Assembly (NCBI GenBank): GCA_038087875.1
Contig: JAXLNO010005827.1
Coordinates: 186,001 to 242,369 of the forward strand
Direction: 5' to 3'
Length of the DNA stretch: 56,369 nucleotides
Origin: Malacoraja senta
Lineage: Eukaryota
Under the pieces are notes generated by a model, which was given only the letters and a program-made list of their open reading frames with translations, made no database searches and was not told the origin of the DNA. Positions 1-56,369 of this stretch are shown here, one piece after another (the first letter of the stretch is position 1; every line of letters begins with the position of its first letter). Made by a program: the position numbers and the translations under genes.

Positions 1-430
1 ATCTACAGTTTTCAGATACATGATAAAGGGAATAACGTTTTAATGCGCAGGTTCTCCTCCCAATTATCCAATTCCAGACTCAGATCCAATTCCAGAAACA
101 GGCTCATGGTTCCACCAAGTCCGTGCCGACCAGCAATCCAGACACTCTTTTGGGCAAAGGTCCAGAAACATTTTCTATAATGACTAAAATCTCTCTTGTG
201 ATATGCCTGTCAAAAGAAGGTTGGTACATTAAGACTCTTAACTTTTGATATTTTAAGGAAGGTGAGTAAAGTATATTGGCATGTGATAGCAAAACTCTTT
301 CCATCTTCTCAGTCTGTCCAGAATGACCAAATCAGTAATAATATCAATAATAGAAAGTCTTGACCAAGTCATGCCACATCTGTGGGAAGACAAAAGAAGC
401 TTTGGATGAGAATCTACAAGGCATGTAGGT

Positions 431-1072
431 AGCAGATGACACCAAAGTAGGTGGTATCATAGACAGTAAAGATGGTTATCAAAAATTACAGCTGGATCTT
501 TAACAGCTGGGCAAGTGGACTAGGAATGGCAAATAGAGTTTAATACAGATAGATGCGAGGTGTTGCATTTTGGAAAGTCAAACCTGGGCAGGATTTATAA
601 GTGAATGGTAGGGCCATGAGGATTGTTATAGATCAGAAGGATCTCGGAATATAAGTACATAGCAGGTATATAAAAAAAGATAAGAAAGTAGCTTCACAGG
701 TGGTAAAAAAGGCTTTTGAAACATTGGTCTATATGGTCGATATGGTGAATGCACAGAGACATTTAGCCAGGGGAGGCAAATCAAAAACCAGTGGACATAA
801 GTTTAAGCTGAGGGGGAATAAGGAACCTGAGGGGCAACTTTTTCACTCAGAGGGTGTTGGGTTATGGAACAAACTGCCAGATGAAGTAGTTGAGGCAGCT
901 ACCATCACTGCATGTAAAAGTCACTTGGACGGGTTCATGGATAGGAAAGGTTTAGAGGCATATGGGCCAAATGCAGGTAAATGGGACTAGCTTAGATGGG
1001 GCATTTTAGTTGGCGTGAATGAGTTGGCTGAAGGGCCTGTTTTCTGTGCTGTATCACTCTATGATTCTCTAA
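431..1072 (+). mobile_element. CR1/HER1 LINE 3' fragment (degenerate RT C-terminus and 3' tail)
   Basis: Starts at GCAGATGACACCAAA (ADDTK). ORF 700-990 has WNKLPDEVVEA and YGPNAGKWD. Ends GGGCCTGTTTTCTGTGCTGTATCACTCTATGATTCT. Collinear with the younger CR1 copy at 46.4-47.7 kb. Confidence 0.85.
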
Positions 1073-1280
1073 GTTTGTTGAACTGCAGAGAAGAGAAGGG
1101 GGAATTTCTCTGATAGAGTAAACTGGGGTGACCGTGGGGAAAACTCTAACCAAGGATATCTGGTCAAACGGGGAATGGAAGAAGTTAGAAAAAAAATAGA
1201 CAAAAGAACAAGGAGTTGCAAATTGCAGAGCAGGCAGACATAACCAACTCGTAAGGCAAAGCATGTCTTCCATTTCCAGA

Positions 1281-1450
1281 ATTTTAGTTTTAGTTTTAGA
1301 GATACAGCATGGAAACAGGCTCATTGGTCGACCAAGTCCGTGCCGACCAGCGATCATCTGTACACTAGTTTTATCCTATACACTAGGAACACTTTACAGA
1401 AGCCAATTAACCTGTAAAACTGCAAGAAGAAACCCAAACAGTCATGGAGA
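1281..1450 (-). mobile_element. HE1-type V-SINE, partial (3' part)
   Basis: (TTTAG)n-AGATACAGCATGGAAACAGGC tail shared with the other SINE copies in the window. Confidence 0.75.
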
Positions 1451-1930
1451 GAAGGGTGCAGCAAAGATTTACGAGGATGTTATCAAGACTTGAGGGCCTA
1501 ACTTATAGATGGAGGTTGGGCAGGCTAGAACCTCATTCCTTGTAGCGCCAGGAGGCTTAGGTGCAATGTAATGGGGGTGTATAAAATCTTGAGGGGTATA
1601 GATTGGGTGAATACACAGTCTTTTTTGCCAGGATAGGGGAATCAAGAACTAGAGAGTATAGGTTAAAGTTGTGAGGGAATTTATTTCAGAGGAGCCTAAA
1701 GGGCAACTGCTTCACACAGAGGGTGATACAAATATAAAATAAGCTGCCACATAAGAAATGGGGCAGGTACAATAACGTCATTTAAAAGACATTTGGACAG
1801 ATACATGGACAGGAAACATTTTGGGGGATATCGGCCAAACACAGGCAAATGTGACTCGCTTAGATGACACATTTTCGTCGGTCTGGACAAGTTGGGCCGA
1901 AGGGCCCATTTCCATGTTGTATGGCTCTAA
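1451..1930 (+). mobile_element. CR1/HER1 LINE 3' fragment
   Basis: Degenerate match to the CR1 RT 3' region and the GGGCCGAAGGGCC...CCATGTTGTATGGCTCTA tail. Confidence 0.8.
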
Positions 1931-2116
1931 TGTTTTAAGTTGAGCAGTGGGGAAGAAGTGGAGAGAACAAAAGGAATGTCTAAGGTAGTGACCAGGAGAG
2001 ATTCTTTGACACAAGTGGTAGTGGTGCTGGCTGAGACCAAGTGATGAAGGCTTACAAGACATATAAATAGAAGAAGGTAAGAAAATGAAAAGGAAAATTA
2101 CCTGCTGAAACTGTAA

Positions 2117-2319
2117 AGGGCCTGTCCCATTTGGGCGTCATTTGCGCGTCACCCAGGTGGCAGGCGAAGATTTTGTGAATCCCAAAATGCTGGGGCGCCG
2201 CACACGACCGCGCGTCGCTGCCTCTGCCACCACGTCTCACCACGCGCCAATCATGCGTGTGACGCGTAAATGATGTCGCGTAAATGATGCGCAAATAACG
2301 CCCAAGTGGGACAGACCCT
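2117..2319. mobile_element. PIF/Harbinger-type MITE
   Basis: TIRs AGGGCCTGTCCCATTTGGGCGTCATTTGCGC and GCGCAAATAACGCCCAAGTGGGACAGACCCT. TAA on both sides (2114-2116, 2320-2322). Confidence 0.85.
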
Positions 2320-2945
2320 TAAGGTAAAGCATTTGATGAAAATGCTAGAAATGGAGAGCAGAAAAATAGTTAAAGTTTCAGGTTGCTGACCTCATCAGGA
2401 CTGGCCAGTTTTGATAAAGGAGTGTATCTGTATTTCTAATCTAGTGAAATCATTTCATGTTCAAAAAGTTAAACTCATACACTGCTTTGATTTCAATCCT
2501 TTTACATGGAAGAAGTATCTGGGATTACTGACAAACACAAACACACGTATATTAGGAATGCTAATTGGGAGATCAATAAAGAAATTACTATGCCAGCAAG
2601 CTTTTATTCAGTGTATACTGCTACAGACTGAGTGCTAGTTATACTGAATTCCCAAATGAGTGCTATTCTGTTGTGACACTGAAACATAGTCGGCTGGATT
2701 GTCACTTTCAATGCAGGGGACATACATCAACCATTAACCTCTTCACCTTAGATAATTTATATGTCTTAATTCTCCTAAGTCACTATAAATCTGAATTGCA
2801 ATATGATTCAATTGCTATTTGTCCACAGGTTTACATGTCACACAAAATGTTGTGATAACCATGTGCAGTGAGAAGCAGACACGATATGAATATATGTTTC
2901 AGCCAACTAGTGTTATTTTTTCTGGCACCTTTTAAAGGAAGGACA

Positions 2946-3788
2946 TCTATCTATACTATTATTAAAACTCTCATCTTGACCACTTCCAGTTTGCTTTTTA
3001 AAAAAAAATATTGTGCAAAACCGTACACTATATTGCTAGGATTGTTTCGCCACCTTACTCACCGTTCTCCTCTGCTCCAAGCGCACCATGTTTTGTTCCG
3101 ATCGGTGGAATATTACAAACGTTATGAAGGTTTAAAAAATCGTGAGATCAGCAGAATGGTCTTCTTGCCTGTCAGTCACCATGAAGGTAACGCCCCTCCC
3201 GGGCGAGGAGAATAATACCCCGGAGGCGGGGCTGAGTCCACAAGCCGTGTGGAGTTGGGGGAAGGCGCTGTGTGGAGTCGGGGGTAGCTGCTGTGTGGAG
3301 TCGGGGGAAGCCGCTGTGTGGAGTCGGGGGAAGCCGTTGTGTGGAGTTGGGGAAAGCTGCTGTGTGGAGTCGGGCAAGCCGATGAGTGGAGTCGGGCAAG
3401 CCGCTGAGTGGAGCCAGCAGGAGCTGTGTGGTGCTGTGGCCGGTGGCCGCTGAGTGGAGTCCCTCCCCCAACACACCCCACTCTCCCCCCACACACCCCA
3501 CTCTCCCCCACACCCCCACACACACCCCCTTCCCTCTCCCCCTCCCCCTTCCCCCCTCCCACCACCCCATCATCCCCACACACACACCCTCCCCCAATAC
3601 ACCCACACCTCCCCTTTACCCTTCCCTGTTCCTCCCTCCTTCCCCCACACCCCCCTCCCCCACACCACACCCCATCCCCCACACCACCCTTCCCACACAC
3701 CATGGTGAAATATTGCATTGTGGAATGGGCTGCGTTGGGGGACCATTCCTCCCATGTGACTGGGACCCACAGGTCCCACTTAGTCTAG
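2946..3788 (+). mobile_element. Non-autonomous Helitron
   Basis: 5' end A|TCTATCTATACTATTATTAAAA. Subterminal hairpin TGGGACC-CACA-GGTCCCA (3761-3778). 3' end CTAG|T. No TSD. Confidence 0.8.
3243..3460. repeat. ~20-bp GC-rich minisatellite (GCCGCTGTGTGGAGTCGGGGAA-like) inside the Helitron
   Basis: About ten degenerate tandem units are visible, followed by a C/A-rich tract to ~3700. Confidence 0.85.
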
Positions 3789-4239
3789 TATAAAAATATT
3801 AGCTTGTCGTTTACCATTTAATGCAGTTTTTTTTAATATTTAAATTTCTACCAAGTAACCCCCTAATTGTTAATCCTACTCCAGATACTTACAGTAATAT
3901 CTAATCACTTTTGATGTGTGGTGGTTTCAAAATGTACTTTGTTCTTTCTAAAATTATTTTATCACTCTCCAAAGCTAGATAACACTGAAGAGATTCTTGC
4001 ATTATTGAGGCAAATTTCAAATGATTATTCCAATAATATATTTTTGCATGGTTCTGCAAAATTGGTTTCATAAAGTCCATAATGTTTTGGAACAATCTTA
4101 ACATCTTGTACAACTTCCTTTTATAACTGAAATAGAATTCCATCCATAAAAATAAAAATTCAAACCAAGAAGTTAAAACAAATCATTATCAACAACAACT
4201 TGCATTTATATTGCACCTTGAGCGTAGAGAACCATTTTA

Positions 4240-4860
4240 AGAATGGGGGATCGGGGAAACTTTTTTTCAATCTCTTACCTTGCCGGAGATGCGATTGTTT
4301 TCCGGATTGGATCTCCGGTCGCTCTGCAGCCTAACATCATGGAGCTGGCGGCCTTGCTCGGAACTGACTTCGAGCCCCACCGTGGGGCGTGGACTTACCA
4401 TCGGAGGCGATCCCTTGCCTGGGATCAACGCTCCAACTGCGGCCTGCGGACTTTAACATCTAGGAGCTCGCAGTCTCGGGTTGAGACCGACGTCGGGAAG
4501 CTCCAAAAGCCACACGACGTTCGACTAGCCCCGACCCGGGGTAGATTGCTAGAGCTGAGATTCCCCCATGATGCAGGAGCTAAATCGCCCCGATGAGGAG
4601 GCCCGCCGCCAACTACGGGAGTAAGATCACCCTGTCAACGGAAGGTTAGAGGCCCCCGACCGCGGGAGGACAAAGAAGGGAAAGATTGAACTTTCTTTCC
4701 CCTTCCATCACAGTGAGGAATGTGGAGGAATCACTGTCGTGGATCTTTATGTTAAAATGTATTTTGTGTATTCTGTTGCTTTTTATTGGTATGACTGTAT
4801 GGCAAATCAAATTCCTCGTATGTTGTAAAACATACTTAGCTAAGAAAGTATTATTATGAG
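4240..4860 (+). mobile_element. Non-autonomous GC-rich retroposon with Rex1/Babar-like 3' end, 5' truncated
   Basis: Shares CCTTCCATCACAG...GTATGACTG...AAATT with the reverse complement of 30403-30580. Terminal stem-loop GTATGTT-GTAA-AACATAC, then a (TAT)n tail. Confidence 0.6.
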
Positions 4861-5807
4861 AAGTGATCTAATATAAATTAATGACAGGGCAAGCAACTGG
4901 GAGTAATGATCAAAGAATTGGGGAGTGGATATTGTAAATATTGTAAATGTAAATTAACTTGCAAGGGCAATCTTTGCAACTATGGCAGCCTCAACAAGAC
5001 ATATACCAGACTATTTGGAAGAGATGAGGACTATTCCGGCCTTCTTGATGGAACCACAGCTGCTTCTCTGGCAGCATGGAGAGGAGCAGGTTGGAACGTT
5101 CTGAGCGAGCGATTCCAGGATTCAATGGTTGCCATCACACCAGCCATAAAGATGTGCCTCGAATCACAGACTCGCCAGTGAAAGTAAGTAGTTGTAGTCT
5201 GAGAACCTAATGCTGCCTACTCTACACTAGCGTAAACTTCATCTTTCAACTTCATATCACCATGACAAAGCACACACCAAGTAAAGAAATCTTCTATACT
5301 TGGAGTTAGTTTTATACATTATCCTGAATTGCAGATGGATCACTTCTTTGGGGATTCTTTATCAGAAGGGAATGTCAGCGATATATATCTATTGACTTGA
5401 ATGTAAATGAAAATCAAGAGAGATGTGCAGAAAGCTGCTTCTTTTCATTGACTGCTTTGCACTATTGGTCAAACTACCCAACGCTCTGCTGATTTGGAGA
5501 TAATACTTACCTTCTAACTCTAAGTTTATTTACCTATGTGACTGAAAGTCTTTCAGCTATGAATGTTATAGCTTTGCCCAACTCGTTTTCTGGTGGATCA
5601 CCCATCCATTTCAAGAGTCAATAACTTAAATATGGTATTATTCCACACAGTTCAATATATTGTTTTCCTGGAGACTGCACAATCTTCTTCATGTACTCAA
5701 TGAATGCAGCACTACCCCTTCCTGTTTGACCTCAGCTTATGTTGCAACTAAATTTGTCATTGTGAAAAAATGTATGGTTGTGATTGTCCTAAAAACTAAT
5801 TGGTAGT

Positions 5808-5923
5808 TTCCCGGAACCCTGGATACTTAATATGTAATCGTTAAACAAAGTTTGTATTGGTTTGGACTATGATATGCAGATACCTCTAATAAAAATTTAA
5901 ATAAAAAACAATAAAAAAAAAAA
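5808..5923 (+). mobile_element. Poly(A)-tailed LINE (L1/Tx1-like) extreme 3' end
   Basis: AATAAA plus A-rich tail. Nearly identical to the reverse complement of 31748-31856. Confidence 0.65.
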
Positions 5924-6070
5924 TTGGATTGTGTTTTCTCATGATAATATGTTGCCATCTGAAAATTAAATTAATTTACAGAAAAAAACAAGGCACGTCT
6001 GTCTGTTTCCTTCCACCTGAACAAATATATACACACATTGAGTGTGTAGGAAGGAACTTTAAACCGATGA

Positions 6071-6595
6071 TAGACATAAAATGCTGGAGTAACTCAGCAG
6101 CATCACTGGAGAGAAGGAATGGGTGACATTTTGGGTCGAGACCCTTCTTCAGACTGAGAGTCAGGGGAAAGGGAAATGAGAGATATAGATGGTGATGTAG
6201 AGAGATGTAAAACAAATGAATGAAAGATATGCAAAAAGGTAACGATGATAAATGAAACAGGCCATTGTTAGCTGTTTGCTAGGTGAGAACGAGAAGCTGG
6301 TGCAACTTGGGTGGGGGGGATGGAGTGAGAGGGAATGCAGGGGTTACTTGAAGTTACAAAAATCAATATTCATACAACTGGGTTGTAAGCTGCCCAAGCA
6401 AAATATGAAATGCCATACCACTGGGCTCACATTTCTCTTGGGCAGCTTTTAACCCAGTGGTATGGCATCTCATATTTCGCTTGGGCAGCATACAACCCAG
6501 TGGTATGAATATTGATTTCCCTAAAAACGTCACCCATTCCTTCTCTCCAGAGATGCTGCCTGTCCCGCTGAGTTACTCTAGCATTTTGTGTCCAA
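6071..6595. mobile_element. Penelope-like element 3' fragments in inverted arrangement
   Basis: Minus strand 6343-6410 encodes IF(C)LGSLQPS(C)MNIDF(C)NFK*, a Penelope ORF C-terminus. 6457-6595 is an inverted partial copy. Hammerhead-like core at 6125-6152 (-). Confidence 0.7.
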
Positions 6596-7317
6596 ACATT
6601 CATTGAGTTCTCTATACAATTTGTCTTGAGAAACCTAACATATATTCTCTGTCTTCCACATTTACCATGGCAGCAGTTATTCAGGATTTTGTTTTTGTGT
6701 TTATCAAAAATGGCTTCAGTCCTTCTAACCATCTGCTACACAAGGTACATTTCAGTAATGTACAAATAATTTGCTTGCTTTCATAACATTTTCAATATAC
6801 AGTATTTCAGAATAAGCTACTTTAAATTAAAATAATTTTGTATAGATATCTCATAAACTACAATTTTCTACCTGTTTAATTCAAATGTGGCATGCTTTTG
6901 TAAAAATGTTCCTTTTTAACAAAAGATTTATTTTTATATTTCATTTTCCTATTCATGTATAATACCACAAAAACATAAATGTATTTTATATGGTTTAATA
7001 AACTGTTCAGGGATTAATAAAATATATAAACGTTGTCATCTCTCTACACAGTACTATCAGCACTGACATTATAGTCCATCCACCTCTCTTCTCTGCTATT
7101 ATATTAATTCTTATCTTTGTACATCCTTTCCACTTTTAGATCTGAGAGTGTGAATACCTCGGAAATAACTCTCAACAATACTGCCATATAAATGTTTAAC
7201 CTGCTTGTATTAAATTATTTTATGGAAGTGTTCAATTGCAACTTGATTTTAAAATTTAGTTGAGGTTCTTCTTGTGAATCCTCACATTGATATCCAATGT
7301 ATTTTTCCGTGAATTAT

Positions 7318-7635
7318 TTAGTTTAGTTTAGTTGAGAGATACAGCGTGGTCACAGGCCCTTTGGCCCACCGAGTCCGTGCCGGCCAGTGATCCCTGCACA
7401 TTAACACTATCCTACACACATGAGGGCCAATTTTACATTTATACCAAGCAAATTAACCTACAAACCTGTACGTCTTTGGAGTGTGGGAGGAAACCGAAGA
7501 TCTTGGAGAAAACCCAAGCAGGTCACGGGGAGAACGTACAAACTCCGTACAGACAGCGCCCGTAGTCAGGATCGAACCTGGGTCTCCGACGCTTTAAGCG
7601 CTGTAAGGCAGCAACTCTACCGCTGCGTCACCTTG
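7318..7635 (-). mobile_element. HE1-type V-SINE, near full length
   Basis: On the minus strand: tRNA-like head with B-box GGTTCGATCC, V-core GGAGTTTGTACGTTCTCCCCGTG...TTTCCTCCCACACTCCAAAGAC, CR1-like tail and (CTAAA)n. Confidence 0.9.
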
Positions 7636-7939
7636 CGATTGGAGATTGGACAAGGAAAGACAACCCAGTTTGACTTCCCCTCCTGGCAGGCGTTTAGTGA
7701 ATTGACATTAGACGACCAGCCAATATCTCCAGTCTGAGGCTTGCACCAAGTTTGAGTGCCATTGACACTTTTCTACACCTAATTTCGAGCCATAACAGTT
7801 GTTTGCCCAAATAGATTTCTGGTGGATCATCCATCTATTTTAAGAGAGAAGAACTTACATTAGGTATTATTCTACACAGTTCAATCCATTGTTTCCACAG
7901 AATCAGAACACAAATATTTCCAGGATATGAGCGTTAATT

Positions 7940-8240
7940 TCTTTAGACTTTAGACTTTAGAGATCCAACACAAAAACAGGCAGTTCAGCCCAAAGAGTCC
8001 ACGTCAACCAGCGATCACCCCATTCTACACACAAAGGACAATTTACAATTTACAGAAGCCAATTAACCTATCAATCCATACGTCTTTGCAGTGTGGGAGG
8101 AAATCGTAGCACCCGGAGAAAATCCACGTGGTGACAGGGAGAACGTACAAACTCCATACAGACAGTACCCATAGTCAGGATCAAACCTGGGTCTCCGACA
8201 TTGAAAGGCAGCAACTCTACTGCTGCACCATTGTGCCGCC
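7940..8240 (-). mobile_element. HE1-type V-SINE
   Basis: Same head, core and tail as 7318-7635. Confidence 0.88.
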
Positions 8241-8689
8241 AGTTTTTAAAAGGAATGACAGATGCTTCAGACATGTATATTTCTCAGATATATAGGGAGA
8301 CATACAGCAGGACAATGCTTTGTGATATAATTTACAACCGCTTCAACATAACTGACCAATCAACCCTTGGGTAACCCAGCCCAGAGGAACACTGCTGGAA
8401 CATTTGAACCAAAATAAATCTTACCAGGCCTCTCCTGGCCTTCAGTAAAAGTCATTCGACACCAAAGGAGTCCCAAAGGAGTTCAATAGAGTCCCAATCC
8501 ACTTAAAGAAGCAACAAATAATGTTTTAATATATCAGTTTTTTGAATTTGGACATCATCACTAAGACCAGCTTTATTCCTTTAATTACCTTTTCAACAAT
8601 AGTGTGATGAGTCCTTATCTTGAACAACTGTTGTCCTTTTGGTGAAGGAATCTCCGACCAGTCTGACTGTCGCACTGATCACACTGTAT

Positions 8690-8990
8690 CTCTGTTTGTT
8701 TTGATATCAACTTCACCTAGTTAACAATGGTCCCACTTGGGCGTCATTTGCGCGTAATTTATGCGACATCATTTACGCGCGCATGGTGCGTGGTGATGTA
8801 GGCAGGATTTTGGAATGTACAAATTCTTTGCGCGCCATCTGCGTAACGCGCAAATGACGCCCAAGTGGGACAGGCCCTTTATCTCCGTAGCTTCCTCTCC
8901 CCTGATACTAAGTCTGAAGAAGGGCCTTGTTCCTTCTATCCAGAGATGCTGCCTGTCTCACTGAGTTTTCCAGCATTTTGTGTCGATCTG
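8690..8990 (+). mobile_element. Penelope-like 3' fragment interrupted by a MITE
   Basis: TCTGAAGAAGGG...CCAGAGATGCTGCCTGTCTCACTGAGTTTTCCAGCATTTTGTGTC matches the 6071-6595 family. Confidence 0.6.
8730..8878. mobile_element. Harbinger-type MITE, same family as 2117-2319, left tip missing
   Basis: GTCCCACTTGGGCGTCATTTGCGCG ... CGCGCAAATGACGCCCAAGTGGGACAGGCCCT|TTA. Confidence 0.8.
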
Positions 8991-10744
8991 TCCTGCTGAT
9001 TAAGGTGCTCACGCTGCTGTTAGATAGGAAGTTTCAAGGTTTAGACCCATTAACCATAAAGCACCAGAGACATGTGCTAAACAGAACATTTTTACTGGCA
9101 ATATGAAGTTGCAAATTGGGATTGGCACAAATTAGGTAAGTTCCCACTCCATTTTAACAATGTCTATGTGAGTGGAAAGACTGAAGAAATGCAGAGGAGG
9201 AATAATTAAAGTTACAGTGCAGAATGACAGTGTGATGGCACTTGATCTTTTTACCAATCCAATCGATCCCATTTCCTCACTGCTGCCCAACATCATGCAA
9301 TCATCTACCTTCAAATATTCAACCAGTTCCACTTTGAAACAGTGATTAAATCAATATGCACCAGTTGGATGGGGTAGTGGGATATTGGGAGGAATGTGTG
9401 CACACCAGGGTGTGGCCACTAAAAAGTAATGGTGGGGGGCTTCCATAGGATTCAGTTTTAACTTGGTGGATGAGAATTTTGCGATGTGAACCAATGTTTC
9501 TTCAGTGACATCTTGATCACACATATCTTCTTAATGCATTTCCACTTTACCAGCCACTACCTTTCTTATAATAGAGGCAAGGAGCAGCTGGTCAAGATCG
9601 AATTCTGTCCAAGTTGTCCAAATCTAACACTGCTGATTTTACTTTGAGAGACACAAGGCCAGGATGTAGATGTAAAAGGGTATTGATGAGCAACATAGTA
9701 TCGTTCTCATCACGTCTGACATTATTAGTGGATTTTAGAACTTCTATTCTCAGTCATTTTCAAATTGCATCATTAAAATAGTACACAACAAATTCCTGTA
9801 TCACGTGGGATTGCTTAGATTTCAAATTGTAAGCTTTCCCCTACAAACTTACAAATACTTATCACCCATTAACCTTCCCAAACCAAACCAAAGTACTGAG
9901 GACTTCCTGTCATGTTGCAATTGATATCACCATTACCCAATGATGCTGGAACAAACCTGAGGCAGTGAATTAATCAAGCATAGAAACACAAGGGCCGCTC
10001 TTGAAATGAGAATAACTTGCTATAAATTAAGCTTAATGTGCAAGGTTTGGAAACCTGCAATGGAAATTTTTATGGTTTCTGTAAACGTTCCAGCTACAGT
10101 ATTTTCCTTACTTGGCAGTTAACTTCCATCAGGAATTACTGTCCATTGTAGAATCGCAGAGTATTTATGGCACAGAAAGAGATCAATTGGTCCATTGTGT
10201 CCATTTGCAAAAGAGGTCCCAATATATCACATCTTCCCATGCGTGATCCATTCCCATGCATTTAACATCTCACACACCGGCACTTTTAAAAAACTGAGAT
10301 AAGATTCTTGCCTGTCCTGTTCTTTCAGTAATTTCAGACCCTTCCACTATCCAAATGAAGAACAAACTTACTCATTTCCCCTCTAATCCAACCACTGCTT
10401 TAAATCTATATCATTTAAAAAAAAATACAACCTATGGTTCAATATCTCAGCCCATGTAAAGGCCTTGCTGCATCCGATGGACTGATTTACCAGTGAAGCA
10501 ACACAGATGCATTCAAGAAGAACTGTTTAGGATCCTATTTTTTGTTGGACCAGCCATAAAATCGATGGCTGTGATCTAGAAGTTCTTTGTGCATCGTACT
10601 GAACTGAGCGAGCATTAATAATAAACAAAGATTAGTTGACAAGTTAATGCTCTTCACTAAGGGCAATTCTTGGTTGGTTCTTGGTTTCTTGATCCTCCAA
10701 AATATTCCAAATGGAATTTAAACTGGAGGTGGTGGAGGGAGGAC

Positions 10745-12318
10745 TTAAGCCAGAAAGGGTTTTTGGGAAGAAAGAGCTACCTTAAATTTAGTTGTATCTG
10801 GTTGGGTAACTATAGTAGGGTGGAGATTATTCCATGCTTTAATTGTGCGGGGGAAGAATGAATTGCTGTACACATCTGTCTTGGTAGCTGGAATCACAAA
10901 TTGGATTGAATGCCCTCGTCTGCTCCTAATTGGTTTGGGTTTGGTGTAGGTCTTGTAATCTATGTTGAGCTGACCATTTAACATTTTGTAAAAACAGGTC
11001 AAACGGTGAGCTTCACGTCTGTCTTGGAGAGGGTTCCACCCCTGAGAATTCAGAAGTTTGGTAACACTCGCTTCTCTCTCATAGGTGTTAGTAACAAATC
11101 GAGCTGCCTGTCTTTGGACACGTTCGATGGAAGAAATGTTTTTGTTTGTGTATGGGTCCCATGCTGCAACTGCGTAGTCCAAATGAGGTCTAACGAGGGT
11201 GAAGTATAGCTTCTCCTTGACAGAAGTTGAACAATGATGAAAGTTGCGCCTCATAAAATTTAGGACATCTGTTGCTTTCACCGTTGCATGATGAGTCTGA
11301 CCATTCCAACGCAGATCATTCTGCAATTTGATGCCAAGATACTTGGTTTGTTTGGATTCTTCAAGGGTGGTACCAAGTATATTGTACGATGTTTCGCCTG
11401 GATTCTTCTTTCTGGTGACACGCATGGTTTCACATTTGGAAGGGTTGAACTGCATGCCCCATTGGTGTGACCACTCAACCATTGTATCGAGGTCCTTTTG
11501 GAGAGCATCTTCATCATCAGTTGACTTAATTGGACGGTACAGCAAACAATCATCAGCGAATAGTCTGGTCGTGCTTGCGACTTTTTCATGGATGTCATTT
11601 ATGTAAAGCAAAAACAGATGTGGGCCAAGTATTGTGCCCTGAGGTGTACCACTCAACACTGGATGCCAATTGGAGCTCTTTCCGTTCACACACACACGCT
11701 GAAGACGTTTTGTCAGGAAACTGGAAATCCATCGTTTCGTGTTGGAACGAATACCATAGAAGTCAAGCTCCGAAGCAGTCTCTGGTGTGGGATGACATCA
11801 AATGCTTTAGAAAAGTCCAGCACTACTAAATCCGTGATGACATTACCATCAAGATGTTTGGCCAGGTCATTTGTCGTCAGGATAAGCTGAGACTCACATG
11901 ATCTATGCCTCCTAAATGCATGTTGGTTGTCAGCAAGAATATTATGTTTGCTCACGTGTCGCATCAGATTACTATAAATTACATGCTCCAGTAATTTGCA
12001 GCAAGTACTTGTTAATGAAACAGGACGATAATTCGCTGGGTTGGTGGTTGAACCCTTCTTAAAGAGAGGAGTGATGTTAGCCTTCCTCCAATCCAGCGGA
12101 ACATCACCTGAGTCAAGCGATTGTTGGAAAATGAACTGCAAAACTGGAGCCAGTTCTTCGGCCGCGATCTTGAGGGCTTGATTCTGTATCTGATCTGGTC
12201 CAATTGCTTTTGTGGTATTGATGTTGAGCAATAACTTCTTGACACCTTCAACCTCAATTTTAATAGCAGGCATATCAGCATACGGGCTGGGCGGTAGAAC
12301 TGGAAATGATGAAGGCAC
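10745..12318 (-). pseudogene. LINE reverse transcriptase (frameshifted)
   Basis: Motifs GPDQI, NYRPVSLT, LDFSKAFD, GTPQGTILGP, LFADD, LVRPHLDYA and FFPRTI..WNNL. Confidence 0.93.
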
Positions 12319-12567
12319 GATCGACTTGCTTTCACATTCTAGTAAAATTGTCCCAGTCCAGTTTTGTACCCGTTTTTTTTGTACGGATATAAGACTTCAC
12401 TTTCTTACTGCAGAGACGTTTCAGTTTTGCCGAAAACCAAGGAGGACGCATACGGCCCTTAATGAGTTTTTGAGGAACATGATTTGTAACAATATTATTT
12501 AAAGAGTTTCTCAGCCACACCCAGTTGTCATTTACCGATCTTTTATCTGGTTGCAGGTTGAAGAAAT

Positions 12568-13419
12568 CTATTCCCAGTTTTTTGCTAAGACTTTAAATTC
12601 CTCGCTGTTCACTTTTCTCAAGAGGGAAATTTTACGCGGTGGCTTTGAAGGAACTTTAAGCTTTGTGTGCAGTTTTGCTTGGCTAATATAATGATCGCTA
12701 ATTCCAGCACACGATGAAACTTCCGAAATTAAATCTGGGTGAGAAGTGAACAATAAATCTAGAGTATTTTCGGTGCCACTTGTCTCATCACGTCTGGTAG
12801 GGAAAGTGACTTTTTGGGACAGGTGATTTTCCAGAGTAAGGTCAGCTAGGGCATCCTGGAGAGCTCCTTCTGGTTCACTTTGTATGCCGTCAGACCAATC
12901 TACACCTGGGACATTGAAATCGCCCCCCAGGATGATAAGTGGAGAGCGTGACGAGGCATTAATTTTGGAGATGATTGATCCAAGGTCTAAAAGAGGCTCC
13001 GTTTTCATGTCAGGTGGTCGGTAAGAGCTTCCGATCTGTAACGACTGACCCTCGAGTGTAGCTTGACACCAGATTTGCTCAGAGTCGCTGTTTAAGTCTG
13101 TACGTTCAAAACAAGGAATGGTATTGTTAACTCCGATGAAGACACCGCCTCCATGCGAGTTTCTGTCCTTTCTACAAATTTGAAGGTGAGGAGGGAAAAT
13201 CTCAGCAGATTTGATTGATGGGTCTAGCCAAGATTCAGACCCGATAAGGATATCAGGGTTTTCAGTTTCAATAAATGAATTGATCACAGCACATTTTCCT
13301 CTTATACTGCGGCAATTTATAACAGTGATTTTGATCCCATGTTCATTGCTGACATCATTGCGATCAATATCTTTGTTGGTACCATGAATCTCCTTTTGAG
13401 CATCACCATTACACGCCAC
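12568..13419 (-). pseudogene. LINE apurinic-like (APE) endonuclease
   Basis: Motifs INCRSI, SESWL, RKDR..GGGV, YRPP, GGDFN, TLDLLF and SDH. Confidence 0.92.
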
Positions 13420-13433
13420 TCAGGAGCAGTTTT

Positions 13434-13979
13434 TTAAAGTGTTATTTCCGGTAAGTGGCCAGCACAATTTGGGCTGGATGATCTTAAATTCTCATGATTC
13501 CATACGTCACAATCAGGGTCATCACTCAGAGATGTGAGACTTTCAAATGAATTGCTCAAGTTGAGCATACTTGTAAGGTCGCTTGACGAGTCAAAAAATG
13601 AGCTGGCAAGGTTGATGACATCGCACAATGGGCATAACCAGATGGCATTTGGATTTTTGGAGTGAAAACCAAAAGTGTCGTTTGACACATTGGAGCAGTT
13701 CAGGTGAAACCAACTTGTGCACATCGAGCACTGAATGCCAGAATCTTTAACAGCAAATGAGCACAAACCACACGGGTACTTTGGTTTACGTCCACGGTGC
13801 TGACCTTTTGGGCCAGGGTTGATGTTGATGTCCCCAGCCAGTAAATTGACAATAATGAACAATGGTAGGCGACCTCTAGGGTAGCCTAGAAAGGGGGTAG
13901 CTGAGCGTTTCGACCCATTTCCACGAAACGTATTTACGTATGTCTTCTGGACACTAATTTTGACGGACCATGGTCCCAT
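13434..13979 (-). pseudogene. LINE N-terminal segment: 2A-like peptide plus PHD finger
   Basis: LLAGDININPGP followed by CGLC-x10-CSMC-x4-H-x2-C-x18-WLCPLC (C4HC3). Confidence 0.85.
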
Positions 13980-14984
13980 TCATGGAAAATCCTCGATCCC
14001 AGTTGGGAGAAGACAATCAACAGAACCAAATACAACACTGGTGTTGATGTGTTTCGTATTCTTCCAGATCAAAGCATGGTACTAATTCAATCTTCGATTT
14101 TAGAAATCCAATACGGCACGAACGAGGTTACAGTATTCTATGTCATATATTGCAATTGGGCTGGGTGGCAGGAAAATCTTCAAGGTTAAAAACAGTTAAA
14201 AGCAGTAAGTTACCAGCGAAGATCACAAAATTGGTCTCGGCTGGTAGCACGGAATGCATGATGACAGGATAAAACGCTATTTTACTAGTTTAAAAAGAAT
14301 GTCACGATAAAATTGATCTTGGTTGTTAGCACAGCGATTTCCTTGCGCGATAAAAGATTAAAAAAGATTAAAAGATTAAAAACCCCACTTTACTAGTTAT
14401 AAAAAAAAAAGAAGGAAAATCGCGATAAATGAGAAAACTAAATAAGACACGGGAGGAAATAATAAACGTCCTCCCTTGGTGTTGTTAAGTTGTCAAGTCG
14501 TCCCTGTGTAACGGCCAAGGTCGGAGCGGCCCGGTGGACAGTGACAGTCAGCGCGGGCCCTGTCGTGGCCGAAGTGTACGGGTGGTCGGTGAAAATAAGT
14601 TGCCGTCGTCGGGCCTTAGTTTACCGCCGCCGTTGTTTTTGACCGGAGGGGGCTGCTGCGTTCGCGGTACTGCTGTTATTAGGTTGAAGCATATCCTCCC
14701 AAAATTATTGCCGAGTACAGATTGCTTTAAGAAGCATTGGGTTCTGGTGGTGAAAGTTTGATTTTCACACTGCAACTTGTGGACAAAGATTTTCCAGTAA
14801 CAGCCACTGTGATTGCTCCGGTGTGTAGCATGATGCATTATTGAAGCAGACAGATGAACCAGCCTAAACAAATGTCCAAATGGAGCTTTACAGCCATTCT
14901 ATAATTTCAGGTTGGAATTATCAACTGACCAAGAAAGGTCAAACAGTGGCAATGAATATATAGCCATTCCAATTGTTCTCAGGA

Positions 14985-15290
14985 AAAGGCCAATTGAAGA
15001 CAATAGGAGGATAGATTGAAGGTGAGAGGGAAACATTTAAAGAGGACCTGAGTACCAACTTTTGCACACACAAATTTGGTGGATATATGGAATAAACTGC
15101 CAGAGGGCATGGTAGAGGTTGGTTCAATTATAATTTTAAAAATAAATTTGGATAGGTTCCTGGATAGGAAAGGTTTTGAAGGATGTGGGCCCATTGCCGC
15201 TAAAGGGACAAACTCAGGAAGCCACCTTGGTCAACATTGTTGATTGGGCTGTAGGGCCTGTTTCCATGCTGTAAAACGTTATAAATTTAT
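14985..15290 (+). mobile_element. CR1/HER1 3' fragment
   Basis: ATATGGAATAAACTGCCAGAG...GGGCCTGTTTCCATGCTGTA tail. Confidence 0.75.
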
Positions 15291-15729
15291 GTCTCTGATG
15301 CTATAAACAGACACATGCCAAAAGCACAAGAATCATCATTAAATAGGCTTTTACTGGTAGTTTTGAGTACTGGTGGACTATTGACAAACAGTTGACAAGC
15401 AAAAGAGGATCAATCATTGGATTCTGCAATCTACTATTACTTTTCATTCAACAGAGCTATTAATGTACCATTGCTTCCCACTTATTTAAGCTTAGAAATG
15501 CCTAACTTAAAGGGAAGAGTAAGCTATTGTGCCAGAAGTCGTTGACTTTCAATAATACAAATCAAATATGATGGAATGCTGGTTGAGGTTGCTGGAATAG
15601 AGTGAGCATGCATTAAACTCAGCAATGGGAACTTAGTGATGGAGATATGTCAAAAATCATTTCAGAAGAGGTAGTGACATTATTGCAATTTTATGATTCA
15701 ACCAACATATATATTGAATTTCTTGTTGT

Positions 15730-16395
15730 TAGAATGAGAGGAATAGATCAGATAAATGCACCGTCTTTTGACCAGAGTAGGGGAATCGAGAGCCAGGGGA
15801 CATAGGTTTAAGTCGAAGGGGAAAAAATATAATAGGAACCTGAGTTTAGTTTAGATTAGAGATTTAGCACATCGAAACAGGATAAATGTTTGGCCCACCA
15901 ATCGACCAATGATCCCCGGACATTAACACTATCCTACACACACTAGAGACAATTTACACTTATACCAAGCCAATTTACCTACATACCTGTATGTCTTTGG
16001 ATTGCGGGAGGAAACTGAAGATCTCAAGAAAACCCACGCGGTCACAGGGAGACCTAGAAACTCCGTACAGACAGTACCCATAGTCGAGATCGAACCCGGG
16101 TCTCCGGCACTGCAAGCACTATAAATCAACAACTCTACCAATGTGCCGCTACTGGATAATTTTGTTAACACAAAGGGTGTTGGGTATATGGAACGATTGC
16201 TATAGAGGATATAGTTGAGGCAGGTACAATTGCAATATTTAAGAAGCATTAAGATAGTTACATGGGCAGGAGAGGTTTAGAGGGATACGGGCAGGAAGGT
16301 GGGACTAGTGTAGATGGGGCATGTTGGTTGGCATGGACAAGTTGGGCCGAAGAGCCTGTTTCCACGCTTTATGACTTTATGATGCCATGACTCTA
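15730..16395 (+). mobile_element. CR1/HER1 3' fragment split by a V-SINE
   Basis: CR1 sequence stops at AGGAACCTGAG (~15843) and resumes at GGATAATTTTGTTAACACAAAGGGTG (~16155). Tail is TATGACTTTATGATGCCATGACTCTA. Confidence 0.78.
15844..16150 (-). mobile_element. HE1-type V-SINE
   Basis: (TTTAG)n tail, V-core and B-box on the minus strand. Confidence 0.88.
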
Positions 16396-18019
16396 ATTAG
16401 AATGAGTACCCTTGTTCAAAACTCCTGTAACTGTGTTTCCAGTACCCCAGTTCTTCCAAAATTCAATTCTGATGAAAAAATGATTTAGTGGGGTAGTTAT
16501 CGAGTAGATGTTATTAGGCCCAGAACTGAAGATGACGAATATACTCAAGATAATCACCAGTAAATCCAACAGGAATTCAGCAAAAAGCCAAGAGGGTGGT
16601 TAGAAGGTAGAACTCACTAGCACAATACTAGATAAATGCAAAAAGGAGTGAAAGGATATGTTGATCTAATTTGGTAAATAATAATGAGAGGAAGTTTATA
16701 CCATCATGGATTAATTAAGTTATATTACAGATCTGTGTGCTTTAAGTAATATTTGGGTAATCTACTCTGTTCTTATAGAGGGAAGAAAATATAGAACAAG
16801 GCAGGACTATTTCTGCAATTTATAATTTATAATTAGCTCAGTCATTCCTTTAACAATATATTTAATGTCCAAAGGGAGCTGATTGCTGAAAAAAAAACCT
16901 GATTGAAGATTGCCTTGTGAAATTTCTTCCTGATTCATGAGATTGTCCAGTGAAGCCCCAAAGTAGCAATCTAGTTCAGCTTACATAAAAAGGCTGTAAT
17001 ATTAATTCATCAAGAATGCAGTAAAATATTGCACAGTACTTTGTATTTGCAGTCATTTTAACCAAAAAGGGTGCTTCTGAGTCTTAGTTTACTAAATATA
17101 AAATTCAACACATTTACAAAGTAAGAAGAAGAAATCTTAATGTATTTTGTATTTTATTTTGCAAAAAGCATGCGTAAAATCATGCAAAATTATTCAGTTG
17201 CTATAATTCACAACAGAATTAATGAATTCACAAAATATTATTCAAAAGCCTGATTGAGTTGATCAGCATAAAGAAAAACAAATTATATGTCAGGACGACT
17301 CAAAGAACTGATGGCAACAATTGTTAAGAGATCATCAGACATGAATAATAACATCCATTCGTACTGTCAATGTATCATGTAGGATCTTAAACATCGGTTC
17401 TTACAATAATTTTAAAACATGTTCCATATAGTTATTTGTCAAGATCAGGCAGATTTTATGGTGGAAAATGATGCTGTGATGATCCAGTGAACCAGATTTA
17501 TTTTATATTCAAGCTCAGAAGGTATAATATACATCAGTAAATATTTCATTAAATGCAGATTGACTAGATTGGCACATGGTGTATTTGGATTTAGCCCAGG
17601 ATTTCATTCAATTGTATCCATGAATTTTATTAAGGTCCCATTTCCTCAGTGATTTAAAAAAAAACAGAGATGTTCCACACCTGTACCTTAATTAGAACAA
17701 TGCAATAAAAACTGTACATTTGATTTTGAGTTCAGAAGGCTGCAACATGCCCAGATGGAAGATAAAGCATTTTCCTTCAGGAATATTGAATCCTCCAGCT
17801 TTCGGTAACTCACTCTTTATGTCTCCATCAGACTGACCATTTCGGCCTGTTCACACCATGACTCTGGTTTTCTTTATTAATATAGCCTGGCCTATGGTGC
17901 GAGTCCCACAACCTTGTGATTTGCAATGTGTATAACGTGAATACATTTGCTTTGAAGTATTCAGAAAGAAAAATTATGTACTGCATTAATGTATTCTTGC
18001 TTTCTGAATTTAATATTAC

Positions 18020-18297
18020 AGCTTTACTTTACTTTAGACTTTGGAGATACAGCGCAGAAACAGTTCCTTCAGCCAAGTGAGTCCGCAACAACCAGCCAGC
18101 GCCCCATACTCTAGCACTATCCTACACATTGGGGACAATTTTACTGAAGCCAATTATGCTACAAACCTGTACATCTTTGGAGTGTGGGAGTAAACTGGAG
18201 CACCCGGAGAAAACGCATGTGGTCACAGGGAGAACGTACAAACTCTGTACAGACAGCACCCATGGTCAGGATCGAACCCTGGTCTCTGGTGTTGTAA
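18020..18297 (-). mobile_element. HE1-type V-SINE whose 5' tip lies at ~25286-25306 beyond nested insertions
   Basis: Core is present. The expected continuation CAACTCTACCGCTGCGCC is matched loosely by CTCTATCACTACAACACTGTGC at 25286. Confidence 0.8.
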
Positions 18298-18913
18298 AAG
18301 GCCTGTCTCACGAGTCTGCGGTCATTGGCGGCAAAACAAGAACAATCTACCACTCCTGGGCCGCCAGAGACCGCGGGCTCGGTCAAACGCCCGCCGCCGG
18401 GACCGTGCGGCGTTGTTCCCAACACTGCACGGTGCTAAAATAAAACCAACACTGTTCAAAAATATGTTCTTACCGCACAGCCGCCGCCAGTGAGGCACGA
18501 GTGCGGCACGGTCACCGCCACAGCCGCCGCCAGTGCGGCACGAGCGCCGTGCGTCGAACTTGCACCGCCACAGCCTCCGCCAGTGAGGCACGACCGCTGC
18601 CACAGCCGCCGTCACAGCCGCCGCTAGTGAGTCACGTGTGCCGCACGGCCGCCTCCACAGCCACCGCCACAGCGCCGCGATCAGCACTGCCGCCGCCACA
18701 GCCCCGCGGATCCAAAATGACGTCATCGCAGTCGGCCCGCCCTTTGTTTTTACTTACCGCAAGCTCGTGGGACCAGCCGTACTTAAATCACTCGGCCCCC
18801 GCGTAGCGCTCCCGCGGCATAGGCTCGGCGCTCTCGCCGTTGCCGTGAGGTCCCCTCTACTGGCGACGCCGCGCTTCACCGCCGATGACCGCAACACCGT
18901 GAGACAGAGCCTT
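18298..18913. mobile_element. Harbinger-type non-autonomous element with (GCC)n/CACAGCCGCC internal repeats
   Basis: TIRs AAGGCCTGTCTCACG..TGCGGTCATTGGCGG and CCGCCGATGACCGCA..CGTGAGACAGAGCCTT. Flanks are TAA and TAG. Confidence 0.75.
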
Positions 18914-21264
18914 TAGACTCTATCAAGATGGCGCCTACCTGCGGCGACATTTTGCGAACGGCACAATGAAAAATAGTAAAATACAGTATTTTTTAACTTG
19001 CCTGCATCAGAGAATCCACTGAAATCAACGCTGTAAGTAGCGAGCTGCTAACGCATTTAAATGCATGAGCGCTACTGCGAACTCCCAATGTTAGCGACAG
19101 TAAGGGAATCCCCGATCAGAGGGGAATCCCCAACCTCGCGAAGGAGTGCAGGTACAGCAAGAACCTTACCTGCTAACACCGGGGAGGCCTTCATGGAGTC
19201 CGGAATCAAGGCCGTTGTGCAGGATCACCCAGCAGCAACGGAGCTGGAGGTGCCGACTGTAAGGGAATCCCCGAACTCAGGGGATTCCCCGACCTCGCGG
19301 AGACCCGTAAGTACTCTACCTTTAAACACCGAGGAGGGCGCCATGGAGTACAGAAACGTGGCCGTCGGGCAGGGCTACAAGTAAGACTGAAGCGCAGGGG
19401 ACTTCGGCCTCCTCTCCCTACTATCCTACTGGCCAACGTACAGTCACTTGAAAACAAAGTGGAGGACTTAAGGGCAAGGCTGCTTTATCAAAGGGAGCTG
19501 AGGGAATGCTCTGTGTTCTGTTTCACAGACACATGGCTCACCCCCAGCTCCCCAGACTCAGCAGTCCAGCCTGAAGGGTTCTCCATCCACCGTATGGACC
19601 GTACGCAGGCATCTGGGAAAGGGAGAGGAGGGGGCGTTTACCTCATGGTCAACTCTGCGTGGTGCTCAGACGTGGCAGTCCTGTCCAACCCCTGCTCTCC
19701 ACACCTCGAACATCTGGCGGTGAGGTGCCGTCCCTTCTACCTTCCGAGGGAATTCACCTCCATCATCCTGACCGCGGTCTACATCCCACCCCAGGCAGAC
19801 GTCCGTCTGGCACTGGAGGAGCTGCACACCATGGTCAACAAACACCAGACGTCTTACCCCAAGGCGTTTACCACCATAGCTGGGGACTTCAACAAAGCAA
19901 ACCTCAAGAAATCACTCCCTAACTTAAACCAACATGTCTCCTGATGCACCAGAGGACCAAACAACCCCGACCACTGCTACACCACCATCAAGTATGCCTA
20001 TCGCTCTATCCCTCGCCCTCACTTCGGTAAATCTGACCATACCGCAGCGCTGCTTCTTCCTGCCGACATGCAGCAATTAAAGAGCGCACCCCCAGAGGTG
20101 AGAACTGTACAGAGCTGGTCGGGATGGGGTAGAGGAACAACTACAGGACTGTTTGGAGTCTGTAGACTGGGCAATGTTCAGGGACACGGCAACGGACCTG
20201 AATGAATACTCCACAGTTGTTACAGACTTCATTAAGAAATGTGTGGAGGACTGCTTCCCAACAAAAACCTTCCAAGTGTTTCCCAATCAGAAGCCTTGGA
20301 TGAACTATGAGATCCGCACTCTTCTGAAGTTCAGACACCGGGCATTCATGTCTGATGATACAGTTGTCTACAAGAAGAACAGATACAACCTTAGTAAGGC
20401 CATCAGAAAGGCCAAAGGGGACTTCTGCTCCAAGCTGGCGGATGAGACTGATGTTCGGCAGCTGTGGCGGGGCCTGAATCCTATCACAAGGCGAAATCAG
20501 GAGGCAGCTCGAATGTCGGCGAAACAACACTCCCTGACGAGTTTTACGCACGCTTTGATAGGGAGAACACAGATGTGCCTTCTTGAGCCCCCATTCGCTG
20601 TGATGGTATTTCGGTCATGGTCACAGTGGTTGACATCAGAAAATTCTTCAGAGGGGTGAACTTTCGGAAAGCGCCTGGTCCTGATGGTATACCCGGTCGT
20701 GTTCTAAAAACCTGTGCGGACCAACTGGCTGGAGGTTTTACGGACATTTTCAACCTCTCATTTCTGAGGTCTGAGGTTCCCACCTGCTTTAAAAGGGCAT
20801 CAATTATACCAGTGCCCAAGACGTGCCTCAACAACTATCGACCAGTGGCACTAACGTCGGTGGTGATGAAGTGCTTTGAGAGGTTGATCATGGCACAAAT
20901 CAACTCCTACCTCGACAAAAACCTGGACCCACCGCAGTTCGCTTACCGCCACAACAGATCAGTGGTGGATGCGATCTCGCTGGCTCTCCATTCCGCTCTG
21001 GACCACTTGGACAACAAAAACTCATATGTCAGGCTGTTATTCATTGACTACAGCTCGGCATTTAACACAATCATCCCCTCCAAGCTAGTTACCAAACTCT
21101 CAGAACTGGATCTCTGCGCATCTCTCTGCAATTGGATCCTCGACTTCCTCATTCACAGACCACAGTCTGTTTGTATTGGTGGAAATGTGTCAACGTCGAT
21201 AACAATCAGCACGGGAGCACCTCAAGGCTGCGTGCTCAGCCCCCTGCTGTACTCACTCTATACT

Positions 21265-24200
21265 CAAGTTAAGTCAAGTTTATTAGTCACAATGCTCGCG
21301 GATTGTGCAAAAAAACAAACAAACAAACTTCAAACAGAATGGAACACAAACACATATTCACATATTACATATTTGTGGGAGGGAAGAAAAGGAAAAAAAC
21401 AGCAATTTTAAAAAGACACCACACAACAGTAAATTGGTCCAGTAAAGTTAGTCCCTGGAGTGATAGGAGTTTACAGTCCTAATGGCCTCTGGGAAGAAAC
21501 CCCTTCTCATCCTCTCCATTCTCACAGCATGGCAATGGAGGCGTTTGCCTGACCGTAGCAGCTGGAACAGTCCGTTGCAGGGGTGGAAGGGGTCTCCCAT
21601 GATCTTATTGGCTCTGGAGTTGCACCTTCTGATGTATAGTTCCTGCAGGGGGGCGAGTGAAGTTCCCATAGTGCATTCGGCCGAACGCACTACTTTCTGC
21701 AGAGCCTTCTTGTCCTGGGCAGAGCAATTCCCAAACCAAATCGTGATATTTCCGGACAAGATGCTTTCCACAGCCGCTGAGTAGAAGCACTGGAGGATCC
21801 TCAGAGACACTCTGAATTTCCTCAATTGCCTGAGGTGGTAAAGGTGCTGCCTTGCCTTACTCACCAGTGCTGCAGCGTGTGATGTCCATGTCATATCCTC
21901 AGAGATGTGGATTCCCAGGTATTTAAAACAGCTCACCCTATCCACAGCATCCCCATTTATCCTCAATGGTGTGTACGTCCTCGGATGATGTGCCCTCCTA
22001 AAGTCCACGATCAGCTCCTTCGTTTTTTTTGATATTCAAGAGGAGGCTGTTGTCCTGACACCAGAGTGCCAGATCAGCCACCTCCTCCCGGTAGGCCTTC
22101 TCATCGTTATCGGAGATCAGACCCACCACCACAGTGTCATCAGCAAACTTGATTACCAAGCCACACAGTCATGTGTGTACAGGGAGTACAGTAGGGGGCT
22201 GAGGACGCAACCCTGGGGAGATCCTGTGCTCAGGGTGAGGGACTTCGATGTATTTCCCCCCATCTTGACTACCTGGGGCCTGGTGGTGAGAAAGTCCAGG
22301 ACCCAGGCACACAGGTGGGTGTTGAGCCCCAATTCCAGCAGCTTCTCGGCCAGTCTGGTGGGGACTATCGTGTTGAAAGCTGAACTGAAGTCTATGAACA
22401 GCATCCTCACGTAGCCCCCCTTCTGGCTGTCAAGATGAGAGAGAGCGGTGTACAGAACCTGGGAGACCGTATCGTCCGTGGATCTGTTCGGACGGTATGC
22501 GAATTGTAGCGGGTCCATGTTGCAAGGGAGGAAGGCGCAGATGTGTTTCTTGACTAGCCTCTCAAAGCATTTCATCACTACCGAGGTGAGGGCCACCGGA
22601 CGCTAGTTATTCAGACAGGCTGGGGAGGCATTTTTAGGTACCGGTACAATGATGGATCTTTTGAAGCAGGCAGGGTCTTGGCCAGGGAGAGGTTGAATAT
22701 TATAGTGAGCACCGGAGCTAGCTGCGTAGCACAGGACTTAAGTACTCTGGGCCTGCAGCTTTCCTCGTGTTCATCCGTGACAGAGCTCTCCTCACGTCGT
22801 GCTCGGACAACGAGAATGTGTGCACATTCCTCCCTACAGCTTCGATAGCCAGCACGCTGGCGGTATTGTCTTTAGTCGGCAGACCTGGGGTGATGTTGCC
22901 CGTCTCGAAACGAGCGTAAAAGGAGTTCAGGTCATCAGCTAGGAAGGTGCCGGCACTTCCAGTTGAGGGGGGGCTGCTCCGGTAGTTGGTTACAGTCCGT
23001 AGCCCCTGCCACAGGCGTCTGGTGTCCTGCTGCTCCATCTGTGACTCCATCTTGTCTCTGTACTTCCTTTTTGCGTCCTTCACCGCCCTTCGCAGTCGGT
23101 AGCACTTTATTTAGGTATGTTACAATACTTACCTTAAGCGGCGCTGCAGTTCTGTCACTGCCCGTGTGCGCGACTTTGGCGCCGTTGAGAGGGGGGCGGG
23201 TTTAAAATGCGGTATTTCTGAAGCCTATTCAAATCAATCTTGAACAGGCTATATAGTTGATGAAGAAAAATCGCTTTGATTGCCGTTCTCTGGAATTATT
23301 TTTAAACTGCGCTTACTAATTTAATTATTGTAGTAAATTAAAAATCATCTTCTAAAGCCGTGAAAAATAAACTGTGAACAAGGTACACAGTTTATTTTTT
23401 CATAAAAAAGTGCTTCTTAGGATAACTTTAATCAAAATTTCACATTGCGAGAAGGTGACTTATTCCCCATATGAACCGGCAGTATTTTTCCTGCCGACAT
23501 GGGGTTTAAATTCACCGCAAATGCAACGTTCCAATTGATCGCGTTCCAGAAAATCTCACTCGCAAGATGATTTAAATGGCCATTAATTTACGGGAATTAA
23601 ACATTAAATTCCTTCCATTTGGCCTATAAATGAATGACAATGACATTTAAAAATCATGTTATATTGTGAATTCTTGTGTGAAGGTAGAATGGACGGCATG
23701 AGATCGTCAGGTGCTCCAGGTCCGGCGAGCAGGAACAGGAAAGCATCTTGATATTTACAGGATTGCACCAGTTGTTATTGGTCATGAGGCATGAGGCAGA
23801 CTCCTCCACCATTGGATTTCCCAGGTGCTTCTGTTCTGTCGGCACGATGGACAGTGAAGGACTCAGTTGGGCAGATTACCTGATCCGGAATCAGTGAGGT
23901 CAGCCATGTTTTGGTCAGGCAGAGGATGTTGCAGTCCCTTATGTCCCGCTGGAATCTGACTCTCGCCCTGAGGTCATCCAGCTTATTTTCCAGGGACTGA
24001 ACGTTCGCCAGAAGAATGCTGGGCAGAGGAGGACGAAAGGCTTGGGCTCTCAGCCTATTCTGAATCCCCCCCCCCCCCTGCTTACCCCGATGTTTTCTCC
24101 GGGTTTTCCTTGGAGCCGCGCTCCCACTGTTGATGCCGCGGCGCGTTCTGTTGATCTCTGCTGGCCACGCTGGATCGGTAAGTACAGCGTTTAAAAAGTC

Positions 24201-24364
24201 TCCGTTTATGCTAGGGTTTAGATTTAAGAGGGTTTCACTGCCATACTTTGTTAGTACTAGGGAGTTGGAACTTAGAAATAAGTTAAAAGGAACATGAAAG
24301 TTAAAAATACGCACAGTTTTCGCGGAGCTGCCACGACGGCGACTGGACAGGGCCGCGCCATCTT
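21265..24364 (-). mobile_element. Rex1/Babar LINE copy B, antisense, inserted in copy A, internally deleted
   Basis: Minus-strand ORFs 23775-24314 (LLANVQSLENK), 22718-23083, 22153-22596 ([17 protein letters not shown]) and 21448-22008. 5' AAGATGGCG at 24364-24356. (ACTTG)n tail at 21265. Confidence 0.92.
23112..23682 (+). mobile_element. Truncated TIR element, same family as 32010-33050
   Basis: Starts TAGGTATGTTACAATAC. Collinear with 32010-32600 up to GAATTCTTGTGTGAA. Confidence 0.85.
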
Positions 24365-26199
24365 TATTTTAATTTTTTTGACTGCGTAGCTCCATCATCA
24401 AGTTCGCCGACGACACCACTGTTGTGGGACGTATCACTGATGGAGATGAGTCAGAGTATAGAAGGGAGATCGACCGTTTGACCAAATGGTGCCAGCACAA
24501 TAACCTGGCTCTCAACACCAGCAAAACCAAGGAACTGATTGTGGACATTGGAAGGGGTAGGATGGGGACCCATAGTCCCACTTATATCAACGGGTCGATG
24601 GTGGAGAGGCTCAAGAGCTTCAAATTCCTAGGCATGCACATCTCTGAAGATCTCTCCTGGTCCGAGAACACTGATGCAATTATAAAGTAAGCTCATCAGC
24701 GCCTCTACTTCCTGAGAAGATTACGGAGAGTCGGTTTGTCAAGGCGGACTCTCTCACACTTCTACAGGTGCACAGTAGAGAGCATGCTGACCGGTTGCAT
24801 CGTGGCTTAGTTCGGCAACTTGAGCGCCCAGGAGAGGAAAAGACTGCAAAAAGTTGTCAACACTGCCCAGTCTATCATCGACTCTGACCTCCCTGCCATC
24901 AAGGGGATTCATCGCAGTCGCTGCCTCAAAAAGGCTGCCAGCATCATCAAGGACCCACATCATCCTGGCCACACACTCATCTCCCTGCTGCCTTCAGGTA
25001 GAAGGTACAGGAGCCTGAAATCTGCAACATCCAGGTTCAGGAATAGCTGCTTCCCCACAGCCATCAGGCTATTAAATAACTCAAACAAAACTCTGACCAT
25101 TAATAGCCCATTGCACTTTATCTGTTTATTTATGTGTGTATATATATATATATTCATTGGTATATGGTCACACTGTTCTGTTCTGTATTTATTTATGCCT
25201 ACTATATTCTGTAGTGTTGAAGCAAAGCAAGAATTTCATTGTCCTATCTGCGACACATGACAATAAACTCTCTTGAATCTTGAATCTCTATCACTACAAC
25301 ACTGTGCAACAACAGTACATTTCATATGACCATACAGGTCTTTGTTCTAGGATTCCAACCATTCAGTGTGATCATCTCAGAGTCTATTTATTCAATACCT
25401 TGACCATTCATATCTTTGTTTAAGATCATAGCTGTGACACAAATGTGATTATGTAATCAATGTTTGTTCTCTGTTTTCTTTTTTTTATGTCCCACAGCCT
25501 TGCTCTAACAGCTGCTTTAAGCTTAGGTTACAGCTCAAAGAATAAATTGTTTTAAAAAGTGGTTGGACAGAGGAAAAGACAATATTATTGGTCAGTCTGA
25601 AACTAATGGCAGGGCAAAAGGCAGGTTAATCATAAGAAATGGTGCACCATGTGAAAAGGAAAATTTAAAGAATGTAATTCAATAAAATAAGAGGAGTAAG
25701 GAATAAAAAGTGTGTTACTGAAACATCAGGGCAAAACCATGTGTGGCTCAAAGAAGCATTTTTTGTACAAATTCACTGAGGTTAAGAAATAAATTGAATG
25801 AACCGCAGATACAAATTCAACCTAGAAGATGTGGCAGCTGTTCAACACATATAAATAATTTTCCAGATTATTCACCAAGAAAAATTGATTTGTGAGTAGA
25901 CCCATAAAACATGGTCTATATTTCATCTTTTAATTGCTAATATTAATTGTATGTAATACTGAAATAATATCCCATATCCTCAGTCCTTGTTAGAATGGTT
26001 GCTCTGTGCCCACTTCCTCTTGAAACAGTCTGATGCTGGAATTACTGATTCATGCATAGGGTGGACGCCAAATGATAGCAGATGGGAAACCTAAACATTG
26101 AAAAATAATATTGTTTCCATCTTCAGTACAGTAAATGGGACCCATTATGTTCGCAGGAAGTGCAATGAGATAAAAGCATTTTGCATTGTACTAAATTTT

Positions 26200-26505
26200 T
26201 TATTTTAGTTTAGTTTAGAGATACAGCATGGAAACATGCCCTTCAGCCCACAGAGTCCGTTGATCAGCAATCCCACACACGAACACTATCCTACACACAC
26301 CAGGGACAATTGACAATTTTTGTCAAGCCAATTAGCCTCCAAATCTGTACGTCTTTGGAGTGTGGGAGGAATCCGGAGGACCCGGGGAAAACCCACGCAG
26401 GTCATAGTGAGAACGTACAAACTCCGTACAGAGAGCACCCGTAGTCAGGATCGAACCCGGGTCTTTGGTGCTGAAAGGCGGCAACACTACTGCTTTGCCA
26501 CCGGG
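26200..26505 (-). mobile_element. HE1-type V-SINE
   Basis: Tail, V-core and B-box as in the other copies. Confidence 0.88.
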
Positions 26506-26889
26506 CCATCAAGTAATGCAAAGTTAAAAACTGCAGTTGTTGGAAATCGGAAATTAAAACAGAACATGCTAGAAACACTCAGCAGGACAATGGAAAGAGA
26601 AACAATTAATGTTTAGGTTTAGGATTTAGGTTTATTATTGTCACATGTACCGAGGTACAGTGACTGGCTTTGTTTTGCATGCTATCCTATCAGATCAGAT
26701 GCAAAATATACATAAATGCAATTAAATCAAACTCAAGTACAATAGGTGGAGCAAAGGGAAAGATGCAGAGTGCAGAATTTTGTTCTCAGCATGGTAGTCC
26801 ACCAGTTCCATAGACAAAGTTCAATCCCTACAATGGAGTAGAGATGATGTATCCCCCGGAACAAAATGTTTAATCAGAACTGTAATTGG

Positions 26890-27305
26890 GCGGATGGTGG
26901 CTCAGCGGTACAGTTGCTGCCTTACAGCGCTTGCAGCGCCGGAGACCTGGGTTCGATCCCGACTACAGGTGCTGTCCGTACGGAGTTTGCATGTTCTCCC
27001 AATGACCGCGTGGGTTTTCTCCAAAATCTTCCGGTTTCCTCCCACACTCCAAAGATGTACAGGTATTGTATTGTATTGTATTCAATTTATTGTCATTATC
27101 TCATGAGAGACAACGAAATGGATTTTCCTTACAGTCATGTAACATAAATGTCGATCCTGACTACAGGTATGGTGGTCAATTGGTATGGTGTATGTGTAAA
27201 TTGTCCCTAGTGTGTGTAGGATAGTGTTAATGTGCGGGGATCGCTGGTCAGTGCGGACTTGGTGGGCCGAAGACCTGTTTCCATGCTGTATCTCTAAACT
27301 AAATT
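26890..27305 (+). mobile_element. HE1-type V-SINE with a short antisense LINE-tail insertion (27063-27149)
   Basis: TGGCTCAGCGGTA A-box, GGTTCGATCCC B-box, V-core and CTAAACTAAA tail. Confidence 0.88.
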
Positions 27306-27419
27306 AAAAGTGAGAAAAAAAAACATAAGTTTCAGTAGAGGCCTAACACGTAAGGCAGATGAGCTCAGGGCATGGATTTGCACATGGGAACATTTTATTA
27401 TAGCTATTATAGAAACTTG

Positions 27420-28170
27420 GTTGTGGGATAGGCTGAACTAGAAGGTCAATGTTGTGGGGTAGAGATATCATAATCTGTGAAAGAGGTGGAGGTATGAGAG
27501 CAGGATGAGTTGCAGTTATGATTAAGGAGAACATCAAACTGGTGCTTAAAATTGACATTTGTGGGGAAATGGCCAGTGAGGCTGTATGGGTAGAAGTTTG
27601 CAATAAGATGGGATGATCAATTTTCTGAGATTGTACCATAGAAATCTCAGTCTAGTACAGTGGGACTTAGTGGAGCAAATATGTAAAGAGATTACAGATA
27701 GCTGTAAGAATAATATTGTCACAGCAGGCAATTGTAACCTTCCTAATGTTGGCTGGGACAGTTCTAATAGATAAGGGTGCAGAATACATGAAATGTCACT
27801 TGGGAAACATTTTGGGATCAGTGATCATAATTATATTAGTTTTTAAATAATTATGGAAAGAGATAGGACAGGTCCACATGTTAAAGTCCTATATTAGGAC
27901 AAGGCTAATATTGATGGCATTAGACAGGAACGTCCAAATGGTGCTTGGGAGCGGCTGTTAGCAGGTAATGAGACATCTGGTGAGTAGGAAGCTTTTAAAC
28001 ATGAGATGGGATCGCTCAGGGTCAACATAATCCTGTTAGAGTGAGAGCAGGATTAGGGAACACTGGCTGATGAGGCATAATGAGGCTCTGGTCAGAGCAT
28101 GAGGTTTATGTCAGATACAGGCAGCTGCAATCAAACAAGTCCCTTAAGTAGTACTGTGGATATAGGGTTC
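27420..28170 (+). mobile_element. Old CR1 fragment (endonuclease and linker region)
   Basis: Degenerate GAGGCTGTATGGGTAGAA, AGTGATCATAAT (SDHN) and AAGGCTAATATTGATGGCATTAGACAGGAA. Confidence 0.6.
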
Positions 28171-28264
28171 ACACTGACTATCCTTAATCAGCCCATATCT
28201 CTCTTTATAATCCTCCAGTCATGGTAACTTCCTTGTGAACATTTTCCTTCTTTAATGCCGAGGA

Positions 28265-28678
28265 TCCATGAACCTGTCTTCATCAATGGAATGGAGGTGG
28301 AGAGAGGCAACAGCTTCAAGTTCCTGTGTGTTCATATTTCTGTAGATTAGTTCTAGGCCAGCACATTAATGCAGTCACAAAGAATGTTCATCAATGCCTC
28401 TACATCCTCAGAGGTTTGAGGAGATTTGGCATGTTGCTGAATACTCCATGGAACTACAGGTATGCAGTTGAGAGCATACTGACTGGAGACATCACAGCCT
28501 GGTTTAGTAACTCAAATGCTCAACAAAAAAGGGGGTTGCAGAAAGTATTGGACATTGTTAAGTCAAATCATGGGTATTGACCTCTCCACCATTAAAGGAA
28601 TCTACAGGCATTGTTGTTTCAAAGAGGCAGCTAATTTCATCAAAGACTACCCTGACCACGGTCTCATCATGCTGTTAT
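28265..28678 (+). mobile_element. Old Rex1/Babar RT 3' fragment
   Basis: Collinear with 24570-24990 (GTGGAGAG..AGCTTCAAGTTCCT; YAVESILTGDITAWF). Confidence 0.75.
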
Positions 28679-29429
28679 TGTTAATCCTTGCCAAATTGGA
28701 GAGGCTAGGACCCTAAAATTGAGTAAAGGCTTCGGGGCTGCTAGGGCATTTGGTCAATTTAAGTGTGCTTTCTGTAGAAATGGGACAAGTTGCAGAATGG
28801 TGCCAGTTTGTCTAGAGCATAGATCAGAGTTGCAGGAAGAGAATGGGAACATCTGTAGACCCTGACAATTAGGTGCAAAATGCATAGAATGGATTGGATG
28901 AATGCAAACCAGACATGCACATTGTACATAATGTTGCAAAGCTTTACTTTGCTGGATGTTGATTGGATTAAGTATTGAGCCTTGTCTGGTTTTCTTGCAT
29001 ATCAGGGCGCATGTTGTGATGTTCGTTTCGTCTGAGAAACACTGTTTGAATACAATGCATTAGCCACTGTATTATTGGATTAGGGAAATGTCTGTCATGT
29101 ATGGAGTTAATCGATATCTGTAATTGGATTGTAAAGAGATCACCCCCATGTCGTTCGGCCCCTCGAGGTCTGGGGACCTATAAAAGACGGCTACCACGAG
29201 GTCCTGTGTCGATCTTCTGGGAGAACGCTTAGGACTGCGTGACCTTCTGGAGTATCTCTGTTTGAGCGAGGCCTAGAGGGCTTGATCAGGCAGATACGAG
29301 GAGTGATTAAGTATAGTAGTTGAACAGTAATTGTGTTTTATCAAAATAAAGTTTAGATGCGCAAGTGCTTCATTCAGTGGTTTTTGACTGAAACTAGACT
29401 GGGGGGAAGCTTATAACGAGCTATTTACA
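28679..29429 (+). repeat. 5' LTR of an endogenous retrovirus (outer element)
   Basis: TGTTAA...TTTACA ends, TATAAAA at ~29179, AATAAA at ~29345, directly followed by a PBS. Left boundary is inferred from where Rex1 homology stops. No second copy seen. Confidence 0.65.
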
Positions 29430-29430
29430 T

Positions 29431-29448
29431 TGGGGGCTTGTCCGGGAT
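29431..29448 (+). promoter_or_regulatory. Primer-binding site, tRNA-Pro
   Basis: TGGGGGCTTGTCCGGGAT, one mismatch from the canonical PBS-Pro TGGGGGCTCGTCCGGGAT. Confidence 0.9.
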
Positions 29449-30402
29449 CTCAATGGACCCCCAAACGCAAGTTTGCGATCGAGGGTGTTGAGCTGTGTTG
29501 ATCGCGAGTGTAGAGATTGGGTCCAATGTGCGGTTTTCGCATTGAATTTCGGCACTTCGCTAGTCAGAGCGGATCGATCATTCGCGGGCCTGGGAAAGGG
29601 TCAACCGAGATCATTAGAATAGAGTCTAGCAAGCACGGGAGGTGGTTAGTGCTCCTTTGGGTTAGGGGCCCATAAAACAGGGTGTGGAGTGGCTCAAAAC
29701 CTGGTCATAGTTGGCAGACTGCAGCTGCTTTAACGAGAGCCTGACGCGCATCATTGGGCGAGGGGTGGCCCACTGTCCAGATTGGTATCCAATTGGTGGG
29801 GTAGTGAAACACAGGTCTGGTCTACGTATTGATCTATCTTTGCCGGGATCGCTGATTGGAAAGGTGCGTTCTGCAAATCGGCATCGACTGCCAGCTCGCA
29901 GAGGCTACGTGATGAACCCTCAGTGCCCAGCCGAGAGGGGTGTCTCCATGAAGGTGTCCGAGTCCCTCCCTGGAGTGACGGACGAGGAACCTCGTAAAGG
30001 TACTGGGCTCGGTGGTCCATTAGAGATTTCATTTGGGCAATTTAGTTTGAATTAGCGAGCCAGCGTATGTGGAGTGGTATGCACCAAGACTAGGAGTTCG
30101 AGAACGAGTCTAGATTTACAGAATCAAATTTCCAAATATAGAATTTCACATTGAAGTTCTGCCCGTAGGTTGAATTCAAATTCTGTGTAGATTGAACTTC
30201 GGAGTTTGTGCATGTCTGTGATCGATTCCGAATAGCGGCTGATCAACAGTGAATAGTAACCCTCTGGTCGATTGTTGATTAGTACCTGATAGTGAAGGGT
30301 ACCTGAGAGACGGGAACCTGATTTACTTGGTGAAAAGTTATCCGAATGCGAAGGGTACCCCTAATTCTGTAGAACTTAGAGAGGAGGGATAGAGGTCCCC
30401 CT

Positions 30403-31268
30403 ATACAATGCAATACAATACCATTTATTGTCATTTGAACCTCAAATGAGGTTCAAACGAAATTTGGTTTCTGCAGTCATACAAACAAGTAAAAAGAACC
30501 AAGACACAACACAATTTACACAAACATCCATCACAGCGAATCTCCTCCTTGCTGTGATGGAAGGCAAAGTCTTATCTCTCCCCTGCACTCCCCATTCTCC
30601 TCCCGATGTCAGAGTCAGAGCCCCCGGCGGGCGATGGAAAATAAGTCCCGCGGCCATTAAAGCCGCGCCGGGCAATGCAAGGCCGCCCTCCGGGTCTGTA
30701 TGTTGGAGCCCCCGGTAGCGCTAGCAAGTCCCGCGGCCATTAAAGCCGTGCCGGGCGATGTTAGACCCAGCTCCAGGTCATCTTCAACCCCGCAACTCGG
30801 GCGGGAGAAGTTGCCGTTGCGGGAGCCCCGAAAAGCGGTCTCCCACGAGGGACCCGCAAGCTCCCGATGTTACCGTCCACCAGACCTGCGGCTGGAGCCT
30901 CCGAATCTCCGGGGTCGGGTCACAGCCGCGCGTCACCGCAGCTCTCCACGCTCCGAACTCGGCCAGCTCCACGATGGTGAGTAGTCCGCAGGCTCCGCGA
31001 CTGGAGCCCCAGGTCATTCCGGTTGGAGGCCGCTCCACGGTGCTGGGCCCCAACGACAACGGAGACCCGACAGAGAAAGGTCGGGTCCTCCATACAGGGA
31101 AGAGATTTTTTAAAGTTTCCCCCTCCCCCCCCCCCCCCCGCCCCCCACATATACACAGTTAAAAACAATATAAAAAACACAAACAACTACATTTAACTAG
31201 ACAAAAATAAAAAAAGACAGACGAACTGCAGACGAGCCGCTGCCGTTAGGCGCCGCCACTTCCACTTC
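30403..31268 (-). mobile_element. Non-autonomous composite retroposon (GC-rich body, Rex1-like tail), apparently full length
   Basis: Minus-strand 5' GGAAGTGGAAGTGGCGGCG. Internal duplicated AAGTCCCGCGGCCATTAAAGCCG. Perfect 11-bp hairpin at 30434-30457. GACAATAAA and a (TATTG)n tail. Confidence 0.7.
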
Positions 31269-31747
31269 CAGAAGTCCAGTCTTAGCGTGAGGATAGTAAC
31301 ATTCGGGAGGAAAAGTAGTCATTTAAGGAGCAGTACCCCTCAGCAAAGAGTAACCTAGGAAGGAGAAAATCTTCGGTATCGGAGGGAAGGGTTCACTGCG
31401 TGACGTGGCGTTGCGATCGAGTGTTTGTAAACTGTGCGCCAGCACTTTAAATCATTTTTGTAAATTGTAAAAATCTAGATTTTTGTGTTGTTATCGGATC
31501 CGAATTGTGTAAATATTTTGTGTATGTAAATAGATTTAGAGTGTATTAAGATTTAGAAAGTTAAGATTTAGAGTGTGCTTAGTTCGCGGACCGCCATTTG
31601 TATTGTTGCGTGTGTGAGTGCTTACGGATTTTTGGGTGTTGGATAATTGAAGTAAAAGTGTGTTTGAATTAAATATTTGTAATTGTTTAGATTGTAGTAT
31701 TGTGAGAATCTGAGTTGTGATGGTTTGATCAGGGTTTGTACTCTTTC

Positions 31748-33100
31748 TTTTTTTATTTTTTTTATTTAAATTTTTATTAGAGGTATCTGCATATCATAGT
31801 CCAAACCAATACAAACTTTGTTTAACGATTACATATTAAGTATCAGGGTTCCGGGGATCCAGTTACCAAAGTAGCTGGGATCCTCCTTTATTGGTTACAT
31901 ATTAACATTACCTCAAATTATTTATTTATGTTTATAGATAAGAAAAATAAAGAAATAAAGAGAAGAAATTAGAAAAAAAATAAGATAAACTATCAATAAT
32001 ACAACTTAGTAGGTATGTTACAATACGTACCCTCAGCGGCGTTGTAATTCTGCCACTGGCCGTGTGCGCTATTTTGGTGCCTTTAAGGGGGGGGCGGGGT
32101 TAAAACGCGGGTTTCTCCTACCTTGTCCTGTATTATATTTCGTTGGAGTACAAGCGTTTCCTGAAAAATCGTTCCTAGGGGCGTTTTGTGTATTTTTTAT
32201 TTTTATTAAATCGACAATGTCAGCGCTGGAGTCATTTTAAAATCAGATTCTGAAGCCGTCAACGCCGACAACGGGGCGGATTTCACACACGGGACAGGTA
32301 AACGAAAGTGGTATATTTTAATGTATAAAAGTGCTTCTTAGGAAGCCTTTAATTCACATTTTTCATGCGAAACGGTGATTTTATTCCCCGAATTAACGGC
32401 AGAATTTTCATGCCGATACGGGGTTAAATTCACCGCAAATGAACGTTCCAAAAGATCGCGTTCCGGAAAACCTCACTCGCAAAATGATTTAAATGCCCAT
32501 TAATTTACAGGTATTAAACATTCAATTCCTTCCATTTGGCCTGTAAATTCATGACAATGAGATTTAAAAATTATGTTATATTGTGAATTATTGTGTGAAT
32601 GTTATTTGGACACTTAGGCTATTTAAAAATGTTAATCTATTCTTAAGAAATTGATAGATGTTTAGATCTAATAAATTGAATTTTGTAATTAGCTACAATT
32701 AGGTAACTAACTAATTATATGCTTTAATTTCATGTCATCTAAGTAAGATTGTTTCATATTTGTTTCAGAATGCTTCAATCTATAATAACTGAAAATTTCT
32801 TTCAGTTCTCTTAATTTTTAAGAAAGTTATGGGCTTTTGACTGTCCTCGATCACAGCTTTTGTGTTAAGTCAATGGAAAAGCAATAGGGAACAAGATGCT
32901 AATTTCCGAATATGAAAATGGCCATAACATTTTTAATACTGAAGATATGAAAATGAATTAGGTGTCAAATTAAACTTCTTTTTATGCTTTATCTGATGGG
33001 ATAAATTGCAGACTTTATTTTTAAAATCTCAAAATTTTGTAACATTGCTAAACTTAGGAGATAGGTCCATAGGTCAGAAAACATAACTATTCATCTAGTC
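31748..33100 (-). mobile_element. Poly(A)-tailed LINE (L1/Tx1-like) 3' fragment, interrupted by a TIR element
   Basis: Poly(T) at 31748. TTTGTACTCTTTC present on both flanks (~31735-31747 and ~33118-33130), consistent with a TSD. Confidence 0.7.
32010..33050. mobile_element. Non-autonomous TIR DNA transposon, 1041 bp, with 7-bp TSD
   Basis: Ends TAGGTATGTTACAA and TTGTAACATTGCTA. AACTTAG at 32003-32009 and 33051-33057. Confidence 0.85.
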
Positions 33101-33695
33101 CTGTACTCTTTGTACTCTTTGTACTCTTTCGATCGCTGTGTTGGCAGAGGAGTCATTCCGCTGACCGATTGCGCCATAGGGAAGATTTATTAGAGTGTGA
33201 CTTATTGGATGCTTGCAGTTTATATTAGGGTGTGTTTGGGGTTACTTGTAATCGGGGGAATATTTTCTTTTCTGATTATAGTTTTAGTGGCGTGGTTCGG
33301 ATTTGCCTGTCTGTGCGAACTTAAAGTGGAATGAGTGGGAGAGATTACTGCTTGAACGAGACTGTGATTGAGATTTGGAGTCTTGGGTTGAGAAACCGGA
33401 GATCCTTTGTTTGAAAGTTTAGAGTTGAATGAAGTGATTGTGATCCAACTGATAAGAGAGTTGGGAGAGCGATTGAATACGAGCGAGTGGTTTGAATAAT
33501 TTAATAGGAGCGATTGAGTGAGTGATTGAGTAAGGGTTGGAAGGGAACAATTCTGCGAATAGGTGTGAATCTGAGAGACGATTAGCCACTGTGTGGGAAG
33601 ACTCCATTGACCTTAGAGTCTGAAAGGAAGGAATGAGTTTGAATAGATGTTAGTGTCTGGAATTTTATTTTGTATTATAACTATTGTGCAGAAAA

Positions 33696-34461
33696 ATGGG
33701 GAATATCTCAGAGAAGGATTTATCGAATAGACCCAGAAGCCCGATAAGAATAATTTGCGAGGAGCTTCTACATGAATTAGACAGATTAAGAGGATTATCT
33801 GGAGAATTAAATGGAGTTTTGAGAAGCGAACTTTGGCCACTGGGTGGACTAAAATCTGTAATAGGAATAAACTACGTAGAAACAATTGTTAAACGATATA
33901 GAAACAGTGAAGAAGGGAATGAGCCAATTAGAATATGGAGAATGTTCTTCACTAGAAGGAAAATAAATAAAGAGATTGTTTTGCTGTCCACTCTAAGAAT
34001 GACAGCGTGTAAATTAGGGATTAGAGGGGAACACGAGATAACTGGTCCTTATCGAGACATTCCAGAACAGGGAAAGGAAGATAGTAGAAGCCAACAGCAT
34101 GAGCAGGAGCAGGAGAGAATACCATATTCTAAAAGGAAAATGACTGAGATGGCTCTTAAAGGGGAGGTGCCGACTAAAATGAAACTTATTAAATTTGGTA
34201 AGAGTGCAGCAGTATCTGTAGACCTCGTAGGGAGAGAGAGAGGCTCACTATATGCCAGGGTGTGTAGAATTTTTTTGAATGGAGCCACAGCATTCCTCAC
34301 AGCACTCTCATGTTTTCAGTTCAGACGCCATGTGCAGCTTGTGAGCAGGGCACATGGGAGGAGTCAGCGTCATCTTCGGCTCTCACTAAATTCAAATCTG
34401 AAGTGGAAGAATCGGGGAAGGATCTTCTAGCTCCTATGATTGCTCCACCAGTGGTAGATAG
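33696..34461 (+). pseudogene. gag: Outer ERV gag, N-terminal matrix-like part
   Basis: Begins MGN (myristoylation-type start) and has a WPLGG motif as in gamma/epsilon-type matrix. Lies downstream of PBS-Pro. Interrupted at 34461. Confidence 0.6.
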
Positions 34462-35417
34462 TGTAAGTTATTGTGGCAAATCCTCAGATTATGGAAGAAC
34501 TCGGGGATGAGGACCATGGACATTTTTCAAACAGACATGCTGACTGCAACGGAAGAAAAAAAACAATCCACAAAGGAAGAACCAGTCTCGAATCTGTCTG
34601 TGGGCCTGGGCATTACACCACTATGCTAATGGTGTGAGCAGGAAAGGCTGAGACGGAGATAATGACATTATCTTGGAATACACAAAGGAAGGAAAAGAGC
34701 CCAGCAGACGGGGGTAAACAGCCCAGCAACCTCTATCACCATCGTGAATGGCTCGTCCATCAGGACAACAGGAGCCCATCCAGACAATGGGATAACGATC
34801 AGGCTGAGGGATCATGACATCAGCAAACCCCTTATCATCGGAAGCCTATTGCTCATACCAGATCGAAACTGGGAATCATCAAAAGACCCTTTTGTCCAGA
34901 GGACCACCTGGGGGGGGGGGGGTTTCAAGGGAGAAACTCAGGTATAAAAAGCAGGAGTCAAGCCAGAACTCGCTCTCTTTCTGCTCTGCTGGACGGCTCG
35001 TGAGCCTGCATCAACTTAGCTGTAAGTACCCCAGACGACCTGGTGAAGTTCCCGGAAACAGGATAAAGGTTGAGAGAAGAAGGGGAAAGCGGGTGTACTG
35101 TACTTGCAAGTAAAATTGTGCAAAATATGTTTTACGACGTGCCCGATAATTTTCTCCCATAGTCTTAGATTAAAACATAAGTTTAGTTACGTATTATGTA
35201 GTGTTGGTGAGATTCGATCTCTCATTTGTTTAATAAAGCCTGTAAATTTTAGACTTGCTTTGAGTCCGTCTTGGTTTCTGTTTTCTCTCATCAGCACGCT
35301 CTGGTCAAGTCAACCTTTTATCATATCCCACCATAATTCCGAGGTCTAGAACCTAGGGGAACCCCTTTTTCAGGCAGTTGGGCCCGAAGTTGAGTAAAGG
35401 GAACCAGAACCCCTACA
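34462..35417 (+). repeat. 5' LTR of the inner element (956 bp)
   Basis: TG...CA ends, TATAAAAA at ~34943, AATAAA at ~35232. The last ~255 bp are repeated at 37084-37338. Confidence 0.88.
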
Positions 35418-35420
35418 CAA

Positions 35421-35438
35421 TGGCGACCATGGCAGGAC
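35421..35438 (+). promoter_or_regulatory. Primer-binding site, probably tRNA-Arg
   Basis: TGGCGACCATGGCAGGAC versus TGGCGACCGCGGCAGGAC, the complement of a vertebrate tRNA-Arg(TCG) 3' end recalled from memory. Two transition mismatches. Confidence 0.75.
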
Positions 35439-35491
35439 CTCAGTGGTTTGGGATATGTGATTTGCCAGAGGGGGTGAGAGAACGTAGCAAG

Positions 35492-37083
35492 ATGGAGGAG
35501 AGAATCTCCTCTTATCTGTTTTAAAAGATCAATCTCACCAAACAATGGGTGATAGCACTTTTGGCAGCACAGCAGCCTGCAGCAGCTGCAGCACAATGGA
35601 CGGAAAGCAAATGGTATAATAAAGGGCAGGAAAAGGCAGTTTGGCTAGCGTGCCTATCACAGCAGGTAGCCAAAATGGAGAGACAGGTAGATAGTCTGGA
35701 AGAGCAACTGAGAAAAGCTAGGGCCAGCGTTGAGGAAAGCGCTAGAGATGGGGAAGGGCTATATGAGGAACTCAGTGGAACCAGGCAGTGTATCTTGCAG
35801 GCTAGGGAGTCCCGCAGAAATGCCCAGGAATTCCTCCAATGCCAGGCGGTAGAGGCAAAGGAGAGGGAACGGAACGCCCAGGAACTCCTGGCTCAGAGTA
35901 CACAGAGGTACAGGGAGCTGGAGGGAAAGTTCCAAGATATCCAAGAAAGTTCCAAGATATCCAAGCAGCATACCGGGTGAGCTAGGGGATTGTGATCACG
36001 GGCCTTGCCAGGCAAGGATAGCGCAGCTGGAGGAGACTCTGTCCAAGACTAGGGGACGGGTTCACCTGGTAGGACCAGGGGGGTCCCCCGGGGGCAGAGG
36101 GCTTCCCTCAGCAGATGATTCCCCAGGGGCAAAGGGGAATTGACCGCCTCCTGAGGCGCCGGGAATAGGTCCGGGTCGGCAGGTGGGGTTCGGGTTGTCC
36201 GGGGAGGGACAGGCCCAAGGAGGGGCGGGAGAGCACCCTCGGTTAGCGGCATCTGCGCCATGTGTAGCACACCACGAGGTGGTGGGGTTACCGATCATGT
36301 TGGGAGAGCAGGGGGTAAAGGGGCAACAGCCCCGGGTAGGGCCGATGTGCCCGGTATGGCAAAGGAAATATGGTCCCCCGGTAGGGCAGGCAGATAGGGG
36401 GCCCATAGAGAGTGATATCATCATTCCCCATGGGGCACGTGCTGAGGGGGATGGTGGCTCACGTTCCCAGGTTAACCAGGGCGGGAGACCGTCATTGCAT
36501 TTTATGGAGGTGCAGCAGGCAGCCGATATAAACGATTGCGATGAGGTAGAACGGGTAAAGCTACTATTGATGACCCTGGATTCATACCAATGCAAGGCAG
36601 TGACCTCCAGGGAAGGGGGAAGACCTGAAACATGGCTAGCGGCACAGACAGCGGTTCTGGAGGCCATGGGGTTGAATCAGGGTAGTCCTTTCGCCAGGGT
36701 GGGGGAGACGAAGCAGCAGGTAGCTGAGTCCCCGGACATGTTCGCAGACAGACTGTGGGCAGTGTATGAGGGAGCGTGTGGGACGCCTTTAGATAGGCGG
36801 AATTTAGATGAGAGAACAGCCCACTGGCTGAAGACTCTGGTAGCGAATTGCCTCCCGCGAGTTAGGGCAAAGGCCGAGCACTGGTTCGACCCAGTGGACC
36901 CAAACCTTAACGAGGCAGAGGTAATAAGGAAGCTCACCCTTGCGTATCGCAACGGGGAGAGAAGTGAGGAAAAGCCCTTTAAGGGCAAGGTGCACAATAT
37001 AGCACCGGCACCCCCCAAAAGGAGGGAGTGGAAACAGGAAGGCAGCCGGACCTCCTCCGAGATGAGGCGGTGTGCTACGGGTG
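35492..37083 (+). pseudogene. gag: Inner element gag (coiled coil, capsid-like region, start of zinc knuckle)
   Basis: ATG 35492 is in frame with ORF 35549-35980 (coiled coil). ORF 36183-37094 has KQQVAESPDMFADRL (MHR-like). VCYGC is cut at the deletion junction. Confidence 0.75.
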
Positions 37084-37338
37084 TCTTAGTTTAAAACATA
37101 AGTTTAGTTACGTATTATGTAGTGTTGGTGAGATTCGATCTCTCATTTGTTTAATAAAGCCTGTAAAATTTAGACTTGCTTTGAGTCCGTCTTGGTTTCT
37201 GTTTTCTCTCATCAGCACGCTCTGGTCAAGTCAACCTTTTATCATATCCCAGCATAATTCCGAGGTCTAGAACCTAGGGGAACCCCTTTTTCAGACAGTT
37301 GGGCCCGAAGTTGAGTAAAGGGAACCAGAACCCCTACA
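37084..37338 (+). repeat. Partial 3' LTR of the inner element
   Basis: Near-identical direct repeat of ~35162-35417. Confidence 0.92.
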
Positions 37339-37342
37339 ATAG

Positions 37343-38018
37343 TATGGGAGATCAAGGGGCTAGAAGGAAGGTTCCGCTGAAATGGAAACCAAAATTAATT
37401 AGAAAATCCAGTAGTGGGAAAGTGAAGGAATCCTTCCTGAAGTACAGAGACAGAACAAATAGCTTTTCTGAGGGTGAGACAGCAGGAGGATACAGAGGAA
37501 TTGATCCTGACATTGATAATATTATTATGTCGGAGCAATTCCCTGATCATGGGGGTATAGAATGGATTCCCCGTAGGCAGTTCGTTTGTAGAAAGCTGCC
37601 TACTCCACCTTTGGTATTAAGTTCCGCAGTAGGTGTAAATGTCTCCCTAGCCACAGACGTTCACACTTTAATGCAGCCTGGTCCAACGGCAGCTCAGAGA
37701 CCTATATTAAAAATTCAATAAAGGGAAATAACTATGGAGGAAGACAAGGAGGAGGAGGATCTCAAAGCTTGCATAGATTTGCCATTCCGAGAGCCGACTT
37801 TTCCGCGGTTTGGCTGGAGAGGATATAGGGTTTTCCGACCAGATCAGTGCTACAACTGTGGGGAATTGGGACATTGGAGTCGATCGTGTCCTGTGAGGGA
37901 GTACTACCGAGAAAGAAGGGGGCAAAGAAGAGGGCCACGGGGTTTCAGAAACCAGTGGATTCCAAGAGGTTACCGGGACACTTGGGACCCCGAGGATAGA
38001 GGACAAGGACACTGGTAA
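37343..38018 (+). pseudogene. gag: Outer ERV gag C-terminal part with CCHC zinc knuckle
   Basis: Reading resumes across the TSD (PPVVDS|MGDQG). ORF 37734-38018 has CYNCGELGHWSRSC and an Arg/Gly-rich tail. Confidence 0.75.
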
Positions 38019-38844
38019 GGAGATCAGGGGGCAGGGACATTTTGGCAATCGAACCCATTTCTTTAGCCCTAACCTGCCAGTTAAATACCATCTATTAAAT
38101 CTGAAGGCGTCCTCACATGGCCCCAAAACAGCAATAAAAACCAGTAAGAACATCACCCCCTTCCAAATCCTGGGAGAAGACACAAAGAATCCAATTATCG
38201 AGAACCCTCAGTGAAGAAAGGACTATGGGAAAGGGAAATATAATAGCTGGTGTGAGAAGGAATGGGAACTAAGGAGAAGAAATGGCACTAGGGAGAGAAG
38301 AAACAAACTTATTGTGCAGGAGGTGCGGGAGTGGTGAAATGAATTATTATACTAACTTGTTACTGAGTTTGTGCCTACAGGAGAGTATAATCAACAACAT
38401 ACTATCTGGGGAGTAAGATAAAGAATATACAGACCCCTTGAGAATGGACAGAATACAGCAAAGGTAGTGTAGTCCCCAGAAACAGGAATCAACAAGCAAG
38501 AGGAAACAATACTGTCCTGTCCCTTTAAGACAAATCTGGGAAGGCCAACAGATAGTGAAACTGCTCCTCAGTATCCCTATTCCCTCGAAACTGACATCAG
38601 GAAAGAAGAAGAAGCAAACCTACCCTAGTGCCCAACTTTAACTTCATCTAGCATTTGACGCCAGTGAAGGAAGGAAAGTAACACTATCTAATCTTTCTAA
38701 CACCGACAACCTATGACGACTATTGTAGCAAGCTCCACTTTGAAGAACTGAATTTGAATAAAAGACATTCCTCTTTGGTTTGGGGTAAAACACTTAATTT
38801 GTGTCTAAATTATGATTATTAGAAATAAATTAATATAATTTTGA

Positions 38845-39067
38845 CGCTATAACTTAGACGCTTCTCAAAAAACAAAACTGAAAGAAATTCCAAAACATCA
38901 GCTACTTCTGCCTTAAAGTAGTTCACGTGTGCATCCTTACAAAACGTTTCCCATTGTTTTATGTAGGTAGAATATTGCCTTCTTGTGCCATCTCGCCAAG
39001 CTGCAGTGATCAAGTCAACGGTCCTGCTGGTTCGTCCTATTCGCTCGAAAGGTCTTAAATCCTGCAA
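38845..39067 (-). pseudogene. DIRS tyrosine recombinase N-terminus (catalytic part missing)
   Basis: AAWRDGTRRQYSTYIKQWETFC...VLEFL...LSYS. Confidence 0.75.
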
Positions 39068-39831
39068 ATTAATAAATCAATGCGATCATGCAGTGGGTGA
39101 GGTGCCCGAGTGACAATTGTTCGTGTCTGTGAGCAATCAAAGGAGCTTCCTTCAGTAGTCCTTTTAACAATGGGAACCATGGTTGAGTAGGCTAGTTTGG
39201 TACTACTATCATTCCTGATAACTTGTCTTGAATTATCTTTTGCAGGCATCTTCCGATAAGGCAGAATGGGGGGAAAAGCATAAAATGATAATCCACCCTT
39301 GTCCATAGAAAACACATCTACTGCTTCTGCCCCTGGATCTGCTTGCCAGGCTACATGCCTTGGTACTTGGTTATTAAATCTTGAAGCAAACAGGTCAATC
39401 TCAGGTGTTCCATATCGAGATATTATCTTCTTGAACACTGCCTGATTTAACATCCATTCTGTTCGCTCATTGAATTTTCTAGACCTGGTGTCTGCTTCTA
39501 CGTTGTATCTACCTGGCAGGTGTGCAGCTGACACCCATATTCTTCTCTCTATACACCATGCCCAAATGGACTTTGCCAGTGTATCACATGATAGAGACCT
39601 GCAACCACCCATATGATTCACATACGTTACTGCTGTTGGGTTGTCCAGTTGCAGCCTGACATGCATTTCATGGTCATTCCCACAATACGTTGTTAATGCA
39701 TGGAATGCTGCTAGCATTTCCAAATAGTTGATACCGTACTTATGGCCAAGTCGCATCTCTTCCTCATTCCACCTACCACCACAACTAGAGTTGGTGTCAG
39801 TTGCACCCCAACCTTGTCCACTTAGCATCAC
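39055..39831 (-). pseudogene. DIRS RNase H plus Dam-like N6-adenine methyltransferase domain
   Basis: Motifs GWG, INYLEMLA, LDN..AVTYVN..GG, HLPG..N..AD, then PEIDLFAS and YAFPP. Confidence 0.85.
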
Positions 39832-40930
39832 TTTGTAATGTTATTGTGGGTTTACTCGATAGAATGACCCCTGAACACTCGTATGTGTGCTCAATCCACC
39901 ACTGTAATTCTGATGTCGACTCTGTCGTCAACTTCATATATCTATCAAAATGCCCTTTATTCAATCTTAGGGCCCGAACCTTCTCACGGTCCAGATTTCT
40001 ATAATGCATGGCCCCATATTGTGTGTCTGGGAAGGCAGCTACCATCTTGCCAATCACCATTGCAACCTGCCGTATAGTAGGCATCTTATTTTTGAGTAAA
40101 CCTGTGCATGCCTCTACAATATCCTGTTTCCTATCAGTGGGTAGGGTCACAGACATATCTGCAGAGTTTATGACAAAACATAGATATGTAATAGATTTTG
40201 TCGGCTCCAGCATGGAGTTTCCAGGATGAATAACAAACCCTAGATTTTCTAGGAGTGCCTTGGTTGCTGAAATAGTTAACTCTGTGACACATGATGTCTT
40301 CCCGATAATGAGCATGTCATCTATAAACCCCATGACAATATGCCCTTTAGATCTGAGTCGGGCAAACACTGGCTTTAGGAACTTTGTAAATAGCCTAGGG
40401 CTGAACTCAACCCATTAGGTAGAGCCTTAAAATGCCATAACTGGCCTTGTCAGATAAACTTCAGATATTTCCTGTGACTCTCATGTATAGGTACTGAATA
40501 GTATGCATCTTTGAGATCTATAGAGGCCATAAACAATCCTCTGTAATCAGCTGTTTTGCTGAATTAAAATTTTCCATCTTCAAGTGGTTATATTCCAAAC
40601 ACGTGTTCAGACTCGCCCAATCAAGAATGATTCAGTATCCTCCACTTTTCTTCACCCTAGAAAAGATATTAGAAATATACTCCTCTTGTTCATGGACAGA
40701 CTGCTCAATCACACCCTTGTTGTGTAATTTCTCTATCTCAACTAGGATAGCCATAGTTTCCTCGTTTGACCGTATGAACGGGAATCTTGGCTTCTCTTGT
40801 CGCGGGGGAAATTTGTCAGCCAGAAACTCAATCTTGTAACCATTTATGATTTGTAAAATGAAAGGATCCGAGGTTATCTGTTCCCACCTGTTTTTGATCA
40901 ATCTACCTCCGACTTGAATATCGTCAGCAC
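39797..40930 (-). pseudogene. DIRS reverse transcriptase (disrupted)
   Basis: Motifs VGGRL..WEQITSDPFILQIINGYKIEF, YISNIFSRVKK, IDLKDAY and FIDD. Confidence 0.88.
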
Positions 40931-41005
40931 ATCTCATGCGACTGATGGAATAATATTCACTTACCTCAACGGCCTTAGGCGGTTGATCAATAGAGTCAGC
41001 TGACC

Positions 41006-42148
41006 CTAGATTTTGTTCTGTCCCCTCCCTTTGGCTCCGGCATCGTGGCCTGCTGGGGGACGAGACTGAGTATGTGGAGTACGCTGCCTCCATGGTGAGC
41101 GCTGTGAACCTGCGCATAAAAATGGCCTCAGGCTTGGTCTTAATTGTGTAGGCCTGGTGCTCCAACCAGCCTCAGAGTAGCGATTTCTGCTGCTAGCTTG
41201 GTAGAGATGATATACACGCCGGTAGACGGGAGTCTTACCCATAAAGGGTGTCTTTACCACACTCACAGCCGCCTTGATTTCCTCTTGCAAGTCTTTTACT
41301 TGCTTGCTCAAGTCTTCTCCAAAGAGATACTTTGCAGACTGCACATTACTAGCCCTGCACAAATGAGCATCTTTAGGGTTGATCTCAGGCCTTATACCAT
41401 CTTTGCGAATGCAATTGAGCTCAAATTGTGCATTACACAGAAGTGCTAATGTGTCTTGCTGCAATTCAGACAGCTGAGTTCCATCCACCGACCTTGCAAA
41501 AACCATAATCCCTCTTGTGAGAAGTCTCTGAACTCGCTGTAGTTTTAAGTCTTTTGACTTTATTTTGCCATTTAGATTATCCCAAATGGTGGCGTTAACC
41601 TTTGGAACATCCAGAGTCTGGCAGTTATCAGGACTAGCATACTTCCCAGCAGTGTCCTGCATATTTTTCTCATTCAGCTGATGAGAAGTCAAGTAACCAA
41701 TGCTCCTTGCCAGTTCTTCCTCTAATGGTTCTCCTATCCCCGAGGGGATGGCAAATTTTGTCGCAAGTGCCGACAGCTCCTTCTTAGGCTTGAACTGCAA
41801 CATATCACCCACTTGTTCAGGGGATTTGAGTTCATTCTCGATTTCCCCGCAGTCAGAGTCTACCATGTAATAATCCTCAACACTCCCCTCCTCTGAGCAG
41901 GAGATATCATAATGCAACCCTGAACCAGGTATTGCTGCCGCAGACATCTGACTGGAACTACCTGTATCGGTTGCCTGTGTGCGGAGCACATTCCCTTTCA
42001 CCAGCCTCTCAATCAGGTTTTCCAATTTTGAGAGCCAACAGATGATATCCTCAATGGATGTTGAGGCAGTACCTTCCTGCCCAGTATTATCCTTTTGGAC
42101 ATTTTTTGCCGTTTTGGCCTTGGCCTGCCCTGAACTCGGGGTTGCCAA
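41006..42148 (-). CDS. DIRS ORF1 (gag-like), open over 380 aa
   Basis: PDNCQTLDVPKVNATIW...DLKLQRVQ...LFGEDL pattern of DIRS ORF1. Lies upstream of RT. The true start may be further 5'. Confidence 0.75.
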   Translation of the reverse strand: MATPSSGQAKAKTAKNVQKDNTGQEGTASTSIEDIICWLSKLENLIERLVKGNVLRTQATDTGSSSQMSAAAIPGSGLHYDISCSEEGSVEDYYMVDSDCGEIENELKSPEQVGDMLQFKPKKELSALATKFAIPSGIGEPLEEELARSIGYLTSHQLNEKNMQDTAGKYASPDNCQTLDVPKVNATIWDNLNGKIKSKDLKLQRVQRLLTRGIMVFARSVDGTQLSELQQDTLALLCNAQFELNCIRKDGIRPEINPKDAHLCRASNVQSAKYLFGEDLSKQVKDLQEEIKAAVSVVKTPFMGKTPVYRRVYHLYQASSRNRYSEAGWSTRPTQLRPSLRPFLCAGSQRSPWRQRTPHTQSRPPAGHDAGAKGRGQNKI

Positions 42149-42579
42149 ACTGCTCCCTTTTGGAGCTGTTGCAGAGGTTGTTGTGCAGGCTGCGCCTGCC
42201 AGCGTCTCCGAGTTTGATACCGACGGCCACCGATCTCTCCCGTCGCCGCGGTTATCTGCCGCTGACTTTTCAGCTGCATGTTTTCCCTTGGTTTTAGGCT
42301 TCTCTATTCTTGGGACCTAAACCAACGTCGAAAGCGACAGTTCCCGTGAAACTTACCTTCCGACTTTTAATGCTGTATCGCAGGGAAATCCCGACGTCCA
42401 TTTCCACATCCGAATCTTGCGCCATGCGTCGACGTATTGACGCGCATGCGGGCTGGCGGGTTCTTCACGTAGTCTCGTCACGAGACTTCGAAATAATATC
42501 ACACTTGACTCTTGATTCTCTTGACATCCTTCCTGTAGCTTCATGACCTCAACTGCACTAGTATGATGGCACCCACGGC

Positions 42580-42800
42580 TCCACACATAGTGGAATACAC
42601 TAATCTTTAATGAGCCAATTATTTCCCTAATTGCCTGCTTGCTGTTAATATACTTATAGAATATGTTATAGAATCTCTTACAGAATCTCTTGGGATGCTC
42701 TTTTACCTTTTCTGTTAAATACATATCCTCTTTGTGACCTCCAACTTTCCTTATTAAGATACTGCTTCGTCCTTTGCACTTCTCAAAGGGATTTTACTTA
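42580..42800 (-). mobile_element. Old CR1 fragment
   Basis: KVKEHPKRF...YKYINSKQAIREIIGSLK resembles the CR1 EN-RT linker. Confidence 0.6.
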
Positions 42801-45764
42801 CTTGAAAATCCATGTCTGAGGATTGTGTAAAGGTGTGAGCGTAGTGGCCATGGGAGGTTTAATTTCAATGAAGCAGGAAGGGGACATGGAGTTTGAAGAG
42901 CCAATACAATGTTGAAGGACAATCAGCCATCTGCAGTATTCAAACAACGAAGGTCATCACTGCCCTCATTGGCATTGCTTTAGGGCCTCTTTTGGCATCC
43001 AAGGAACATTTCAGCACCTTAATTGGCTTTTGCATTATTGATGCTTTAGTCTCAGCACTAAAAAGGAATCACAGACCTCCTGATACATTAAAAGTGAATT
43101 AATTTTATTCAGTTGTAATGTGACTTGGTATTTGCATTGAATGTATTATGTTACCACAAAAGCCATTAAACTGCACAGGGAGAAAAATGCAAGGGGAGTT
43201 CCTGCAAGTGTGATGCAAACATCTCATTGTTTGAATGCAAGTGCTCCAATAATTCAAATGCAATGTGTCTGATTGTTTCATAACCTGCGATGCGGAGCCA
43301 AACCATTGCTGGCCATAAAGGCCATCCAGCTGCTGACCAGAAATTGCAGGGAGGCTTCATACAAGTTACAGATTTACTTACATTTAGAAGGCGGACATCC
43401 ATAAAGGATTTGGAATCACTGCAACATTGTCCACAAAGAGAGATGAAGCTGGCATTTTAATCCTGATGTTCTTATTAAATGGGCTGAATCATGTCTACCG
43501 TGTTGTAGAGATCTTTATTTTATATTCCACAGTCATTGACAACTGCAGCTCAATATAATCAGGGACATATAATGCACAGGCCTATGCAACTCAAAGAGCC
43601 TTCCTTCCATTGTTGTTCACAGAGACCTATGTGAAATCTCAATACCTTTCTGATTGCATGTCAGATTACCTTTGAGTTTTGATTATCCATACACCACTGT
43701 AACTCTGATATTAGGCTTTTCCTGTTCTTTAAACAGAAAAAAAACTGATATCCAACCTTTTTGCCTGTTCTGCATCTTCAGTGCCTATCATATGAATTTG
43801 CCTTTATAATACCTGCCAGTTTATCCACATTATTACATCATGATAAGGAATACACTGCAAAAATAGGTTTATAATGTACATAATGTCCTATGTACTGTAA
43901 GTGCCATTATCCAACATGCATATGAACATTGCTTTTATTTTCCTGAGCAGTGAACAATATTTTAATGTATTGGTCTGTTAATTTATAAAAGGTTTTGTGA
44001 TTTCATCTGCTGGCCATTTGTATCTTTCAACATTTGTATCAGATGATTGAAAATGTTAAGTGATGCTTCTTTCTAAATTTGCTCATGGCATGTGGGATGT
44101 GCTTGGATGGGCAGCGTTCATGCCCACCCCTAGTTACCACAGAGAAGCTGGTGCTAAATCATCTTTATCCCTCACTGACTGTGTGCTGAGGGTATCACTG
44201 AGCACTTGAGAAGCGAGTTCTAGAAATGTAATCTTACGATAATAAAATAACTGCGAAATATTTCTAAATAGGGCAGGGTGCAACATAGAGTGGAGCCTGT
44301 GAACAATATTTACCTGATTCTACCTATGCCCTAATCCTTCTCCACAAGAGAAGTGTGAACAAAGAAACTGAAATTCATTTATAAATACTGTGCACTGTGC
44401 ATTCGTGGCGAATGAGTGTTTGAGAAGGTGAATAGGGTATTAGTTAAGTGTACTACACTGATCAAATGATGTTGAATTTCTTGTTTGTAGTTGAAGCTGA
44501 ACATCCTGACAAATAAATATAATTTTGAAACACTGCTAAATTGTATGTTGGAGGTGATGGAACACCTCAGAGGAAACAGGGAATGTGTCATCCACCAACG
44601 CACAACAACAAGGGATCTTCCTTGATCTTCTCTTGTTGTCTTTGTACCTCCATTGTTTCCAGAAAATGTGCTAGTCAGTGATGATCATATCAGCCATGAT
44701 TGAATGGCGGAGTACACTCGATCGGCCACATGGCCTACTTCTGCACCTATGACTGTGACCCACAAACAATTATCCCATGGTAAATCTATGTACATGAAGG
44801 TGAGTGAAATTCCTGTTATTGGAGGTGACCATTGCTTGGCATTTTGAGAGTTCATATATGACTTGCTATTTTTCTTGTCATGCCTGAGTTTTTCCAGACC
44901 TTATGGCATGCAGGCGTGGACTGTTGTATAATCCAGTATGGAAAAATAAACTGAACTCTGTGCAGTTATCACTAAGCATGACTACTTCTGAAATGATAGA
45001 AAAGGTCACTGTTGAAGCAGCTGAAGAGGTCTGGGTTGAGCACACTGCCTTGAATGAATGATACGTTATTGTCACATGTGACAAGTCACGGTAAGATTCT
45101 TTGTTTTGCATACACAAGGTATGCAAAGAGTCGCTACATAAAGGGCGCTGACAAAGTCACAAAGTATTCCATTTTACACAAACTATTTTTCACACATTCC
45201 ATTTGTGGTCCCCCTTAGTTCTCGGCAGTCCCACCACACCAGGTCCTCCTTTGTACTAGGTTTGGACTAATTGAACTTTAAAAATTGCATCCATCTTCCT
45301 TTCATGTAACGATTCCAACCATTGGAGATTTTGCACCTTGGTTCAAATTAATTTCACTTTTACCAGGGTTCCTCACACCCAGTCGAATGCTTCCTTGATA
45401 CTAAGACCACTTTCTCCTCACTTCTAAAATTCAGCTCTTTGCTCTATAATTTGTAAAGAAAGCCATATTAATGCCCAGAGCAAACCTCAAAATGGAGAAA
45501 ACTATCCACACATACAGCACTACATCTGATAAATCATGCTAAACTTTGGCAACATCTGAAAGTAGGAAAGATATCACACTTAATAAAGGAGGATGTTTAT
45601 TAAGTAGTTCAGGCACATTTGCTGGCATTGTGCTTTGATTTATTTTCTACTAAAATAAATGTTCATTGGTAAATCAGTGTTGCATAGCCATATGTACAAC
45701 ATAAAGACCATTTGTAAAGATTAGGATGCTAAAGGCATAAATGAAAAGATTTGATAGGAGATTT

Positions 45765-45851
45765 TAGTTTTTCTAGTTTAGTTTAGAGATACAGCCCGGA
45801 GACAGACCATTTGGCCCACCGAGTGGACACTGACCAGCGAACCCCGCAGGG
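45765..45851 (-). mobile_element. HE1-type V-SINE 3' fragment
   Basis: TTTAGTTTAGAGATACAGCCCGGAGACAGACC tail. Confidence 0.75.
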
Positions 45852-46396
45852 TAATGGGTCTGTCCCACTTAGGTGACTTTTTAGGAGAGTGCAGGAGACT
45901 CTGCGCTTGCCACATGGTCGCCACATGTTCGCTGGTGGTCTCTGGTGAGTCTCCTTCATGGTCGCGAGGAGTTCCTGCATTCTGGGAACTGGTCGTGGCC
46001 TCAGTATGGTCGCCGCAAATTTTTCAACGTTGAACCAAAAATTGGTCGCCATGGAGATAATCGATAATCCTGTAGTCGTAGGTGCAGTTGTAGTGGGGTC
46101 GCCATGTGGTTGTAGGTAGTCGAGGTAGTCGTAGGTCGTTTTAGTTAATTGCCTTTTCTGATCAGTCATTTTCATTAGCTCATTGGGGAAATAAAACGCA
46201 AGCAGTAGTTTTCAGAACCAAGGATAACCGACCGGTAATGTTAAATGTCTGCCAAACTTCACAGCTGTGTATCTCTGGCTTATTAAAAGTTGTATCCACC
46301 CCTTCTCCCCACCCCACATTCTCCCCCCTTCTCCTCCCCTCTTTTAACGGACTTACTGTACACTGTGCTAGCCGTCTTAATTACAACTCCAATCTT

Positions 46397-47749
46397 AAAG
46401 ATGGGATAGCAGCACATTTGGAAAGTGGTGAAATCATTGGACAAAGTAAGCATGGATTTACGAAAGGTAAATCATGTCTGACGAATCTTATAGAATTTTT
46501 CTAGGATGTAACTAGTGGAGTGGATAGGGGAGAACCAGTGGATGTGTTGTATCTGGACTTTCAGAAGGCTTTTGACAAGGTCCCACATAAGAGATTAGTA
46601 TACAAACTTAAAGCACACGGTATTGGGGGTTCAGTATTGATGTGGATAGAGAACTGGCTGGCAAACAGGAAGCAAAGAGTAGGAGTAAACGGGTCCTTTT
46701 CACAATGGCAGGCAGTGACTAGTGGGGTACCGCAAGGCTCAGTGCTGGGACCCCAGCTATTTACAATTTATATTAATGAACTGGATGACGGAATTGAAGG
46801 CAACATCTCCAAGTTTGCGGATGACACTAAGCTGGGGGGCAGTGTTAGCTGTGAGGAGGATGCTAGGAGACTGCAAGGTGACTTGGATAGGCTGGGTGAG
46901 TGGGCAAATGTTTGGCAGATGCAGTATAATGTGGATAAATGTGAGGTTATCCACTTTGGTGGCAAAAACAGGAAAGTAGACTATTATCTAAATGGTGGAC
47001 GATTAGGAAAAGGGGAGATGCAGCGAGACCTGGGTGTCATGGTACACCAGTCATTGAAAGTAGGCATGCAGGTGCAGCAGGCAGTGAAGAAAGCGAATGG
47101 TATGTTAGCTTTCATAGCAAAAGGATTTGAGTATAGGAGCAGGGAGGTTCTACTGCAGTTGTACAGGGTCTTGGTGAGACCACACCTGGAGTATTGCGTA
47201 CAGTTTTGGTCTCCAAATCTGAGGAAGGACATTATAGCCATAGAGGGAGTGCAGAGAAGATTCACCAGACTGATTCCTGGGATGTCAGGTCTTTCATATG
47301 AAGAAAGACTGGATAGACTTGGCTTGTACTCGCTAGAATTTAGGAGATTGAGAGGGGATCTTATAGAAACGTACAAAATTCTTATGGGGTTGGACAGGCT
47401 AGATGCGGGAAGATTGTTCCCGATGTTGGGGAAGTCCAGGACAAGGGGTCACAGCTTAAGGATAAGGGGGAAATCCTTTAAGACCGAGATGAGAAAAAAC
47501 TTTTTCACACAGAGAGTGGTGAATCTCTGGAACTCTCTGGCACAGAGGGTAGTTGAGGCCAGTTCATTGGCTATATTTAAGAGGGAGTTAGATGTGGCCC
47601 TTGTGGCTAAAGGGATCAGGGGGTATGGAGAGAAGGAAGGTACGGGATACTGAGTTGGATGATCAGCCATGATCATATTGAATGGCGGTGCAGGCTCAAA
47701 GGGTCGAATGGCCTACTCCTGCACCTATTTTCTATGTATCTATGTATCT
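46397..47749 (+). mobile_element. Young 5'-truncated CR1/HER1-type LINE
   Basis: AATCTT duplicated at 46391-46396 and 47750-47755. (TCTATGTA)n tail. Confidence 0.92.
46520..47653 (+). pseudogene. CR1 ORF2 reverse transcriptase, C-terminal 377 aa uninterrupted
   Basis: Motifs YLDFQKAFDKVPH, SGVPQGSVLGP, KFADDTK, LVRPHLEYCVQFW and FFTQRVVNLWNSL. Confidence 0.95.
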
Positions 47750-49142
47750 AATCTTCCTGTTCATCACGGTGTGTGTCTGTATCACCTTGGCTTTGCAACG
47801 TGTGAATTTCAGACAGCGCTCCCCCGCTTGCCCTGGCCCCCGCCTTTGCGATGTGTGTGTGTATGTGTGTCCACTCTGACAGTCGACGCTCCAGTTCCCG
47901 GTTTTTCAGGCGACTGCCGGCAACTTGACAGTCGCCGGCAGTCCGCTGAAAAATCGCCTAAGTGGCACAGGCCCTTAACTATAGCATGTGCTCAGTTTAT
48001 GAAAGACATTTGTTTAAAATATGTGATAAGGAAAATAACAGGAGATCCGTCCTCAACTGGGTGATTTCAGGATGTTTACCCATTTAACACCACAAACCTA
48101 TACTTTTTAGGCATGATGTTGGAGGATTAATACATATTCCCAGACAGCCTACATTTCACGGCAATTCGCTATTGTCAAAACAGACCAAGGACAAATGCCT
48201 TCTCCCTGGGCATACACTCTTGCATGGAATATCTGGATACCATGGTGACTTGCGTCAGACTCCTATTTATTGACAATTGCTCCACCAACATCCTTATCAC
48301 AAACAATTTTTTAAACCTACGAATCTGTACCTCTCTAAAACTAGATCCTTGACATCTTGACTCGTAAACCGATAATTTCAAGTCTTCAATTCTTTTCCTC
48401 AGTATTAGAGTAAATAATTACTTGCTTCTGCGGTTTTATATTACAACTGGAAATTCAGGACAAGGATCTTGCTGTGCAGGGATCTCTGTGCAGGAAGCAG
48501 CCATTGGAGCATGGAAAAGATGGAAATATTAGTGAGTTTTTGCAGGAGAAGCTGAATATGTTTGCACATTGTGGAAGTGAAGTGAGCTGAAAGGCATTAG
48601 CAGGGAATGTTGAGGAAATAGCTTTTCTTTAAACAGGAAGGGGAAGAGAGGTATTTGCCTTTGGAGTGCAACCTCTCTGCTGATGCATGCATGTACCTTT
48701 GTGTAAATTCTTCTTAGGCAGTCCTTTGGGACTGAGGATGACTTACTTCCACTCTAGTTTTGTGTGTTGGAAGGTAACTAATGAGGTCAATGTGGGAAGT
48801 ACAGCTTCTTTCACAGATGGGGGCAAGTGTAGTTTCACCTGCCGGAATATTCACTTTCACCTGGTGGTCCAGTCCTTGTGGGAAAACATTGAGCATTGCA
48901 CACTCACAAATCCTTAATGGAAGCGGGGCAAGGCACTTAGGTGGTTGAAAAGGCATACAGGATATTTTTCTGTATTCCCCAAGACGCAGAATATAAGAGG
49001 AGGGAGGTTATGCCAGGAGTGTAAACAACACTTAATTCACAGGTTAAGTGCCCTGCACATTCCTAGTCACAACATTAGAGGAAATAAATGATTGTACTGG
49101 AGAAAGGCAAAGACGATTTACAAAGGCGTTGCCAGAACTGTG

Positions 49143-50060
49143 TTTGAGTTAAATTTATTGTCATGTGTACCACGGTATAGTGAAAAGCTTTTGTTGCTGT
49201 CTAACTAGTTAGCAGAAAGACATTACATGATTACATTTGAGCCATCCACAGTGTTTAAATACATGATAAAGGGAATAACGTGAATAACGTTTAGTGCAAG
49301 ATTTAGTCAGATCAAATATAGTCCAAGGGTATCCAATGAGGTAGATAGTAGCTCTGAACTGCTCTCTAGTTGTTGGTAGGATGATTCAGTTGCCTCATAA
49401 TAGCTGGGAAGAAACTGTCTCTGAATCTGGAGGTGTGCACTTTCCCACATCTATACCTCATGCCTGATGTGAGAAAAGGGAATGGTGGGGTGGGATAGGA
49501 TGGAATGGAATATTTTGACAATGCTCAGTGAAATTCTTTGCTTGCATACCCAAGGTATACATATAGTCGCCACATATACGGCTCACAAAGTTACAAAATA
49601 CCCACACCGGCTCCTCCATTGTTTTCCCCCCCTTCCCCGCTATGGGTACCTATTTGTTCTCCCCCCCTCCCCCTCCCTCACTGCGGTCCCCTACCTGGTC
49701 CTCCATTGTTTTTCTCCCGACCCCGTCAAGGTAGTTCCCCTGAGCCCTCACCGACCGCCAACCGGGGGTCAACCCGCGAGGCTACACCACCGCCACCGAG
49801 GCTCCACCGCCTCCGAGGCTCCACCGCTACCGAGGTTCCACCGCTGCCACCGAGGCCTCATCGCTGCCGCGAGGCTCCATTGGACCAGGGGGGCTTCACC
49901 GCCCGGCTGCTCCACGGCCTCCCGGGAGACATCTGCCGCCGCAGCCTCCTGGGAACTTGTGGGCGACTCGTCTTTGATTATGTTGGTGGCCTTGCCAAGG
50001 CAGCGTGAGGTGTAAAATGGAGGCAATGGAAGGGAGGTTAGTTTGTGTGATGGTCTGGGC
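49143..50060 (-). mobile_element. Rex1/Babar-like 3' fragment with a nested GC-rich retroposon (~49496-49968)
   Basis: TTTATTGTCA tail. LINE homology breaks at ~49495 and resumes at GTCTTTGATTATGTTGGTGGCC. The insert resembles 45052-45260 and has CCGAGGCTCCACCGC repeats. Confidence 0.6.
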
Positions 50061-51605
50061 TTGAAAAGTATAGCAAGAAGGATAGATGATCTGAGGTTAT
50101 ATTATTGGTTTGAGTTTATTTGTGATAAATTATAGAGCCATTGTTTGCTGTCACCGAAAGGATATTAGAAAGAAAACAGAGAATGCTCAAACACAATTCA
50201 TTCAACGAATTGCATTCACAGAGAGAAACAAAACTCATTCATCGTAGTGGGCTTGATTCAATACCAGGTCTGGTTGTTGAAAGACTTGCTCACACAGAGC
50301 ACAGCAAGACTGATGAACTACCTGTCTCTGTGCACATTTACCTGGACTACTCAAAGTGCCAAATCACAGTATATACTAAGTATTACACAAACCAATGATG
50401 CCTTACAAAGTTTTTTTTTAAAGTGCGAGCCAATAATGAAAACATGTTCTTAATTACTTTCTGTTCTGCAAGGAAACAAACAGAAACACTTAAACATGAA
50501 GAACCATTTCCCAGTCATCCTGTTTAAAAGTATTCCCTGAGTAGAAAGACATTTATTTTGGAGAAGGACAGGAATTGTCATCTGGAGAAAGGGTTATATT
50601 TTTGGAACAGAGGAGGCTGAGGTGTGTCAGAGAACAAGAGTTCTAGATAGAGAAATCACAAGGGACAATTTCTGTTAGCAAAAGGGTGAAAAAGGAAGGC
50701 TTAAACTAAATGTAGTTGGTAGAAAGATGAGAGGGGAGATTTCAAAATCATCTCTCACTCGTGCAGTGGTAAGATTCTTGCACTTGTTGCTTGAAAGAAT
50801 GGTTTATGCTTACTTAAACAGTACTTGAAAATGTACTTGAACAGCTGTGATCCTGGTGTTGGATGGGGAGCGGGGGGGATTGGATTAGCTCTTATTCAGC
50901 TGGCACAGTCACCAGAGTCCAAACACTCGCCTTGTGTGATGTAGAGTTCCAACGATCCTATGAGAATAAATAAATCATGACAACTCCCACTTTAGTATTT
51001 GCTGGAATGCTGAAAGAGATGCTTACATTACTTCATATCAGAACATCAATGGTTAAGTCCAATGCTATTAGGAAAATGATAACATTTCACACCAGGCCTT
51101 TGATCCCATATGGAGCACATTAATAGGAACCCTGCAGATGCAGAAAGTCAGGAACTTAGAAGAAGCTTTTGGCTAGTTCTCATTTTCTGCTTTATCGAAT
51201 CCATGTGGAACTGGATAGATTCAGGGTTGTGCTTGAATAGATCATTTGCGCCCTGCCTAATGCAGTGAAGAAATGCTGAATGATGTGAATGTTGTTACTG
51301 CAGGGATTAGGTGCATGAATAGCAAGCATTGCTGTCACCTGCTTAGCCACAGACAAGTCTGTGCCCTTGGTGAAAAGAGATGGCAAGATAGATTTCAACA
51401 GCTGGCATATCTCTGTCCTGATGCCAGTTTTTTAAAGAAAACACATCCTTCCATTTTTTTCCTAAATACCACTGTGACTACATCTCAAAAAATACCTCAT
51501 CAACTGTAAAGCAGTTTGGACATCCTGACATAGTGACAACTGGTATATAATTCCCAGTGGGTTAGTTTTGCTGTCACTACCTCTATAATAAAGCTAGATA
51601 GATTT

Positions 51606-51951
51606 AGGGCAGCAGAGAGATGCAGCCAAAGGAACTGGTGCATCACAGCTGCCAGTGACCTGGGTTCAATCCTAACCTCGGGCACTGTCTGCATGGAGAT
51701 TGCACATTCTTCCTGTGACCATGTGGGTTTCATCCTGGTGCTCCGGTTTCCTTCCACATCCCAAAAACACATCACAACGTGCAGGTGAGCAGGTTAATTG
51801 GCCACTGAAAACTCCCCCTCGTGTGTGGGTGAACGGTAGAATCTGGGAATAATTGATGGGAATGTGGGGAAAATAAAATAAGATTAGTGTACAATCTGGT
51901 GGACTGAAGGCCCTGTTTCCGTGCTGTGTGACTCTGCCTCTCTGACTCTAT
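51606..51951 (+). mobile_element. Older V-SINE
   Basis: GGTTCAATCC B-box, V-core and CCTGTTTCCGTGCTGTGTGACTCT tail. Confidence 0.8.
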
Positions 51952-54479
51952 GAAATCTTCACAGCTATATATGGATAAAATGCTGCCTGTGCACTATATT
52001 CTCTTGCCATACTCATTGCCTTCCCCGTATGGATCTAGTTTTCCTCCTTTAAGCACAGAATCAAGGAAATCACTCCCTTGAAGCCTCATTTAAATTCTCA
52101 GCAGTTTTCACAGAGAAATCTAATTTGCTGTCAACATGAATGTGATCCCAATGGTGCTGGGTATTATTTATGCATTGGGTGGTAGCAACTTCAGGCAAGG
52201 GCAAATTGCAGATGGGTCACTTTGCCTTCAGTGTTTGAGGATGACATCTTATTGACTCCCTCGTATGAAATAATTGAAAGGTGTGACATTGCTTTCCTTG
52301 TGCTGCAGGTAAAATCTAAACTGGCTCCAGAAAATTAATTATCTTTGAAGATTTCAAAAGTAAATCCTTTATTTTCCCACCTGCCCCTCCCTCCCCTTCC
52401 TCAAGTGTCTTTCACTCTCATTTAGAGACATAGAAACATAGAAAATAGGTACAGGTGTAGGTCATTCGGCCCTTCATTATGATCAATATGATCATGGCTG
52501 ATCATCCACAATCAGTACCGCATTCCTGCTTTTTCACCATATCCCTTGACTCTGTTAGCCATTTTTTTTTTCATATCTAAAAGCCCTGCCTAAAAGTAGC
52601 GACCAGAATCAAAAACGTCAAAAACACAGCAAGGCTAATGGCAGTGGTGGTTGTTTATGGACAAATGGTGTAAAAATTGAGGTGAAGAAGCTCCTTGCCA
52701 ATATCTTTGCTGATTCTGCGTCTCAACCTCATGTACATCCGCCGAAAGACCTCCTTGATCTCCTGCCACAGTTCGGAGGGTGTCAAATGTATCCTCATTA
52801 TTTAATATAAGGAAAAATAAGGGGGAATTACAGATCAAGCCTAACCAATGGATCAAGCACTAAGCCTAATACTAGTAGCGAGAAAAGTACTGGAATCTAA
52901 TATGAAAGTTGTGGTAGCGGAATGTGGAAAATATAAGTGGGATATGAAAAAATTTAAATGGATTTATGAAAGAGACCTCAGACAAAAAACATATTGGAGT
53001 TTTTATGAGGATCTAAAAAAATAAACAAGATATACATTAATTGACCACTTTAAATTAGCCCTAATATGTAAGGTGTGGGATAACATAGAACGGTTCATCG
53101 ACAGCAGGCATGGACTCGGGGGGCCAAAAGGGCCTATTTCTATCTCTAAACTAAATTAAGAAGAGTGAAATGTATTTAGTCTTTTAGAACATTTTTGATA
53201 CAGCTCCACATAAGATTAGTGTGCAAAACCCGCTTCTTGACCCTCAATCCCTCTCCATTCATTGTTTCCCCCACCCTTTAACATTATACTCAATCTGCCT
53301 CTCCGGAATCCTGTTGCTTTGCCTCCTCAGTATGTCCTTGCTCTTGGCTGTCCTTCCTATTTTCCCCCGCCCTTCTGTTTTCCACCAACATCTGCCCAAG
53401 TGCAGGTATCATCAATTGCAAACACTCTCATTCAGAGGTCGAACTTCAAGCCATTGTCGACTCATTCACTGAAATATGAGAATACCAGTCATACACTTGA
53501 CACAAAACGAAGGGCCGTTACCAATTTCTCCCACTGTACAACAATAGATTTCTCATATTACAAAGTTAGGGAAATGTGATCCCATTATTGGATTTAAAAA
53601 TAATAATGAGGATTTAAAAATGAAAGATTTCTTAACCCAAAGCCAACATAGGTCAGCAAGCGGTTTGGGTGCGAGGATTTTGTAAAAATTAAAGAATGGA
53701 GAGAGGAATAAATAGCGAAAATACTGGAAACACTCAACATATCAAGCACCATCTGAGGAAAGAGAAATAGAGTTCATGTTTTAGATCAGAGTCCCTTCAT
53801 CACAACTACAGAGAGAGGAATTAGATGAGTTTCTTCAACAACAAGGGGGGATTGTTGAGAAGAAGCTGCAAGGTCTTTCCTACATGTTGGATCTCTTCCT
53901 AATCATTTAGCCAACTCATTTGGTGGCAGGATTTACGAGCAGCTTGGTTACGATCATTGGCGTCCTTCATTCAGAGTAACTTGTCTACCTTTGGTGCCCT
54001 CATTACTTTTCTAAATACTGGAGTATTTGTTTATCAGCTGATGGTGGTAATCAGTAGCAGGTTACCTTGACCATGATTGCCCTGATTCCATTTAATTTTA
54101 TGGCATCAAAGTCAATTCTGATGACTCTTGGAGTCACAAACTCCCAATGATAAATCACTCTGTGACTACCACTCATAAGTCTAGGCAGCTGGTGGGTCTG
54201 GACATACCCAACAATGCTGATGGAAGAATCTAGAATATTAGCTGATAGCTATTGGTCTGCAAAAATGATTAGTTCAGACTATTGGTTGACTGGTGTCTTT
54301 AAACTTTGAAAAAGTCCCAGCTGTTGACCCCATTGGGTTGAGTATGTCTTTTTTATATCTGAATCACACACCAATTATGTTTATGGTCATTTGCAACAAT
54401 TGGATGCTTGCTGGGTGGTTTTAAAGATAGTTAAGAATCAGCCATGTCAATGCATATAAGTGTATGATATGCAGCATAA

Positions 54480-55700
54480 GGTGTTCATTTACCCTCTCAA
54501 TTCAGCCTCACCATTCAATAAAATCATTAATCTGAACTTTATCTTCCAGCAACATCACCAGATCTCTTAATTCACTGTAAACACAGTGATGGAGGATTTC
54601 AAAGATTCACAACCCTTCGAATTAAGCATTTTTTCCCCTTGTCTGACCCTTTATTATGTGATTAATGATGGCAGCTATAAACTTTCAGTCAGAGGAAATA
54701 TTCTCCCATCACTTACCTAGTCAAGCCTTATAAGAATATTATCCATCAGTAACACCACTTCACATTTTTCTAAATTCCTTTAAGTATATGCCTCGTGTAA
54801 TCTGTGTAACGCAAACATATCCTTCCTTAAATAGGACACCAAAACTGTGTACTGTGCTGCAGGTGTGGTCTCACAAAGATATTTTATAGTTGATGTTATA
54901 CTTGATTTTGTGTAACCTAATTTCTTTAGAACAAAAGCTAATACACCAATGCTTTCCTAATTGCTTGTTATACCTGCAAGTTAACTTGTATACACAAACG
55001 CCTTAGTCCATCTGAACGTGTAATTGCACACTCTCCCAGCATTGAAACAAATATCTTCTGTTTTTCCCCACTAAAGTGAACAAATTCACATTTCTCCACA
55101 ATATTTTCCAATTGTCATGGTCTTGCTCATTTTCTTAATATGTCTACATTTGTTTGCAGCCTCCTCAGGATGGCCTTTCCCATTTGAATTTTGTACCATC
55201 AGCAAACCAGGATACAAAATACATGGCCCTTGCTCCTGCTATTGATATACTGTAGATAGTAAATGGCTGAGGCCCAAGCACTGATCCTTGAGGCACTTCA
55301 CTAGTAACAGCCTGTCAGCCCGGCAATGACCCAGTTATTCCAACTATCTTTTCTCTTCATTTTTAGTCTGTTAAAGAATCCTCAATCCATCCTAATACAA
55401 TTTCCTTAATCCCATGATCCTTAATGATTGTATTGTGCTTACCAAATGCTTTCTTAAAACCCAATATTTTGTTCTGTTTGCTAATCCTTGAATATAAAGA
55501 CTCGAAAATGTTCTCACAGTTTCATCAAACACGTTTCCTTTGTCAGTGATGTTATGATTTCCTTGGTAACATTTCCGACTATTGTCTCTTCTGATGATTA
55601 CTGTTCTTTCCTACTTTTAGTCTCTACCTTTCTTGTTTACAGAGGTTAACTTTGTCACTTCTCAATTGACAGTGGCCATTCTGAAATCTGGGGAATTCTG
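54480..55700 (-). mobile_element. Ancient, highly degenerate CR1 RT fragment
   Basis: Plus strand shows TTTGTACCATCAGCAAA (FADGTK) and GGCCCAAGCACTGATCCTTGAGGCAC (VPQGSVLGP). Confidence 0.65.
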
Positions 55701-55730
55701 GAAAAAAAGACCTAATACAATGCCAAAAAA

Positions 55731-55912
55731 TACACAAAGTGCTGCAGTAATTAAGCAGAATCTCTGGAGAACATGAATAGGTGAAGTTTTGAATCAGGAC
55801 CCTTCTTTAGTCTGAATGACAACCTGAAGAAGGGTCTCGACCCAAAACATCACCTATCCATGTTCTTCAGAGATGATGCCTGATCCATTGAATTAATGCA
55901 GTGCTTTGTGTC
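55731..55912. mobile_element. Palindromic pair of Penelope-like terminal repeats
   Basis: ACACAAAGTGCTGCAGTAATT...TCTCTGGAGAACATGAATAGGTGA is mirrored by TCACCTATCCATGTTCTTCAGAGA...AATTAATGCAGTGCTTTGTGT. Hammerhead-like core at 55824-55851. Confidence 0.75.
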
Positions 55913-56369
55913 TTTTTTTTGTATGAACCAGCATCTATGATTCCTTGTATCTCTTGTTGCAATGTCTATCCATAAATGGTTCTTTTTAAAATCCCAGGTG
56001 GTTGGTTTTCATACACAGAGTATTTGTCAGATTTTGGTCCCATTAATTTCTCCTGTATCATTATTTTGTGAAAATGCAAAATCACATTGTCAGACCGATA
56101 ATTATATTAGGAAGGTGTCAAATAATCTGAAGTGGAAATTATGACTGGCCCCAAACTAGCAACTTGCCTTAACATTAGTCGGAGAGCGTAGGTATGCAGT
56201 GGAAAGTGTCTGGGAAATTGAGGGTGGTTTACACAGAAGTTTGCACCAAGAAGGAGGGGTCATCTTTGTAGATGGATGATGAATAGCTAAGAGCCTGCAT
56301 TGTTGCTGTGGGATGGCAGAGCTATCCTTTTCTTCGTTCCGAGATAGATGTCCCTGGATAAAGGGAGAT

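Follow-up and report, generated by a model that had tools for sequence, protein, structure and literature searches.

The window analyzed here, a 56,369-nucleotide stretch of the Malacoraja senta genome (contig JAXLNO010005827.1, positions 186,001 to 242,369), carries on its minus strand a broken, 5'-truncated copy of a young single-ORF LINE, probably of the CR1 clade (10670..14673), which aligned by blastn to 20 longer loci in three blocks at 96 to 98.5% identity. Read from its 5' end, the copy begins with a remnant of the 5' UTR (14078..14673), followed by the true start codon in an ACCATG context (14075..14077), the same 10-nt context being found in 27 of the 29 scored loci. A basic n-region then leads into a hydrophobic stretch that resembles a signal peptide or signal anchor (13994..14038, intact residues 14 to 28 as counted from the ATG). 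The 2A-like tract (13809..13904, intact residues 59 to 90) consists of a basic patch, a short predicted hydrophobic helix and the core motif GD-I-N-x-NPG|P (13809..13835). Downstream lie a PHD finger (13623..13772; PF00628, pLDDT 80 to 89 in an AlphaFold model), an APE endonuclease domain (12691..13332, ends approximate; PF14529 at E 5e-13 and PF03372), a reverse transcriptase (RT) domain (11324..12057; PF00078 in two frames), and a stop codon with a short 3' UTR and a microsatellite-like tail of short AAGAACC-type units (10670..10747).

The window copy is dead. In-register translation showed a stop at codon 3 (14069-14071), which is present in the window copy (L001) and in locus L002, and pairwise alignments revealed a 1-bp deletion in codon 40 (13959..13961; aligned to L031, L049 and L032), a 196-bp deletion just upstream of the APE domain (~13416), two deletions upstream of the RT (1 bp near 12583 and 209 bp near 12316), and a 1-bp deletion near 11769 that splits the RT. 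No clear target-site duplication was seen by eye at the ends of the copy. When positions 9001-16000 of the window were compared with locus L050, the two were 99.93% identical over the 7 kb compared, in the element and the flanks alike. Since the flanks are identical too, L050 represents a segmental duplicate or a second haplotype rather than an independent insertion.

An earlier, sequence-only reading of this DNA had assigned a virus-like 2A motif (residues 38 to 57 of a minus-strand ORF) to the start of a LINE polyprotein of the APE type, with a PHD finger following immediately. The placement was correct: GDININPGP ends the 20-residue stretch at residues 38 to 57 of the ORF 13434-13979 (181 aa), PF00628 matched ORF residues 70 to 119 (E 5e-5; 23.6 bits, just below the 24-bit cut-off), and the APE and RT domains follow in frames downstream of the motif ORF. 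The N codon of NPGP starts at 13820, and the Gly-Pro bond predicted to be skipped lies between 13812 and 13811 on the minus strand. Fourteen NPG triplets were listed for the window over all six frames, and none of the others reads NPGP. Chance matches to D[VI]xxNPGP are expected at ~0.002 per window (hand arithmetic from base composition at a GC of ~0.43).

The Met of this ORF at 13979 is in frame only because of the 1-bp deletion near 13960, and it is hence a false N-terminus. The released peptide of about 56 aa that had been proposed turned out to be an artefact of this frameshift: from the true ATG at 14077, the Gly-Pro bond follows residue 89, and the intact leader is 89 aa long. The signal-peptide-like N-terminus of this true leader had been overlooked. 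As for activity of the window copy itself, the codon-3 stop, the frameshifts and the two internal deletions leave that suggestion unsupported.

To explore the family to which the copy belongs, we searched the DNA of the same genome (1.94 Gb). Forty of the 81 candidates were scored, and all 40 matched at 92 to 100% identity on many contigs. The 20 longer loci are scattered copies that differ in their 5' ends and share one 3' microsatellite tail, and other copies extend about 350 nt further 5' than the window copy. Dispersed 5'-truncated copies with such a tail (all 40 scored candidates match), together with APE followed by RT in one ORF (Pfam, L031 protein), place the family among the APE-type non-LTR retrotransposons. 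The mean pairwise divergence among 15 non-duplicate, near-complete copies, after three duplicates and two partial loci were dropped, was 1.9%, indicating that the family is young and has spread recently.

Locus L031 is an unbroken natural copy that encodes one 1246-aa protein from the ATG, with APE and then RT (Pfam). The architecture is a single ORF of leader, 2A, PHD, APE and RT, in which the placement of the PHD finger rests on the window copy, as Pfam did not list PHD for the intact L031 protein. No ORF1 was found in the two longest copies, which have a UTR of ~950 nt with a GC/CpG-rich 5' end and a longest ATG-started uORF of 36 aa. One of them (L047) has a single upstream ATG with a 2-aa uORF and a GC content of 67% in its first 450 nt, and the other (L049) has four upstream ATGs with uORFs of 1 to 36 aa. 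The exact 5' end of the element is based on three loci, two of them duplicates.

The motif was read in 30 loci (29 scored together and L024 separately), several of which are duplicates, so that the counts do not represent 30 independent insertions. GDINLNPGP was found in 23 loci, GDININPGP in two, and single private changes in five. NPGP is retained in 29 of the 30, but DININPGP is not fixed across copies: the I is private to the window copy and its 99.9% duplicate, and the family has L. The N noted earlier at the E position occurs in 29 of the 30 loci, with K in one. The canonical core D(V/I)ExNPGP is thus absent, and with N in place of E the motif was filed as a 2A-like variant rather than a canonical 2A. 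Variants among the 15 copies are mostly private and look neutral (in the leader, 20 non-synonymous and 7 synonymous changes and 2 stops), and the shared variants are too few for a selection test. The same genome also contains older LINE families, now decayed and at least four in number, in which a motif of this type is followed by a PHD-like region, APE and RT (10 loci, L095-L104). In these loci A, N and E occur at the fourth position.

By eye, the RT motifs match CR1_BF and CR1_NV entries. In an RT tree of 33 hand-chosen rows, which was rooted at the midpoint and in which L2, Crack and invertebrate CR1 were not represented by labelled references, the 2A family fell outside vertebrate CR1 and grouped with Branchiostoma (amphioxus) and Pinctada (oyster) elements (100/100). 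Its nearest relatives are 74% identical over APE-RT, and the family may have originated by old retention or by transfer from an invertebrate. The window also contains a vertebrate-type CR1 RT fragment on the plus strand (46505-47650), which is 88 to 94% identical to skate sequences and, within the CR1s of sharks and rays, has a Leucoraja sequence as its sister (99/95).

We then analyzed the conservation of the 2A-like tract. In six relatives, taken either for their APE-RT similarity or from the clusters so obtained, residues 59 to 90 are 78 to 94% identical, while the RT of the same six is 59 to 78% identical. N at the E position is common to three lineages among the six, with RTs 72 to 78% identical, and the other two have S and Q. 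Locus L105 agrees at 27 of 34 positions and uses a different codon at 16 of these 27, showing that the constraint acts on the peptide; an RNA-level cause of the conservation was rejected on this one comparison. Among 173 relatives, in a tally bounded by the search pattern, the motif has G in 156, D in 161 and I or V in 158, then E in 74, Q in 29, N in 22, S in 20 and H in 19 at the E position, and finally N in 165, P in 172, G in 173 (required by the pattern) and P in 168.

Four Leu fall within positions -19 to -10 of the skip site. The AlphaFold model predicts a helix at residues 71 to 81 (local pLDDT ~70) that ends about 10 residues before the skip site; the confidence of the whole model is low (pLDDT 66, pTM 0.36), and only its local helices and the PHD finger were used. 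Judged by this conservation, the motif is real and under selection.

Active eukaryotic 2A helices likewise end about 10 residues before the skip site (PMC13405545). The arrangement 2A-PHD-APE-RT in single-ORF CR1 and Crack elements has been published (PMC3708506; PMC3894237), as has the low activity that E-to-N variants keep in vitro (PMC3708506), so an unusual status of the motif itself is not supported. Among the D[IV]NxNPGP peptides tested, three of seven skip and four of seven lower the protein level, and of the three tested peptides nearest to that of this LINE (ending LLLAGDVNLNPGP), one skips, two do not, and all three reduce (PMC13405545). The LINE's own 2A peptide is absent from the three tables of tested peptides in which hits were obtained. 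By analogy, the activity of the N-for-E motif is probably partial.

To further explore the leader, we analyzed its N-terminal hydrophobic stretch. The intact leader has a basic n-region followed by 15 hydrophobic residues with a Kyte-Doolittle 10-residue maximum of 3.14; residues 12 to 26 are unchanged in 25 of the 29 scored loci of the family, and the AlphaFold model has a helix at residues 13 to 35. By hydropathy, the leader has, within its first ~30 residues, the basic n-region and the h-region typical of an ER signal peptide or type II signal anchor. For the wider comparison, an h-region was called when a 10-residue hydropathy window reached at least 2.2 within the first 30 windows, a hydropathy heuristic with shuffle controls.

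Set A comprised 120 APE-RT hits and the query, of which 59 have a PHD, 49 have the motif, and 42 have leaders of at least 60 aa. An N-terminal h-region was found in 37 of these 42 leaders (7.1 expected from shuffles) and in 0 of the 62 set-A proteins without a leader or PHD. Set B comprised 150 hits to the leader plus PHD, and 70 of its 95 leaders of at least 60 aa have the h-region (15.6 expected from shuffles). From the raw DNA of 26 metagenome loci, some of them near-duplicates and several without a PHD, 18 such leaders were read from the first Met after a stop, and 13 have the h-region (2.5 expected). As the sequences are related, these counts are not independent.

The sequence of the h-region is not conserved (0 to 37% identity in the six relatives, three of which were called from a later Met), but its character is kept, and low sequence conservation is usual for signal peptides. 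The median uncharged span of the h-region is 17 residues, and the n-side mean charge is +0.9. We consider the signal-like leader, as a pattern in predicted proteins, to be well supported. The leader has no family match (Pfam on the intact copy; the ESM Atlas gave PHD clusters only, all <0.9), and in a protein search with residues 1 to 170 among full-length proteins, 0 of 236 candidates were scored. N-glycosylation sequons are not enriched in the spacer (57 against 48.8 expected).

It is possible that the leader signal and the 2A-like motif act together, and we put the probability of the following reading at roughly 45%. The signal-peptide-like stretch would bring the translating ribosome to the endoplasmic reticulum via SRP, and a partial skip at the predicted NPG|P bond would release the 89-residue leader. 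After the skip, the PHD-endonuclease-reverse-transcriptase protein would be made in the cytosol, while unskipped chains would be directed into the ER by the signal or would be broken down. With the unskipped chains lost, the signal and a weak 2A together would ration the enzyme. By the time the ribosome reaches Gly89, the h-region has emerged far beyond the exit tunnel, judging from the length of the tunnel and the timing of SRP action, and SRP could thus already have docked the leader at the ER.

Published work bears on this proposed docking and rationing in both directions. In engineered signal-protein-2A-protein constructs, the downstream product was cytosolic if skipping occurred and part of an ER-entering fusion if not (PMC2978324), and the sea-urchin NLRs provide a natural case of dual targeting by signal and 2A (PMC4981915), which counts in its favor. 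On the other hand, the translocon can inhibit 2A skipping (PMC2978324), and the E that is almost invariant in viral 2As (PMC12846837) is kept in only 74 of the 173 relatives here; both count against it. A signal that made skipping essential might also be expected to go with more frequent retention of E, which is not the case: the h-region was found in 46 of 57 leaders with E and in 61 of 80 without (P 0.68). The hydrophobicity of the second segment showed no association with E at the motif either (P 0.28). The lack of a sequon excess in the spacer also weighs against the model, as does the absence of leader reads in the one RNA run analyzed (see below).

The free replacement of E among the 173 relatives would also agree with a different reading, which we consider unlikely, in which the motif stalls the ribosome and lowers output with little skipping, the hydrophobic N-terminus leads to quality control, and the scarce surviving fusion does the work. 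Protein levels fell with the majority of the retrotransposon 2A-like peptides assayed (59% of ORF2p cases), and two of the three closest tested peptides were classed as 'non-skipping, reduced' (PMC13405545). However, 168 of 173 relatives retain the terminal Pro and all 173 the pattern-required G, as a skip needs, and a signal-bearing fusion would be hard to hold in the cytosol (PMC2978324).

The leaders have a second hydrophobic run before the GD, and a membrane tether would have to make use of it: the first stretch would insert, the second would stop transfer, and the enzyme would remain attached to the ER or nuclear envelope on the cytosolic side, or be freed by signal peptidase near the GD. 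Such a tether, which we nevertheless regard as improbable, agrees with the two hydrophobic stretches and the basic patch that precedes the second of them. The second run is short, with a median of 11 uncharged residues, only 23 of 163 reaching 15, and a 19-residue hydropathy of 1.15 in this family, and it is weak in 15 of 137 leaders that still carry the motif. Since the run is short and its predicted helix ends ~10 residues before the skip site, in the model it looks more like a 2A helix of the exit tunnel than like a membrane span. By the positive-inside rule, a basic patch is expected off the lumenal side, whereas under the tether it would be lumenal, and the near-invariant NPGP would be left unexplained. 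That 2A-like stretches can themselves serve as signal sequences (PMC4981915) speaks for the tether.

The spacer between the two stretches bears on whether the leader is the product itself, made in excess by the 2A as a small peptide for secretion or for the membrane, or in place of an ORF1. For sequences that precede a 2A, such a role has been suggested in a general way (PMC3708506), and the closest relatives have conserved spacer motifs such as YGRI.PF. The present family, which is without the YGRI.PF motif and ~35 spacer residues of those relatives, has still spread recently (1.9% among 15 copies), and across the wider set the leaders vary widely in sequence and length (mostly 72 to 141 aa). 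The leader of the present family also matches no known family, so we hold this explanation to be a poor candidate. In the closest relatives (P0123-P0141), the longer spacer with YGRI.PF is followed by a Tyr and a Cys-containing motif. Finally, that the 2A is a decayed relic with a hydrophobic N-terminus by chance is very improbable: the E is lost and many CR1 2A-like sequences are inactive in vitro (PMC3708506), but protein-level conservation of the tract exceeds that of the RT, N is common to relatives with RTs 72 to 78% identical, and the h-region is present in 37 of 42 leaders against 7.1 expected.

With respect to its 2A, the LINE is a further member of a published type, and the signal-like leader is the new point. 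The 2A-bearing single-ORF CR1-clade elements of amphioxus, sea urchin, molluscs and sea anemone (CR1-1_BF, STR-24/25/34/35_SP; Odon et al. 2013, PMC3708506) have the same leader-2A-PHD-APE-RT layout, with the motif likewise at the head of the protein. They differ in that the motif was stated at 40-80, whereas here it ends at residue 90, and in that no such elements were found in fish, whereas the present host is a cartilaginous fish; ORF2p 2As were later reported 'from algae to fish' (PMC13405545). The available portions of Odon et al. (PMC3708506) make no mention of a signal or hydrophobic leader. In the literature searched (PMC3708506, PMC3894237, PMC12338488 and PMC13405545, in the portions available, with most subscription papers and theses outside), no signal or membrane leader was found on 2A-bearing LINEs.

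Other systems share parts of the arrangement. The 2A-like signals of the sea-urchin NLRs (Roulston et al. 2016, PMC4981915) likewise combine a signal with StopGo and split products between the secretory pathway and the cytosol, as is proposed here, but in the NLRs, which are host genes, the N-terminal signal is the 2A itself. In the present retrotransposon the two are distinct, with the h-region placed ~60 residues upstream of the 2A. Viral class A 2A, with the core (D/G/C/N)(V/I)ExNPGP, shares the G-D-I-x-x-N-P-G-P core and the upstream hydrophobic helix, but its E is nearly invariant and here is N (PMC12846837). In yeast Ty1, SRP brings the RNA and Gag to the ER (Doh et al. 2014, PMC3945221), so that translation of a retrotransposon at the ER with the help of SRP has a precedent; Ty1 is an LTR element without a 2A, its Gag is translocated and returned, and its protein is unrelated to that of this LINE. 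L1Tc/Ingi of trypanosomes also has a 2A upstream of APE in a single ORF, which lowers downstream output, but it belongs to the Ingi clade, has the canonical E, is highly active and, unlike this LINE, has no PHD (PMC5814959).

The 2A in such LINEs has been known since 2013, and the question addressed here is the role of the upstream peptide. In the published assays, cytosolic reporters carried just the 2A tract and lacked the native leader. Since the translocon changes 2A efficiency, such assays may misjudge activity if the leader is an ER signal. A young family with an unbroken natural copy in a vertebrate makes the leader question directly testable. If the docking and rationing reading is true, a nuclear-acting enzyme would be made through the secretory machinery. 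More tentatively, and doubtful as a generalization, a large group of single-ORF CR1 LINEs, from marine invertebrates to skate, might be translated at the ER, with an N-terminal signal bringing ribosome and RNA to the translocon and StopGo gating birth of the enzyme in the cytosol beside their own RNA against discard in the ER. Transposition would then be coupled to the state of the secretory pathway, and a compartment switch would replace ORF1/ORF2 control.

Sequencing runs of seven organisms contain parts of the element, and no RNA runs are listed among the runs on record that contain it. In one polyA RNA run of a related organism, 6% of which was read, 587 reads matched, mostly in the 3' half and mostly continuing into unlike sequence, and none fell in the leader. 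In run X19, the summed contig depth along L047:1560-6400 rises from ~250 over the leader to ~700,000 at the 3' end, which suggests that a related organism has a great number of short 3' copies or a SINE with the same tail.

Two further loci carry the motif in other surroundings. In L128, a canonical-E motif follows a 176-aa leader without h-region or PHD and precedes 1000 aa of open frame, and in L123 the frame of the motif begins with what we take to be a DNA-transposase fragment. Elsewhere in the window, further retroelement remains lie at 20102-24368 and 39058-42316 (RT matches at 20587-21408 and 39800-40414), presumably Rex1/Babar-like and DIRS-like, respectively. A short repeat with similar translations occurs at five places (~16093, 18275, 26454, 26953 and 51666) and is probably a tRNA-derived SINE.
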